Shown: positions 1-64,000, counted from the first letter of the stretch. The stretch is DNA of 64,000 nucleotides from an uncultured Verrucomicrobiae bacterium (GCA_963788655.1 CAWBHS010000049.1:128001-192000), one strand, 5' to 3'. Notes: generated by a model not told the origin, from the sequence alone. A program made the numbers and translations.

Positions 1-30
1 GTCACTGGTCCAGGTGCTGGGCTATGCGGA

Positions 31-291
31 TCACCAGTTGAATCGGCAGTTCAACGATGAAGAATTGCGCGTTTGGCTGCCGATGATCGAACGGTGGAGC
101 TCCGTGCGTGACAAGCGCAGAAACGCCTCAGGCACCAACGCCGTCGCCTGGAGGGTTTGCCCCGGCGCTTTGCGGGCCATCATCCCGCCGGCCAGATGAC
201 GCAACGCTTCATAAACCGCGGGCAAGAGATCAGCGGCTCGGCCAGCCTGCGCCGGGGAGCCCGGCGCGGAAACTAGGCGCTCTGCTTCCAT
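31..291 (-). pseudogene. Truncated ECF sigma-70 factor remnant (TIGR02999-like N-terminus)
   Basis: DLLPAVYEALRHLAGGMMARKAPGQTLQATALVPEAFLRL matches the LLPxVYxELRxLA...PGQTLQATALVHEAxLRL start of PVC-type ECF sigmas. Similarity is lost after about position 110 and the ORF stops at 86 aa. Confidence 0.65.
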
Positions 292-617
292 GGAGATGGC
301 GATAACTTATCCACAAGCCGGGAAGAATTCAATCAAAAACGCGGCCGCCAGCCTCCATTTCGGCGGTCCCATAGCCGAAGCAGACGGCGTAGCTCGCATG
401 GGCTTCAGCCGGAGCGAATCGACCGGCTTGAGCGCGAAGTCGGAACCATCATTCACTTCCTTGGGTGAAGGCCCGACGCGCGCCGTCCGAAGCGAATGGA
501 CGCCAGGTAAGGTTTGGGCAACGTCATTTCCGGGAGTTGCACAATGGCCGCGGACTCCGCCATCGGCTTAACACGGAAAGCTTGTCAGGCCATCCCGTTT
601 GGAATATCACTCGACTC

Positions 618-2156
618 ATGAAAACAAAACTTCCGCTCCTTCCCGTGCTGTTCGGCGGCCTCCTGCTGTTGGGAGAAATGTCCATGCCGGCCGCGGAACC
701 AGCCCGCGTGGATGTCATCCTTTGGTTTGACACCGAGGACTATTTATTGCCGGCATCCGATGATGCCGTTTTGCGCCTGGCGATGATGCTCACCGAGCGG
801 AACATCCACGCCACATTCAAAGTGGTCGGCGAACGGGCGCGTGTCCTCGAACGTCGCGGTCGGCAGGATGTCATTGCCGCGCTCAAGCAACATTGCCTCG
901 CGTACCACGCGAATTTTCACTCCGTGCATCCGACGCCGTCGGAGTACTTGGCCGATTGCGATCTGTTGGATGGCATGGCGGAATTCATCCGGCGCGAGGG
1001 CGGCGGAGCCGATGACGTGCGACGCGTTTTTAACGTCCCCACCCTGGCGTGCTACGGCCAGCCGGGTTCATCCTGGGCGCCGCAAACCATTACGGCGTTG
1101 AAAGCCATCGGCGTCGCGCCACATGGGGTGCCGTGTTACGTGGATGAAGGCGATCACGTCGGCTTGAATGAAAAGCCGTTTTGGTATGGCGGGGCGCTAA
1201 CGGTTTATCACATGGGGGAGAACTGCACCCGTATGGACTTGCACGATCCTGCCGCCGTCAAACCTGCCCAACAGCGGGTGTCCGCCGTTGCCGAGCGGTT
1301 GCGCGAGGCAGGGGGCGGCCTGATCAGCATCTACTACCATCCGTGCGAATGGGTTCATCGGCAATTCTGGGACGGCGTCAATTTCAGCCGCGGCGCCAAT
1401 CCGCCCCGCGAGCAGTGGAAGATTCCTCCGCAGCGGACGGCGGCCGAAACGGACGGCGCCTTCCAGCGCTTTGGCGAATACATCGACTACATCCGCACCC
1501 TGCCGAACTTGCGCTTCGTGACGGCGAGTGACTTACCGCTGATTTACCCGGACACCGTTCGCTCCGTCGGCGCCACGGAAGATGACTTGAAACAAATCGC
1601 AGCCCGCCTTGCTGCCGCGAGCACGGACGGCATCGGCATGCAGGTGATTGGCATTCGTGCCTATTCGCTGGCCGACCAATTCGAACTCCTCGGCGTGGCC
1701 GTGGGCAAATTAATAGAGGGGAAAACACTTGAGTATCCCAGACCGGCCAAAGGACTTCTTGGCCCGGATCATCCGCCACCCTCGACTTCCAAAATCAAGC
1801 AACTTGACTGGCCGGCCTTTCGCGATGCCGCGCTCGACGTTCGCAACTTCATTGGGGCTGAGCACCGGATCCCGGCGCGGGTGTTTGTCGGCGCCGAAGC
1901 GTTTCCCCCGGCCGATTTTCTCACCGGTCTGGCCGCGGTGTACCACTACTATTGTCAGGAGGGAAAACTTCCGGAGCAAACCGGTGTGACGTTGCGCCAG
2001 GGGCTGGAAGTGCTACCCGCGCGTCATGTCGCCAAAGACACTCCTGGCCTGTTTGGCGGTTGGGTCATTCACCGGGAAGGTTTTCGCGCGCCGAAGATTC
2101 TCGAAGTCGCCCGCCTCCAAGCCTGGACCTTGAAGCCCGCAATTCGGAACGAATAA
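618..2156 (+). CDS. Secreted polysaccharide deacetylase-like (NodB/CE4-fold) protein
   Basis: Long ORF with signal peptide MKTKLPLLPVLFGG. Motifs WFDTED, ATFKVVG, YHANFHSVHP and YYHPCEW resemble metal-dependent deacetylase barrels. Confidence 0.6.
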   Translation: MKTKLPLLPVLFGGLLLLGEMSMPAAEPARVDVILWFDTEDYLLPASDDAVLRLAMMLTERNIHATFKVVGERARVLERRGRQDVIAALKQHCLAYHANFHSVHPTPSEYLADCDLLDGMAEFIRREGGGADDVRRVFNVPTLACYGQPGSSWAPQTITALKAIGVAPHGVPCYVDEGDHVGLNEKPFWYGGALTVYHMGENCTRMDLHDPAAVKPAQQRVSAVAERLREAGGGLISIYYHPCEWVHRQFWDGVNFSRGANPPREQWKIPPQRTAAETDGAFQRFGEYIDYIRTLPNLRFVTASDLPLIYPDTVRSVGATEDDLKQIAARLAAASTDGIGMQVIGIRAYSLADQFELLGVAVGKLIEGKTLEYPRPAKGLLGPDHPPPSTSKIKQLDWPAFRDAALDVRNFIGAEHRIPARVFVGAEAFPPADFLTGLAAVYHYYCQEGKLPEQTGVTLRQGLEVLPARHVAKDTPGLFGGWVIHREGFRAPKILEVARLQAWTLKPAIRNE

Positions 2157-2178
2157 TCCGGATATTTCTCACCCTCTC

Positions 2179-2247
2179 GTAGCTACCGACGAAAGAGGCG
2201 GACTTGAGGCATCGGACCGTGTTCCGTCGCCTCACATCGTCGGTTAC
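2179..2247. repeat. Degenerate GTAG-type REP doublet (REPIN-like)
   Basis: GTAGCTACCGACGAAAGAGGCGGA ... TCCGTCGCCTCACATCGTCGGTTAC form imperfect inverted arms directly after a stop codon. Confidence 0.55.
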
Positions 2248-2411
2248 CGCAACGGCCAGTTGTTAGCGATCACTGGACAGGAAGCTTTCGAATTGCGGAA
2301 GTCGGTCTTCGAATTTCTCGCTCGATTACTTGCAAAAACAGTCGCGTCAACTACCTTACAGGCCGATAAGGCATTAAAACAATTAACGGTTAACCTAAGA
2401 TATAGCTATTC

Positions 2412-2981
2412 ATGAATACTCGAAACACAGTTGGTTCTCTCATTGTGGGCACTTTGTTATGGGGAGCGGGCGCGCTGAGGTCGGCGGAGGCCCCGCCGGA
2501 ACATGGCCATGAGTGGGCCGCCGTCAAACAGGCGGTGGCAGTGCTCCATCCCACGGCGGGCAATACCTGCCACGGGGAAATCCGGTTTACCCAGGTGGGC
2601 GATCAAGTCAAGGTGGTGGCGGACATTGAAGGGCTTACCCCCGGGCAAAAACATGCGATCCACATTCACCAATACGGCGATTGTCAGGCCGCCAACGGCA
2701 CCAGCGCGGGCGGACACTACAATCCGGAAGGTTATCCGCACGGGCTTCCCAATCAGGAACGCCGTCACGCCGGCGACCTGGGTAATCTCCAAGCCGATGC
2801 CAACGGCAAGGCACATCTCGAGCTCACGGTGGACAACATCTCCGTCGCGGGCATGAAGAACCCGATCATTGGGCGCGGGATCATTGTTCACGCGAAACCC
2901 GATGACGGTGGGCAACCCACCGGCAATGCGGGCGCGCGCATCGCCTGCGGCGTCATTGGCATCGCCAATCCCAAATCGTAA
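2412..2981 (+). CDS. sodC: Periplasmic Cu/Zn superoxide dismutase
   Basis: Signal peptide, HAIHIH, AGGHYNP, RHAGDLGN, GRGIIVHA and GNAGARIACGVI. Confidence 0.95.
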   Translation: MNTRNTVGSLIVGTLLWGAGALRSAEAPPEHGHEWAAVKQAVAVLHPTAGNTCHGEIRFTQVGDQVKVVADIEGLTPGQKHAIHIHQYGDCQAANGTSAGGHYNPEGYPHGLPNQERRHAGDLGNLQADANGKAHLELTVDNISVAGMKNPIIGRGIIVHAKPDDGGQPTGNAGARIACGVIGIANPKS

Positions 2982-3012
2982 TCCGCACCAACTGCAACCA
3001 TTCCGATAGAAG

Positions 3013-3043
3013 AGGGCGGCGCAGCAGCGCCGCCCTTGCTTTT
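3013..3043 (+). terminator. Intrinsic terminator-like hairpin after sodC
   Basis: AGGGCGGCGC-AGCA-GCGCCGCCCT followed by TGCTTTT, between convergent genes. Confidence 0.55.
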
Positions 3044-3123
3044 CAGAGTCTGGCGGCGCACCTGAATTGAATGCAGTTTTCGCCACCCGCTGGAGGCCGA
3101 GGCGTTTCGGCAAATACTCAGGT

Positions 3124-4894
3124 TCAGGCGACTTTGACTTTAACCCGGCAGCCTTTGATCTCGGCACGGTTCAATTTGGCAATGATGCGCTGCACATGTT
3201 CCGTTGCCACGTCCACAAACAAGTGACGCTCCCGGATGTCCACCTTGCCAATCACCTTGCCCGGCAAGCCGGTAAGCCCGGCGACAACGTTGACGATGTC
3301 CAACGGAGTAACGTCCATTTGCTTGCCAATGTTGATGTGGAGGCAAGTCTGTTCGTCCGGAGTGCGGCGGGCGGACTTCGGCGGACGAATCGCCTGGGGA
3401 GCCGGGCGGGCGGAACCCGGTGGGGGCGAGGGGGAGCGGGGCACGGCGGCCTTGACCGGCGGTTGCGATGGTTGACGCGGAGGCGGTTCATTCCTCTGCG
3501 GGCGACGAGCGTCTTGGGGCGGGCGAACAGGTGCGCGCTCCCGGTGCCGGGGCGGTTCGACGGGGGGCGGCTTGGCGACGGCAGGTTTGCCGGGGGGCGG
3601 CGCTTCGCCGCTTTGCAGGAGATGGATCAGCGCGGAGGCAATGTCAGTGGAACTGAAGCCTTCTTCCAATAGGTGCTCGATGAGGTGGTCTTGCGGCCTG
3701 AATTCGCCGCTTTGCAGGAGGGCGCGCAGTTTGTCGAGGAACACGCTGGCGCGCGCTTCTTCCACTTCGTGGACCGTCGGCGGCCGGCCGCGTCGGATGC
3801 GCACCTTGGCGTAGCGCTCGATGTTGCGGATCTGAAACATTTCGCGTCCCGACACGAAGGAGATGGCCCTGCCGCTGCGGCCCGCGCGGCCGGTGCGGCC
3901 GATGCGATGCACGTAATCCTCCCCGTCGTAAGGCAGGTCGTAGTTGAAGACCACTTCCACGTCCTCCACGTCAATGCCGCGCGCCGCCACGTCGGTGGCC
4001 ACGAGGAATTCGAGGCCGGACTTGCGGAACTGGTTCATCACGCGGTCGCGCATGGTCTGGCTCATGTCGCCGTGCAGCCGGTCGGCGGAATAACCCTGCG
4101 CTTCGAGATGATCCACCAGGTCGTCCACCATGCGTTTGGTGTTGCAGAAAATGATGCCGAGCTTGAGGTCGTGAAGGTCAATGAGCCGCGTCAGCAATTC
4201 GACTTTGTAGCGGCGGTCCACTTCGTAATAGACCTGCTCGACCGTCGGCACGGTCATCGCCTTTTGCTCGATGCGGACATGCTGCGGATCCCGCGCGAAC
4301 TTCTCGATCAATTCCTGAATCGGCCGCGGCATGGTGGCGGAGAAGAAAACCGTCTGCCGCTCGGCGGGGACCGCTTTCAGAATGAACTCGATGTCGTCGC
4401 GGAAACCCATGTTCAACATCACGTCCGCCTCGTCGAGAATGGCCATCTTCACGGCGTTCAGCCGGAGCGTGCCGCGCTCGCATGTGGTCCATGATGCGGC
4501 CCGGCGTGCCGATGACGATTTGCGCGCCCTGCCGCAGGCCCAGGAGCTGGCGGTCGTAGGATTGGCCGCCATAGATCGGCAGCGCATGAATGCCGCGCTT
4601 GAACAGCGTCAGCTTGTGGATTTCCTCCGAGACCTGCACCGCCAGTTCGCGCGTCGGGCAAAGGATGAGCACCTGCGTCTCGCGTTTTTGCGGATCCACC
4701 TTTTCAATCGCGGGCACCGCAAACGCCGCGGTCTTGCCGGAGCCGGTCTGCGACTGGCCCACGACGTCACGGCCTTGCTGGAGTACGGGAATGGCCTCGG
4801 CCTGAATGGGCGAGGCCTGTTCAAAGCCGAGTTTGTCGATGGCCTTCAGCAATTCGGCGGAAAGGCCCAGTTCGGAAAATAGTTTCGGTGTCAT
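3124..4894 (-). CDS. deaD: DEAD-box RNA helicase (DeaD/CshA-like) with C-terminal DbpA RNA-binding domain; one frameshift near 4481
   Basis: Q motif, QTGSGKT and PTRELA lie in ORF 4178..4894. DEAD, SAT, ARGID and [10 protein letters not shown] lie in ORF 3124..4587. Removing one base near 4481 joins the frames. Confidence 0.88.
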
Positions 4895-5051
4895 CTGCTA
4901 TGTTCTTAAAATACAGCTAACTCAATCTTGTTCATCCGGCAGGCGAAGCGCCCGCTGCAAGTCATGCTGAGCTTGTGGCCGCGAACCAGGACGACGGCAG
5001 AGGTACGACCGCCGGGCAAGTTCGGAAGCTTGGCCTTGATGTCTCGCAGGG

Positions 5052-5449
5052 TCAACCTCCGGCGAACACCGGTCGGAAACCGGCTTGGGTCAGGATCCGG
5101 GCGACTTCCGCGCGCTTGTCGCCCTGAATCTCAATTTGACCGTCCTTCACCGTGCCGCCAGTGCCACAGGCCTTCTGCATGGCTTTGGCGAGCTGCTCTT
5201 TTTCGGGCAGCCCAATGCCAACGAAGTTTTTGACGACGGTCACCGTCTTGCCACCGCGATGCGCTGTCTGCCGCAGGATATCCACCCGGCCACGATGTTT
5301 CCGGGGCGTCCGGAGCCCGCCAGCGGATCCGCCGACTCACCCGTTGCGCGTTCAGGGCCCGGCGGTAGTCCCGCGCTGCCCAATACGGCGAAAGGGTTGT
5401 GCCCAAAGGCCTGACTCTTGTTCGGGTCAACGTGTTTTTTACTACTCAT
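5052..5449 (-). CDS. yciH: Translation initiation factor SUI1 family protein (YciH); frameshift between about 5290 and 5340
   Basis: RGGKTVTVV..KACGTGGTVKDGQIEIQGD in ORF 5052..5285. The N-terminus MSSKKH...HNPFAVL is in another frame starting at 5449. Confidence 0.8.
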
Positions 5450-5757
5450 GACATGGTTGTTCGCATCGGCTTGCTTCGCCATCGAGCCCGGAGCCTCGCG
5501 CTCGGCCACGGTCGTCTGGCGGGAACTTTAACAGCTTCGGCATGGATTTTGGAAGAACGCATTGCCGCAGCGAGCGCCAGGAGCAGGACCGCGCGGGCCC
5601 GAATTTTTCGACCCGAACGACGTGATAACATCCGAGCTGACAAGAATGTCGGCGCGCGGGCCGAATAGTGGGAATCCTCAGAAAAAGGCTCAACTTACCC
5701 TGCCAACTGACGATGCCCTAAGCAGGCAACGTGATGGCCGGTAATGGGCCCGTTGAG

Positions 5758-6498
5758 ATGATGCGCTGGATTCTAAATATTGTGGTCGCGGTCGTAATGC
5801 TCACTTGGTTTTCGTGGGCCTTGGGAGCGCAGGAAACGTTTGAGACCTTGAAGGTGGGCTCCCGGACCTATAGCAATGTCCGAGTCGTCAACCGAACGCC
5901 GCTGGACATTTATATCGCCCACGATGGCGGATTTTCGAATTTGAAGGTCCACGAACTTGATCCCGAGATTCTGGCCGCGCTGGGCTATGAGGTGCAGCCT
6001 GCCCGATCAACGGTTCCGGCCTTGGACTTTTCCAGCCTCCAGAAGAATCCCCGCATTCAAGCCGTGCAAAAAGAATTGGCCGCCCGACTGGAAGGCTCAG
6101 TGCTGAGAATGAATCAGACCACCGTGGCCGGCATGCTGGTGGCGGGTTTCGTGATTTACCTGTTCTTCTGCTATTGCAGTTTGCTGATTTGCCGGCGCAC
6201 CGGCAATGAAGCCGGAATCCTGATCTGGATTCCTGGCCTACAAATGTTTCCACTTTTGCGCGCTGCCGGAATGTCTGGCTGGTGGTTTATCCTGCTTCTG
6301 CTGCCCTTCTTGAACTTGGTCGCCAGCATTGTCTGGTGCCTCAAAATCGCCCAGGCTTGCGGCAAATCAGCCTTGGTCGGAATTCTCCTTATGCTCCCGC
6401 TGGTCGGTTTGTTTGCGTACCTCTATCTGGCTTTTTCCGGCGGCGACGAGGAAGAAGACAGTCTCCAACCCATCAAACTCAATTTGAGCCAGAGCTAA
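5758..6498 (+). CDS. Membrane protein with DUF5684-like C-terminal TM region
   Basis: Signal peptide and soluble domain, then IWIP...LLRAAGMSGWW...ACGKS...YLYLAFS transmembrane pattern. Confidence 0.65.
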   Translation: MMRWILNIVVAVVMLTWFSWALGAQETFETLKVGSRTYSNVRVVNRTPLDIYIAHDGGFSNLKVHELDPEILAALGYEVQPARSTVPALDFSSLQKNPRIQAVQKELAARLEGSVLRMNQTTVAGMLVAGFVIYLFFCYCSLLICRRTGNEAGILIWIPGLQMFPLLRAAGMSGWWFILLLLPFLNLVASIVWCLKIAQACGKSALVGILLMLPLVGLFAYLYLAFSGGDEEEDSLQPIKLNLSQS

Positions 6499-6510
6499 CC
6501 GGCTTTCGGA

Positions 6511-6843
6511 TCAACTGCCTCGCACACTATCGCTCAACCAGTCAAGGTATCGCCGACTGCCGCTTTGCAGTGGCAGGGCGAGAAACTCGGCCGTGTCATA
6601 CGGGTGTTTTTCCAGGATGCATTTTTGCAATGCGACGAGCTTCGCTTTCGGGGTTTTCAAGATCAGGAGCACCTCCGCGCCGTGTTCGAGTTTGCCTTGC
6701 CACCAATAGTGCGACTCGATTTTGGGAATGATGTTGACGCATGCCGCCAGTCGGGCGGTTAACGCGGCCTGGGCCAACATCCGGCCGGTTTTGAGGTCCG
6801 GCGCGGTTACCAGCACCACCGCAAATTTGTCGGCGAGTTTCAT
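6511..6843 (-). CDS. cutA: Divalent-cation tolerance protein CutA
   Basis: RLAACVN, ESHYWWQG, HPYDTAE and YLDWL. Confidence 0.93.
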   Translation of the reverse strand: MKLADKFAVVLVTAPDLKTGRMLAQAALTARLAACVNIIPKIESHYWWQGKLEHGAEVLLILKTPKAKLVALQKCILEKHPYDTAEFLALPLQSGSRRYLDWLSDSVRGS

Positions 6844-6875
6844 GACGATTAGAGAATGGTTCTTCCCCCTCCGGC

Positions 6876-8076
6876 TCACCGAGCTCCGTCCACCACCTGG
6901 CAAATCATTGGTTGCGTCGCCCGGCCCGTGCGTTGCTCATATTGGGTGGCCATCGTCTTGACGAAATCATCCGCCTGATCCCGCCGAACCAAATTGATGG
7001 TAGCGCCGCCGAAACCGCCGCCCGTCAGGCGCGCACCCAGGCAGCCCGGATGAGCCTGGGCCAATTCCACGAGGACGTCGAGTTCTTCGCAACTGTTCTT
7101 GAACGAAGCGCGTGAGCTTTCGTGGCTTTGGAACATATACTGGCCGAATTGCTCAAAGTCACCGTCGCGCAACGCGCGCGCTCCGAAAACGACCCGTTGG
7201 ATTTCGCCGACAATATGGTGGGCGCACTGATATTCGCGCGCGGTCAGTTTGTCCTTGTTCGCCTGCAAATACTGCGTGTCCACCGATCGCAGCGACTTGG
7301 CGCCGAGTTTGAGCGCAGCGGCTTCGCAATACTGGCGCAAGGCGTTGTATTCGCCGGCCACCAATTCGTGTTTCACCCCAGTCTGGCAAACGACCACGGC
7401 AATCTCGCCGATCATGGGCACGTGTTCGACGGCCAGCGACTGGCAATCAATCTCGATGGCGTGGAAGGCGTCGCCAAAGAGCGAGGAGATTTGATCCAAC
7501 AGACCACAGTTGACGCCCACATAATGGTTTTCGGCGGCCTGACACAACTTGGCGATTTCGAGTTTTTCGTGAGGCGCCAGCGGTGGCAATTCACTGTCGG
7601 CGTCAGGAGCCGGAGGAACGGTCATGCCCGTGAGCGTAAGCGTATAGGGGCTCAACCGGCGCAGGGTTAGCGCCGTGGCCACTTCGAGTGCGGCCGAACT
7701 GCTCATGCCGGCGCCGAGCGGAATGGTGCCGTGAATGGCGGCGTTGAAGCCGCGGATCGGGCACGCCGCGTTGCCGCAATTGCAGCAAGACGCCCTTGAG
7801 GTAGTTGGCCCACGGCGCGGCCGGATTTTTCTCGATGGCGGTGGTGCTGAAAGCTTCCTTTTCCGGGAAGGCGGAAGACACCAACTCGATTTTGCCATCG
7901 GTGCGCGGCGAGGCCGCCATGAAGATGTAACGGTCCACCGCCAGCGCCATGACCAGGCCCTGGTTGTAGTCGGTGTGATTGCCGATCAATTCCAATCGAC
8001 CCGGCGCCTGGGTGACATGCGGCGGGGCGTGGCCGAAATGTTGTTTGAACAGTTGGATGACTTCGCGAGTGGGCAT
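6876..8076 (-). CDS. galK: Galactokinase; frameshift near 7759
   Basis: APGRLELIGNHTDYNQG in the upstream frame. PLGAGMSSSAA, CGLLDQ and GARLTGGGFGG in the downstream frame. An extra C in a C-run joins them. Confidence 0.88.
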
Positions 8077-8108
8077 AGGCGGAGAATTAAAGGTGGTTCA
8101 GCGGACGC

Positions 8109-8408
8109 TTACCCGATTCTTTCCCAAAGGGTGATCTGGGGCGCTTCCCCGAACAGTTCGTCCGCCTTGGCCAGGAGTGCGGTCAGATGCGGGCGGGCCA
8201 GGTGATCATCCAGATGTTGCTTGCTGGTCCAGTTTTCGTGGAACAGGAACAGGGTAGGATCATCCGCCGCCTGGTGCAGGTCGTAGTTCACGCAACCCGG
8301 TTCGGCGCGGGTGATTGGGATCAGCGCCAGCAATTCCTGGCGCAATATCTCTTCCTGTCCTGGTTTGGCCTTAAGGCGAGCCACCACCGTAACTGTTTTG
8401 GAATTCAT
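8109..8408 (-). CDS. ABM-domain putative quinol monooxygenase
   Basis: KAKPGQE..TRAEPGCVNYDLH..FLFHENW..HLARPH. Confidence 0.88.
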   Translation of the reverse strand: MNSKTVTVVARLKAKPGQEEILRQELLALIPITRAEPGCVNYDLHQAADDPTLFLFHENWTSKQHLDDHLARPHLTALLAKADELFGEAPQITLWERIG

Positions 8409-8693
8409 AACGTTCCGATCATCAGGCAGAACGCCGGGGTAAGGCAAACGGAAAGCACCGCGGATTGAGCGATGAATCGTCCGAAGATCGAAAAGCTGTG
8501 CTCAGCTTGGCGCAAGTTTCGGCAGCGTTCCTTGATTGCCCGAATGCAATCTCTTGATGCCGCATTGAAAACGCGTGTCCTAAAACACACTTGCCACCTG
8601 GGGCCATTGGCCTACGCTGCTTGAAATCCAAACGCCTTTGCGCCACATCTAGACCGCCGCAACCGGCCTGCGAACGTGCATAAACTGAACAAC

Positions 8694-10361
8694 ATGAAAC
8701 CAATCCTCTTCGCTCTTTTGGCTACCGTCGCCGCGCTTTCAGCGGTAGCTGCCGAACCACTCGCCGCGCCAATCCCGGCACCGGCTAACGCCGCCCAGCT
8801 CGAAGAATGGCGCGCGATGCGCTTCGGCATGTTCATCCACTGGGGTCCCGTCAGTCTCAAAGGCACGGAGATTGGCTGGTCGCGCGGGGCGCAAATCCCC
8901 ATTGCCGAATACGACAAGCTCTACACGAAATTCAACCCGACCAATTTCGACGCGGACGCATGGGTCAAGACCGCCAAAGAGGCCGGCATGAAATATCTGG
9001 TGTTCACCAGCAAACACCATGACGGCTTCTGTATGTGGGACACGAAACAAACCGACTTCAACATCATGCACTCGCCGTTTGCCCGCGACGTGCTCAAAGA
9101 GTTGGCCACTGCCTGCCGGCGCCAGGGCATTGCCTTCAGCACTTACCACTCGGTGTGCGACTGGCATCATCCCGACTTTCCTCGCACCAGTCCCGGCGGA
9201 CGGGTGCGCCGCGAAACATCCAACCTCGACCGCTACGAGCAATACCTGCGGGCCGAAGTGAAAGAACTGATCACCGGCTACGGCCCGCTCCAGGTGATGT
9301 GGTTTGATGTGCCGCAGGAATTTGATCAAAAGCGCGGTTTGGCCCTGGAGCAGTGGACGCGATCTTTGCAACCGGACATCATCATCAACAACCGCAGCGG
9401 TGCCCGCGGCGATTATGACACCCCGGAGCAACGCGTCGGCAAATACCAGGACCAGCGTCCCTGGGAAACCTGCATGACCATCTGCCACCAGTGGGCTTGG
9501 AAACCGGACGATGCGATGAAGTCGCTCGCGCAATGCCTGCAAACGCTGGTGCTGTGCGCCGGCGGCGACGGCAATTTGCTCTTCAACGTTGGCCCGATGC
9601 CCGATGGCCGCATCGAGCCACGCCAAGTTGAACGTCTCCGGGAAATGGGCGCGTGGCTGGCGACTCACGGCGAGAGCATCTACGGCACCCGCGGCGGCCC
9701 TTGGAAGCCGACGCGGAATGTGGCCAGCACTCGGCGGGGAAACACGATTTACCTGCACGTGCTGCACTGGAATGGCGACAATGTTGAATTGCCTGACTTC
9801 GGGCGCAATATCACCGGCGCCACCGTGCTGGGCGGCGGGCAGGCCACGGTGCAGCGGCAGGACGGAAAACTTCTTATCAATGTGCCCGCCGCAAACCGAC
9901 AGGCGATCGATACCATCGTGAAGCTCGACCTCGACGGCTCGGCAATGGAGCTTCCCGCAGTCAAGATACCCAGTGCCGGCGATGTGAAGGCAACTGCTTC
10001 GAACGTGTATCAGAACCAAATGGATAACTTCGGGCCGGACCAGGCGTTTGACAATGATCCGCACACGCGCTGGGCCACTGATACCGGCACCAAGGAGGCC
10101 TGGATTGCCGCCGAATTGACCAAGCCGCGAACCGTGCAGGTCGTGCGCATCCAAGAGGCGGTTCCTTACGACGACCGGGTGCAGCAGTTCGAATTTCAGT
10201 ACCGCGACGACGACACGTGGAAGACGCTGTTCACCGGCAGCCAGTTGGGCGCAAATTTCCAAAAGAAGTTTACCCCGGTCACTGCGCGTGAATTCCGGCT
10301 GCACATCCTGGACGCGACCGAAGGCCCCACCATCGCCGAAATTCAATTGCTCGAGCAATAG
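8694..10361 (+). CDS. Alpha-L-fucosidase (GH29) with C-terminal F5/8 (CBM32-like) domain
   Basis: Signal peptide, RFGMFIHWG, SKHHDGFCMW, MWFD, WETCMT, NLLFNVGP and C-terminal AFDNDPHTRW. Confidence 0.93.
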   Translation: MKPILFALLATVAALSAVAAEPLAAPIPAPANAAQLEEWRAMRFGMFIHWGPVSLKGTEIGWSRGAQIPIAEYDKLYTKFNPTNFDADAWVKTAKEAGMKYLVFTSKHHDGFCMWDTKQTDFNIMHSPFARDVLKELATACRRQGIAFSTYHSVCDWHHPDFPRTSPGGRVRRETSNLDRYEQYLRAEVKELITGYGPLQVMWFDVPQEFDQKRGLALEQWTRSLQPDIIINNRSGARGDYDTPEQRVGKYQDQRPWETCMTICHQWAWKPDDAMKSLAQCLQTLVLCAGGDGNLLFNVGPMPDGRIEPRQVERLREMGAWLATHGESIYGTRGGPWKPTRNVASTRRGNTIYLHVLHWNGDNVELPDFGRNITGATVLGGGQATVQRQDGKLLINVPAANRQAIDTIVKLDLDGSAMELPAVKIPSAGDVKATASNVYQNQMDNFGPDQAFDNDPHTRWATDTGTKEAWIAAELTKPRTVQVVRIQEAVPYDDRVQQFEFQYRDDDTWKTLFTGSQLGANFQKKFTPVTAREFRLHILDATEGPTIAEIQLLEQ

Positions 10362-10476
10362 GGGCATTCGAATTGCCCACTGAGCCATGACGGGTCGATC
10401 GAGGTTGGATGGTGCTGCTGCCGCCCAACGATCGGCGAGTTGAAATTCAGTCTTGTTTCGGCCTTCGAATTTGCAG

Positions 10477-12120
10477 TCACCGGGCGCCGCGGTTGCCCGC
10501 AGCAGTCCCCTCCAGCCTTGGCCTCGCCATTGCGCCACCGTAGCGTTCGGCCACAATCAGGCGAAATTGGCGACGCAACTGGTCGCGGCCGTATTGGATA
10601 AAGATCAAGTTCTTCGCCACGCCCATCAGGGGCCAGAGCAAACCGAAACACAGGCCGGTCAGATGCGGCAAAACCAGCACCATGCCCAACGTCCGCACCA
10701 GCGCGCGGCTGGGTTTTCGCATGCTCAAGCCCAGCCACATTCCGAACACGCTGGTGGCATACAGATCCAGAACCATCACCAGCAGCACCACGGCCACGCC
10801 GAGGGCCGCCAATCCTCCGGCAGTCACGGATTCGCCGGCATATTCCCAACTGCTGATCTGTATGGCCAGCATCAGCAATTCCAGGAACAGCAACGTCGCC
10901 ACTGGCCAATAGAACAGGCGGCGCAATGATTCCAAGTGACCGTCCACAATCTCCCGTGCCGTCAACGGCGTGGACAAGAGCAACTCCAACATCCCGGAAT
11001 CGCGGGTGCCGGCAAACAGATAACAGGCCCGTCCGGCTGCCGCAACCGACAAGCTCAAGTGCAATCCCAAACCGCATTCGAACAGCACCGAGGCAAAATA
11101 ATCTTTACCGTAAAACACCACCGACCCGCCCAAGCCCGCCAGGCCGGCCAGCGCTACTACCGTCCACACTTGGTAACGCTTGGCCTCGGAGCGTTCCGCC
11201 AGCCACACGATAGGGTTGGACGCAAGCAAGGCGCGCCACCGTTCCCGACGGCGTTGGTCAAATCTCGTCCGCGTCTGTCCCGCCAACCACGCCGGCCACC
11301 GGAATCGCTGGGGGAGCAAGGGCGCATCCTGCCAACAGCGTGGCAACAGCGTGATGGCCGCGAGGAGAAACAAACCGCTCAGGGTGCAAACCAGCGCAAG
11401 CGAATTCCAAAACCGATCCGGGTCGGGCCGGTAAGCCGGGTCAAAGCCCCCAAGGAAACTGGTCGTCGGGCTCAACAAGGCCAACTGGTGAAAGCTGGGT
11501 TGCCAGGCGCTCAACTCGGCGGACCAACGGAAGTTTGGCAGGTGCCCGAGCAACCACGGAATCAGCGGCAGCACCAAGCTGAAAGTGGCCAAGCAGGTAG
11601 CGGCGCCCCCCCAAGCTTTGCGCTCTTGCCGGCTGATCGCGGACATCATCAGGCCGAGGGTCAGCGAAAAGAAGAGGGCGTTTAGCAGCACCAACACTTG
11701 CCGCCAAAACTCGCCGGCTGCCACCCCGCCGAGCACCAGCGGAATCGCCAACGGAGGAAAAATGGCCATCAGCGCGTAAAAGCTGTTCAACGACGCGGCG
11801 CTGAATTTGCCCAGCACCACGTCGTATCCTTTCAAGTCGGTCAGGAAGAGCAGTCCCAACGTGCCGGCGCGCTTTTCTTCGCTAAGGCAGTCCGCCGTCT
11901 GCCGGAAGCCCTCCAGCAGACAGAACGCGAAGGCCAATCCCGTGAGCACGCGAAAGACACCGCCTCCCAGGCTCGCCGGAGTTGCCGTGTCTCCCACCAC
12001 GACCAGCAAGAATCCGACAATGCCAATCGCCCCCGCCGCGGCGCTCACGCGGAACCAATGCGTGCTCCGGCGCCGGGCGCGCACCCGCAACTCTCGCTCG
12101 ACGATGGGCAACAAAATCAT
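10477..12120 (-). CDS. ABC-2-type transporter permease-like protein (two permease repeats)
   Basis: PIVERELRVRARR, TADCLSEEKRAGTLGLLFLT..GK and a second repeat RDSGMLELLLSTPL, with many TM helices. Confidence 0.75.
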   Translation of the reverse strand: MILLPIVERELRVRARRRSTHWFRVSAAAGAIGIVGFLLVVVGDTATPASLGGGVFRVLTGLAFAFCLLEGFRQTADCLSEEKRAGTLGLLFLTDLKGYDVVLGKFSAASLNSFYALMAIFPPLAIPLVLGGVAAGEFWRQVLVLLNALFFSLTLGLMMSAISRQERKAWGGAATCLATFSLVLPLIPWLLGHLPNFRWSAELSAWQPSFHQLALLSPTTSFLGGFDPAYRPDPDRFWNSLALVCTLSGLFLLAAITLLPRCWQDAPLLPQRFRWPAWLAGQTRTRFDQRRRERWRALLASNPIVWLAERSEAKRYQVWTVVALAGLAGLGGSVVFYGKDYFASVLFECGLGLHLSLSVAAAGRACYLFAGTRDSGMLELLLSTPLTAREIVDGHLESLRRLFYWPVATLLFLELLMLAIQISSWEYAGESVTAGGLAALGVAVVLLVMVLDLYATSVFGMWLGLSMRKPSRALVRTLGMVLVLPHLTGLCFGLLWPLMGVAKNLIFIQYGRDQLRRQFRLIVAERYGGAMARPRLEGTAAGNRGAR

Positions 12121-12406
12121 AGTCGTTCCCGGCGATCACCGGTCCGAGGGCCGGAGTTACTCCAGTGAAGGCAACAACACATCCGCCCCATTTTCCAGAA
12201 CCAGTGACGCGACGGCGATCAAAAAACGTCCGTCCCATGGCAAAGCCAGTACTGCTCGGAAGTCCTTCCGAATGTCGAGAAGCCAAGAAGACCGGCGCTC
12301 CTCGGTTGCGAATTGGGCGAACCAACCGACGACTTGGGGATGCTTTGCCCGTCGATGTCGTTCGTTTTTTGCTTAATTCTTCGAAGAGTTGTTCTATCGT
12401 CGCGCC

Positions 12407-14443
12407 ATGAACTCCAAATTGAATGGCATGGTTCGGTGGTCACTTCCATTGGCTCTCCTCCTGATTTCATTTCTTCCCGCCGGTCGCGCCGCCGGGCTTC
12501 CGGAATCGGATCAGCGCGCCAAGTCGGTCAAGACCCTCAACACGTTGCGCGCGTTTCCGGCCATCAAGTCCCAGGAGGAATGGCAGAAGCGCGCCAAAGA
12601 CATTCGCACCCACATCCTTGTCTCGTGCGGACTTTGGCCCCTGCCGGAGAAGACTCCATTGCAAGCGCACATTTTCGGCAAGATTGACCGGGACGGTTAC
12701 AGCGTCGAGAAAGTCTATTTCCAAACCTATCCCGGTTTTTATCTGGCCGGGAATCTATATCGCCCACTGGGGAAGGGCCAGGGACCGTTTCCCGGAATCC
12801 TCAATCCGCACGGGCATTGGGGCAAAGGCCGTCTCGAAGATACCGAACGCGGCAGCATTCCGGCGCGGTGCATCACCTTCGCCCGCCTGGGCATGGTGGC
12901 GTTTTCCTACGACATGGTCGGTTACAACGACACCGCTCAGGTAAACCACAAATTTGCCAATGACCCGACGAACCTGCTGTGGAACATCAGCCTCATGGGC
13001 CTGCAAACCTGGAATAGCATCCGGGCGTTGGACTTTCTGGAATTGTTGCCCGACGTGGACCGGGCCCGGTTGGCCTGCACCGGCGCGTCCGGCGGCGGCA
13101 CACAGACGTTTATGTTGGGGGCTATTGAAGATCGTCTCGCGGCGCAGGCGCCGAACGTGATGGTTTCGCATTCCATGCAAGGCGGCTGTCTCTGCGAAAA
13201 CGCACCCGGCTTGCGCGTAGATTATTCGAACATGGAGATTGCCGCCGTGCCGGCGCCGCGTCCGCAAATCCTGGTGGCCGCCGCGACGGACTGGACCAAA
13301 ACCATGATGACCATCGAGGGGCCCGCTGTGCAGAGTGTTTACCGGTTGTTTGGCGCACCGGATCATTTGCGGTTTGTGCGGTTTGAGTTTGATCACAATT
13401 ATAACCAGACCAGCCGGGAAGCGGTTTACCAGTGGTTCGCCAAATGGTTGCTGCACCATCCCGATGCAGCCTCGCTCAAGGAACCGGCTTACCAAAAGGA
13501 ACCGGACGACGCTCTGCGCGTCTGGCCGGATGGCAAACGGCCTGCGGATGCGCTCAACGAGCGGCAACTGACGCAATCTCTCGTCGAACGAGCGCAGCAG
13601 CAATGGCGGGCGCTGCAACCCAAGGATGAAGCTTCGCTGGCGCACTTCAAAACGATGTTGCGCCCAGCCTGGCAGCATTCGTTGCAACTGGAGTTTCCCG
13701 TGAACGAGTTGCTCGCGGAAGCTGGACGCGAAACCAAGGCACCGAATTGTTCCGTGCGCCGGATTTCCATCGGGCGTCCCGGCAAGGGTGATCGTTTGCC
13801 CGTGATTGAATTGACGCCGCCGGAAGGAGGCGAACGGACGTTGGTCGTCCTGGCCCACCCGGAGGGGCACACCGCCTTTTACGATGATGATCACGGAGCA
13901 AAAGGCCTCGCCGCGGCACTGCTTCAGCAACGGAAAACGGTGTTGCTGGTGGACACGTTTTTGACGGGGGATCTGGCCGATGCAAAAGCCTCGCAGTCGC
14001 GTAACGAATTACAGAACTTTTTCTGCACCTACAATCGCACGGATTTGCAGGAGCGCGTGCAGGACTTGATCACAGTTTGTACGTACGCCCGGCGTTCGGG
14101 GCGCGTGGTTTTGTGCGGCAGCGGCCGGGCTGGACTTTGGGCGTTGTTGGCCGCGCCAGCCGCCGATGCTGTGGTGGCGGATGCTGCCGGCGTGGATGCA
14201 AATGACGATGCCACGTTGCTGGGGCAGGATTTGTTCGCGCCGGGTTTGCGTCGAATTGGAACCTTCGCCGGCGGCCCCAGTCTGGCGGCACCACATCCGC
14301 TGCTTTTGCACAATACCGGACAAGATTTTGGCGAGCGCGAGTTGGCCGGAGTCTATGCCGCCGCCGGCCACCCGGAGCACTTCCGGGCCGAACGCGGGGC
14401 GCTTTCTCCTCAGGAAATATCCCAATGGATTGCCAAGTTCTGA
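12407..14443 (+). CDS. Secreted alpha/beta-hydrolase (acetylxylan esterase-like), two-domain
   Basis: Signal peptide, YSVEKVYFQ, NPHGH, GASGGG nucleophile elbow and HNYN; degenerate second hydrolase-like domain. Confidence 0.75.
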   Translation: MNSKLNGMVRWSLPLALLLISFLPAGRAAGLPESDQRAKSVKTLNTLRAFPAIKSQEEWQKRAKDIRTHILVSCGLWPLPEKTPLQAHIFGKIDRDGYSVEKVYFQTYPGFYLAGNLYRPLGKGQGPFPGILNPHGHWGKGRLEDTERGSIPARCITFARLGMVAFSYDMVGYNDTAQVNHKFANDPTNLLWNISLMGLQTWNSIRALDFLELLPDVDRARLACTGASGGGTQTFMLGAIEDRLAAQAPNVMVSHSMQGGCLCENAPGLRVDYSNMEIAAVPAPRPQILVAAATDWTKTMMTIEGPAVQSVYRLFGAPDHLRFVRFEFDHNYNQTSREAVYQWFAKWLLHHPDAASLKEPAYQKEPDDALRVWPDGKRPADALNERQLTQSLVERAQQQWRALQPKDEASLAHFKTMLRPAWQHSLQLEFPVNELLAEAGRETKAPNCSVRRISIGRPGKGDRLPVIELTPPEGGERTLVVLAHPEGHTAFYDDDHGAKGLAAALLQQRKTVLLVDTFLTGDLADAKASQSRNELQNFFCTYNRTDLQERVQDLITVCTYARRSGRVVLCGSGRAGLWALLAAPAADAVVADAAGVDANDDATLLGQDLFAPGLRRIGTFAGGPSLAAPHPLLLHNTGQDFGERELAGVYAAAGHPEHFRAERGALSPQEISQWIAKF

Positions 14444-14550
14444 ATCCTCGCGAATTCAGGTGAATATCAGCTTGATCGCTTCAGCCCGCGTTGATTGTTG
14501 CGGGCAGATTTTGCGAGGCCAGAATTGAGCCAGGCCCGAATTCAAATCGC

Positions 14551-17118
14551 CTATTCCTCCGGTTCGCAGGCTACGGGCACCAGACGGTAGAACCGTTGCG
14601 GTAATGCGGGCGGATCGGGATCAACGTACTGCGCCATGCCTTCGTCCACCGGCAAGGTGCAAAGCGGCGTCCAGACCTTGAAGTCCTGCGTGGACTCGAC
14701 GCGGAAACAATGATTCGGATCCATTGGCACGCAGACATTGAACCGGCCGTCTGGCAGGCGAGTACACGGTGGACGCAGGTGATCGTTGTCCACAATAATC
14801 GCCGCCGCGCGGTGCGGTTGGCCGAGGACATATCCGGGCACTGCGGCGTCGTTTTCCAACAGCGTCACAACGACCGTCTCCACCGGTTCGGGCCGGTTGT
14901 CGTCGATTGGCTTGATGATGATCCGCGCACTGCGCTGGCCCGCCGGAATCGTCAACGGACTCGTGATGGCGGCATAGTCCACGCCGTTCGACGCCGTGCC
15001 GCCGAGGGTGAAGAGGATGTCCAGGGGATCGTTCGTCGCCCCAGCGCGGCGCACGACGAACGTGGCAGTGTTCAGGTCAGCGCTGCTGCTGGCACCTTCG
15101 CGGGCGAACGGATCGGTGGCGACAATGGTTACGACCGGCAGCATTGGCGGCGTGCGGTCATGAATGACCACCTCGGCCACGGCGAGCACGGGATCGACGC
15201 GATACCGTTCGATCGGTCCCACTGAGGGATCAGGCTGCAACGCGGCGACCACGGTTTCGTCGCCTTCCATCGCTTCATCGAACAGAGCGGTGACGAGCAA
15301 CTCCACCGATTCCTGGCCTGCGGGAATCTCCACCCAGTCGGGCAGTGGCGGGTAGTCCAGTCGCGGTACGGCGGAACCTCCATGTTGGAGCAGGACCGTC
15401 AACGCGTTTGCCAGGTCACCGCCACGCCGGCTGACGACGAACACGCCAGGCGCCGGCTCGGGTGCGAGACAAGTGTTGGGCGGGCAGAGCGGCTCCTGCG
15501 TTTCCGGGTGGCTGGCGCGGATGCTTACGACCGGAACGGTCGCAACGTCGTTGTCGTGAATCACCACCACCGCGCGGCTGTTCTCGGGATCGATGTTGTA
15601 GGTGGGCAGAATGGCCAAGGGCGAATGCGTTATTTCGGCAATCACGGTTTCGTCGCCTTCGGCGAAATCATCCTCGAGCGGGCCAATGAAAACCTCCACG
15701 GTCGCCGCGCCGGCGGGAAATTCCACCACGGGCGGCGGTGCGGTGTAGTCGGCGCTGCTTGTGGCGGTGCCGCCGTAATGCATCCAGACCCGCAGCGCCT
15801 GAATGGCATCACCGGTGCGCCGCAGCGTGAACACACCGGGCTGGACGCGGGTCGTGGGCGAAGGCTCGGTGGTTTCCGGCACGGTCGCTTCAATCGAAAC
15901 AACCGGCAGCCCGGCGATTACCTGGAGGCGAACCGGAGCCGACGTGACCGCGTTGCCCGCGGTATCGAGCGCGCGAGTGGTGAGGTCATGAATTCCGACG
16001 GGCGCGTCGCGCCACTCGAATTCATGATAAATCGGAGTGCCCGGATCGGGGGCACGGAAAAAGTTAATCGTTGATTCCCCGATTTTCCAGTCGCCATCGA
16101 AGAAATCGACGTGCGTGATCGCACCCTCGAGGTCGATGGCCGTGGCGGCGATGTGGATCGGGCTGCCTTCGCTGAACACTTCCCCGTCGTTCGGCGCGGT
16201 GATTTCCAGACTGGCGGTGGTGATGCCGTCGTCGCGGATAAATACCCGCGCCGACGCGTGCGCCGGGTCGATGTTCACGGAGTAACACGGGATGCCCAGC
16301 GGCGGATCGGTGAGCGGCGGACACTCCGACAGCGTGGCCGCCACCGTTTCAATGGGTTCAGGCAGGTCGTCCACGTTAGGCACCACGTCGATCTCAACGC
16401 GGTTCGTCCCGGCGGGGATGGTTACCAGCCAGGGGAGGAACGGGTAATCCGCGCCCGGCGTCGCCGTGCCGCCATAGTGAACGAACACCGGCTGCCCCTG
16501 TTCGGTCGATCCGGTCCGACTGATGGTAAACCGTCCTCGCAACGCCAAGCGGCGATAGGGATAAGACGATTCCTCCGCGATGGGGCTGGTCGCCTCGATA
16601 CTCACGACCGGCTCGGGCGGTGCTTCGTTATCGTGAATGACGACCTGCGCCGCCGCTTGCGCCGGATCGACTTGATAACGTTCGATTGGCCCCATCGTCG
16701 GATCCGGCAGGACTTGCGCAACGACGGTTTCGTCTCCTTCGGACAGCCGATCGTAGGCTGCCTCAACCAGAAGTTCAACCGACGCCTCGCCTGCGGGAAA
16801 GGAGACGCCACTGGGCAGCGCGGGGTAATCCGTCCCGCTCGTTGCAGTGCCGGCGTAACTCATGCTCACGAACAACTCGCGCGCCAGGTCGCCACCGCTA
16901 CGGGTGACGACGAATACGCCCGGCGCGGGTAGGGCCGCGTCGCAGACGGCGGGATCACAAAAAGGCTCGCGAGTTTCGGCGACCGAGGCGCGAATGCTGA
17001 CGACCGGCACGGTGTCGCCGGTTGAATTCTGCGCCCGCAGTGGCGTAGTGAGAATACCCGGCGCCGCGACGACTAATAGCGCCGCGAGGCAACGAAAGTG
17101 CGACATTGGAGTTCTCAT
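14551..17118 (-). CDS. Secreted Calx-beta-like repeat / Ig-like surface protein with C-terminal RFYR domain
   Basis: Signal peptide and about five repeats of VVSI.A...F.V.R.G...GTA..G.DY...EGDETV; one Big/Ig-like domain (ITAPNDG...VDFFDG); ends in QRFYRLVP. Confidence 0.8.
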   Translation of the reverse strand: MRTPMSHFRCLAALLVVAAPGILTTPLRAQNSTGDTVPVVSIRASVAETREPFCDPAVCDAALPAPGVFVVTRSGGDLARELFVSMSYAGTATSGTDYPALPSGVSFPAGEASVELLVEAAYDRLSEGDETVVAQVLPDPTMGPIERYQVDPAQAAAQVVIHDNEAPPEPVVSIEATSPIAEESSYPYRRLALRGRFTISRTGSTEQGQPVFVHYGGTATPGADYPFLPWLVTIPAGTNRVEIDVVPNVDDLPEPIETVAATLSECPPLTDPPLGIPCYSVNIDPAHASARVFIRDDGITTASLEITAPNDGEVFSEGSPIHIAATAIDLEGAITHVDFFDGDWKIGESTINFFRAPDPGTPIYHEFEWRDAPVGIHDLTTRALDTAGNAVTSAPVRLQVIAGLPVVSIEATVPETTEPSPTTRVQPGVFTLRRTGDAIQALRVWMHYGGTATSSADYTAPPPVVEFPAGAATVEVFIGPLEDDFAEGDETVIAEITHSPLAILPTYNIDPENSRAVVVIHDNDVATVPVVSIRASHPETQEPLCPPNTCLAPEPAPGVFVVSRRGGDLANALTVLLQHGGSAVPRLDYPPLPDWVEIPAGQESVELLVTALFDEAMEGDETVVAALQPDPSVGPIERYRVDPVLAVAEVVIHDRTPPMLPVVTIVATDPFAREGASSSADLNTATFVVRRAGATNDPLDILFTLGGTASNGVDYAAITSPLTIPAGQRSARIIIKPIDDNRPEPVETVVVTLLENDAAVPGYVLGQPHRAAAIIVDNDHLRPPCTRLPDGRFNVCVPMDPNHCFRVESTQDFKVWTPLCTLPVDEGMAQYVDPDPPALPQRFYRLVPVACEPEE

Positions 17119-17351
17119 AGCGTTCCTGGTTTGTTCAGTCCAACATTACTCAAACACGATGGGCGACTGGAAATTGCTTTTCCATCAGTTTCATTTCCCA
17201 CAATGTTCTACCCCTGCCGCCGGGTTGCAAGCGGCATTCTTCCGGTTTTGAGACGCTGTTGATTAGTGAATCAGGAGGTTTACGCGAAGGTGCCGATGGC
17301 CCAGGACGGCGACGCCGCAATACCCCCAGGTCGGACCAGGCCAGCTCTGCC

Positions 17352-19070
17352 CTACCGCGCTCGGCGGCGGGCAAACCATTGGCCCAACCAGCGACCCCAC
17401 GCACCCAAGGCGCCGGGTTTGCCCAGTGGTTGCGCGGCGACATGGCGAAATTCGCGTTGCAGATGTAGCCGCGCCCAGTAAAGCCAACCCAGGCTGTTCA
17501 CCAGGCCAATAACGCCCCATAAGCTCAACACTCCGCCCAGCGACAGTAACCAGCCCCGGCCGGTGAGCAACACCCAGACGATTTGCCCCGCAGCCTGCAC
17601 GACCAGGAAAATGAAGCCGGGGAAATACAGAACACTCTGGGCCACACTATGGCCGGCCTTCTTGGGATCACCGATGCTCACTCCATACCACAGTCCCAGC
17701 CAACCCATCGTCAGAATATCCAGGGCATAGAAAACCAGGCAGACCAGGAGAATTGGCAAAAAAATGTGACGCTGCTGGCGCACCCAGGCTGGCCCCCAAC
17801 CGGAAATAAATAACAGAATCATCGCCAGTTGCCATCCCAGTCCAAACAGCACGATGAAACCGTAATGCTTGCGGAGCGCGAGCCATTGTCCGCGAAAAAT
17901 GTCCACCAGCGGCAACGGCGTACTCAGCACCAGTTCCAACGTGCCGTCGCGCCGTTCCTCGGCCAGCGTGCGGGCCGCCTCGGCGGCGACAAGAAATTTA
18001 GGCGCGAAATACCAAACGCAAAACCCAGCCACCAGCATCGTCGCCAGCGCGGTTTCCCAACCTACGACGAACGCCAACCAGAGGGGGAGAGCGAGCGTCG
18101 CGCCCAGCAGCATCCAAAACTGATTCGCTTTGCGCCGGTCCCGGGCGGCGAGCCAGTAGAAGGCATTATTGGCCAGACAATGGCGGCGCCAGGCCAATCG
18201 TTGACCGGGATTACCAAAGCGCCATTGTCGCAACCGGTCGCGCCAAGTCAGGCGGTGGGCGGGTTCGGTTTCCCGCCACGAACGCGCCAACCGGTGGCCG
18301 GCAAACCCAATTCCGAGCCAACCTAAAGCATGGGTGAACAGGATCGATCCCCAAAATGAAGTAAGCAGCCAACTGGTGGCGCCGACGGCAATGCGGTTTT
18401 GGATCAAGTGTTCCCAGACGGCGGGTCCGGGAATCGGGCTGAGAAACAACAGCACGTCCCGCAGGAGACGCATTTGCCAGAGATTGCTGACCAGCACACT
18501 GGCGATCGGCAGTATCATGAACAGAATGGCCAGGACAATGGCGGCGACCGACTCACTGGCTCGGCGGTTGCGGAAGATGGCCGAGGTTGTTAGTCCGATG
18601 GAAAGCGAGAGGAACAACGCGTTGAGCACGGCGACCAGGACTTCGAACAATAGGATCGCCTCCAGACCGCCGAACAGGAGCAGAATGGCCACGATGGGAA
18701 AGACCGCCAGCAGGGCATAGAGGGCCGGGAGGGCGTAGGCAGCCAGTTTCCCCAGCACAATGTCATAGCCTTGCAAGTGGGTGAGAAACAGGAAGGGCAG
18801 GGTGCCGTTGCGCTTTTCCTCGCTCAGGCAATCGGTGGTCAACCGGGCACCGCCGACCATCGCATAAATGAAACCCACCACCATCAACAGAATGAACGCA
18901 CTGCGGACTTGTGAGGGATTCAAGTTCCCGTGCGACTGGAAGAACAGAATATTGGCGATCAGAATCAGCCCGAGAACGGCCGCCCGCAAACGTCCATAAT
19001 AGGTTTTTGACTGCCGGGATTGCACCCGCAGCTCGCGCCGCGCAATGGGTAACATGGTGATGGATCGCAT
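17352..19070 (-). CDS. ABC-2-type transporter permease-like protein (paralogue of 10477..12120)
   Basis: PIARRELRVQSR, TTDCLSEEKRNGTLPFLFLT..GK and EERRDGTLELVLSTPL. Confidence 0.75.
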   Translation of the reverse strand: MRSITMLPIARRELRVQSRQSKTYYGRLRAAVLGLILIANILFFQSHGNLNPSQVRSAFILLMVVGFIYAMVGGARLTTDCLSEEKRNGTLPFLFLTHLQGYDIVLGKLAAYALPALYALLAVFPIVAILLLFGGLEAILLFEVLVAVLNALFLSLSIGLTTSAIFRNRRASESVAAIVLAILFMILPIASVLVSNLWQMRLLRDVLLFLSPIPGPAVWEHLIQNRIAVGATSWLLTSFWGSILFTHALGWLGIGFAGHRLARSWRETEPAHRLTWRDRLRQWRFGNPGQRLAWRRHCLANNAFYWLAARDRRKANQFWMLLGATLALPLWLAFVVGWETALATMLVAGFCVWYFAPKFLVAAEAARTLAEERRDGTLELVLSTPLPLVDIFRGQWLALRKHYGFIVLFGLGWQLAMILLFISGWGPAWVRQQRHIFLPILLVCLVFYALDILTMGWLGLWYGVSIGDPKKAGHSVAQSVLYFPGFIFLVVQAAGQIVWVLLTGRGWLLSLGGVLSLWGVIGLVNSLGWLYWARLHLQREFRHVAAQPLGKPGALGAWGRWLGQWFARRRAR

Positions 19071-19136
19071 GTCCGTGCCGGGTCAGGTTAGGTCAAAAGG
19101 GTAGAAATACCCAGCCAGACATTCCAGATTGCAACC

Positions 19137-19826
19137 TCAAACCAACAGAACCGTCAGCTTCTTTGGTCCATGCGCGCCCAGGACCAGAATCCGCTCGATG
19201 TCGCCCGTGCGGCTGGGACCGGTGATGAAGGAGATCATGCTCGGGTAGTGGCCGCCGTATTTGGTCTTGAGCAACTGGTAGGCGTCGGGGAGGCCGGGGA
19301 CGAGTTGGTCACGCCGGGCCAGCACGACGTGATGCGGCGGCAGTACGGACAGCGCGCGGCCCCCGGCGCTGCGACTGGTGATCAGGACGCTGCCGGTCTG
19401 GGCCACCAGCGCGTCGCATGCGGTGATGCCGGCGTCGCATTGTTCGAGGGCGTTGACATCGTGATCCATGTCCGTGCGATAGACGGGAAGACCGAGTTTG
19501 TCGGCGACGAGGTCGGTTAATTCGGCGCGATGCGTGGCCACCTTTTTCCAGGCGTCAGCGTCGCGCAACTGTACCAGGCGAGCGAGGAGTTCGTCCGTAT
19601 TCTTGACCCGATAGAAATCGGTTTTTAGATCCACTGAGTTCGTCTGGAACAATTGCAGGTTGGCTTCGAATGTGTCCCCGGTTGGAGGCAGCACTTGGCG
19701 GAAGTCGGCGACCGAGGGCAGTTCCGGGGCAGCCGAAGGTTGCTGGTCATGGTGGACGCCAGGTTGGTGCGCCGGGGTGGCCAGGGCTTCGCGGATGCGG
19801 CCAAAAATATTTTCGCGTTCACTCAT
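19137..19826 (-). CDS. lutC: Lactate utilisation protein C (LUD domain)
   Basis: AQTGSV, GRALSVLP and ITGPSRTGDIERILVLGAHGP. Its start overlaps the lutB stop (ATGA). Confidence 0.9.
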   Translation of the reverse strand: MSERENIFGRIREALATPAHQPGVHHDQQPSAAPELPSVADFRQVLPPTGDTFEANLQLFQTNSVDLKTDFYRVKNTDELLARLVQLRDADAWKKVATHRAELTDLVADKLGLPVYRTDMDHDVNALEQCDAGITACDALVAQTGSVLITSRSAGGRALSVLPPHHVVLARRDQLVPGLPDAYQLLKTKYGGHYPSMISFITGPSRTGDIERILVLGAHGPKKLTVLLV

Positions 19827-21217
19827 GAGCGGTTCCTCCACCATTCCTTGAAGGTTTGCCGGGCAATGGGCGGTAGATCGCGCGTGCGGGTCCAAGCGCG
19901 GGCAGGGTCAACCGGGCTCCCTTTGATCCAGCCATGAAAGATTTGTCCCAACCGGCCGAACCGCGTCACCAACGACCAAAGGCTACGCGAGTTGGCCATC
20001 GGTGCGAACAGTTGGAAGGCCATTCGCTGCCACCACGACGGCTTCTGCGAGGCACTGTTGCGGCGGTTTTGCAGCAGGTGATGGTGCAGATCAATTTTGA
20101 CCGGACAAGCTTCGGTGCAGGCGCCGCACAGAGACGAAGCGAAGGAAAGATGTTTCCATTCCTGGAGATCGCGCAGATTGGGTGTGATCACTGCGCCAAT
20201 CGGGCCGCAGTAGGTGGTGCCGTAGGTATGGCCGCCGACGTTGCGGTATATCGGACACACGTTCAGGCAGGCGCCGCAGCGGATGCAGTGCAGGGCGTCG
20301 CGCTGTTCGGCGTCGGCGAGGATGGCCGTGCGATCGTTGTCGAGCAGTACCACGTGAAATTCCTCGGGGCCGTCCGCTTCGCCTTGCTGGCGCGGCCCGC
20401 CGTACATCGTGTTGTAGCCGCTGATCAATTGGCCGGCGCCAACGGTGGCCAGCATGGGCAGGAAAAGGGCGAGGTCGTCCAATCGCGGCAGGATTTTTTC
20501 GATGCCCAGCAGCGTGATCATGGTCTTGGGCAACGCCGCCGTCAGCCGGGCGTTGCCTTCATTTTCGGTGATGGAAATCATCCCCGTCTCGGCGATGGCA
20601 AAATTCGCGCCGGTGATGCCGACGTCGGCCTGAATGTATTTCTGGCGCAGCACGCGACGGGCGACCATGGTCAGTTCCTCGGGATTGTCGGAGGGCGCGT
20701 CGCCGAGCTTGCGTTGGAAAACGTCCCGGATTTCGCCGCGCGTCAGGTGCATTGCCGGGAAGACGATGTGATACGGCGGTTCCTCCCGGAGTTGCACGAT
20801 GAACTCGCCCAAGTCGGATTCGACCACTTCATGCCCCGCCTTTTCCAGCGCTTCGTTGAGGTGAATTTCCTCGGCGGTCATGGCCTTGGATTTGACAATG
20901 GCGCGGGCGCCTTTGCTTTTGACAACTTCCAGAATGATTTCGCACGCCTGTTGGGCGGTGGTGGCCCAATGCACCTTGGTGCCGCGCGCTTCGAGGCCGC
21001 GCACGAACTGGTCGAGATACGTATCGAGATGATTAACGCCTTCCCATTTGATGGCCGCGGCCAGTTTCCGGGCACCCTGCCAATCCTGGAACAGGCTTTT
21101 CTTTTCGTCGCGCTTGACTTCGTATTTGCTCAGCGCGCCGTGAATGATCTGGCGGTGCCGCAGGTCGGACGTGAGCCGGCGGGAAGCGAGGTTAAATTGG
21201 GTGGCGGGGGAGGTCAT
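19823..21217 (-). CDS. lutB: Lactate utilisation protein B (Fe-S)
   Basis: ESDLGEFIVQL, ENEGNAR, CIRCGACLNVCP and SSLCGACTEACPVKI. Confidence 0.95.
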   Translation of the reverse strand: MTSPATQFNLASRRLTSDLRHRQIIHGALSKYEVKRDEKKSLFQDWQGARKLAAAIKWEGVNHLDTYLDQFVRGLEARGTKVHWATTAQQACEIILEVVKSKGARAIVKSKAMTAEEIHLNEALEKAGHEVVESDLGEFIVQLREEPPYHIVFPAMHLTRGEIRDVFQRKLGDAPSDNPEELTMVARRVLRQKYIQADVGITGANFAIAETGMISITENEGNARLTAALPKTMITLLGIEKILPRLDDLALFLPMLATVGAGQLISGYNTMYGGPRQQGEADGPEEFHVVLLDNDRTAILADAEQRDALHCIRCGACLNVCPIYRNVGGHTYGTTYCGPIGAVITPNLRDLQEWKHLSFASSLCGACTEACPVKIDLHHHLLQNRRNSASQKPSWWQRMAFQLFAPMANSRSLWSLVTRFGRLGQIFHGWIKGSPVDPARAWTRTRDLPPIARQTFKEWWRNRS

Positions 21218-21235
21218 TGGGAGCTAGGGGGGAGC

Positions 21236-21374
21236 GATGCTGGATACCGGATGCCGGATGCCGGATCGAAGTTGCCGTATGGGTGTCGGAGTCGGATGGC
21301 AGCACCAATTCGCTGTCGAGCCAGGCATTTTTGCTCGGACAAATCCAGAGTCTGGTATCCGGTATCTGGCATCC
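21236..21374. repeat. Inverted blocks of 7-bp tandem repeats (GATRCYG)n between lutA and lutB
   Basis: GATGCTG GATACCG GATGCCG GATGCCG at the left end and the complementary TCTGGTATCCGGTATCTGGCATCC at the right end. Confidence 0.7.
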
Positions 21375-21382
21375 ATCCCTCC

Positions 21383-22102
21383 TCACCCTTCCCCCGCCAG
21401 TATTTCCGCCAAATGAATCGTCTTGATCGGTTTGCCCTGGCGGTCAATCAAGCCTTGCAAGTGCATCAAACAACTCGAATCGCAGGAGGCAATGTATTCG
21501 GCGTTGGTGTCGAGGGCTGACGCGCATTTGACTTCACCCATGGCGGTCGAGATCATGGGGAACTTGGCGGAGAAGGTGCCTCCGAAGCCACAGCACGTTT
21601 CGGCGGCGCCCATTTCTACGAGTTCCAGTTCGCGCACGTTGGCCATCAACGCGCGGGGCGGTTGTTTGTTGTTCAACTCGCGCAGACCATGGCAGCCGTC
21701 GTGGAAGGTGACTTTGTGCGGGAAGCGGGCGCCCAGATCGGTCACGCCGAGTTTGTTCACGAGAAAGGCGGTGAACTCGTAACATTTCGGCGCCAGCTCC
21801 CGCGCTCGTTGTTCATACGGGGTGCCGGCGAACAGCTCCGGATAAAACACCTTGATCATCGCCCCACAGGATCCGGACGCAATGACGACAACTTCAGCAT
21901 CTTTGAGCTGATCGATGACCTTTTCCGCCACGTCGCGGCTTTCCTGCCAATAGCCGGTGTTAAAGGCGGGTTGGCCGCAGCAGGCAGGGCTTTCCGGGCA
22001 GACCACCTGGTGGCCGAGTTTCTCCAGAATTCGCACCATGCTGATCCCTACCTGCGGGTAAAGCAGGTCAATAAAGCATGGTATGAACAGCGTTACTTTC
22101 AT
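21383..22102 (-). CDS. lutA: Lactate utilisation protein A (CCG-domain Fe-S oxidoreductase)
   Basis: LFIPCFID, CCGQPAFNTG, SGSC, FHDGCH, CCGFGGTF and SCLMHL. Confidence 0.95.
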   Translation of the reverse strand: MKVTLFIPCFIDLLYPQVGISMVRILEKLGHQVVCPESPACCGQPAFNTGYWQESRDVAEKVIDQLKDAEVVVIASGSCGAMIKVFYPELFAGTPYEQRARELAPKCYEFTAFLVNKLGVTDLGARFPHKVTFHDGCHGLRELNNKQPPRALMANVRELELVEMGAAETCCGFGGTFSAKFPMISTAMGEVKCASALDTNAEYIASCDSSCLMHLQGLIDRQGKPIKTIHLAEILAGEG

Positions 22103-22160
22103 AGGCCGTGGCCAAAGGTTAAGTCAGCCCCGCTCGGTCGTCCATCTTATTTGGCGCCCT

Positions 22161-22275
22161 GTAGGACCGCCGTCCCGGCGATCCCGAACGGTGAGGGGTG
22201 TTTGGAAGTTGATGGACGTGCTGTAAGAAACGGGCGTCCTTTGGCAGTTCGGGACAGGCGAGACGCCTGTCCTAC
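22161..22275. repeat. REPIN/MITE family A, copy 1 (GTAGGAC...GTCCTAC)
   Basis: Inverted arms GTAGGACCGCCGTCCCGGCGATCCCGAAC and GTTCGGGACAGGCGAGACGCCTGTCCTAC. Related copies at 28463 and 49432. Confidence 0.8.
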
Positions 22276-22324
22276 GTTGCCGGGAGCCAGCATACGCATC
22301 CGCACTTTCGTCACGGCGGCGCTT

Positions 22325-24820
22325 TCAGTGGGCCTCGGCTTTTGCCTGGGATTGTCCCCAGAGTATGCGCGCCACAAACACGGCATTGTCGGCGCCGCGT
22401 TTCATGGGGACGGTGTAATCATGAGGATTCGGCCCGGTGGTTTGCATCCACTCGGTCACGGTCACCCAGGTTTCCCGTGGGCTGATTGCCGTCACCCCAA
22501 AATTGCCCAGCCGCGCGCCGCGTTCCGGTACCAGCACACGCTCGGTCGAGCGGAGGACTCGTAGGTGTTCCGGATCCACCTGGGCCATAAACAACGGCGC
22601 CCGGTGACGAAAAACGTGATCGTTGTTGGCGCCACGCCGCGTATAAACGAGGAACAGCCCGTCCGGCTGCGTCACCCAATGTTGCTGCGTGTTGTAGTTG
22701 CCCAAAGGCGTGCCATCGTTCCATAGCCAGCGTTGCGGTTTTCCGAAGTGCAGGCCGTCTTCGCTCGTGCAGACGTAACCCGCCTGGTCGTGCCGCAAGG
22801 TCAGATAGTAACGATCCCGGTGCCGGGTCAGTGACGGTTCCCCCAGGCCGCGCGCGGAGTTCACCGCCAGCTCATTGCCTTGCTCCAGGAACGTCAGTCG
22901 CCGGCCATCGAAGGCGCAACGCAGCACCGTCACGCGGGTGAACTTTTCGTCGTGGCCTTTGAAGCAAATCGGCAGCAGGATTTCGCCATTGGGCAAGTCG
23001 AACCGTTGCACGCACCCGGCGCCGGCATTGTAAAACTTCTCGGGATCGGGCATGGCCAAGGTTTCCCAGCGGGTCCATTCGGGTTGCGCCGGATCGTACA
23101 CCGAGTAGCACGTTTCCCGCTGGCGGTTAGGGATCACGCGATTGTTGCGGTAGCGGACGGTGTGCCCGATGCCGAGCAGTTTGCCGGTGGCCGCGTGCCA
23201 TTGAGGCCAGAAGTCACAGGCCGCCACCGTAACGCCTCCCGGTTCGTCCCGTCGCCCGAGGGTTTCACTGTGTTCGACCGGGCCGGTCCACGTTTTGCCG
23301 AGATCGTCGGTGCGCATATCATTGAGCGCGTAAAAGACATCGCTTCCCGACAGCAGCAGCTTCTGCATTGTGAGCACGACGGTGGGTGGATGGCCGGGAA
23401 TGGCGCCGGCGCGGGCGTGGACCCAACAGGTCCGCTGGTCAAATCCCGTGCGAATGGTATCCAGTTGCACGGAGTAATCGACCGCTGCGAACCGGTTCGT
23501 GTGAACCGTATCGTTGCGCCAGTAATCCGCATGGTAACTCGGCCCGTCTTTGTTCCAGACTTTGCTGACAATATCCACGTCGCCATCGCCGTCCACGTCA
23601 CCCAGGCTCGCATCGTGCCAACCAGGATTGTCCTCCTGAATCACCTGCGGAGAAAAGGTGGGCGGGTTCGCTCCGGAATTGATCCAGATCACCCCGCGCT
23701 CTTTGAGACCCTTGGGCTTCATGGGCAGTTTGCCGCCGGAAACCATGTACGTGTCCGGGTCTTCCTGTTCGCCGGCGAAGACGTCCGGATCGCCGTCTCC
23801 GTCAAAATCGGCCACGCCCAGCGAGTGCCAGGAACCGGTGCCCGGCACACTGCCCGGAGAGGTGGGCGGATCGGGTAACTGGAAGCGCTGCCAGTCGCGA
23901 CCACGGCCTTGGTTCCTCACCCAATAAACGTGACCGCTGCCGGTGTCGCAGTCGCTATAGACAATGTCCAGCGCGCCATCGCGGTCGAGGTCCGCCACCC
24001 AACTGCGAATGCTGGTTCCGTAACTGGCCTTGGGAATCGCCAAGTGCGGCCAGGCATGCCGGGCCCAAGTCCCTTTGCCCGAGCCGGGATTCTCGAACCA
24101 CCAACCCGCAATCACCAGGTCCACGTCACCGTCGCCGTCCACGTCGCCGGCGCCCTTCGGCGTGAGGCCGCCGTGCTGATCCAGGCCTTGCGCCACCATA
24201 TTGCCGGCCAGGGAGTGTGCGGGATCGTACCAAACGAGCTGCTTGCCGTCGAACGTGACAATGTCCCGCCGGCCATCGCCATTGATGTCGGCCGCCAACA
24301 GATCGTGGCCATTGCCGGGGAAGGGATTCATCGGCCAGGCGGCGTCGGGATGTTCGCGCAAGGTACCGGGATTCTGGAACCAGACAAAGCTGAACACCAG
24401 GTCGGTCCATCCATCGCCATCGACGTCCAGGGCGGTGGCGCCGAGCGACTGTTTCACCTGCTCCGAGTCGCACACCAAGTGCTGAACCCACTTCGCATCC
24501 GACCGGCGTTCGTACCACCAGAAACCGTGCGCATCCCGGCGCGACAACGCCGTGTCCAGGTCGCCATCACCATCGAAGTCGGCCAGCGGCGTTCCGGCAA
24601 TACCCCAGGCGGTGCCGGGAAGAGGATCGGCAATGGTGAAATGCCGGAAACGAAGTTCGGCCGCGCCCAGCGAGCCAATCGCCAGCCCACAGGCCAGTAG
24701 CGGCAACCAGAGTGATTTGAACCCAACCGTGTCTGACAAGGCGAGGCGGCAGGTCGGAGGGAGATGGGAATCTGCCACCGCGGAGGATGCCGACGTTTCG
24801 CAATTTGAGTTTGCAGGCAT
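22325..24820 (-). CDS. FG-GAP/VCBS repeat beta-propeller fused to a sialidase-like (BNR) domain; start uncertain
   Basis: Repeated D(F/V/I)DGDG.D motifs in the N-half. Asp-box-like TDDLGKTW and SEDGLHF plus RHRAPL and RGARLGNFG in the C-half. Confidence 0.75.
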   Translation of the reverse strand: MPANSNCETSASSAVADSHLPPTCRLALSDTVGFKSLWLPLLACGLAIGSLGAAELRFRHFTIADPLPGTAWGIAGTPLADFDGDGDLDTALSRRDAHGFWWYERRSDAKWVQHLVCDSEQVKQSLGATALDVDGDGWTDLVFSFVWFQNPGTLREHPDAAWPMNPFPGNGHDLLAADINGDGRRDIVTFDGKQLVWYDPAHSLAGNMVAQGLDQHGGLTPKGAGDVDGDGDVDLVIAGWWFENPGSGKGTWARHAWPHLAIPKASYGTSIRSWVADLDRDGALDIVYSDCDTGSGHVYWVRNQGRGRDWQRFQLPDPPTSPGSVPGTGSWHSLGVADFDGDGDPDVFAGEQEDPDTYMVSGGKLPMKPKGLKERGVIWINSGANPPTFSPQVIQEDNPGWHDASLGDVDGDGDVDIVSKVWNKDGPSYHADYWRNDTVHTNRFAAVDYSVQLDTIRTGFDQRTCWVHARAGAIPGHPPTVVLTMQKLLLSGSDVFYALNDMRTDDLGKTWTGPVEHSETLGRRDEPGGVTVAACDFWPQWHAATGKLLGIGHTVRYRNNRVIPNRQRETCYSVYDPAQPEWTRWETLAMPDPEKFYNAGAGCVQRFDLPNGEILLPICFKGHDEKFTRVTVLRCAFDGRRLTFLEQGNELAVNSARGLGEPSLTRHRDRYYLTLRHDQAGYVCTSEDGLHFGKPQRWLWNDGTPLGNYNTQQHWVTQPDGLFLVYTRRGANNDHVFRHRAPLFMAQVDPEHLRVLRSTERVLVPERGARLGNFGVTAISPRETWVTVTEWMQTTGPNPHDYTVPMKRGADNAVFVARILWGQSQAKAEAH

Positions 24821-24937
24821 GTCGGACTTTATTCCGTACGGGGAGATGCTTCCATGCAAAAAAAACACGGGGCAAAGAACCCCCGGGCTTCCCAGCAATT
24901 TCGTCCCATGAAGCTCGACAATACTCCGGAGAAGTTT

Positions 24938-24962
24938 GGGCCCGACGGAGTCTCGCCCTGCC
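24938..24962. repeat. REP family B copy
   Basis: Reverse complement GGCAGGGCGAGACTCCGTCGGGCCC matches 40557..40585. Confidence 0.6.
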
Positions 24963-24986
24963 GTCCCAATGCCCTATCGACAAGCT

Positions 24987-26785
24987 TTACGCCACCGCCG
25001 GTTCCGCCCATTTGCCGTGTTCCTTGATGAGGTCCACCAGGCGATCCACGGCTTCGGCTTCGGGGATGTTGAATTTCACCGCCTTCTTGCCGACGTAGAG
25101 GTTGATCTTGCCCGGCGCGCCGCCGACGTAACCGAAGTCCGCGTCCGCCATTTCGCCCGGGCCGTTCACGATGCAGCCCATGATGGCAATCTTCACGCCT
25201 TTGAGATGCTCGGTGCGCGCTTTGATGCGGGCGGTGACGGTTTGGAGATTGAACAGCGTGCGACCGCAACTCGGGCAGGCCACGTAATCGGTTTTGAAGG
25301 AACGGCAGCCCGCCGCTTGCAGAATGTTGTAGGCCAGCCGCAGCGACTGGCCGGCGCCGGTTTCGCCGCGGACGAGAATCGCGTCGCCAATGCCGTCGGC
25401 CAGCAGCGAGCCGATGACCACCGAGGCGCGCAAGCAGAGCGATCTTCGGCTCCAGCGGTGTCGGCTTCGAACACCAGGCAATCCTTCAGCAGAATGGGAT
25501 TGTTCCGGCCCAGCCGTTTGAGCTTGGCCGCCAGCAGGCGGAAGGCGGTGATGGCCGGGAAGCGTAACGCCGTCTTTCACCGTGACAAGTTGCGTGTCGC
25601 AATTCGACGCTCGAAGTCCGGTCGTCGGATCGAGCTCGAGGACGTTCAGATCTTCATAGACCGCTTCGGGTTTCACATCCTCCTGCGGGCGGATTTTTGG
25701 GGCGACTTTGTCCCACGTGGCGCGGGTGACGACGACGCGCATCAGTCTGTTCGCCGCCGCATTTAAGGCCGTTGGCGTCCAGTTCGATTTCCGGTGTCGG
25801 CGCGGCGCTGGAAGGTGAAGGGATCGAAGGCCAGCGGCAGTGCCGGAACGTCGAATAGTCGTAATTGGTCAGCGACCGGAATCTGCGCCAGCAGATCGCG
25901 GCAGACTGGAATTTCGTGCGGCGAATCTTCGGTGAGCGAAACGCGGATCGTGTCGCCCAGGCCGTCGCACAAGCAGCGAGCCAATGCCGATGGCGCTCTT
26001 GATGCGGCCATCCTCGCCTTCGCCGGCTTCGGTGACGCCGAGATGGATCGGGTAATTCCAGTCCGGTCCCAATTCCTGTCCAGGCGCGCCGACCAGCAGC
26101 CGGTAGCACTCGATCATGACCTTCGGATTGCTGGACTTCATCGAGAACATGAAGTTGTGGAAGTCGTGCTTGCGGGCGATGCGGGCAAATTCCAGCGCGC
26201 TCTCGACCATGCCCAGCGGCGTGTCGCCGTAGCGGTTCATGATGCGGTCGCTGAGCGAGCCGTGATTGGTGCCGATGCGCATCGCGCGACCGTTGGCTTT
26301 GCAAGCATTCCACCAGCGGCGTGAACTGTTCCTCGATGCGCTGAAGCTCAGCTTGATATTGCTCGTCGGTGTATTCCTTGACGGCAAACTTCTTCGTGTC
26401 GGCGTAGTTGCCAGGATTGACGCGGACCTTCTCCACCCATTTGGCGGCTTCCATCGCCGCCTCGGGCTTGAAATGGATGTCCGCCACAGATCGGCACTTG
26501 GCAGCCGCGCGCGCGCAGTTCCCGACGATGTGTTTCCAGATTGGCCGCGTCTTTGACCGTCGGCGCGGTGATGCGCACGATCTGGCAGCCGACGGCCACC
26601 AGGTCGAGCGTTTGCTGCACGCACGCCGCGGTGTCCATCGTGTCGCACGTCAGCATGGACTGCATCACGATGGGATGCTCGCCGCCGATGATTACGGCCT
26701 GGCGAGCGGCATCACCCACGGGCACTTCCCGGGTGTGACGGCGGTGATAGAAATACGGTGAGTCGCAGTAGGACTGGGGGGTCAT
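24987..26785 (-). CDS. ispG: Long-form HMBPP synthase IspG, broken by multiple frameshifts
   Basis: [65 protein letters not shown] and [10 protein letters not shown] are spread across different frames. Confidence 0.88.
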
Positions 26786-28194
26786 TGCGCAGTGTCTTTG
26801 GGAGCGAACTTCAGTTGCGGGAGTTCTGATGCCCGGCGTTTCCAGGGCAACTCCTGTACGTCGTAAAAGGCGATGTAAAGCATGAAGCCGATCAGCAGCA
26901 AGGCGCAACCGGTCTGCACGATCTGCACGATTTTACCGCTGAGCGGCCGGCGGAACACTCCTTCGAACAACGCCAGCACAATGTGCCCGCCGTCGAGCAC
27001 GGGGATGGGCAGCAGATTGAGCAGCGCCAAATTGACGTTCAACAGCACGCTGAACCAGAGCACCATCCGCCAGCCGTCTTCGGTTTGGAATAGGATGTAA
27101 TAGACGCTGATGATTTTGATGAAGCCGCCCAAGTGCTGCGGACTGACTTCCGACTTCGGAGAGAACAACGCGTCGAAGGTGCTGAACATGGCCGACAAGC
27201 TGTCCCAGATTTGTTCGACCGGACTGGGATACTTGAGCGCCAGGCGCCCGCTTTGTCCCCAAAGGATGCCCAGCCGCGGTTTGTCGTCCGGGGGCTGGAG
27301 GGGCACTTCGGGAGCCAGGGCGACCTTGAATTCGTTCGTGCCGCGGGCAATGGTCAAGGTCACCTGGTTGGTGCCCTTCTCGCCAATGAAGTCGGACACC
27401 ATCGCCGGATGAACAATTGTGTGGCCGCCTACCGCCACCACTTCGTCTCCCGGTTCCAAACCTGCCAGGGCGGCGGGGCTGTTGGTATAGACCTTTCCGA
27501 TCACCGCAGGCTGAGCCGGTTCGATTTGAATTTCGCGCAGCGGTTTGCGCTGCCAGGCCTTGGCCTTTTCTCGGGTGGGTTTGACCTCGATGTGGTGAAC
27601 TTGTCCGTCCCGCTCGAACGAGATGGGAATCGTCTCGCCTTCGCTGCGGATGACGCGCCATTGAATGCTCTGCCCCATACCGCCGAACTTGCACACCGGT
27701 TGGTTGTCCACGCTGAGGATTTTATCGCCGGCTTCCAATCCCGCCTTGGCGGCCGGGCCATCCGGAATTACATAGCCGACGAGGGTGGTCGTTTCGGCTT
27801 CGCTCACCGGACGGCCAATCATCCACACCACGAACGCAAAGAGAATGGCCAACCCAAAACTGAACAACGGCCCGGCAAAGGCCACAATGATTTTGTCGAA
27901 GGGGGAAATGGGGGGAAGCTCTTCCGCGTCGGCTTCGGTTTTGCCCTCGATCGTCTCCATGGTGGCCATTTGCGGCAGCGAGACATAACCTCCGGCCGGG
28001 ATGGTGCCCAGCACGTATTCGACCCCCTTGAATTTGGTCTTCCAGAGGGGCTTGCCAAACCAGATCGCGAACCGCTCAATCTTCAACCCGCGCCAGCGGG
28101 CCGCCAGAAAGTGGCCCAGCTCATGGACAAAAATCAACAGGTTGAAGAGCACGAGCACTTCCAGACAAATAAAGATGATTTTCAGAATCTGCAT
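26782..28194 (-). CDS. rseP: RIP metalloprotease RseP (M50, two PDZ domains)
   Basis: HELGH, GGYV, AGPLFS and NLLPIPVLDGGH. Confidence 0.95.
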   Translation of the reverse strand: MQILKIIFICLEVLVLFNLLIFVHELGHFLAARWRGLKIERFAIWFGKPLWKTKFKGVEYVLGTIPAGGYVSLPQMATMETIEGKTEADAEELPPISPFDKIIVAFAGPLFSFGLAILFAFVVWMIGRPVSEAETTTLVGYVIPDGPAAKAGLEAGDKILSVDNQPVCKFGGMGQSIQWRVIRSEGETIPISFERDGQVHHIEVKPTREKAKAWQRKPLREIQIEPAQPAVIGKVYTNSPAALAGLEPGDEVVAVGGHTIVHPAMVSDFIGEKGTNQVTLTIARGTNEFKVALAPEVPLQPPDDKPRLGILWGQSGRLALKYPSPVEQIWDSLSAMFSTFDALFSPKSEVSPQHLGGFIKIISVYYILFQTEDGWRMVLWFSVLLNVNLALLNLLPIPVLDGGHIVLALFEGVFRRPLSGKIVQIVQTGCALLLIGFMLYIAFYDVQELPWKRRASELPQLKFAPKDTAQ

Positions 28195-28326
28195 ACGTTA
28201 GCCTTAGCGCCAAGCTTAAGGCATGCCTGAATATAGCCAAGGAACTGAGACTGGCAATCGTGGAGTGGGGAGGCTGCAAGCCGAAGGTCCGCAATCCCAG
28301 CTCCGACCATTGTGCGTCGAGTCTTG

Positions 28327-28445
28327 GAGACTGTTTGAAAACTCGTCTGAATGGAGAGGCGAAAGGTTCGGAGTCCCGCCGTCAGTCGGATCAGGCCCCA
28401 CGCTGCCAAAATGCGGACTCCAAACTTGAATTTCCAAACAGGCTC
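28327..28445. mobile_element. MITE-like element with 18-bp imperfect terminal inverted repeats enclosing a GGAGTCCCGCC-type REP doublet
   Basis: GAGACTGTTTGAAAACTC ... GAATTTCCAAACAGGCTC (15/18 complementary). Internal GGAGTCCCGCC ... GCGGACTCCAAAC also occurs near 55330-55430. Confidence 0.55.
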
Positions 28446-28451
28446 TTCGTT

Positions 28452-28639
28452 GTGACTATTCCGTAGGACAGGCGTCCCGCCGGTCTCGAACGACTGCAAA
28501 CTATCGACTTGTACCGCGGCGCCGGGAGTCTCTCCAGGTCACCAAAAGGTGAGGATGCCTTTGGCTATTCGAGACAGGCGAGACGCCTGTCCTACCACGC
28601 CGAATCGCCTCATCGTTGCTCCAGCTACTGAATAGTCAC
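28452..28639. mobile_element. MITE-like element with GTGACTATTC termini containing REPIN family A copy 2 (28463..28595)
   Basis: GTGACTATTCCGTAG ... CTACTGAATAGTCAC (14/15 inverted). Internal GTAGGACAGGCGTCCCGCC ... GACAGGCGAGACGCCTGTCCTAC. Confidence 0.6.
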
Positions 28640-28716
28640 GGCTCAGAAGGAGTCCTGAGTCAAGATTTCGCTCCATCGGATTTCGGATTTCGGACCTTCT
28701 GATTTTCCCCTGCCCA

Positions 28717-29856
28717 TTATCCTCGGACCGCTTCCCGCCGCGCCCACGCGTCGGCTTCGAGGATTTGGTCGAGGGTGGGATGCGGAACGACCTGGTGTCG
28801 GCTCATCGTTTGGGACACCACGTCTGGAATCTGGTCAAAGCGGATGCGTTGATTGCAGAAAGCGTCCACGGCAACTTCGTTGGCTGCGTTGAAGACGGCC
28901 GGTAGCGTACCCGCCTGTTCGGCGGCCTGGCGGGCCAATTGGAGGGCGGGGAAACGTTCCGGATCAGGTTCTTCGAAGGTCAGATTACCGATTTGTGCCA
29001 GGTTGGTTTGGACGCGTTCACTGCGCAACCGTTCGGGGTAGGTCAGCGCGTATTGGATGGGCAGGCACATGTCCGGCGTCGAGAGCTGCGCCAACAGCGA
29101 GCCATCGATGAATTCCACCATCGAATGGACCACGCTTTGCGGATGGACCACCACCGACAATCGCTCGATCTCGATGCCGAACAACCAGCGCGCCTCGATC
29201 ATTTCCAGTCCCTTGTTGAACAGCGTGGCGGAATCGATGGTGATTTTGCGGCCCATTACCCAGGAGGGATGTTTGAGCGCACGTTCCACCGTGATGCCGG
29301 GAAACTCGGTTTTGGGCGTAGTGCGGAACGGGCCGCCCGAAGCGGTCAGCCACAGGCGCCGCACGGACTCCGTGGGCTTGCCGTCCAGACATTGGAAGAT
29401 GGCCGAATGCTCGCTGTCCACCGCCAACACGCGCACGCCGTTCTTGGCGGCTTCGCTCATCACAATTTCGCCGGCCATGACCAGGATTTCCTTGGACGCT
29501 ACGGCAATGTCTTTGCCGGCGCGAATGGCCGCCAGCGCCGGTTGCAATCCAGCGGTCCCCACGATGGCAATCAGCACGATGTCCGCGGCCGGCAGCGTGG
29601 CAAGCTTGAGCAATCCTTCCGCGCCGGAATGGACTTCAACGGTGGTGCCAAGGGCTTCCTGCAACGCCCGGGCCTTCGCCGGATCCTGGATGGAAATGGC
29701 CTCGGGTAGGTGCCGGCGGGTTTGTTCCAGTAACAACTCCACATTGTTGCCGGCCGCCAGACCAAGCAGACGGATATGATCCGGCAAGTCCTGCGCCACC
29801 TTGATGGTGCTGGTGCCGATCGATCCGGTGCAGCCAAGTAGAACGACGTTTTTCAT
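28717..29856 (-). CDS. dxr: 1-deoxy-D-xylulose-5-phosphate reductoisomerase
   Basis: LLGCTGSIG, VDSEHSAIFQ, LTASGGPFR, HPSWVMGRKITIDSATLFNKGLE and NAANEVAV. Confidence 0.97.
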   Translation of the reverse strand: MKNVVLLGCTGSIGTSTIKVAQDLPDHIRLLGLAAGNNVELLLEQTRRHLPEAISIQDPAKARALQEALGTTVEVHSGAEGLLKLATLPAADIVLIAIVGTAGLQPALAAIRAGKDIAVASKEILVMAGEIVMSEAAKNGVRVLAVDSEHSAIFQCLDGKPTESVRRLWLTASGGPFRTTPKTEFPGITVERALKHPSWVMGRKITIDSATLFNKGLEMIEARWLFGIEIERLSVVVHPQSVVHSMVEFIDGSLLAQLSTPDMCLPIQYALTYPERLRSERVQTNLAQIGNLTFEEPDPERFPALQLARQAAEQAGTLPAVFNAANEVAVDAFCNQRIRFDQIPDVVSQTMSRHQVVPHPTLDQILEADAWARREAVRG

Positions 29857-29886
29857 TTTGATCAGCGCGTCTTCATCCCGTCCTGT

Positions 29887-30804
29887 TCATCGCGTGAGCA
29901 CATGCCGCAGGTAGAGATACATCAACGGCGCATTGAACAACAGACTGTCCAGCAAGTCGAGAATTCCGCCGATGCCGGGAAAGTAATGTCCCGAGTCCTT
30001 CACGCCGGCTTCGCGTTTGAAAATGGACTCGATCAAGTCGCCCACCACCGCCGCCATGCTCAGCACCACTCCCAGCACGACGGCGTGGGTGGTGTTCATG
30101 CCATGCAAATGCCCGCCCGCCAGTTTGGCAAATACCAAGCTCGCCAGCACCGAGGCGGCGATGGCCCCGCCGAAGCCTTCCCAGGTCTTGCCCGGGCTGA
30201 TGCGCGGAATCATTTTGTGCCGCCCAATCAGCGAGCCGACGGCGTAGGCCCCGCAGTCGCTGAACTTGGTGACCACGATGAAGTACAGCACGTAGAACTT
30301 GCCGTCGCCCTGCAGCGTGGGGAAGAAATTGATCTTCTGGATGAAGTTCAGCAGCCACGGCACATACATCAACCCGAACAACGTCGTCGAGATGGCCAGG
30401 ATGCCCGCGGTGTTCGAGCGTGACAGGAACTGGCGCACGCACAATCCCAGCACGAACAGGATGAGGATGATAGTCTCGAAATCATTCACCCGCGAAGGGG
30501 TGTTGAACAATCCCAGCCGGCCGGTGCTGTGCAAGAACGTGCCCGTCATCAGCATGATCCCGCTGAAGATTCCCCAAGTCTTGAAGCAGACCAAGTCGCG
30601 CCGTTGCACCAGATCGTAGAATTCTGCCAAGCCGAACGCCGCCAGCGCCACCATGATGACCAGGAAGACGTAATTGGCGATGAGCGGCGTCGTGAAAAAC
30701 AACGCGCCGAGCACGACCGACCAGAGCACCACGAAACTGAACAGCCGTCGGAGAAACACTTTGCCCTTGGACAGTGGCGGCGATGGCGGGGCGGAAGCAG
30801 GCAT
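29887..30804 (-). CDS. cdsA: Phosphatidate cytidylyltransferase
   Basis: SDCGAY..G, ISPGKTWEG and GDLIESIFKREAGVKDSG..PGIGGILDLLDS. Confidence 0.95.
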   Translation of the reverse strand: MPASAPPSPPLSKGKVFLRRLFSFVVLWSVVLGALFFTTPLIANYVFLVIMVALAAFGLAEFYDLVQRRDLVCFKTWGIFSGIMLMTGTFLHSTGRLGLFNTPSRVNDFETIILILFVLGLCVRQFLSRSNTAGILAISTTLFGLMYVPWLLNFIQKINFFPTLQGDGKFYVLYFIVVTKFSDCGAYAVGSLIGRHKMIPRISPGKTWEGFGGAIAASVLASLVFAKLAGGHLHGMNTTHAVVLGVVLSMAAVVGDLIESIFKREAGVKDSGHYFPGIGGILDLLDSLLFNAPLMYLYLRHVLTR

Positions 30805-30826
30805 GACAACGATCAAGGGGATTCCG

Positions 30827-31566
30827 TTACAAGCCGCCAAACCGCCGGTGCCGGCGCGTGTATTCCTCGAGCGCCGCGAAGAACTGCGGTTTGCGGAAAT
30901 CCGGCCAGAGCGTCGGCGTGACCACCAGTTCGGTGTAGGAGATTTGCCAGAGCAGAAAATTGCTGACCCGCATTTCGCCGCTGGTGCGGATCAGCAGGTC
31001 CGGGTCGGGGATGCCCTTGGTGTAGAGGTGCTGCGCGATCACTTGTTCGTTGATCTCGGCCGGATCCAGTTTGCCCTCTTTGACCTTGGCCGCGATGCCG
31101 CGCACCGCTTCCACAATCTCCGTGCGCGCCCCGTAGCTCAACGCCAGGATGAGCGTCAGTCCGTTGTTCTTCTCGAGCGCCGCGATGGTCTTCTTGAGCT
31201 GGTCCTGAACAAATTCCGGCAGCCGGTAGATCTGGCCGATGACTTCGAGGCGCACGTTGTATCTTGTTCAGATCGGCCACCTCGTTTTTGAGATAATGCG
31301 CGAGATACTTCATCAAGCGTATCGACTTCCTCCTTGGGCCGGTTCCAGTTCTCGACGGAGAAAGCGTAAAGCGTGAGATACTTGATGCCCACTTCGCCGG
31401 CAGCGCGCATGATCGCTCGCACGGATTCCGCGCCGTGCCGGTGCCCTTCGACCCGGGGCAAGTTCCGCTGCTTGGCCCAGCGCCCGTTGCCATCCATGAT
31501 GATGGCCACGTGCGTCGGCAGGAGCGCTTTGGCTTGCGGACTGAGATGGGGAGTGTTCGCGCTCAC
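30827..31566 (-). CDS. uppS: Undecaprenyl diphosphate synthase; two frameshifts (about 31313 and 31262)
   Basis: [13 protein letters not shown] and [11 protein letters not shown] in one frame; LALSYG and [23 protein letters not shown] in another. Confidence 0.9.
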
Positions 31567-31600
31567 AATGATTCGCGACTGGCGATTACGTCAATGCCGG

Positions 31601-32974
<1,374 letters not shown>

Positions 32975-33202
32975 CGCCGGATTGGCAGAAGATGGAAATC
33001 CGAAGGCCGAAATCCGAAAGGTTCCGGATCGAGAACGTTTTGCCGAAGTACGAGGCGAAACGAAGGCTGCGTTCGGGGCTTTGGCATTGGGTTACAACCT
33101 CCCCCATCCAAATGAATCAGTCTCGCCACTTGCGCGGGCAGCACTTAAGGATTTAACTTGAACTCAACACGGTTCGTGTCAATATAACGCCCGTCTCTTA
33201 CC

Positions 33203-35206
33203 ATGCACCGCCACCATCGCACTGTATTTGCGTGCCCGCGATTTGCTGCTGGAATTTCGGTATTGAAGGGTCAGCGGCTGCTTGCGGGCGTGGCGTTGTG
33301 CTTGGGGTTGCTCGCCCTGGACAGTTCCGCCCAGATTGATGATTCGGCTAAAGTTGCTTTGCCACCAGGCACCCCGCGACTGGAGGATTTGATCAAGACA
33401 CCGATTGTCACCACCCCCTCGAAATTCGAGCAAAAGACCACCGAAGCTCCCTCCTCCGTCACCGTCGTTACGGCGGACGACATCAGGAAATACGGCTACC
33501 GCACACTCGCGGATTTATTGCGGGCAGTGCCCGGTTTGTATGTGAGTTATGACCATAATTATTCCTACCTCGGCTTTCGGGGTTTCAACCGGGGCGACAT
33601 CAACAATCCGAACAACCGCGTGCTGCTGCTGGTTGATGGTCACCGCATCAACAATGATCTGACCGACGGCGCTTACCTGGGCACGGCGTTCATTTTGAAC
33701 GTGGACCTTATCGAGCGGGTCGAGATCATCGAGGGGCCGGGCTCGGTGCTTTACGGCAACAACGCGTTTTTTGGCGTGATCAATGTGGTCACCAAGAATG
33801 GGCGGCAGTACCAGTACGGCGAAGCTTCCGGCGAAGCGGCGAGCTACGACACCTACAAAGGCCGCGTGACCGTGGGCCACTGGTGGACCAATGGTTGGGA
33901 ACTCCTGCTTTCCGGAACACTGTACGACAGCGAGGGGCCCAATCTGGGAGTGCCGCGCCTGGACGACGACAGTTATGGCAGCTTCTTTGGCAAAGTGCGC
34001 TACCGCGACTTGACCCTCGAAGGGGCCTTCATCCGGCGCGACAAGGGCAATCCCACCTCGCTTTTTCTGGCGCCGCCCGGTGATCCGCGACTGCGCACGG
34101 TGGACGACCGTGGTTTTGTGAACCTGAAATACAACCACGATTTTACCGACGTGATGGAAGTTACCGCCCAGATCTATTACGACCGCAATGATTTTACGCT
34201 CGACGTGCCCAATGGCCCGGGATTCACCTCCCAATGGTTGCGCGAAGGCGAATGGTGGGGCGCCGAATTGCAATTGACCAAGCGGTTGTTTGAACGGCAC
34301 ACCTTCACCTTGGGCGCCGAATATCGCGATGATTTTCGACAAAACTGGGAAATCCCAAACGTCACCAACTGGTTTGGCAAAACCAGCAATCACGGCGTTT
34401 ATCTGCAAGGAGATTTTGGCGTCCTCACCAATCTCCATCTCAGCGCCGGGATTCGCTATGATCAGTATGGAGATTTGGAACCCACCTGGAACCCGCGTCT
34501 GGCCCTGATCTGGAATCCCTACCGGCGCGCGACCATCAAAGCGATCTACGGCACCGCCTTTCGCGCGCCGAGTTTTGTGGAGCCGATCATTGCGTATTCC
34601 GGATCGGAACTGATGCCGGAAACCATCAAGACCTACGAACTGATTTATGAGCAGGGCCTCGGACGCCATGTGCGCGCCTCGGTCACGGGCTTTTACAACC
34701 GGATTGATGGGCTCATCGTCTTTTCCGAAACCGCGCGCAACGAAAACCAGGATGTCGAGGCGCTGGGCGTCGAGACGGCGCTTGAGGGGGTTTGGGCCAA
34801 CGGCTTGCGCGGGCGGATCAGCTATACCTATGCGCAGGCGCGGGACCGGGATACCCACCGCATCCTGCCGGACTCCCCACAGCACCTGGCCAAGGCGAAC
34901 CTGATTGTGCCGCTTTACCAGGACAAGGTGTTTGCCGGACTTGAGTATCAATACACCAGCACCCGCTCAACCTTGAAGCTTTTGAATGGCGGACCATACA
35001 CGGTGCCGGGCGAAGACGCTCCGGACTACGGGGTGTTCAACGTTACGTTGTTCAGTCAGAACCTGCTGAAAGGGCTGGAGGTTTCCGCCAGCGTTTACAA
35101 CCTGCTGGACAAACGGTATGCCGATCCGGCAACCGCGCACCATGAGCAGGATCTCATTTATCAGAATGGCCGGACTTTTCAGGTGAAACTGCTTTATCGC
35201 TTTTAA
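33203..35206 (+). CDS. TonB-dependent receptor (YfiR-associated type)
   Basis: Signal peptide, plug motifs (EAPSSVTVVT, LADLLRAVPG, LLLVDG, IERVEIIEGPGSVLYG..GVINVVT) and barrel end VYNLLDK...YRF. Confidence 0.93.
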   Translation: MHRHHRTVFACPRFAAGISVLKGQRLLAGVALCLGLLALDSSAQIDDSAKVALPPGTPRLEDLIKTPIVTTPSKFEQKTTEAPSSVTVVTADDIRKYGYRTLADLLRAVPGLYVSYDHNYSYLGFRGFNRGDINNPNNRVLLLVDGHRINNDLTDGAYLGTAFILNVDLIERVEIIEGPGSVLYGNNAFFGVINVVTKNGRQYQYGEASGEAASYDTYKGRVTVGHWWTNGWELLLSGTLYDSEGPNLGVPRLDDDSYGSFFGKVRYRDLTLEGAFIRRDKGNPTSLFLAPPGDPRLRTVDDRGFVNLKYNHDFTDVMEVTAQIYYDRNDFTLDVPNGPGFTSQWLREGEWWGAELQLTKRLFERHTFTLGAEYRDDFRQNWEIPNVTNWFGKTSNHGVYLQGDFGVLTNLHLSAGIRYDQYGDLEPTWNPRLALIWNPYRRATIKAIYGTAFRAPSFVEPIIAYSGSELMPETIKTYELIYEQGLGRHVRASVTGFYNRIDGLIVFSETARNENQDVEALGVETALEGVWANGLRGRISYTYAQARDRDTHRILPDSPQHLAKANLIVPLYQDKVFAGLEYQYTSTRSTLKLLNGGPYTVPGEDAPDYGVFNVTLFSQNLLKGLEVSASVYNLLDKRYADPATAHHEQDLIYQNGRTFQVKLLYRF

Positions 35207-35272
35207 CCATTGCCGCATTTTCTCATGCAACAATCAGATGCCAAGTTGCGTAAAAACGGTTACCTTCAACCG

Positions 35273-37639
35273 ATGAAACCACCTCCATTTCCACTCTCGC
35301 TCCGCCGTGTTCGCCACGGGCGCTCCGGGAACCGACCGGGTTGGCTGTTGCTCGGGCTGGTCCTTCTTTGGCTGGGTTGCGCGGCCGGGGCCTGGGGCGA
35401 CGAGAATCCCTCCCCGGGCACCCCCGACATCCGCACACAGCCGCAAAGTGTCAATGCGACACCCGGCAGTCAGGTGACGTTCTCATTGGTTGCCAACAGC
35501 ACCTTTGCCATGACGTATCAATGGCGGTTCCTGGGCAAAGACATTCCCTACGCGACCCAATCCTCACTGACCCTGGCGAATGTGGATGCCAGCCTGGCCG
35601 GGGCCTATTCGGTGGAGGTTCGGAATTTCGCCGGTCCAACGGTGAGTGACAACGCGATCTTGCGGATCCACACCACCCGGCAATTGCTCAGTCTGCAGCC
35701 CATTGAAATTCCCGAATTCGGCCCGGCGGAGCCGCCCGCTTCACCGCTGGTCGTGACCAACCTGCCCGGTTTCGTGGATGAGGTTACAGTGAAGGTGTTT
35801 GGCTTCTCGCATGCGTCGCCCGACGATGCGGACATCCTGCTGGTGGGCCCGCGCGACACCGCGGTGTATTTGATGGCGGACGCCGGGGGTGACGATGGCG
35901 TTAGCAACGCTCTGCTGACGTTCCGCGATGCCGCTCCGGCTCCAGTGCCGGACGCCGGGCCGTTTGGTACAGGCTCGTATCAACCTGCCAATTATTTACC
36001 GAACGATGAGGGGCCAACCAACGGCACTGGCTGGCAAATGTCGGCCAACCTGGGCGTGTTCACCAACCTGGATGCGAATGGCCGGTGGAACTTGCGGGTC
36101 ACCGATGATACCCCGGAACACGGTGGGCGCATTAGTGGTGGCTGGGGCTTGGAGTTGACGCTGGCGCTCCCGGAAACCAACGTTTTCATGGTCAACCTGT
36201 GCGGTACCAATGTGACTCCGGCTTCGTCCTCATCGGCCAGCGGCTTCGGATTGGTGCGCCTCGGGGTGGATGGCTCAGTGAGCTATAGCATCGAGATCAA
36301 CGACCTGAGCAGTGAATTCATGGAAGCCGACATTCATGGGCCGGCGGGCAGCGGAACCAATGCTCCCAATCTATTTCGCGTGGACTATTATCCGCACACC
36401 GTTCAGTCCGGCACCTGTGCGGGCAGCCTCGCCGCTTACCTTGGCTCGCAATTGTGGCAATTGCGACAGGGTCTGCAATATCTCGACGTGCGTACCGCCA
36501 ACTTCCCCGCCGGCGAAATCCGCGGTCAAATCGTGCCCTTACCGTTGCCCAAAATTATCGATCCACCGCGGCCGCAATCCGTCCATTTGGGCCACGCGGC
36601 GACTTTCCAGGTTGCCGCCACCAGTCCCGCGCCATTGACCTATCAGTGGCGCTTCAATCGCCAGGCCATTCCCAACGGAACCAACGCCACTCTGACGCTC
36701 GCCAATGTGCTCCAAACCAACGACGGTTTCTACGACGTGGTCGTGAGCAACGCGGCAGGCTCCGCGGTGAGCGTCGTGGCCAAATTGACTGTGCAGCCCA
36801 TTGATTTGATGCCGATCGCCCTGGGTACGCAGGGAACGCAACTCCTGGATAATTATGGCCCGCTCGAGCAAGGCCACAACACTCCTTGCGGTTGGACGGG
36901 TACTTCCGCCCGCTGGCTGGGGCTGCTGCCCGAAACCGAGGGACACTTGATCGTGGACACTTTGGGCAGCAGCATCGACACGATCCTAACGGTTTATACC
37001 GGTGCCGACCAAAACCAGGTCCAATATGTGGATTGCGACGTGGGGGGCGCCGGCGGTGGGCAGAGTTATTGGGACACCGTGGCCACCGGGAATCCTACGA
37101 GCATTGTTCTCGAAGTCGATGGGCAGAATGGTCTCCAGGGCAGCCTGAACGTGAACTGGCGTTTTGGTTGGGATCCCACGATCCTTGATCAACCGACCAA
37201 TTTGACCCTCCTTGCTGGCAGCCCGGCGCAGTTCAACGTCCAGGCCAGCGGCGTGCCGGAACCCCAATACCAATGGCATTTCAATGGCGAAATCATTCCG
37301 GGGGCCACCGAGACCAATTACACGATTGATGCGGCCCTGCCCGAACGGGCTGGCCGCTACGAGGTCATGGTCAGCAATTTCATGGGCACAGTGATGAGTT
37401 CTCCCGCGGAACTTGTGGTGTTGGAACCATCCGTCCTTACTGTCCCGGTATTCGCCGAGGGCGCTTGGCATTTGCACGTCACTGGCGCCCCCTTAGTGAA
37501 GGTGGTGCTGGAAGGGTCGCCGGACCTCAAGCATTGGACCCCGGTGGCCACGAATCAGGTGACCACCGGGGGAGTGGATTTTGTGGATCCGGTGACGGAT
37601 CAAGAACCGCACCGTTTTTATCGCGCGTGGACGTTCTGA
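35273..37639 (+). CDS. Secreted multidomain protein: Ig, proprotein-convertase P-domain-like, CHRD, Ig, beta-sandwich, Ig, RFYR C-terminal domain (alternative starts 35210/35225)
   Basis: Hydrophobic signal and three QP.S...YQW..G.Y.V.V.N Ig repeats. SH..PDD.DILLVGP..NGRWNL marks the P-domain; ADIHGPA...YLDVRTANFPAGEIRGQI marks the CHRD domain. Confidence 0.82.
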   Translation: MKPPPFPLSLRRVRHGRSGNRPGWLLLGLVLLWLGCAAGAWGDENPSPGTPDIRTQPQSVNATPGSQVTFSLVANSTFAMTYQWRFLGKDIPYATQSSLTLANVDASLAGAYSVEVRNFAGPTVSDNAILRIHTTRQLLSLQPIEIPEFGPAEPPASPLVVTNLPGFVDEVTVKVFGFSHASPDDADILLVGPRDTAVYLMADAGGDDGVSNALLTFRDAAPAPVPDAGPFGTGSYQPANYLPNDEGPTNGTGWQMSANLGVFTNLDANGRWNLRVTDDTPEHGGRISGGWGLELTLALPETNVFMVNLCGTNVTPASSSSASGFGLVRLGVDGSVSYSIEINDLSSEFMEADIHGPAGSGTNAPNLFRVDYYPHTVQSGTCAGSLAAYLGSQLWQLRQGLQYLDVRTANFPAGEIRGQIVPLPLPKIIDPPRPQSVHLGHAATFQVAATSPAPLTYQWRFNRQAIPNGTNATLTLANVLQTNDGFYDVVVSNAAGSAVSVVAKLTVQPIDLMPIALGTQGTQLLDNYGPLEQGHNTPCGWTGTSARWLGLLPETEGHLIVDTLGSSIDTILTVYTGADQNQVQYVDCDVGGAGGGQSYWDTVATGNPTSIVLEVDGQNGLQGSLNVNWRFGWDPTILDQPTNLTLLAGSPAQFNVQASGVPEPQYQWHFNGEIIPGATETNYTIDAALPERAGRYEVMVSNFMGTVMSSPAELVVLEPSVLTVPVFAEGAWHLHVTGAPLVKVVLEGSPDLKHWTPVATNQVTTGGVDFVDPVTDQEPHRFYRAWTF

Positions 37640-37656
37640 AGACGCTCTAACCGGCC

Positions 37657-38241
37657 ATGCGACTCAGGGGCATTTCCACAGCGAGTTGGCTGGTTCGTGT
37701 ACTGGCCCTGCTGCCCTTGTTCGCCCTCAGTCCAGGAGCCGGCGGCGCAGAAACGCCAACCTACACACCCTACCAGCACCGCGCCTGGTACATCTATCTG
37801 ATCTCCCAATACACCCAGTGGCCCGACTCCGCGTTTACGAATAGTCCTGCTCCCTTTGTGCTGGGAATTCTGGGGGAAGACCCGTTCCACAAAGACCTGA
37901 ATCTCATCATCGACAAACCGGTCAAGGGTCATCGGCTCAAGGTCCGTTATTTCAAACGGGGCGAGGTCATCGAGGGCTGTCACGCGCTCTACATAGCCGA
38001 CTCCGAAACCGACCAATTGGGGAAACTCCTGCCCCCGTTGGCGCACCGGCCGATTTTGACGTTTGGGGAAATGAAAGGCTTCTTGAAACACGACGGCATC
38101 GTGAAGCTTTGGGTGCGACCGGAAACCAGCGACCAAGGGTATCTTTACTTCCAAATCAACAATACGGCGGCGGAACAAGCCCGACTGCGCATCAGTTCGT
38201 ACGTGCTCAAACTGGCCAAGCCCGAGCCGCCCTCTCCATAA
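37657..38241 (+). CDS. YfiR/HmsC (DUF4154) family periplasmic protein
   Basis: Signal peptide, YTQWP, PFVLGILGEDPF, GCHALYI, PILTFGE and FQINNTAAEQARLRISSYVLKLA. Confidence 0.88.
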   Translation: MRLRGISTASWLVRVLALLPLFALSPGAGGAETPTYTPYQHRAWYIYLISQYTQWPDSAFTNSPAPFVLGILGEDPFHKDLNLIIDKPVKGHRLKVRYFKRGEVIEGCHALYIADSETDQLGKLLPPLAHRPILTFGEMKGFLKHDGIVKLWVRPETSDQGYLYFQINNTAAEQARLRISSYVLKLAKPEPPSP

Positions 38242-38247
38242 CCCGCC

Positions 38248-40539
38248 ATGAAAGCCCTGCAAAATCTTACGCTCCAAGCGAAGCTGACCGCGGTTTTGAT
38301 GCTGACCAGCTCCATCGCGCTGGTCGGCGCCTGTACGGCGTTCGTCGTCTATGAATGGTTTGCTTCCCGGAACCAGGTACAGGTGGAAATTGGCACCCTC
38401 GCCGAAATCGGAGCGCGGGAATGCACCGCGCCGGTCAATTTCGATCGGGAAGAAGAAGTAACCCCCATCCTGGCCAATCTGAGCATTGACCCGCAAATTG
38501 TGGCCGCTTGCATTTACCGGCAGGGCCAGGTCTATGCGAAGTACCCGGGCACCGCCAGCGATTCCCTGTTCCCGGCGCGGCCCCCAACGACGAACCAAGG
38601 CAGCTTTGGCCCCAACACGTTTTCGGTAACGCGCCAGCTTCTTTGGCCGGACGGGAAGCCCCTCATCGGCATTGACGGCAAGCCCCAATTCATTTACGTC
38701 CGGGCCACCCTGGACAAGATGTATGCCCGGCTGTGGCGTTACGTCGGCATCGCCGTCGCCGTTGCTCTCTTTGCGGCTATCGTTGCTTACTTGATCGGCG
38801 CGCGTTTGCGAGGATTGATTTCTCATCCGATCCTGGCCCTGGCGAACACCGCACGCCGGGTTTCGGAACACAAGGATTACTCCGCCCGCGCCGCCGCGGT
38901 GCCCAGCCGCGATGAAGTGAGTGTATTGGTCAACTCCTTCAATGACATGCTGGTCCAGATCCAAAAACGCGACCACGAACTCCGGGAAGCGCGCAACGCC
39001 GCCGAGCGGGCCAACCAGGCCAAAAGCGCCTTTCTCTCCTTCATGAGCCACGAACTCCGCACCCCGCTCACCGCCATTAACGGCTTCAGCGAAATGCTCA
39101 TCATGGATCTGGAAGCCGAAGGCCGCGCGGAATGGCGGGAAGACGTGCGCCGCATCCACGAGTCGGGCAAATACCTGCTCGAACTGATTAACGATATTCT
39201 GGATCTCTCCAAAATCGAAGCCGGCAAAATGGAAGTCCACGTCGAAACCTTCGATGTGTGCCGTCTCATTCGCGAACTGACCGACGTGTTGCGCCCCCTG
39301 ATCGAAGGCAAACGCAATCGGTTGGTTGTGAACTGTCCGCCCACCATTGGCGCCATGCACGCCGATATGATCAAGGTGCGCCAATGCCTGCTGAACCTGC
39401 TGAGCAACGCCAATAAATTCACCGAACAGGGCACGCTCACGCTCACCACGGAACGGATCACCCGGGACGCGACGGACTGGTTGATCTTCCGCGTCCAGGA
39501 CACCGGCATCGGCATGAAGCCGGAGCACCTGCAAAAATTGTTCCGCATGTTCACCCAGGCCGGCGACCGCACCTCGCGCCGATACGGCGGCACCGGACTG
39601 GGCCTGGCGCTCACCAAGCAATTCTGCAAAATGATGCACGGCGATGTGAGCGCCCAAAGCCAGCCAGGCCAGGGTTCCACATTTACCATTGAACTGCCGG
39701 CCAGCACGCCGGATCAAAGCGGCGCAGGATCCGGATCGGCGGCGCCCGCTACGCCGTTGGCGCCGCCCACTCGGCCGCCCGGCGACTGTTTGCTTTCGAT
39801 TGACGATGATCCAGCGGTCCACGAGTTCCTCCGCGAAGCCCTGCAAAATGAGGGTTACCATCTGGCCTTTGCCCGGAGCGGCCCGGAAGGTCTGCGGCTG
39901 GCGAAGGAATTGCAGCCGGCCATTATCACGCTGGACGTGATCATGCCCGAAATGGACGGTTGGGTCGTGCTGGCCCTGCTCAAAGAGGACCGCGAGCTGG
40001 CGCACATCCCCGTGATCATGCTGACCGTCAAGGAACAGCAGGATTTTGCCTTTGCCATGGGCGTGGCCGATTACCTGCACAAGCCCATCGATCGCGACCG
40101 CCTCCTGGCGACACTCGAACAACATCGCCGACCCGCCCACCCGGCCCCGGTTTTGATTGTCGAGGACGACCCGCACATGCGCGAAATGCTCCGGCGCATG
40201 CTGGAACGGGATGACTGGCAGGTGGCCGAAGCGGAAAACGGTCTGGTCGCGCTCGAGCAAATCAAACGCACCCCACCGGCGATGATCGTGCTCGATTTGA
40301 TGATGCCCGTGATGGACGGTTTCCAAATGGTGGCCGAACTGCAAAAGCACGAAGACTGGCGTCACATCCCGATTGTGGTGGTCAGCGCGAAGGAACTGTC
40401 CGCGGACGACCGTCGCCGCTTACAGGGCCACGTCCGGACCATTCTCCAAAAAGGCTCCTTTGGCCGCGAAGAACTAATGCGCGAGGTCAAACAAACCGTC
40501 CGCCTTTTCCTGGCCAGCCAAGAACGAAGTAAACACTAA
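38248..40539 (+). CDS. Hybrid sensor histidine kinase: TM, CHASE8-like, TM, HAMP, HisKA, HATPase, REC, REC
   Basis: MSHELRTPL, NLLSNANKFT, DTGIG and GGTGLGL; two receiver domains (LDVIMPEMDG, LDLMMPVMDG). Confidence 0.93.
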   Translation: MKALQNLTLQAKLTAVLMLTSSIALVGACTAFVVYEWFASRNQVQVEIGTLAEIGARECTAPVNFDREEEVTPILANLSIDPQIVAACIYRQGQVYAKYPGTASDSLFPARPPTTNQGSFGPNTFSVTRQLLWPDGKPLIGIDGKPQFIYVRATLDKMYARLWRYVGIAVAVALFAAIVAYLIGARLRGLISHPILALANTARRVSEHKDYSARAAAVPSRDEVSVLVNSFNDMLVQIQKRDHELREARNAAERANQAKSAFLSFMSHELRTPLTAINGFSEMLIMDLEAEGRAEWREDVRRIHESGKYLLELINDILDLSKIEAGKMEVHVETFDVCRLIRELTDVLRPLIEGKRNRLVVNCPPTIGAMHADMIKVRQCLLNLLSNANKFTEQGTLTLTTERITRDATDWLIFRVQDTGIGMKPEHLQKLFRMFTQAGDRTSRRYGGTGLGLALTKQFCKMMHGDVSAQSQPGQGSTFTIELPASTPDQSGAGSGSAAPATPLAPPTRPPGDCLLSIDDDPAVHEFLREALQNEGYHLAFARSGPEGLRLAKELQPAIITLDVIMPEMDGWVVLALLKEDRELAHIPVIMLTVKEQQDFAFAMGVADYLHKPIDRDRLLATLEQHRRPAHPAPVLIVEDDPHMREMLRRMLERDDWQVAEAENGLVALEQIKRTPPAMIVLDLMMPVMDGFQMVAELQKHEDWRHIPIVVVSAKELSADDRRRLQGHVRTILQKGSFGREELMREVKQTVRLFLASQERSKH

Positions 40540-40556
40540 GCCACCCAAATCCTGCC

Positions 40557-40585
40557 GGTAGGGCGAGACTCCGTCGAGCCCTACC
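40557..40585. repeat. REP family B hairpin between convergent genes
   Basis: GGTAGGGC-GAGACTCCGTCGA-GCCCTACC. Confidence 0.65.
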
Positions 40586-40650
40586 ATGAGTTTGGTTGCG
40601 GCACTGGCGGCTGGGCGATTCGTGGTTGCCGGAAGACTTCGCTCAATCCG

Positions 40651-41541
40651 TCAGGCCTTGATCTCGGCTTGGATTTCGTTGACCAGCTTCTCCAGCCGTC
40701 GCCCATACTCCACGTAGCTGTTGTATTGGGCTGCTTCGGAGGAAGTCACCGCGGCATCGTGGAACACGACCGCCAGGTGGGGTTCAATGGAAATGCCGGC
40801 ATCGTAACCGCGCGCAAAGGCGTCCTTGAGAATGTCGCGCACGCGGCCGGCGCCTTCACCGGGCCAGTTGTAATCGGCATCGTTCTTGGCGGGATTCCAC
40901 GTGGCGTCCTTAATGTGAATGTGCGCGGTCGCATCCCGCACCTTCGTCCAAAACTCCCACGGATCCTGCTTCGGCCAGGGCTTGGGCTTCGACCGGTCGG
41001 CGTTGAAGATGGGATTGGCGGTATCAAACACCCATTTCAAGCCCGGCACTTGTTCCAGCAATTGCAGCGCGTGCTGCCAGCTCATGCCACCGTGGTTCAT
41101 GCAATTTTCATGCACCGGCTGAATGCCCGCATCCAGGAACATCTTCGTGACCTCCCGGACGCGCTCGAACACCACCGGCGGAATGGTGTCGGCATCATCG
41201 GCGGGCTTGAAGCTCATGATGCGCACGAACCGGGTATCGAGCCGTTGCATGCGCGGAATGGCGCGCTTGACTTCGTCCAACGTTACGGCAAACGGCGTCT
41301 CGACCGTCTTGGCCCAGTTCATGATGGCCGAGCCAAAGCAACAGATACCCACGCCGGCTTGTTGGAGTTGGTCCACGACCACGTCAAAACCTGCGTCCGG
41401 GAGGTCGTGGAAATTGGCTTTCCCGTGCCCGGCCACTTCGACCATGCGGCCTTCGATGGACTTCCAGCCCAATTCCTGGGTGGCTTTGATTTGCGTGTCA
41501 ATGCGCGCGCCGGCTTCGTCGGCAATTCCTGTGAGATACAT
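40651..41541 (-). CDS. Sugar phosphate isomerase/epimerase (xylose isomerase-like TIM barrel)
   Basis: GIADE, VRIMSF, HENC, VFDTAN, HIHIKD and ISIEPH. Confidence 0.85.
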   Translation of the reverse strand: MYLTGIADEAGARIDTQIKATQELGWKSIEGRMVEVAGHGKANFHDLPDAGFDVVVDQLQQAGVGICCFGSAIMNWAKTVETPFAVTLDEVKRAIPRMQRLDTRFVRIMSFKPADDADTIPPVVFERVREVTKMFLDAGIQPVHENCMNHGGMSWQHALQLLEQVPGLKWVFDTANPIFNADRSKPKPWPKQDPWEFWTKVRDATAHIHIKDATWNPAKNDADYNWPGEGAGRVRDILKDAFARGYDAGISIEPHLAVVFHDAAVTSSEAAQYNSYVEYGRRLEKLVNEIQAEIKA

Positions 41542-41565
41542 AGGTAGGTTGAAGTGATAAATGGT

Positions 41566-41787
41566 TCAAGGTGAATGATTTGGTTCCGGTCGCCAGTCGG
41601 ATATTGGTGTAAATGTCCTTGAGCGGCACCCGGCAATTGATGGATTTGCCGGCAATCCGCTATGCCGCCGCGTGCCGCCCGCCATGGCAAACAGTTCGCC
41701 GTTCAAGAACTCACTCTTGAACTCCGCCTTATGTTCCAAGGAGAGGTGCTCTTGGCTGGTCAGGCGAGGTTTTGCAACGGTTTGCAT
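41566..41787 (-). pseudogene. Uma2-family endonuclease remnant with internal deletion
   Basis: N-terminus LTSQEHLSLEHKAEFKSEFLNGELFAMAGGTRRHS abuts, out of frame, the C-terminal KSINCRVPLKDIYTNI. The catalytic core is missing. Confidence 0.75.
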
Positions 41788-41792
41788 GCAGC

Positions 41793-42050
41793 TTAGTATT
41801 GCACCCTTTGGAGGTTGACAATTCGAACCTCCGAGACAAAAGCATCCAGCCAGAAGGTGATCAAATACGGTCGCCGCGCGATGACATTAAGATTTCTTCC
41901 AGTTGCGTCCTTAGTGTGATAATCCACCTGCTGATTTGGATCCTTTCGGAGGGCTTCACAGATAGTAAGTAAGTGGCGTCGCTCAGCCGCTTTCCCGTTC
42001 AAAAGAACTTGAAAGGCATCTTCATCGAACACCAGCTTCCACGGTCCCAT
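41793..42050 (-). CDS. Putative type II toxin, RelE/ParE-like
   Basis: 85 aa with WKLVFDEDAF...LRKDP...YLITFWLD...VRIVNL. TGATG overlap with the upstream small gene. Confidence 0.6.
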   Translation of the reverse strand: MGPWKLVFDEDAFQVLLNGKAAERRHLLTICEALRKDPNQQVDYHTKDATGRNLNVIARRPYLITFWLDAFVSEVRIVNLQRVQY

Positions 42051-42262
42051 CACAGTCCTTCCGCTTCCAGTGTTTGATGGATGCGGTGTGCTTGCTCGAC
42101 CGTGACTTTCTTGCCCGCATCCATCCGCTGCATGCGGGCAGCCAATAATGCTTGGTAAGCGGGATCATCTTGCTGAGCCAAGTGTTTCAAGTAGGCAGTG
42201 GCAACAAACCGTTCGTCGTCCGTCATGCGGTCGATGCTGGCTTTGATTTCCGCGGTCGTCAT
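42050..42262 (-). CDS. Putative antitoxin (addiction-module-like small helical protein)
   Basis: 70 aa, MTTAEIKASIDRMTDDER...RMDAGKKVTVEQ; first gene of a coupled pair. Confidence 0.6.
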   Translation of the reverse strand: MTTAEIKASIDRMTDDERFVATAYLKHLAQQDDPAYQALLAARMQRMDAGKKVTVEQAHRIHQTLEAEGL

Positions 42263-42268
42263 AGACAA

Positions 42269-42296
42269 ATCTTAGCAATTGGGTAATTTTTTTCAA
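42269..42296 (-). promoter_or_regulatory. Promoter of the putative TA pair (likely leaderless)
   Basis: Minus strand TTGAAA-16 nt-TAAGAT with extended TG, 6 nt before the ATG at 42262. Confidence 0.5.
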
Positions 42297-42324
42297 GACA
42301 CCGGCTGGCCGCAAATCCAACGGC

Positions 42325-43476
42325 TTACCGATTAAACGACTTCGTCATGTCTTCGGTCGCCGCCTCGACGACTTTCTTTTCGAACTTCGATTCGGCAATC
42401 AACTGGTTGAGTTTCTTCTCGTAAGCCGCGCCGTCCAACGGCAGATCGATGGGCCGGCCTTCCAGCGAGGAAAACAATATCGCGTTGGCCAGTTCAACGG
42501 ACTGAAGTCCTTCCGTTGCCGGCGCAATGAGCGGTGTGCCGTCCAGGATTGCGTCCACGAAGTTTTGGGTGAGTTCGATGTGCTGGCCGCCGGTATTCTC
42601 GAAAGGCACCGCCACGTTCCACACGTCCGGCTTGGCAAAGCCGCTTTTCGCCGTCTGACCGAACTGGAACATTGAGACTTCGTTGCGGGTGAAGGTGATC
42701 TGGTTGTTCTCCAAAACGACTTTGCCGCGTTCCCCGCAAATCTCGAGCCGGTTGGTGCCGGGAGCTTCGCCGGTCGAAGTGATGAACACGCCCGTGGCCC
42801 GGTTCGGCCATTCGAGGAAGGCGGTCACGTTGTCTTCCACTTCGATGTTGTGGTACCGGCCCAGTTGGCAGAAACCATTCACCCGGCTGGGGGCGCCGCA
42901 GAGCCAGATCAGCATGTCGAGATTGTGCGGGCACTGGTTGAGCAGCACGCCGCCGCCTTCGCCCTTCCACGTGGCGCGCCAGCCGCCGCTCGCGTAATAA
43001 ATTTCCGTGCGATACCAATCGGTGATGATCCAATTGGCGCGCACCAGCGTGCCCAGTTCGCCGGTTTGAATCAGGCTCTTGAGCTTTTTGTAGCGCGGGT
43101 CCGTGCGCATCTGCAGCATCGCGGCAAAGATTTGCTTGGGATCTTTGTGGGCGGCTAGCAAGCGTTCGCAGTCCGCGCGGTGAACGGAAATGGGCTTCTC
43201 CACCAACACGTGCAGCCCCTGGCCCAGCGCGTCAATGCCGAGACTGGTGTGAAAGTAATGCGGCGTGGCGATGATGACGGCATCTACCAACCCGGAGCGG
43301 ATCAAGTCTTCGCTTTGGGTGAAGGTCTTGAGTTGTTTATATCGTTCCAGGTTGGCCGGAATGGCGTCACTGACCGCCTTCACCTCAGCCCGGTCGATCT
43401 TACCGTTCAGCAGGTAATCCGCGTGAAATCGCCCGATGTTGCCCAGCCCGATAATTCCCAAACGCACTTTGCTCAT
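42325..43476 (-). CDS. Gfo/Idh/MocA family oxidoreductase
   Basis: GIIGLGNIG, IATPHYFH, HVLVEKP and GGGVLLNQCPHNLD. Confidence 0.92.
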   Translation of the reverse strand: MSKVRLGIIGLGNIGRFHADYLLNGKIDRAEVKAVSDAIPANLERYKQLKTFTQSEDLIRSGLVDAVIIATPHYFHTSLGIDALGQGLHVLVEKPISVHRADCERLLAAHKDPKQIFAAMLQMRTDPRYKKLKSLIQTGELGTLVRANWIITDWYRTEIYYASGGWRATWKGEGGGVLLNQCPHNLDMLIWLCGAPSRVNGFCQLGRYHNIEVEDNVTAFLEWPNRATGVFITSTGEAPGTNRLEICGERGKVVLENNQITFTRNEVSMFQFGQTAKSGFAKPDVWNVAVPFENTGGQHIELTQNFVDAILDGTPLIAPATEGLQSVELANAILFSSLEGRPIDLPLDGAAYEKKLNQLIAESKFEKKVVEAATEDMTKSFNR

Positions 43477-43581
43477 GGTTGCTCGTTGAATCGAAAATAA
43501 TTGTCTGCAATGGCGAAAGTATCCAACGACGACAAAATTCGGCGCAAGCTATTTCTAGTTGCCGCCTCGATTCAACGAGCG

Positions 43582-43667
43582 GTACGGCACGCCGTCCTCT
43601 GAGCGCGGCGAAGGTGCAACCCCGCGTCGTGGTAACCGACTGGCGCGCACGGAGTGACGCGCCCTGC
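43582..43667. repeat. Degenerate REP doublet (GTAGGGCGCG-type)
   Basis: GTACGGCACGCCGTCCTCTGAGCGCGGCG ... TGGCGCGCACGGAGTGACGCGCCCTGC form imperfect inverted arms. Confidence 0.5.
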
Positions 43668-43692
43668 CGTTCCGCCACAGGCCGGATACGAC

Positions 43693-44091
43693 TTAGCCGA
43701 AGTCTCGGTGATGCGGATCGCGCAAATCGGGACTGATGATTGGGATCTCCCGATCAAACGTTCGGGCGATGACCGCCACTTGGGGAATGTATCGCAGATA
43801 CGATGGCGTTGGCGGTCGCGGTTCAAAATAAGCCACCGGCGTCGCATTGTTCGGAAACGTGTTCAAAAATTGGCTGATTACCTGTGCCGGCAAACTTTTC
43901 GCCGCGTCGTGCCAGCGGTTGATGACCACCAGACTGTCGATCGTGTTGACCCGGTCGATTCTCGCCAGGTTCTGGACTGGATAATGCCAGGTCGTATCAA
44001 ATTGTTGGGTGAATTGTCTAATCGATGCTCCGGAGGCCGTCGCCGTCGCGAGTGCAAGGATCGACCCCATGAGCAGTGTCAATGTTTTCAT
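43693..44091 (-). CDS. Hypothetical secreted protein (132 aa)
   Basis: Strong RBS (GAAGGAG) and signal peptide MKTLTLLMGSILALATATASG. Confidence 0.65.
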   Translation of the reverse strand: MKTLTLLMGSILALATATASGASIRQFTQQFDTTWHYPVQNLARIDRVNTIDSLVVINRWHDAAKSLPAQVISQFLNTFPNNATPVAYFEPRPPTPSYLRYIPQVAVIARTFDREIPIISPDLRDPHHRDFG

Positions 44092-44257
44092 AACGTAGCT
44101 CCTTCACATAAATGTTTTTGGTTCACGGCAGGGCGAAAGCTGCTGGTGCCTTGAGGCGCAGTGCCAGTACCTTCGCCGGCTTGGCCGTCAATCCGTGGCT
44201 CGACATCCTCCAGTGCCGGCTGGCCATTTCCTGCCGGTCAACGAGGAGGCGGGCCCT

Positions 44258-44620
44258 TCAATTCGAGGCCAGCCAGTAACGGGCTTCATTGGCGGCTTCA
44301 TGGTCGAAGTAGCGGATTTTCGCGCGAGTGAACGGCCGGCATGCGCCCGCCATCCATTTCTGCCACCGCTTTTCACCGACCAAGGCCAGTCGCTCGATGT
44401 CCGCAAAGTGCCGCAGGTCAAACTTGATGTCCTGCCACAATCCGCCGGTGTTCCACCCATGAAAGTCACGCATGTCGAACAAGATTCGGAGGCGGCCTTT
44501 GCGTTGGATGGCATGTTCCACTTCCGGTACAAACTGCCGATAATCTTCGGTCGTCAGTTTGCCGCTGGCCTGCACTTCGATGAATTTTCCGTCGTCCAGT
44601 TCTTTCAATTCAATGGCCAT
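44258..44620 (-). CDS. STAS/SEC14 (SpoIIAA-like) domain protein
   Basis: SGKLTTEDY, RILFDMRDFHGW, WQDIKFD, RLALVGEKRWQ and IRYFD..EA..WL; RBS AAAGGA. Confidence 0.88.
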   Translation of the reverse strand: MAIELKELDDGKFIEVQASGKLTTEDYRQFVPEVEHAIQRKGRLRILFDMRDFHGWNTGGLWQDIKFDLRHFADIERLALVGEKRWQKWMAGACRPFTRAKIRYFDHEAANEARYWLASN

Positions 44621-45027
44621 AAAATTCCTTTCTTCTTTGAAGCGATTACTGATTTGAACGCGTTGAGCAACTGGGACGACCGCGCGGCGTCCGCTCGTGT
44701 TTCCCAAGACCTCATTACCCACTTCATGCACGCGGCGCTTCCGCTGGGAAACGGCCTTCTCAGTTCGGCGTTCTCTGGTTCCAAACGCCTGCGTTAGCGT
44801 TTTCCCATTCACAACTTCAATGTGCCCCAGTCGCGTTACGTCGAACTGTCCCTTGGATTACAAAAATGTAAGGTTGGCCTCCGGGATTGTTTCGGTAATT
44901 CGCTGACGGGCAAACGCGGCAAAAATTTTCGCGTCACTTCAGGATTGGTCTTTTCGGGCTGGCCGTTCATAATGCGCCCCGCAACGCGCTCCTGATTCGG
45001 ATGGGAGCGCATTCGGAAGTTACTTGA

Positions 45028-46818
45028 ATGGAAATACAAAAATCGTCCAAGCCGGGACGCCCGATCAACGCGGTGGGGATTTCCCTGCTGTCGGTATTGA
45101 TCGGCATCGTGGCCGGAGTGGGGGCCGCGCTGTTTCGCTGGCTGATTGGACTGTTTCACAATCTCTTTTTGTTGGGTAGTTGGTCGATCGGATACGACGC
45201 CAACGCCCACACGGGTCCCAGCCCCTGGGGGGTTGGGATCATTCTGGTTCCGGTGGTGGGCGGTTTGATCGTGGTGTTTCTGGTCCGCAACTTCGCGCCG
45301 GAAGCCAAGGGACACGGCGTGCCGGAGGTGATGGACGCCATTTACTACGCCAAAGGCATCATCCGCCCGATCGTGGTGCTCATCAAGGCGCTGGCATCCG
45401 CCGTTTCCATCGGTTCGGGCGGATCGGTGGGCCGTGAAGGTCCGATCATCCAGATCGGTTCGGCGTTCGGTTCGACGGTGGGCCAACTGCTGCACCTCCC
45501 GGCCTGGCAACGAGTGACGATGATCGCCGCGGGCGCGGGCGGCGGGATCGCGGCGACATTCAATACGCCGATCGGCGGGATTTTGTTTGCCGCCGAAATC
45601 ATGTTGCACGAAGTAAGCGTGCGTACGCTCGTGCCCGTCTCGCTGGCGACCGCCACGGCCACTTATGTTGGCCGGCTGTTCTTCGGCGCGACGCCGTCGT
45701 TTGTCATTCCTGAATTTCAAAATCCTGATTTCCACATCACGCATCCGGCGGTGTTGCCCTCCTACGTGTTGATGGGCGTGTTGCTGGGATTTGCTTCCGC
45801 GCTGTTCACCAAATCAATTTACGCGTTCGAAGACTTCTTTGACGGGCACATCCGAAAGAACGCCTACTTGCGTCACGCCGCGGGCATGTTGCCGGTGGGA
45901 CTCCTGATGTATGTCATGATGGCGACGACCGGAAAATATCACGTCGCGGGCATCGGCTACGCCACCATCCAGGACATCCTGACCAACACGCTGCCCGGGT
46001 TTTATTTTCTGCTGCTGTTGTTCGCGCTCAAGCTGCTGGCAACCAGCTTGACGTTGGGCTCCGGGGGATCGGGCGGCATCTTCTCGCCGTCGCTCTTTCT
46101 GGGCGCCACGTTGGGCTGTGCATACGGGCTGCTCCTGGACAAAGTGTTCATTGATCTGCCCATCAGTCCGTCTGCCTTTGCCGTAGCGGGCATGGCGGGG
46201 ATGGTGGGCGGCGCTACCGGTGCCGCCATGACGGCCATCGTCATGATCTTCGAAATGACCCTGGACTACGGGGTCATCATCCCGATGGCAGTCACCGTGG
46301 CCGTGAGTTACGGCGTCCGCAAGGCCTTGTTGAACGAAAGCATTTACACGCTGAAACTGGTGCGCCGCGGTCATTTCATGCCGGAGGCGTTGCAGACCAA
46401 TTTCTATTACTTGCGGCTGGCTCGCGATTTGAAGGAAAAGAAGATGGTTATTGTGCCCGCCGCCATGACGTTGAAGGAGTTTGTGGGCCTGCTGCCTGAG
46501 AAAAAGCCGTTTCCCTGTTACCTGGCCGAACGGGATGGCCAGTTAGCCGGCCTGGTCAAGCCCGACGAGGCGTTGCACGCCTGCGAATTGGGGAGGGGCT
46601 CCGCACCGCTGTTGGACATTGCGACGCAGGCGTACGCCGTGGTGAACGAAAACACCACATTGTTCGAGATTATCACCAAGATGCGGCATGACCGATTGGA
46701 AGGCTTCCTGGTGTCGCCGGCCGGTTTTCCGCTGGCGGTTGGGGACGTGCAAGGTTGGATTTCCAAGGAACGCATTGCCAATGCCTCGGTGGAGTCCATC
46801 GACATGTTCGCCGACTGA
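45028..46818 (+). CDS. ClC-family chloride channel/antiporter with CBS-like C-terminus
   Basis: GHGVPEV, GGSVGREGP, AATFNTPIGG, GGSGGIFSP, FEMT and SIYT. Confidence 0.92.
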   Translation: MEIQKSSKPGRPINAVGISLLSVLIGIVAGVGAALFRWLIGLFHNLFLLGSWSIGYDANAHTGPSPWGVGIILVPVVGGLIVVFLVRNFAPEAKGHGVPEVMDAIYYAKGIIRPIVVLIKALASAVSIGSGGSVGREGPIIQIGSAFGSTVGQLLHLPAWQRVTMIAAGAGGGIAATFNTPIGGILFAAEIMLHEVSVRTLVPVSLATATATYVGRLFFGATPSFVIPEFQNPDFHITHPAVLPSYVLMGVLLGFASALFTKSIYAFEDFFDGHIRKNAYLRHAAGMLPVGLLMYVMMATTGKYHVAGIGYATIQDILTNTLPGFYFLLLLFALKLLATSLTLGSGGSGGIFSPSLFLGATLGCAYGLLLDKVFIDLPISPSAFAVAGMAGMVGGATGAAMTAIVMIFEMTLDYGVIIPMAVTVAVSYGVRKALLNESIYTLKLVRRGHFMPEALQTNFYYLRLARDLKEKKMVIVPAAMTLKEFVGLLPEKKPFPCYLAERDGQLAGLVKPDEALHACELGRGSAPLLDIATQAYAVVNENTTLFEIITKMRHDRLEGFLVSPAGFPLAVGDVQGWISKERIANASVESIDMFAD

Positions 46819-47156
46819 GCCGGGTTCTTTCGGGTGGTGATGGGCGTGTGCCCGCCTCGGGCACTGTTTACGGACCTTGCCGTTGACCCACCACCAAACA
46901 TCAGTCAGCAGGCGAGAGTGCTATTCCAATCGCGGTCGGCGCGAGGCGCACTGAACAATCGACGAGGTGCCCGTACCCCCCGCGGCATGTTTGTAAGGGA
47001 TGATGTTCGACCTGTGATGCCGCCCGGCCATTCCAAGACGAAATGGCAACTGATTTACCAAAGGCTGATCAAGCGGTTTCCAACTTTCGCAGGTCAATCC
47101 GCCGGTGGATTCTTGCAACTCTTTGACCGTCAAGCCCGAGTCCAGATTGAGTTTGG

Positions 47157-47173
47157 TCGGCACGATTGAGGCT
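47157..47173 (+). promoter_or_regulatory. Possible sigma54 promoter
   Basis: TCGGCACGATTGAGGCT has GG-N10-GC spacing and GGCACG, but the -12 context is non-consensus. Confidence 0.3.
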
Positions 47174-47364
47174 GAAAGCCAAGTGAAGATGTGCAGGAAG
47201 TTAATGCACACCGAAAGAAACCAAACCAACCATGGCATGGCGGAACGGCTGCACTGGAATCCCGCGCGAGCCGCGTCGGCTCGGGAGCATAAATGCTCCG
47301 GGAATGTCCTTTGCCCCGGCCGCAGGTGCGTGGGGGGAACAACGAATACTTGAAATTACGAATT

Positions 47365-48045
47365 ATGAAAATGATACCTCCATTTTTGAGATTGGGAGTG
47401 GTGGCTATTTGCGCCACTGGTTTGATGAGCGGCACCGCGTTGGCTGACAACTGTGGGATGTGTATGCAGCACAAAGACATGATGCACAAGCAGAGCGCCC
47501 TGCGTGACCAAGGCATCATCAACAAGATCAATGACCACGGCCAATGGCTGACCCTCCGCGACCGGGATCAGGCAGTTCTCCGGGTCAATTGGAATCAAAA
47601 CACCAAAATATTGAAACAAGGCAAACCGCTCGCGGCGAACCGTCTAAAGTCCGGCGAGTTTGTCCGGGTACGATATGAGAAACAAGGAAACCAGCTTCTG
47701 GCCCAGGAAATCCGGGCGCTTCCCCACCATCAGCAGCAGCAGGCCATGCGTCACCGACAATGGCTGCGCGAATGCGGGACTATCGAGCAGGTGAACGCCA
47801 ACGACAATACCTTCAAGGTTCTGGATCCGCACCAAGCCACGTTGGGAGTGGTCTGGAATAACCAGACCAAGTTTTTCGAGCAGGGAAAACGGATCCAAGC
47901 GAGTCAGTTGAAAGCGGGTGAACAAGTGCGGTTGACCTATGAAAAAGAGAACGGCCAACTGCTGGCCAAGGATATCTACGTGATGCCTGAGATGCACCAA
48001 AACATGGAGCGGATGTCCCAGCGCATATCGCACCGGATGTCGTAA
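47365..48045 (+). CDS. Secreted protein with two tandem DUF5666/OB-fold-like domains and Met/His-rich ends
   Basis: Signal peptide and a duplicated G.I..(I/V)N...V.WN..TK...QGK......LK.GE.V...YEK....LLA..I unit. Confidence 0.7.
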   Translation: MKMIPPFLRLGVVAICATGLMSGTALADNCGMCMQHKDMMHKQSALRDQGIINKINDHGQWLTLRDRDQAVLRVNWNQNTKILKQGKPLAANRLKSGEFVRVRYEKQGNQLLAQEIRALPHHQQQQAMRHRQWLRECGTIEQVNANDNTFKVLDPHQATLGVVWNNQTKFFEQGKRIQASQLKAGEQVRLTYEKENGQLLAKDIYVMPEMHQNMERMSQRISHRMS

Positions 48046-48235
48046 GTAGCCTCCGGCCGTTCTCATGGACGGTGAGCTGCTTGCGAAACGAGGTATACCC
48101 AACCGGGCTGACGGCGGGACTTCAAATGGAATCGGCCGCCGGTTTCCAGGTTGGCCGGGCCGTTGAAGAAATTTTTCGCCGTCAGCATCTTTTCGCATAC
48201 CAATCGCGGTAATTGTGCCACGTTGCGGCGGTAAT

Positions 48236-49393
48236 ATGCCGATCCGACGTGTCATTTTTCATCTGGACATGGATGCGTTTTACGCCTCGATCGAACAGCG
48301 CGATCATCCGGCGTTGCGCGGACAGCCGGTCATTGTCGGCGCGCCGGCCAATCAACGGGGCGTCGTGTGCGCCGCCAGTTACGAAGCCCGGAAATTTGGC
48401 GTCCACTCCGCCATGCCCAGCGCTACGGCCGGACGACTTTGCCCGAAGGGTGTTTTTGTCCGACCACGGATGGAGCATTACCAAGCGGAGTCGCGTCACC
48501 TCATGCGTCTCCTGGCGGAGAGTGGCGCGGTCATTGAACAGATGTCCATTGACGAGGCCTATTTGGATGTGTCGGCGACGGTGGCGGAAGCCGTGAGCGA
48601 TCCGATAGGGGCGGGAGCTGGCGCGGACGTGGCTGCGTTCGGAAGCGACGGGAAGCCTGTTCTACCGGTGGCCACGGACGAAGCACTGTATCGGGCGCTG
48701 CCATTGGCGCGGCAAATGAAACAGCGCATCTCCGTCGAACGTCAACTCACGGCGACGATCGGGATTGCCGCCAACAAGTTGCTGGCCAAAATTGCCAGTG
48801 ACTTTCGCAAGCCTGACGGACTGACGCTCATTCCGGAACAAGACAAGGTGCGCTTTCTTCGTCCGCTGCCGGTGCGGGCGCTTTACGGCGTGGGCAAAGT
48901 CACCGAGCAAGTGCTTCACCAGGCTGGTATCCGCACGGTGGGTGAGGTGCAAGATTATGCCGGCGACCTCCGGGCTCTAATCGGCTCGTTTGGCTCCACG
49001 CTCAAGCAGTTCGCCGTTGGCGAAGACGACCGACCGCTGGAACTGGGAGACGAAGTCAAAAGCATCAGCAACGAGGAAACCTTTTTGCGCGACACCGAAG
49101 ATCGGAAGGACCTGCGCGCCTGCCTGCGTCTGCAAGCCACGGAGCTTGCCGCCAAGCTTCAGCGCAAACGTCTCGCCGCGCACACGGTCCAGGTCAAAGT
49201 CCGTTACAGTGACTTCACCACGCTTACGCGGCAGATCACCGTCGAAGAACCGCTCGCCGAGGCGGCGGTAATCTATCGGCTTGCGTGCTTCCTGCTGGCC
49301 CGGGACAAACTGGTGACGCGGCCCTTGCGCCTGTTGGGCCTGGGGGTCAGCAACCTGAGCGAACCGCAAAGCCGGCAACTGATGCTGTTCTAA
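48236..49393 (+). CDS. dinB: DNA polymerase IV
   Basis: HLDMDAFYASIE, ASYEARKFGVHSAMP, SIDEAYLD, AKIASDFRKPDG and LRLLGLGVS. Confidence 0.96.
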   Translation: MPIRRVIFHLDMDAFYASIEQRDHPALRGQPVIVGAPANQRGVVCAASYEARKFGVHSAMPSATAGRLCPKGVFVRPRMEHYQAESRHLMRLLAESGAVIEQMSIDEAYLDVSATVAEAVSDPIGAGAGADVAAFGSDGKPVLPVATDEALYRALPLARQMKQRISVERQLTATIGIAANKLLAKIASDFRKPDGLTLIPEQDKVRFLRPLPVRALYGVGKVTEQVLHQAGIRTVGEVQDYAGDLRALIGSFGSTLKQFAVGEDDRPLELGDEVKSISNEETFLRDTEDRKDLRACLRLQATELAAKLQRKRLAAHTVQVKVRYSDFTTLTRQITVEEPLAEAAVIYRLACFLLARDKLVTRPLRLLGLGVSNLSEPQSRQLMLF

Positions 49394-49431
49394 GTAAGAC
49401 GTTCTTTGAGCGCGTCAAAGCGGCGACAAAA

Positions 49432-49547
49432 GTAGGACTGCCGTCCCGGCGGTTTCGAACGGCCCAAGTCGCCTCTTCTGGCAATAACCGGGCCATAAAA
49501 CTACAACCCCCATTGACCATTCGGGACGGGTCGGACGCCTGTCCTAC
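49432..49547. repeat. REPIN/MITE family A, copy 3
   Basis: GTAGGACTGCCGTCCCGGCGGTTTCGAAC ... ATTCGGGACGGGTCGGACGCCTGTCCTAC. Confidence 0.75.
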
Positions 49548-49686
49548 GGGTTCCAGAGGGCGTCGGGGAGGGAACCGGCAGCACGGTGCCAACCACGTTT
49601 TGCGCATTGACATATCTCATCGCCACTGTTAGCGGTTCTTCAATATTGAACGGACGAACAACGATCACAACACGGACAGGCACACC

Positions 49687-51285
49687 ATGAACCATCATCC
49701 CTTTCATCCCATCATCTATGTGCGGGGTTTTGCCGGTACTCCGGGCGAAATTGAAGACACGGTTTCCGATCCTTACATGGGCTTCAACATCGGCTCCACG
49801 AAAGCCCGCCAGATTTGGACCGGGGACATCAAGAAATTCTTTTTTGAATCCCCGATGATCCGTCTGTTTCACGATCACGATTACAACGACGTGTACGTGG
49901 ACGGAGTGGACCAGGTGATGGATCCGCAAGCCACCCATCCAGTAGGCTATCGGTCGATCGTGATCCACCGCTATTACGAGCAAGCCTCCAAAGATTTGGG
50001 CATGGGTGAATTGCCGAGCATGGAGGACTTTGCTCGCGGGCTGAGTGAACTGATTTTGAAATTACGCGACAAGGTGTGCGCCAATCCAGCCAATGAAATT
50101 ACCAAAAAGGATTTCCGGGTCTATCTCGTCGCGCATTCCATGGGCGGATTGGTTTGCCGCGCGTTCCTGCAGAACCCCAAACTCGGCCAAGCCGAAGCCC
50201 GCCGGGCCGTGGACAAAGTGTTTACCTACGCCACGCCACACAATGGAATTGATGTGCGTCTGATCGGCAACATCCCATCCTGGTTCACCAAAGGCGACGC
50301 CAACAATTTCAACCGCAACCGGATGGCCGAATACCTGGGCTTGACCAAGACCGACCGCGGCAAGACCGGCGACGTATCGCTGGTGAAAAACTTTGATCCG
50401 GAACGCTTCTTCAACCTCGTCGGTACCAATCCCATGGATTACCTGGTGATGAAGGGGCTGTCGAGCTTTGCCGCCGGCGAATCCAGCGACGGCTTGGTGC
50501 GGATTGAAAATGCCACCACGCATGGCCGAAAAGGCGGCAACGATGTACCCTCGCCCAATGCGTTCGTGTGCCGCAGTCACTCGGGTTATTTCGGCATCGT
50601 CAACTCGGAGGAAGGCTACCAAAACCTGACGCGCTTCTTCTTCGGCAACGTGCGGATTGACGGCTACCTCGACATCGACGAACTCACCCTGCCCCCCAAA
50701 GTGAAGGAGCAATATGAAAAAGGGAAGAAAGTGCGCGCGTCCTACTTGTTCGAAGTGATTGCCAGCATTCGTGGCTGCCAATGGCAGATGCACCGCCGGA
50801 CCACGGCCGAGCATTCCGCAATCTTCAAGAAGTTCGACGAACTGTTCAACAAGACGAACGGCAAACGGAAGCAGCCATTCCAGCCGGACTATTCTCAAAG
50901 CCCGCGCCTGTTCTCCGTTTTTCTGGATAACCGCAAGCGGGTGAACGCCGCGCGCCAATCGCTCGGTTTTGCCATCGATCTGAGCGTGCTGGTGCCGGAT
51001 TACGAAGTGGACGGTTTCCTGTTCCTGGACGATCATTTCGAAGGCGGCAACCTGTTTCGCGACCGCATCTACATCGAAGCCACTCCGCCCAGTCTGGACG
51101 AAGGCGAGTGGACGATCAACCATGGTTTCCAGAGCCAGACCCCCAACACGGCCCCGTTTTCCACGCCGGCGCAATCGTCCGACCACGGGCTCGTGTTTCA
51201 AATTCCCATCGAACAAGCCAATCCGCCCGGCATTCGCGCCAAACTGCGGTTTGAAGCCCAACCCTGGAACCACCCCGAAGCGTAA
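49687..51285 (+). CDS. Lipase/PGAP1-like alpha/beta hydrolase with uncharacterised C-terminal domain
   Basis: PIIYVRG, LVAHSMGG, YATPHNG, SDGLV and RSHSG; no signal peptide. Confidence 0.75.
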   Translation: MNHHPFHPIIYVRGFAGTPGEIEDTVSDPYMGFNIGSTKARQIWTGDIKKFFFESPMIRLFHDHDYNDVYVDGVDQVMDPQATHPVGYRSIVIHRYYEQASKDLGMGELPSMEDFARGLSELILKLRDKVCANPANEITKKDFRVYLVAHSMGGLVCRAFLQNPKLGQAEARRAVDKVFTYATPHNGIDVRLIGNIPSWFTKGDANNFNRNRMAEYLGLTKTDRGKTGDVSLVKNFDPERFFNLVGTNPMDYLVMKGLSSFAAGESSDGLVRIENATTHGRKGGNDVPSPNAFVCRSHSGYFGIVNSEEGYQNLTRFFFGNVRIDGYLDIDELTLPPKVKEQYEKGKKVRASYLFEVIASIRGCQWQMHRRTTAEHSAIFKKFDELFNKTNGKRKQPFQPDYSQSPRLFSVFLDNRKRVNAARQSLGFAIDLSVLVPDYEVDGFLFLDDHFEGGNLFRDRIYIEATPPSLDEGEWTINHGFQSQTPNTAPFSTPAQSSDHGLVFQIPIEQANPPGIRAKLRFEAQPWNHPEA

Positions 51286-51289
51286 CCGC

Positions 51290-51705
51290 TGCGTGCTGCC
51301 GGCATCTCGCTGGCGGTCCGAGCGGAAGCACGAAGTTCGAAGGTAGGAAAAAGTTCGAGCAAGCCAAACGCTCTCGTTCCTGCCGGCGGGACGCCAGCAG
51401 TTTGAAAGGGAGCATTCGAAAAATGACCAATGACCACTGTCCAATGACCAGAGAATTACCAAGGCCAGATGCCCAATTCCCGACCGACGAGCGGAGGCCG
51501 CTCCCAATGCGCCTTGGTGCTTGGGATTTGGGCCTTCCTTGGAACTTGATTCTTGGCCATTGGTCATTCCTGGCCGCTGTTCCATTCGGTTCTGCCAGCG
51601 TGCTGCCGGCATCTTGCCGGCAGTCCGAACGCAACGATGCGCTCCACCCCACCACTCGTTCGTGCGCACTAATCGCTTGTGGCATCCGGCATCCGGCATC
51701 CCGCC
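51290..51705. repeat. Cluster of REP-like and 7-bp-period repeats
   Basis: GCGTGCTGCCGGCATC occurs twice (about 51291 and 51598). AATGACCAATGACC...GGCCATTGGTCATT forms an inverted block, and (GGCATCC)3 lies near 51681. Confidence 0.65.
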
Positions 51706-51782
51706 CTCCCAAATTCCCTATTGAATCGTCTTCCCAATTGGCAGAGACTCGGGCGATCAACAAACTATTCCGGAGAAATGCT

Positions 51783-53210
51783 ATGCAGAAATTAAATCGA
51801 CGATCCTTCCTCGGTTACGCTGCTGCCGGTGCGGCCGCTGCCAGCGTCAACTTCACCTCCACCAAATCCTACGGTCGAATCCTCAGCGCCAACGACACCG
51901 TCAATGTCGGCGTGGTCGGCATTCACGGACGCGGCGGTTCGCACATCAGCGAATTCGGCAAGCTGGACAAGGTGCGCGTGGCCGCCCTGTGCGACGTGGA
52001 CCTCAACGTGCTCAACGGCAAAGCCAAGAAAATGGACGGCGTCAAGTCCTATCAGGACGTCCGGCAATTGCTTGACGACAAGGACATTGACGTCATCTCC
52101 GTTGCCACCCCGAACCACTGGCATTCGCTGATCACCGTCTGGGCCTGCCAGGCAGGCAAGGACGTGTATGTGGAGAAACCGTGCAGTCACAATGTTTTTG
52201 AAGGCCGCAAATGCGTCGAGGCCGCGCGCAAATACCAGCGCATGGTGCAGCACGGCACCCAAAGCCGTTCCGATGGCAGGCACGCTAAACTGGCGGCGAT
52301 TGTCAAAAGCGGCAAATACGGCAAGCTGCTCGTCTCGAAAGGCTATTGCTGCAAGCCCCGCTGGTCCATCGGCTACAAACCGTTTAAGACGCCGCCCACC
52401 ACGCTGGACTTCAACATCTGGCTCGGGCCGGCGGCGCTGCAGTCCTACCACGAAAATCTCGTCCACTACAACTGGCACTGGTTTTGGGACTTCGGCAATG
52501 GCGACATGGGCAACCAAGGCGTACACGAAATGGACAAAGCCCGGTGGTATCTGGGCGGCACCCTGCCGCGCAACGTAATCAGCCTCGGCGGCCGTTGGGT
52601 CAATGAACCGGATTTCCGCGACCAGGGCCAAACCCCCAACCAGATTGTTTCCGTGTTCGATTACGGCGAGTCATTGGTTCTGTTCGAAACCCGCGGCTTG
52701 GTGGGCAAACTCAAAGAGTATCCGAACAAGGTGGACAACGAACTTTATTTCGAGGAAGGCGTCGTCAAAGGCGGGAAGTTTTATCCGAAAGGCCAGAACA
52801 AAAGCCAGCCGCTGGTGGACGTGGAGTATTCCATTAATCCGGGGAACAACTTCGGCAACTTCATCAACTGCGTGCGCAGCCGGAGAAGAGAGGAACTGAA
52901 CGCAGAAATCGAACAAGGCCACCTGTCCGCCGCCCTGTGTCACTTGGGCAACATCTCCTACCGCATGGGCGGTCCGGCGAAGTTCGAATCCCCGAAGGAC
53001 TTCAGCGACAACCAGGTGGTTGGCGACAGCGTCATGACTCTCCTGGACAATACCAAGGCCATCGGCGTCGAGCCGGAGAAGACCATTCTGTGGGTCGGCC
53101 CGAAACTGGAATTTGATCCGGCGAACGAAAAGTTTGTCAACAATCAGGCCGCCGACTTCTTCCTTTCGCGACCGTATCGTCCGCCCTTCGTGGTGCCGGA
53201 AAACGTGTAA
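51783..53210 (+). CDS. Tat-exported Gfo/Idh/MocA oxidoreductase
   Basis: NRRSFL twin-arginine signal, VATPNHWH, GKDVYVEKP and GNQGVHEMD. Confidence 0.92.
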   Translation: MQKLNRRSFLGYAAAGAAAASVNFTSTKSYGRILSANDTVNVGVVGIHGRGGSHISEFGKLDKVRVAALCDVDLNVLNGKAKKMDGVKSYQDVRQLLDDKDIDVISVATPNHWHSLITVWACQAGKDVYVEKPCSHNVFEGRKCVEAARKYQRMVQHGTQSRSDGRHAKLAAIVKSGKYGKLLVSKGYCCKPRWSIGYKPFKTPPTTLDFNIWLGPAALQSYHENLVHYNWHWFWDFGNGDMGNQGVHEMDKARWYLGGTLPRNVISLGGRWVNEPDFRDQGQTPNQIVSVFDYGESLVLFETRGLVGKLKEYPNKVDNELYFEEGVVKGGKFYPKGQNKSQPLVDVEYSINPGNNFGNFINCVRSRRREELNAEIEQGHLSAALCHLGNISYRMGGPAKFESPKDFSDNQVVGDSVMTLLDNTKAIGVEPEKTILWVGPKLEFDPANEKFVNNQAADFFLSRPYRPPFVVPENV

Positions 53211-53230
53211 TCAATCACTGCCAATCCGCC

Positions 53231-53271
53231 AACGGCGTGCCTCGGGGAACGGGGCACGCCGTTTGTCTTTT
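53231..53271 (+). terminator. Intrinsic terminator
   Basis: AACGGCGTGCC...GGCACGCCGTT-TGTCTTTT, 20 nt after the stop codon. Confidence 0.7.
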
Positions 53272-53554
53272 GCGTGAACCGTGACGATTCAGTTCAATAC
53301 CGAGCGGATACGAATCAACACGACTGAACCGGCAAAAGATTGTGACGCCAAATAGCTGGTGGAAAACGTCGCCAGGCCCGGTCCAATACAAAGGATGCAA
53401 TTCAAGCTTTCCGAGCTGGCAAGATGGGGTGAGTTTGGAGCGCGCGCGGTCTGGTTCGCGTGGCCGCAGGGGCCAATGCAAAAGCGACTGGGCTGCGGCG
53501 GTTCCACTTAGTTAATGATTTGATCTTGAACGGCAAATGAGGTAAGGAACCGCT

Positions 53555-55249
53555 ATGAAGATACCGAAAAGCCTGATTTTGACGGCGCTTTTAGGACTCA
53601 GCATGACCGGGCTCCTGGCCCAGGAGCAAAAGGCTTCCGATGAGGAAATGAAGAAGGCCTTGGAGTTGTTACGCAAATCCGAGACGGAAACGGTCGCCAC
53701 CAACCAAAGCCTCCAACTCAAAACGCCGGTCCAGCCTGAGGTATCGGGTGAGCAGATGAAGCAAGCTGTGGATATGCTACGCCAAGCTGAAGCCGCAACG
53801 ACCACCAACCAACCTTCAGCCCAACCGGCAGCAGCCGCAATCAACCTCACGCCGTCCGAGGCGGTTCCGACGGATGAGGCCGGCAAGGAGCAGCGCCTCA
53901 ACGAACTCTTGCAGATGTATCTCAGTGACCAGATCAGCTCGGCGGAATATCATCGAAAACGCGCCGAGTTGATGCAGCCACCCGAAGGTTTCCGCCCGGT
54001 CCTGCGCCCCCCCAAACCCAAGGTTCAACCGCCGACTTCCGTTCCCAGCGATGTCCTTAAAGTTTTGCAAACCGCTTCCTCAGCCGGAGCCGCTGCGGTC
54101 AATGCCACCACTGCCCCGGCGCTTACGGCTGGCAACGCCCTCGAAGCCGGGCTCGTTCCGGGTGCCGATTTTGTGGTGCGCGTGGATTTCAAGTCGGCCC
54201 GACGAGCCCCGATCTTCAGGACCTTCAAGGCCATGGAAGAAAATCAACCGGCGACAGGAAATCTCCCGGGAGCCGAACTTGCCGACATGGGCAAGGAACT
54301 GACCAAGAAGCTGGGCATCACCGAAGACGACCTCGAGAGCATCGTGTTTTCAGTGGATCTGGACAGTATTAAGATGGGGCCGATGGGGCCGGATCCGGAG
54401 TCGCTGAACACCGTCCAAGGCGTGTTGGCCGTCCAGCTATCGAAAACCCTTTCCGCGGCGCAAATCAAAAAGGCTCTTCAAGATCTCGCCGGGGCGCAGT
54501 CCGGAGCCGATGCCATAAAGATTGCGGAGGATAAGATCGGTAAAACGGACGTACTCGTGTTGAGTTCCGAAAAGGAGAGCGATCCGCCAATATATGTCGC
54601 CGCGCCGGGAGGGAAGACGCTTTACCTTGGGCTCAACCAAGCCAGTGTCAAGGGAGCGATCGGGCGGGCGAACGGCCACCCGGCCGAACTCGAAGGCGCA
54701 CTGGCCGGCGTCATGAATTCCATCGCCAATGACGCCCAGTTGAAACTTGGTTTCGTGATTCCCAAAGCGCTGAAAGATCTGTTGGCCAACTTCACGAAAG
54801 ATGCCGGGACCGGCCCCGGCGCCATGCTGTCGAGTTTCAAAGACATTCAGAGCATCTCGCTCGGCGTGACGCTGGGAAGAGATATGAAGTTGAAATTGGC
54901 TGGTGACCTCGGCAATGCCGACGCGGCCAGTGGGGTCAGCAGTCTGCTGAGCATGCTCAAGCCGCAGTTCAAAGCCGCGGTGGCGCAACAGACGGGCAAG
55001 TCGGCCGAACAAATTCCCGACAACGCCCTGACCTCCAGTGCGCAGGGCAGCGTGCTGACTATCTCGCTAACATTGGACGAAGGTTTGCTCAAGGCCATGA
55101 ATGCCAATAAACCCAAGACCAACAATGCCACCAGCCCCAATAAGCCCAAGGCTAACAATGCCACCAGCGCCAGTAAACCCAGAGCGAACAATCCCAGGCC
55201 GCAGGCGCCGCGCCGCAAAGCGGGTCCCCGAGGGCAAAAGAAACGTTGA
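53555..55249 (+). CDS. Secreted hypothetical protein with SHOCT-like segment and basic repetitive tail
   Basis: RBS and signal peptide. KEQRLNELLQMYLSDQISSAEYHRKRAELM is SHOCT-like; the C-terminus has NKPKxNNATS repeats. Confidence 0.7.
   Translation: MKIPKSLILTALLGLSMTGLLAQEQKASDEEMKKALELLRKSETETVATNQSLQLKTPVQPEVSGEQMKQAVDMLRQAEAATTTNQPSAQPAAAAINLTPSEAVPTDEAGKEQRLNELLQMYLSDQISSAEYHRKRAELMQPPEGFRPVLRPPKPKVQPPTSVPSDVLKVLQTASSAGAAAVNATTAPALTAGNALEAGLVPGADFVVRVDFKSARRAPIFRTFKAMEENQPATGNLPGAELADMGKELTKKLGITEDDLESIVFSVDLDSIKMGPMGPDPESLNTVQGVLAVQLSKTLSAAQIKKALQDLAGAQSGADAIKIAEDKIGKTDVLVLSSEKESDPPIYVAAPGGKTLYLGLNQASVKGAIGRANGHPAELEGALAGVMNSIANDAQLKLGFVIPKALKDLLANFTKDAGTGPGAMLSSFKDIQSISLGVTLGRDMKLKLAGDLGNADAASGVSSLLSMLKPQFKAAVAQQTGKSAEQIPDNALTSSAQGSVLTISLTLDEGLLKAMNANKPKTNNATSPNKPKANNATSASKPRANNPRPQAPRRKAGPRGQKKR
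55106..55195 (+). repeat. 33-bp in-frame tandem repeat (about 2.7 copies)
   Basis: AATAAACCCAAGACCAACAATGCCACCAGCCCC / AATAAGCCCAAGGCTAACAATGCCACCAGCGCC / AGTAAACCCAGAGCGAACAATCCC. Confidence 0.8.
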
Positions 55250-55328
55250 GCTGTACCACTGGTTTTGCGCAGCTACGATGTTGTTTGCAGTTCGCCAGCG
55301 TCGGCCAGTTGCTTCGGATTATCGCGAA

Positions 55329-55431
55329 TCGTTTGGAGTCCGAAGATTCGGTTGCAGGGAGATGCGTTGGGCCAAGAGTGGCGTCTTTAAAACCATGGGG
55401 CGTTGCGCCGCCTGAAGGCGGGACTCCAAAC
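55329..55431. repeat. REP doublet of the GTTTGGAGTCC(CGCC) family
   Basis: CGTTTGGAGTCC ... CCGCCTGAAGGCGGGACTCCAAACG; related to the core at about 28366-28425. Confidence 0.6.
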
Positions 55432-55573
55432 GGGGCTGGGCTTGCGCCGCCGGCGCATCAAGCGGCGACAGGAACCGGGCGCAGACAATGAGCACCGGGA
55501 CAATGATCCGGAGATTTGTTTTCATGGTGAACGAATTGAGTAACTGGGGATGAACCAAGGCTGCCACCGGCGG

Positions 55574-56347
55574 TTACGACCGTGTTCTCCGCAACAGCCC
55601 CTTGGCGCGCCATACCCACACCCGCTCCCGTTTGCGCTGGAAGGCGGGCGCATGGGGCGCATCACTGATCACTTCCTCCAACACTTGGCGGGCGCGGTCG
55701 GTTTGGTTTTTCGCCAGATATAATTCGGCCAGTTGCACCCGGGCACGGGCGTAACTGTGATTTTCCGTAACCCGTTCCCAGGTGGCGATGGCGGCGTCGG
55801 ATTCGCCCAACGCTGCCAGCGTTTCCGCGAGCGCCATCAGGGAATGGCCGTAGTCGTGTTTGGGATCTTCGGCGCAGACACCTTCCAACAGCGGGCGCGC
55901 TTCGGCCGGACGTTTTTGGCGCAGCAGGCAATGGCCGAAGTGGGCGCGCGTGTCAATGTCCTGCGGATCCCGTTCGAGGGCGGCGAGAAAACAGGCTTCG
56001 GCTTTGTCCAGCTTGCCCTGGTGCAGGTAAATGTCCCCGAGTTGGGCGTGATGATGGGCCTTGTCGAGATGGTAAATTTGAGCTTGGAGTTCCTTGATGC
56101 GCCGGCGGTCGTAAGCTCCCGGTAATTCGAATCCACGCAGGTTGGAGGAAGACGCCCGATAGCAATAAAAGAAATACAAGAACGTGGCGAACCCGGGGAA
56201 CACAAACATCGCGACAAACCACAACCACTCTCCGTTGCGCGCCGCGTCCACCAACATCCACACTTGAAACACCACCAACACCAACGTCAACGGAGAGGCC
56301 AACCAATACCGGAGGTTCTCCCAACCGATTATCGCAAAAGCCGCCAT
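55574..56347 (-). CDS. Membrane-anchored tetratricopeptide repeat protein
   Basis: N-terminal TM helices (WMLVDAARNGEWLWF) followed by TPR-like AQLGDIYL..GKLDKAE repeats. Confidence 0.8.
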   Translation of the reverse strand: MAAFAIIGWENLRYWLASPLTLVLVVFQVWMLVDAARNGEWLWFVAMFVFPGFATFLYFFYCYRASSSNLRGFELPGAYDRRRIKELQAQIYHLDKAHHHAQLGDIYLHQGKLDKAEACFLAALERDPQDIDTRAHFGHCLLRQKRPAEARPLLEGVCAEDPKHDYGHSLMALAETLAALGESDAAIATWERVTENHSYARARVQLAELYLAKNQTDRARQVLEEVISDAPHAPAFQRKRERVWVWRAKGLLRRTRS

Positions 56348-56530
56348 ACGCGAGGAAGGTTACAAAATGACGCCGGGCTTGACCAGTGAGGAATGTGCGA
56401 GTGAGGAATGTGCGAGTGAAACAGCGGATTTGAAGACCGATGACCGAAGGTCGATTTCCGAGCCCTGGATCCCGTCCTCGCGAATTCAGTGTTCCCTATC
56501 GCTCCTTCCGGGTTCACAATGCGCTCCAAT

Positions 56531-57985
56531 ATGCTGGATTTGATTCCCAACGAACTGAAAAACGTCCTCCAGGAAGCGGCCGAGTTGCGGCAAGCATATC
56601 TCGTGGGCGGTTGTGTGCGAGATTGGCTCCTGGGACACCAGCCGAAGGATTTTGACGTCGAAGTCTATGGGGTTTCCTACGACGAACTGGCCGCCGGGTT
56701 GTCTCGTTGGGGGCGGACCGACCTGGTTGGCCGTTCTTTTGGTGTCCTGAAAGTTACCTTCCGGCCCGGCCAGACATTTGATTTCAGTATTCCCCGACGC
56801 GATTCAAAAGTCGCGCCCGGCCACAAAGGATTTGCCGTCGCGTTCGATCCTGCCATCACCCCGGAGACGGCCGCCGCACGGCGCGATTTCACGATCAACG
56901 CGTTGATGTTTGATCCCCGCTCCGGGCAGGTCTTGGATTTCTTCGGCGGCCGGGCGGATTTGAAGAACCACATCCTTCGCCACCCCTCGGCGGCGTTCGC
57001 TGAAGACCCCTTGCGCGTACTGCGCGGCATGCAATTCGCCGCCCGTTTTGGACTCCACGCCGCTCCGGAAACCATTGATCTCTGCCGCCGCATCAAAACC
57101 GGCTACCGCGAACTGGCCGTCGAACGGGTGCGGGAAGAGTGGTTCAAATGGGCCGCCCAAGGCACCGTGCCGTCCGCCGGACTGCGGTTCCTGGCGGACA
57201 CGGAATGGATCGAACATTTCCCGGAAGTCCAGGCTCTGATCGGCGTTCCCCAAGAACCCGAATGGCACCCCGAAGGCGATGTGTTTGTCCACACCTGCCA
57301 TGGTTGCGACGCCTTGGCGAAACTGCCCGAGTGGCAGCAGGCCGACGAAGAATCCCGCATCATCTATATGCTGGCGGTGCTGGCGCACGACTTCGGCAAA
57401 CCGTCCTGCACCCAGGAAGCCTTGAAAAATGGGCGCCAGCGCATTGTTTCACCCGGTCACGATGAAGCCGGGGTAGCGCTCGCCGCCAGTTTTCTCCAAC
57501 GCATCAATGCCCCCACCGCCATCCAGGAACGCGTCCCGCCACTGGTCGCCAATCACATGGCGCACCTGAACCCAATTACGGATCGTTACGTCCGGCGGTT
57601 GGCCAAACGCCTCGAACCGGCATCCATTGACGGCTTGTGTCTGGTGATCATCGCCGATTCCTCGGGCCGGCCGCCCTTGCCGGCGCACGTGCCCGAAGTT
57701 GTCACCGTCCTCCAAGCCAAAGCCGCCGAACTCCAAGTTCAGGCCGCCGCGCCGCGACCCATTTTGTTGGGCCGGCACCTGATCGAACTGGGTATGACTC
57801 CAGGCAAGGTCTTCGGCGCCATTCTGCACGATGCCTTCGAAGCCCAACTCGAAGGTTATTTCACCGATCTCGCCGGCGCCTGGCAGTGGCTGTCGGAACA
57901 GACCAGCCACCCGGTTCCGCCTGAAGCCCGGCAACACCTTCAGACGCAAATCCAATCAGCCAGCCAATCCGGAAATCCCGCGTGA
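56531..57985 (+). CDS. cca: CCA-adding enzyme / poly(A) polymerase family nucleotidyltransferase with HD domain
   Basis: LVGGCVRD, KDFDVE, RRDFTINA, EDPLRVLR, ERV.EE, WHPEGDVFVHT and LAHDFGK. Confidence 0.85.
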   Translation: MLDLIPNELKNVLQEAAELRQAYLVGGCVRDWLLGHQPKDFDVEVYGVSYDELAAGLSRWGRTDLVGRSFGVLKVTFRPGQTFDFSIPRRDSKVAPGHKGFAVAFDPAITPETAAARRDFTINALMFDPRSGQVLDFFGGRADLKNHILRHPSAAFAEDPLRVLRGMQFAARFGLHAAPETIDLCRRIKTGYRELAVERVREEWFKWAAQGTVPSAGLRFLADTEWIEHFPEVQALIGVPQEPEWHPEGDVFVHTCHGCDALAKLPEWQQADEESRIIYMLAVLAHDFGKPSCTQEALKNGRQRIVSPGHDEAGVALAASFLQRINAPTAIQERVPPLVANHMAHLNPITDRYVRRLAKRLEPASIDGLCLVIIADSSGRPPLPAHVPEVVTVLQAKAAELQVQAAAPRPILLGRHLIELGMTPGKVFGAILHDAFEAQLEGYFTDLAGAWQWLSEQTSHPVPPEARQHLQTQIQSASQSGNPA

Positions 57986-58016
57986 CGAAGTTCCAAGTAA
58001 TGTTATCTTGGCCATC

Positions 58017-58799
58017 ATGATTCGTAATTTGATAATCTCGGCCACCTGCCTGCTGTGTAATCCGCTGATGCTGCCTGCTGCCATGCATACCGAAACCATC
58101 GAATACCGGCACGGCGACACCGTCCTCGAGGGTTATCTTGCTTACGATGACACGCTGTCCGGCAAACGCCCGGCGGTGCTGATTGCGCACCAGTGGAAAG
58201 GACTGACCGATTACGAAAAGAAGCGCGCCGAAATGCTGGCCGAACTGGGCTACGTGGCGTTTGCCGCGGACATCTATGGCCAAGGTGTCCGCGCCACCAG
58301 TCCCCAGGAAGCCGGAAGACTCGCCGGCAAATACAAAAATGACCGCGCTCTGCTGCGGGGCCGCATCAACGCCGGACTCGATTACCTCAAACAACACGCG
58401 CGCGTCGATGTCAAGCGGGTGGCCGCCATCGGCTACTGCTTTGGCGGGACCGCCGTCCTGGAGTTGGCCCGCAGCGGTGCCGAACTCAAGGGCGTGGTGA
58501 CCTTTCATGGCGGACTTTCGACTACGATACCGGCCGACGCCCAGAACATCCGCTGCAAAATCCTGGCGTTGCACGGTGCTGATGATCCGCATGTCCCGCC
58601 CGCCGAAGTGGCGGGGTTCGAAGATGAAATGCGGAATGCTGGCGTCGATTGGCAACTCGTCAAATACGGCGGCGCCGTCCACAGCTTCACTGACTGGAAC
58701 GCCGGCACGGACAATTCCCGAGGAGCGGCCTACAACCAAAGAGCCGACCATCGCTCCTGGGAAGCCATGAAAATCTTCTTCGCCGAATTGTTTGAATAG
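58017..58799 (+). CDS. Dienelactone hydrolase family protein
   Basis: IGYCFGG, FHGGL, LHGADD and AVHSFT. Confidence 0.92.
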   Translation: MIRNLIISATCLLCNPLMLPAAMHTETIEYRHGDTVLEGYLAYDDTLSGKRPAVLIAHQWKGLTDYEKKRAEMLAELGYVAFAADIYGQGVRATSPQEAGRLAGKYKNDRALLRGRINAGLDYLKQHARVDVKRVAAIGYCFGGTAVLELARSGAELKGVVTFHGGLSTTIPADAQNIRCKILALHGADDPHVPPAEVAGFEDEMRNAGVDWQLVKYGGAVHSFTDWNAGTDNSRGAAYNQRADHRSWEAMKIFFAELFE

Positions 58800-59301
58800 T
58801 TCGCCCCGCCAGAACTCGGTTAGTCTGACACTCCACATCGATTCAGTTGGGAAGGGGAGCGCGCCTGCCCGGGCGCTGTGGTTGGCGCCTCGCCAACCAC
58901 GCTCGATCAGAGCAACTGACTCACTATTCTGATCTCCGGCTTCGGCGTTCTGTCGGATATCAGACATTGGATTTTGGTCTGTCGCTCGGCAAAAAGTACT
59001 CTTTAACCGGCATAATGGAGCTCTTGCCGGTGGCAGCGACTGAGAAACGAGCATCGACTTTGCCCGCTTTTCCCCGCCTTTCTGCGCCGCCTACTCCGGC
59101 AACAGCCGTGCCGTACCGGCAGAACTCGCGCTCAACTGCCTGAGAGTCAATGACGATAGAGCAAAGAGAAAACGCGAGATAGTCCATTGATTTTTGAAGC
59201 GCAATAAGTACCATAGCAACGATTCCGGTACCCGAATAAAACCGTTACCACATAGTCGTATTGTAGTTGTAACCAGCAGTCCAGAAGTGTCTTCAAGCCT
59301 T

Positions 59302-62300
59302 ATGTATAATCCTCACTGTTCCTTCCTGACTTCCGGACCACCTCTTCAATCAACCGCCCGCCAAGGGAGGCGGTCACTCCTGCTAATACTGTGTATGCTG
59401 GTGGGATTGGGAGCAGCGCGCCTGTCGCTGGAAGCCGCGGAAGCCGATCTGAGCATCGCTTGCCCGGACCAAGCCGCCCCCGTAAACATCAACAGCGCCG
59501 TTACGTACACGATTGGGGTCACCAATCTCGGAGCTTCAGCCGCAACCAGCGTGCAGGTGACCGACGTGCTCCCGCTTCCATTTGCCTTCGTCTCGGCCAA
59601 TGCCAGCCAGGGAAGCTGCAGCCAGCAAAACGGCACGGTCGTTTGCAACCTGGGCGACTTGGGCGTCAGTGCCACCGCGACCATCACCGTGGTCGCAACC
59701 GCCCAACGCAGCGGGGTGTACGCGAACGAGGTTTCTGTGGTTGCCAATGAAACCGATCCAGTTCCCAACAACAACCTCGCGAGTGGCAACGCTACGGTGA
59801 TTCTGCCTGCCGTTTCGTTTGCCACCGGCGAAACCATTTTGCTGGGGGACATACTTCCCGGCGCGGCGACTCCCTATCCGTCCACGATCACCGTCTCCGG
59901 TCTGACTTCCACCGTGTACAAAGTCACCGCGACCCTTCGGAATCTGGCCCACGATTACCCCCAAGATGTCGATGTGTTGCTGGTCGGTCCGCAAGGACAA
60001 AGCGTGCTATTGATGTCCGACGCCGGCGGCCCAGACGCCATCACCAACGTCACCCTCACCTTCGACAGCGCCGCCATCGACTTGGTCCCGAGACTGGATG
60101 CAGTTCTTTCGGGCACGTACCGGCCCACCGACTACGGCACCACCGTAGGCGACACAGCGGATAATTTTCCCGCCCCGGCCCCCGGGCGTCCGTGGGGCTC
60201 GGCGATGACGGTGTTCAACGGCACCAATCCCAACGGCGTATGGTCGCTCTACGTGGTGGATGATCTTTCGGAGTACGGTGGCAGTCTCGAGAACGGCTGG
60301 AGTCTTAACATCCAAACGGTTTCGCCGCTGAACGATTTGGGAGTCGCTCTAGTTGCCCAACCGGATTCCATCGCCGTGGGAGCCGACCTCACCTATTCCC
60401 TGGCCGTCAGCAACCAAGGTCCGGCGTCGGCCATCAATGTCGTGGTCACCAATCGTCTGCCAGACAATGTGAATTTCGTTTCGGCCACGGCCAGCCAGGG
60501 GAGTTGCTCGCAAGCGGGCGGTGTGGTGACTTGCACGATTGGCAACCTGGGAGTCAACGGCATCGCAACCGTGGAAATTATCGTTACTACAACGACGACG
60601 GGCAACCTTACCGCAACCGTCGGCGTCACCGCCCTCAACACCGATCCCAACTTAGCCAACAACGGCGCCACTGCAACCACCGCCGTTCTGAACCCGCCGA
60701 TGATCGTCACCTCGCCCACCAGCTTGACCCGTGTGCCGGGGCAATCGGCAGCGTTCACTGTCACGGCCACCGGTGATTCACTCAGCTACCAATGGCAAAA
60801 AGGAGGCGTTGACGTGTCTGGCGCCACCGCAGCGACGCTGACATTTGATCCCGTGCAACTGGCGGACGCCGGCGACTACACCGTGCGCGTCAGCAATCCG
60901 GTCGGCACCGTGGTGAGCGATCCGGCGACCTTGACGGTCCAGGCGCCGCCGCCCATTACGTCGCCGCCGCAGAGCCGGACCAACATTGCGGGCACTACGG
61001 CGACCTTCACCGTGGTTTCCTCAAATCCCGGTCCCCTGACTTACGCCTGGTATTTCCAAGGAACTCAACTACTGCCTGGCGCCGATACGGCCACCCTGAC
61101 CTTGCCCAATGTGCAGTTGGCCAGCGCTGGAGCCTATCATGTTGTCGTGACCGGTCCCGGCGGCAGCTCGACGAGCAGCACCGCCAACCTGACCGTGTGG
61201 GAAGTGGACTTTGGCGATGCCCCGGCTCCGTACCCAACGCTCCTGGCCAACGACGGTGCCCGCCACATTCTTGTGCCGGGCGTTTTCCTGGGGCTGCGGG
61301 TGGATCATGAAACTGATGGCGCACCATCGGCGGATGCCTTGGGTGACGACAGTGCCGGTTCACCTGACGATGAGGATGGCGTGACGTTGAACGGTCCCTG
61401 GCTTGCGGGTCAGACCGTTTCGATCACCGTCGTTGCTTCCGTGAGCGGCTCGTTAAACGCCTGGGCCGATTTCAATGGCAATGGAAGTTGGGCGGACGCG
61501 GGGGAACAAATCTTTGCGGACCAAATGCTGACCGCCGGAGCGAATGAATTGACGGTGGCAGTTCCGGCGGACGCGAATATGGGAACCTGTCTCGTGCGTT
61601 TCCGTTTCAACACGGCCGGCAACCTGTCCTTTGCCGGTCTGGCTCAAGACGGCGAAGTCGAGGACTACGCGGTGACCATCAACGCGTCGGCGGACGTGGC
61701 GATCACCGCCAGCGGTCTGCCGGCAACCATTCCTACCGGAAACAACCTGACCTTCAATCTGCTGGCCAACAACCAGGGTCTTTCAGCGGCTACCACCGTG
61801 CTGGTCACCAATTACCTGCCGACCGGGTTCAGTTTTGTTGCCGCCACCCCGAGCCAGGGCAGTTGCCAACAGGCCGACGGTATCGTGCGTTGCGATCTGG
61901 GAACTCTGGCGCCATCCGCCAGCGCGACCATTGCCATTGAAGTGCTTCCCGCCACCGCCGGGACATTTGACAACCGGGCTACGATTGTGGCGGCGCCGAC
62001 GGATCCGGTTTCCAATAACAACACGGCGTTAACCACCGTCATCGTGTTGGAGCCTCCCACCATTCTGACACCGCTTCAAAGCATCAATGCGACCAATGGG
62101 GACACGGTAATTTTCAGCGTGCAAGCCGGCGGGACTTCGCTGGCTTATCAATGGCAACGTAATGGGACCGATTTGCCTGAGGCCAGGAGCGCCACCCTGA
62201 CGCTGGATCCCGTGCAGCCCGGCGATGCGGGGGATTACACGGTTTCAGTCACCAACGACGTGGGCGCAGTCCTGAGTAGCGCGGCCACGCTGACCGTGGT

Positions 62301-64000
62301 CGTGCCGCCTTACATCATCCAGCAGCCGGAGTGCAAAACTGCAACGGAGGGTGACAACTATACCTTCAGCGTGGTCGCCGACGGCGATCCGGTGCCGACG
62401 TATCAATGGCGCAAAGATGGACTCGAACTCACGGGCCAGACCAATCCAACGTTGGAGTTATTGAACATCCAATCCGGCAACGCCGGGGATTACCAAGTGG
62501 TCGTATCCAGCACGTTGGGCGCGGTGACCAGCATCGTGGCTCGTCTGGCCGTGCGCGCTCCAGGCGACCCGGCCTATCCCGATCCGCAAGGCGGTTGGGC
62601 GTACGAGTATTCCGGCGACAGTGTTGCTACCGCACCCACGGCGGCGCTGGATGGTACGTGGAATCACGAATTCGATTCGTGGGGTGGCGATGGTCGTGGT
62701 CCCGGCGTCGGCGCCCCGGGTGGTGTCGGCACCGCCAATGGTGTGTTGACCATCGAGGATGACGTGAGCAGCGTGATCGGTCTGAACGACAATCGCCGCA
62801 TTTATTTCACCCACAACCTCCAACGCGAAACGTCTGCGGCCACTGCCAGCACCGTCCTGGACAACGGGATCACTTTGAGCTTTCGGATGCGGTTGACGCC
62901 GCCCGCGCCGACGGATCCCCTCACCGAATTAGCGCCGGCTCCAAATGGCGGGGTCAACAAGGACTTGGGCAAAGGCATGATCGGTGTGCGGCAAGGCGGC
63001 AACGGTAGCGGCATTATTTCGTTCAGCTTGAACCAGGCTCTGGAAGACACCAGTCCAACGACCACCCAAAACTTCGGCCAGTCGGGGCTGCACATGAATA
63101 ACCTGTCCACGTTCAACGCCTTTGTCGATCCGGGCCTGCCGGGCACGCTGAACCTGCTGCCGCTGGACCCAACGGTCTTTCACCAGTTTTGGATCACAAT
63201 TCAGGACAACGGCGCCGAGGACGGCACCCATCGCGTGTCAATCTACGTCGATGGCAGTCTGACACCGACGGTCTTCAATGTGACCGCCGGCGCCGGCGTG
63301 GACCTGCCGTCCTCGGATGCGACGGCCACCAATTACCTGGCGCTGGGTCAAAGCAGCACCCCCCAAGTAGGAGCGTTTGACCTGGATTTCCTGGCGTACA
63401 AACCCGGAGTCATTCCGCCAACAGGTTTCGACGATCCGGTAACCATTGTTAGCTCGCCGGTCAGCCAAGTGATCGCCGAAGGTGAAGTCGCCACATTCAA
63501 TGTCGGCGTGACTGGTTCGCCACCGATCACTTTCCAATGGTTTAAAGACGGCACGGCCATCAGTGGCGCCGCCAGCGATTCTTACACCACGCCACCGATC
63601 GTGCCGGCTGATGACGGCGCGGAATTTACGGTGGTGGTCGATAATTTCTGCGGCAGTGTCACCAGCGCCCCAGTGACGTTGCGGCTCCTGCAGGCCCCGC
63701 AAATCGTGACGCAGCCGCCAAGCCTGGTGGTGACCAACGGCGATCCTGCCAGCTTCAGTGTTGCGGTCACCGCGAGAAGGGAACATCACCTACCAGTGGC
63801 GATTGAACGGAATTGATCTACCCGGCGCGAACGCGGCCACGCTCTCGCTGGCCAGTGCGCAACCGGGCGATGCGGGAAGCTATGACGTGGTGATCGCAAA
63901 TGACGCCGGCTCCGTGACCAGCGCGGTAGCGACGTTGACCGTGCGACTGATGGACTACGGCGATGCGCCCTCGCCCTTCCCGACGCTGACCGTTGACAAT
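59302..64000 (+). CDS. Giant surface protein (DUF11, P-domain-like, Ig, GEVED repeats); frameshift near 63775; runs off the window end
   Basis: Signal region, three DUF11-like repeats, many YQW Ig repeats and DFGDAP...DGEVEDY. After 63775 the +1 frame continues EGNITYQWRLNG...MDYGDAP to the edge. Confidence 0.85.

Follow-up and report, generated by a model that had tools for sequence, protein, structure and literature searches.

The window analyzed here is a stretch of 64,000 nucleotides from an uncultured Verrucomicrobiae bacterium (GCA_963788655.1 CAWBHS010000049.1:128001-192000). A preliminary description had claimed four co-oriented genes with short gaps, 17 nt ahead of yfiR and 6 nt ahead of the kinase, and four intact ORFs with these junctions are indeed found on the + strand (Table 1). 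They encode a TonB-dependent receptor (TBDR), an exported protein with immunoglobulin-like (Ig) domains, a YfiR-like protein, and a hybrid histidine kinase, which establishes the gene content of the locus. As also described earlier, there is no YfiB and no GGDEF protein: neither an OmpA nor a GGDEF domain was detected by Pfam in the four proteins. The order TBDR-Ig-yfiR-kinase exceeds chance, as the same arrangement is seen in 10 loci that span 8 families of the host's order. Scans for terminators (10 vs 9.9 in shuffled sequences) and for promoters gave background levels. Two long antisense ORFs (37618-40365 and 33515-34951) are presumed to be shadows cast by the genes on the coding strand.

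Table 1. Features of the four-gene locus (positions counted from the first nucleotide of the window).
Feature	Position	Strand	Evidence or content
TBDR, clade A, 667 aa	33203..35206	+	Pfam PF07715 and PF00593
N-terminal helix (aa 60-65), then TonB-box-like strand	33380..33427	+	AF2 model, helix H18-23
Exported Ig partner, 809 aa from TTG	35210..37639	+	ORF and Pfam; signal peptide, Ig1, P-domain, CHRD, Ig2, unassigned beta domain, Ig3, tail
Specialized first Ig (Ig1), I-set fold	35411..35686	+	AF2 pLDDT 92.9; I-set folds TM ~0.8
Variable cargo: proprotein-convertase P-like and CHRD	35702..36532	+	Pfam; P-like start from tblastn paralog match
C-terminal tail ending RFYR	37430..37636	+	104 ORFs of the genome end in it
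YfiR-like periplasmic protein (DUF4154), 194 aa	37657..38241	+	Pfam, 112 bits
Hybrid histidine kinase, 763 aa	38248..40539	+	TM-CHASE8-TM-HAMP-HisKA-HATPase-REC-REC

The receptor and its exported partner

The receptor is composed of a signal peptide, a short periplasmic helix, a TonB-box-like strand, a plug, and a 22-strand barrel with short loops; the plug, the 22 strands, and the C-terminal Phe identify it as a TBDR. The best fold matches of its AF2 model (pLDDT 91.8, pTM 0.92) are BtuB and Cir (TM ~0.8), and in the model the barrel mouth is open and a short strand resembling a TonB box precedes the plug. TonB_C and ExbB matches are present elsewhere in the genome, in which the clade-A barrel is single-copy. 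The signal peptide is separated from the plug by only about 37 residues, and no Pfam match to a FecA-type N-terminal signaling domain was found in the receptor. The N-terminal helix has the consensus L-S/T-L-E-E-L-M in barrel clades A and B and is also seen in distant trio barrels (those of TBDR-YfiR-kinase loci), while positions 1-21 of the barrel profile matched none of 54 solved TBDR sequences. We infer that this helix and strand form a candidate YfiR-docking element. Relative to clade B, the outer loops of clade A differ in mean length (L7 -4.7, L8 -6.2, L10 +8.3 aa), and several residues fixed in clade B are gone in clade A. The locus resembles FecA/FecR/FecI, HasR/HasA, and PrhA surface signaling in that a TBDR is the outer-membrane sensor, but it differs in that the four genes include no N-terminal signaling domain, anti-sigma factor, or ECF sigma factor and the output is a kinase. 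The idea of an alternative to FecA-type signaling is supported insofar as the receptor has no N-terminal signaling domain and has yfiR and a kinase as neighbors.

The start of the Ig gene is ambiguous (TTG 35210, ATG 35225, or ATG 35273); counted from ATG 35273 the product has 788 aa, in agreement with the ~790 aa given previously. Pfam detects three Ig domains, a P-domain (25 bits, cut-off 21), and a CHRD domain (52.6 bits), and an orthologue from the same genus is 42% identical. Across related loci the partner ranges from 200 to 1725 aa. Its constant parts are the signal peptide, an Ig1 with a distinct BC loop, and usually the C-terminal tail, and the smallest partners (200-232 aa) consist of signal peptide, Ig1, and tail with nothing else. 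The middle part can be swapped for unrelated ones (RCC1, FG-GAP, DUF11, Kelch, cadherin-like, or Ig repeats), so CHRD and P are incidental. Among the partners scanned these two domains occur in this genus only; they were therefore rejected as the functional core, and the preliminary description, which named the protein for them, needs to be corrected in favor of the first Ig and the tail. An Atlas search with a minimal partner returned Ig clusters only, mostly from Verrucomicrobiota.

The tail is a candidate export or surface-retention tag. It is lineage-wide, being found in 40 of the 41 genomes of the order, and the host genome carries 110 Ig-bearing ORFs along with the 104 that bear the tail. 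No convincing match to the tail domain was found in Pfam or NCBIfam, and Por_Secre_tail TIGR04183 reached only ~13 bits against a cut-off of 23, with the match falling on Ig regions and not on the tail, so that the protein does not qualify as T9SS cargo by this model.

YfiR, the kinase, and the known trio

The YfiR-like protein scores 112 bits against PF13689 (cut-off 24.9) and has the hydrophobic N-terminus of a signal peptide, as befits a periplasmic YfiR; its gene is single-copy in the genome and the mature protein has one Cys. Because phmmer found nothing in the PDB at E<=1 and the NF053586 score is below cut-off, its sequence is best classed as that of a distant member of the YfiR family. 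In the kinase, CHASE8 scores 25.1 bits and narrowly misses its cut-off of 27 (relatives reach 57.5 bits), HAMP scores 33.9 bits, and the H-box and both receiver aspartates are visible in the sequence. The two-receiver output described earlier (HisKA-HATPase-REC-REC by Pfam) is therefore correct, and it is preceded by a YfiN-type CHASE8-HAMP input. In two related loci a stand-alone receiver is followed by a receiver-adenylate cyclase.

A close comparison is YfiBNR of Pseudomonas aeruginosa (AwsXRO; HmsCDE of Yersinia), in which a DUF4154 protein likewise adjoins a CHASE8/PAS-HAMP membrane sensor. The "AAVVF" patch retains its conserved Phe (APVNF in the window; consensus aal.F), and one YfiR surface is described as serving both the sensor and the outer-membrane partner (PMC4655355). 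Unlike YfiBNR, the locus has neither an OmpA-like YfiB nor a GGDEF domain, their place being taken by a TBDR and the exported Ig protein; its YfiR, like 42 of 63 homologues, has a single Cys where that of YfiBNR has two Cys pairs, which makes a disulfide redox input unlikely. It has been reported that YfiR represses a PAS/HAMP sensor and that core YfiR-YfiN[PAS/HAMP] modules with a kinase output and no YfiB exist, including one in Opitutus terrae (Malone 2012, PMC3375315). The locus resembles these modules in its YfiR, its kinase output, and the lack of yfiB, and by analogy YfiR may directly repress the sensor of the window kinase. It differs in its outer-membrane part: the main text of Malone et al. 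(2012), with 0 occurrences of TonB, proposes no outer-membrane input or secreted partner (PMC3375315).

Each of the three proteins also matches its model in an NCBIfam trio, all below cut-off (score/cut-off): the TBDR NF053590 (TOL_0244 TBDR, 137.6/645), the YfiR NF053591 (TOL_0243 YfiR-like, 98.2/125), and the kinase NF053592 (YfiR-associated kinase, 173.3/194); as in that trio, the TBDR, yfiR, and CHASE8 kinase genes share one locus. The trio is common: of 8000 candidates scored, 3183 proteins reached E<=1e-100. Within the host's order, yfiR was found in 27 of 41 genomes, and a TBDR match accompanies it in 32 of 40 yfiR loci and a kinase in 36 of 40. The triplet does occur elsewhere, as had been said, but it is already known, both from the NCBIfam models and, for YfiR plus kinase without YfiB, in print (PMC3375315). 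The trio is not new; the new part is the fourth gene of clade-A members, which has no model. Literature searches found no paper on the signal of the trio or on the four-gene system.

Barrel-Ig linkage and the first Ig domain

The Ig gene lies beside the clade-A barrel gene in 36 of 43 genome loci, directly downstream in 35 and divergently upstream in 1, and so it is not absent from orthologous loci in the neighborhood survey that had been recommended. In the remaining 7 loci no partner with Ig1 adjoins the barrel: in 4 the sequence stops within 0.3-1.2 kb, in 2 no partner lies within 3-5 kb, and in 1 the Ig gene is inverted; the partner at locus L104 has no Ig1. A separate metagenome set of 80 loci, all clade A and part of 483 related stretches confirmed, gave an Ig gene next to the barrel in 67, sequence too short in 8, and no Ig gene next to it in 5 (of which one has it at ~770 nt and two have it divergently upstream), i.e., directly downstream in 67 of 72 informative loci. 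The frequency was 0/26 for non-A barrels, and clade-B barrels from the same genomes as clade A have no such Ig neighbor downstream; an Ig gene is upstream in 2 of 19 clade-B loci (L113, with a generic loop, and L121). The barrel-Ig linkage is thereby established, and chance insertion does not account for the fourth gene. Three gene orders preserve the link. yfiR is present in 36 of 43 clade-A loci, and yfiR-kinase is divergently transcribed in 19 of 43. The earlier placement of the Ig gene inside a signaling locus therefore stands insofar as the gene is a conserved companion of the barrel, but it travels with the barrel and not with yfiR.

With distant trio barrels as the root, FastTree phylogenies, the only trees made, place clade A as a single branch (SH 100) within the barrels that have yfiR next to them. 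The linkage has a single origin, so the locus counts are not independent. Clade-A barrels were found in only 5 of the tail-bearing genomes of the order, and none at clade-A level was found outside it in a 401-genome sample of the phylum.

A strict S-x-T BC loop is present in 61 of 87 coupled Ig1 domains vs 60 of 3246 generic Igs; giant Ig-repeat proteins returned by a representative search served as background only. By a looser rule, the S-type loop appears in 2/66 later Igs of the same partners. N-terminal Igs mostly lack it, with 1/7 from uncoupled exported proteins and in 0/5 listed in a second control (partner-type copies beside clade-A barrels left out). A mere effect of N-terminal position is thus disfavored, on small controls. 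Across 21 families the loop of Ig1 is unlike that of generic Igs and of other N-terminal Igs, which marks the first Ig as a special domain. The signature consists of only a few small polar residues. When a profile was built from the metagenome loci alone, its top 12 matches over 52 genomes were all barrel-adjacent Ig1 domains; such an Ig1 was the top match of its genome in 16 of 26 genomes and not in 6, with no call in 4. The window Ig1 is a divergent family member without the strict S-x-T. Its BC loop reads S-T-F-A-M (35498-35512) where generic Igs have G-x-x-P, and by Ig1-versus-generic log-odds it ranks 8 of 271 Ig domains in the genome and is not the top match.

Mirror-tree analysis (n=50) gave correlations of 0.58 for barrel and Ig1 vs 0.28 for barrel and tail; in a set of 21 the values were 0.86 for Ig1 and 0.71 for Ig2. 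Tracking declines with distance from the barrel gene, and Ig1 tracks the membrane strands of the barrel (rho 0.60) as well as the outer loops (0.54). We rejected these values as a sign of contact since the outer loops do no better than the membrane strands and Ig2 nearly equals Ig1; co-divergence is no proof of barrel-Ig1 contact because linkage alone would give the same pattern.

Possible roles of the Ig protein

The persistence of Ig1 beside one receptor type in ~100 related loci suggests that the Ig protein is a likely candidate for the receptor's own protein ligand; HasR, for comparison, binds a self-secreted protein. We tentatively propose, with somewhat less than even confidence, that Ig1 docks on the barrel and that the signal passes via YfiR to the kinase. 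In this view a trio-barrel lineage has acquired an Ig protein that is encoded alongside it and carries a signal peptide. After export the partner would be held at the surface by its tail or be shed, on a stalk of variable length, and the N-terminal pole of Ig1 (mature N-terminus and BC loop) would dock on the remodeled extracellular loops. Docking, probably with TonB, would expose the N-terminal helix and TonB-box region of the barrel in the periplasm; this region would pull YfiR off CHASE8, as YfiB does for YfiN, and the freed kinase would phosphorylate its own receivers and the stand-alone receiver. The cell could in this way sense its own or a neighbor's surface protein (contact, density, or attachment). 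A narrower form, which we regard as rather unlikely, is an I-set Ig ligand/receptor pair: an Ig-tipped protein, displayed on an adjustable stalk or shed, would be read by a dedicated barrel on the same or a neighboring cell, whose helix titrates YfiR and switches the kinase in contact, kin, or density sensing.

If true, an Ig protein as receptor ligand would represent a novel type of input to surface signaling in bacteria and would give the widespread, unstudied trio its first defined ligand. One barrel clade brings a candidate ligand that is encoded by a gene, an easily expressed domain of 95 residues, so that barrel-YfiR-kinase communication can be tested in a laboratory host with no need to know a small-molecule signal. 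Should the binding prove real, a self-made protein signal joins bacterial trans-envelope signaling, and the abundant, uncatalogued tail-bearing exoproteins of Verrucomicrobiota would be tied to a regulatory circuit.

SusD, TbpB, and HasA are accessory surface partners of the lid or capture-arm kind, and Ig1 could similarly anchor on the barrel while the middle captures an outside ligand, such as a glycan or protein, as the real signal. The linkage and the Ig1 signature fit such a role equally, the middles include many binding-type propellers and lectin-like or stalk domains, and the short loops and open mouth of the barrel agree with it; it nevertheless seems unlikely, as several partners have no middle, others have plain Ig repeats, and barrels paired with unrelated middles average 62% identity. 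There is likewise a low probability that the partner is a co-inherited, co-regulated surface adhesin that makes no physical contact with the barrel, the 5' end of its gene being kept as Ig-repeat recombination swaps the 3' part. The link outlasts rearrangement into three gene orders, divergent transcription included, the Ig1 loop is unlike other Igs, minimal partners carry no adhesive cargo, and clade-B barrels in the same genomes are without such a neighbor, all of which count against an adhesin, even though the single origin, the decay of co-divergence with distance, the lack of a loop-specific signal, and the many Ig and tail ORFs, which make such neighbors plentiful, are in its favor.

A periplasmic secretion monitor has a precedent in Porphyromonas, where PorA is secreted by means of a C-terminal sorting domain and is described as the protein ligand of a two-component system: the same domain directs secretion and, in the periplasm, makes direct contact with the kinase PorY (PMC12152298). 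By analogy, the un-exported partner, with its lineage-wide tail, might bind YfiR, CHASE8, or the periplasmic face of the barrel and report on tail-protein export. We consider this quite improbable: the specialized part of the partner is the N-terminal Ig and not the tail, the barrel changes sit in the outer loops, and in divergent loci the gene stays with the barrel and not with yfiR-kinase. The locus also differs from PorA in that a TBDR and YfiR would stand between the Ig and the kinase. It is very improbable that the barrel serves as the channel through which all tail-bearing proteins are exported, shuttled, or anchored, although the single-copy barrel gene does adjoin one of the 104 tail-bearing genes. 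A general handler of these proteins was rejected on the distribution given above, with the tail in nearly every genome of the order and clade-A barrels in so few, and the plug and barrel are of the ordinary TBDR type.

The four-gene set and its barrel clade

The four genes of the preliminary description were borne out on re-reading the sequence, in position as in their spacing (gaps of 17 nt and 6 nt), and the putative operon is real. Pfam assigns Plug and TonB barrel domains to the TonB-dependent receptor (TBDR, here the barrel), three Ig domains, a P-domain and a CHRD domain to its partner, DUF4154 to the YfiR-like protein, and CHASE8-HAMP-HisKA-HATPase-REC-REC to the kinase. Barrel, YfiR and kinase (the trio) each match one of the NCBIfam models for a TBDR/YfiR-like/kinase neighbourhood, all below cut-off. 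The barrel's nearest named relatives are Verrucomicrobiota records, and the order to which the genome belongs is probably Pedosphaerales/Limisphaerales. The window's own genome (G000, 86% complete) has a single yfiR and one barrel of this kind (clade A). Two upstream genes are each broken across two frames; by their motifs we take them to encode an adenylosuccinate synthetase-like and an undecaprenyl diphosphate synthase-like protein. The assembly seems to carry frameshifts, and the four genes themselves are intact.

In this order, 27 of 41 genomes carry a yfiR homologue. When 40 of the 52 other yfiR matches were surveyed, 32 loci had a TBDR match and 36 a kinase match. The trio is common, and our literature search, which covered few subscription papers, gave no paper on the trio or the fourth gene. 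Malone et al. (2012; PMC3375315) report YfiR with PAS/HAMP kinases and without YfiB, including in Opitutus, with no mention of TonB in the main text; Li et al. (2015; PMC4655355) describe YfiR binding YfiB via a conserved surface, for which binding of YfiN is predicted as well; and redox control is described for HmsC (PMC8846402). As a kind, the trio is known yet unstudied. What is new is that one barrel clade has an Ig partner of its own, specialised at the N-terminus, of which the literature searched gave no record.

The fourth gene goes with the barrel. Among 401 genomes of the order, 43 barrel matches scored at least 590 bits (40 genomes, 21 families), the next score being 516. A FastTree phylogeny of 66 barrels, leaving out six that were broken, partial or unparsed, separates 40 clade-A rows from 26 others; an Ig gene comes next after 32 of the former and not after 8, and among the latter it comes next after none, with yfiR next to 22. 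With 14 distant trio barrels as the root, clade A falls within the yfiR-next barrels as a single branch (SH 100); the partner was therefore gained once, and all linked loci share one origin. The order barrel-Ig-yfiR is found at 12 of the 43 loci (kinase directly after in 10 of them, 8 families), yfiR is divergent from barrel-Ig at 19, the Ig gene is divergent from barrel-yfiR-kinase at 1, no yfiR is seen with barrel-Ig at 4, and the partner is absent at 7 (four contigs stop within 0.3-1.2 kb, two have none in 3-5 kb, one has an inverted Ig gene). All 19 lower-scoring control loci have yfiR, none has an Ig gene downstream and 2 have one upstream; L112, whose contig ends 56 nt past the barrel, was excluded. 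In a separate set, the best 80 of 483 metagenome loci (some near-duplicates), every barrel is clade A and 67 have the Ig gene no more than 660 nt downstream; of the rest, 8 are too short and 5 have none there, the latter comprising one with Ig at ~770 nt, two with Ig divergently upstream (apparently the same sequence) and two ending within ~650 nt.

Loci L078, L114, L122 and L040 hold two or three trio barrels with one or two yfiR genes and shared kinases; in L078 a clade-A barrel and partner stand alongside two barrels of clade B, the clade of the control loci. At clade-A loci L076, L103, L080, L092 and L098 an inverted Ig/tail gene or small unrelated inserts take the partner's place, and the barrels of L081 and L091 have an internal stop; these may be decaying copies.

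The partner and the barrel

The preliminary description had drawn attention to an Ig/CHRD gene. The Ig gene recurs beside clade-A barrels (36 of 43 loci), and P plus CHRD is limited to the same-genus orthologue among 22 partners scanned. Partners span 200 to 1725 aa, and their middles are absent or consist of Ig repeats, RCC1, FG-GAP/ASPIC, DUF11, Kelch/NHL, cadherin-like, fn3, beta-helix or LamG. Constant are the signal peptide and first Ig, with a C-terminal tail ending RFYR in most.

Judged from sequence, the first Ig is specific. Its opening motif is (Q/A)-x-G-x-P-P, and the BC loop carries S (85%) and T (78%) versus G (81%) and P (76%) at the same sites of generic Ig domains (88 versus 336 domains). 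The strict S-x-T form is present in 61 of 87 coupled first Igs versus 60 of 3246 background Igs that could be parsed (120 could not). With a profile from metagenome first Igs alone, scoring up to 99 candidates per genome, the 12 best places across 52 genomes all went to barrel-adjacent first Igs; in 26 genomes of known adjacency the adjacent one ranked first in 16 and not first in 6, with 4 undetermined. The window's own first Ig diverges from the rest of the family (its loop reads S-T-F-A-M, and it ranks 8 of 271), as do, in parallel, its barrel, whose L2 loop is 14 aa shorter, and its YfiR. In the model the domain adopts an I-set fold, and strands B and C flank the motif; in I-set domains the N-terminus, BC and FG loops make up one pole. 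An extra Leu-rich insertion within the first Ig of minimal partners (L074, L081, L086, L093, L107) is possibly a subfamily-specific binding loop. Tandem second partners at L035 and L079 suggest that one barrel may read two partners.

The AF2 barrel model (pLDDT 91.8) is BtuB/Cir-like with short loops and has no FecA-type N-terminal domain, in keeping with the proposed alternative to FecA/FecR/FecI signalling. Ahead of a TonB-box-like strand lies a short helix that both clades, A and B, have kept and that can be made out in distant trio barrels. It falls in a profile segment to which no solved TBDR matches, and it is a candidate YfiR-docking element. Loops L4, L5, L7, L8 and L10 differ between the clades, and clade A has lost several Tyr/Asn/Asp/Pro positions that clade B holds fixed, which fits a change of ligand.

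Readings of the linkage

We tentatively favor the partner's first Ig as the barrel's candidate ligand, with the signal passing through YfiR; this is the most likely reading, though with a probability somewhat under even. The preliminary interpretation is partly supported, in that the Ig gene is tied to clade A. Co-divergence of barrel and first Ig at first looked supportive, but controls fit linkage as well as contact. The partner could also be an accessory capture arm, or a co-inherited adhesin, both rather unlikely and equally so; a PorA-like periplasmic secretion monitor (PMC12152298, PMC7712824) is less probable again. That the barrel is a general exporter of tail-bearing proteins is very improbable. 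The tail closes 104 ORFs of G000 and is present in 40 of 41 genomes, and hence is a general tag, not specific to the barrel-Ig-YfiR system.

Candidate outputs

No response regulator is encoded within the four-gene set. Behind a close kinase homologue at L071 come a stand-alone receiver and a receiver-adenylate cyclase, and behind another at L094 a receiver-adenylate cyclase; together with the G000 homologues (Table) they make a cAMP output plausible. A second G000 kinase (L220) comes after a gene whose N-terminus starts like a receiver, and two sensors may be under the control of the single YfiR.

Table. Locations of the putative operon, candidate outputs and related genes
Feature	Location	Strand	Remark
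Four-gene set	window 33203-40539	+	
Split upstream genes	window 31601-32928, 30827-31566	-	
DUF11/P-domain/GEVED/Ig protein	window 59194-63816	+	1540 aa; P-domain region in common with partner
Protein with same C-terminal tail domain	window 14551-17118	-	
Stand-alone receiver (L221)	G000:C11:55896-56824		69% identity to receiver after L071 kinase; candidate output
Receiver-adenylate cyclase homologue (L222)	G000:C38:157428-158861		43% identity; candidate output
CHASE8-HAMP-PAS kinase (L220)	G000:C56:12969-17695	-	split over two frames; no yfiR beside
Tandem second partner	L035:5562-9998		own S-type first Ig
Tandem second partner	L079:10599-13277		own S-type first Ig
Gene in partner's place	L076:7924-11292		
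Gene in partner's place	L103:7913-8317
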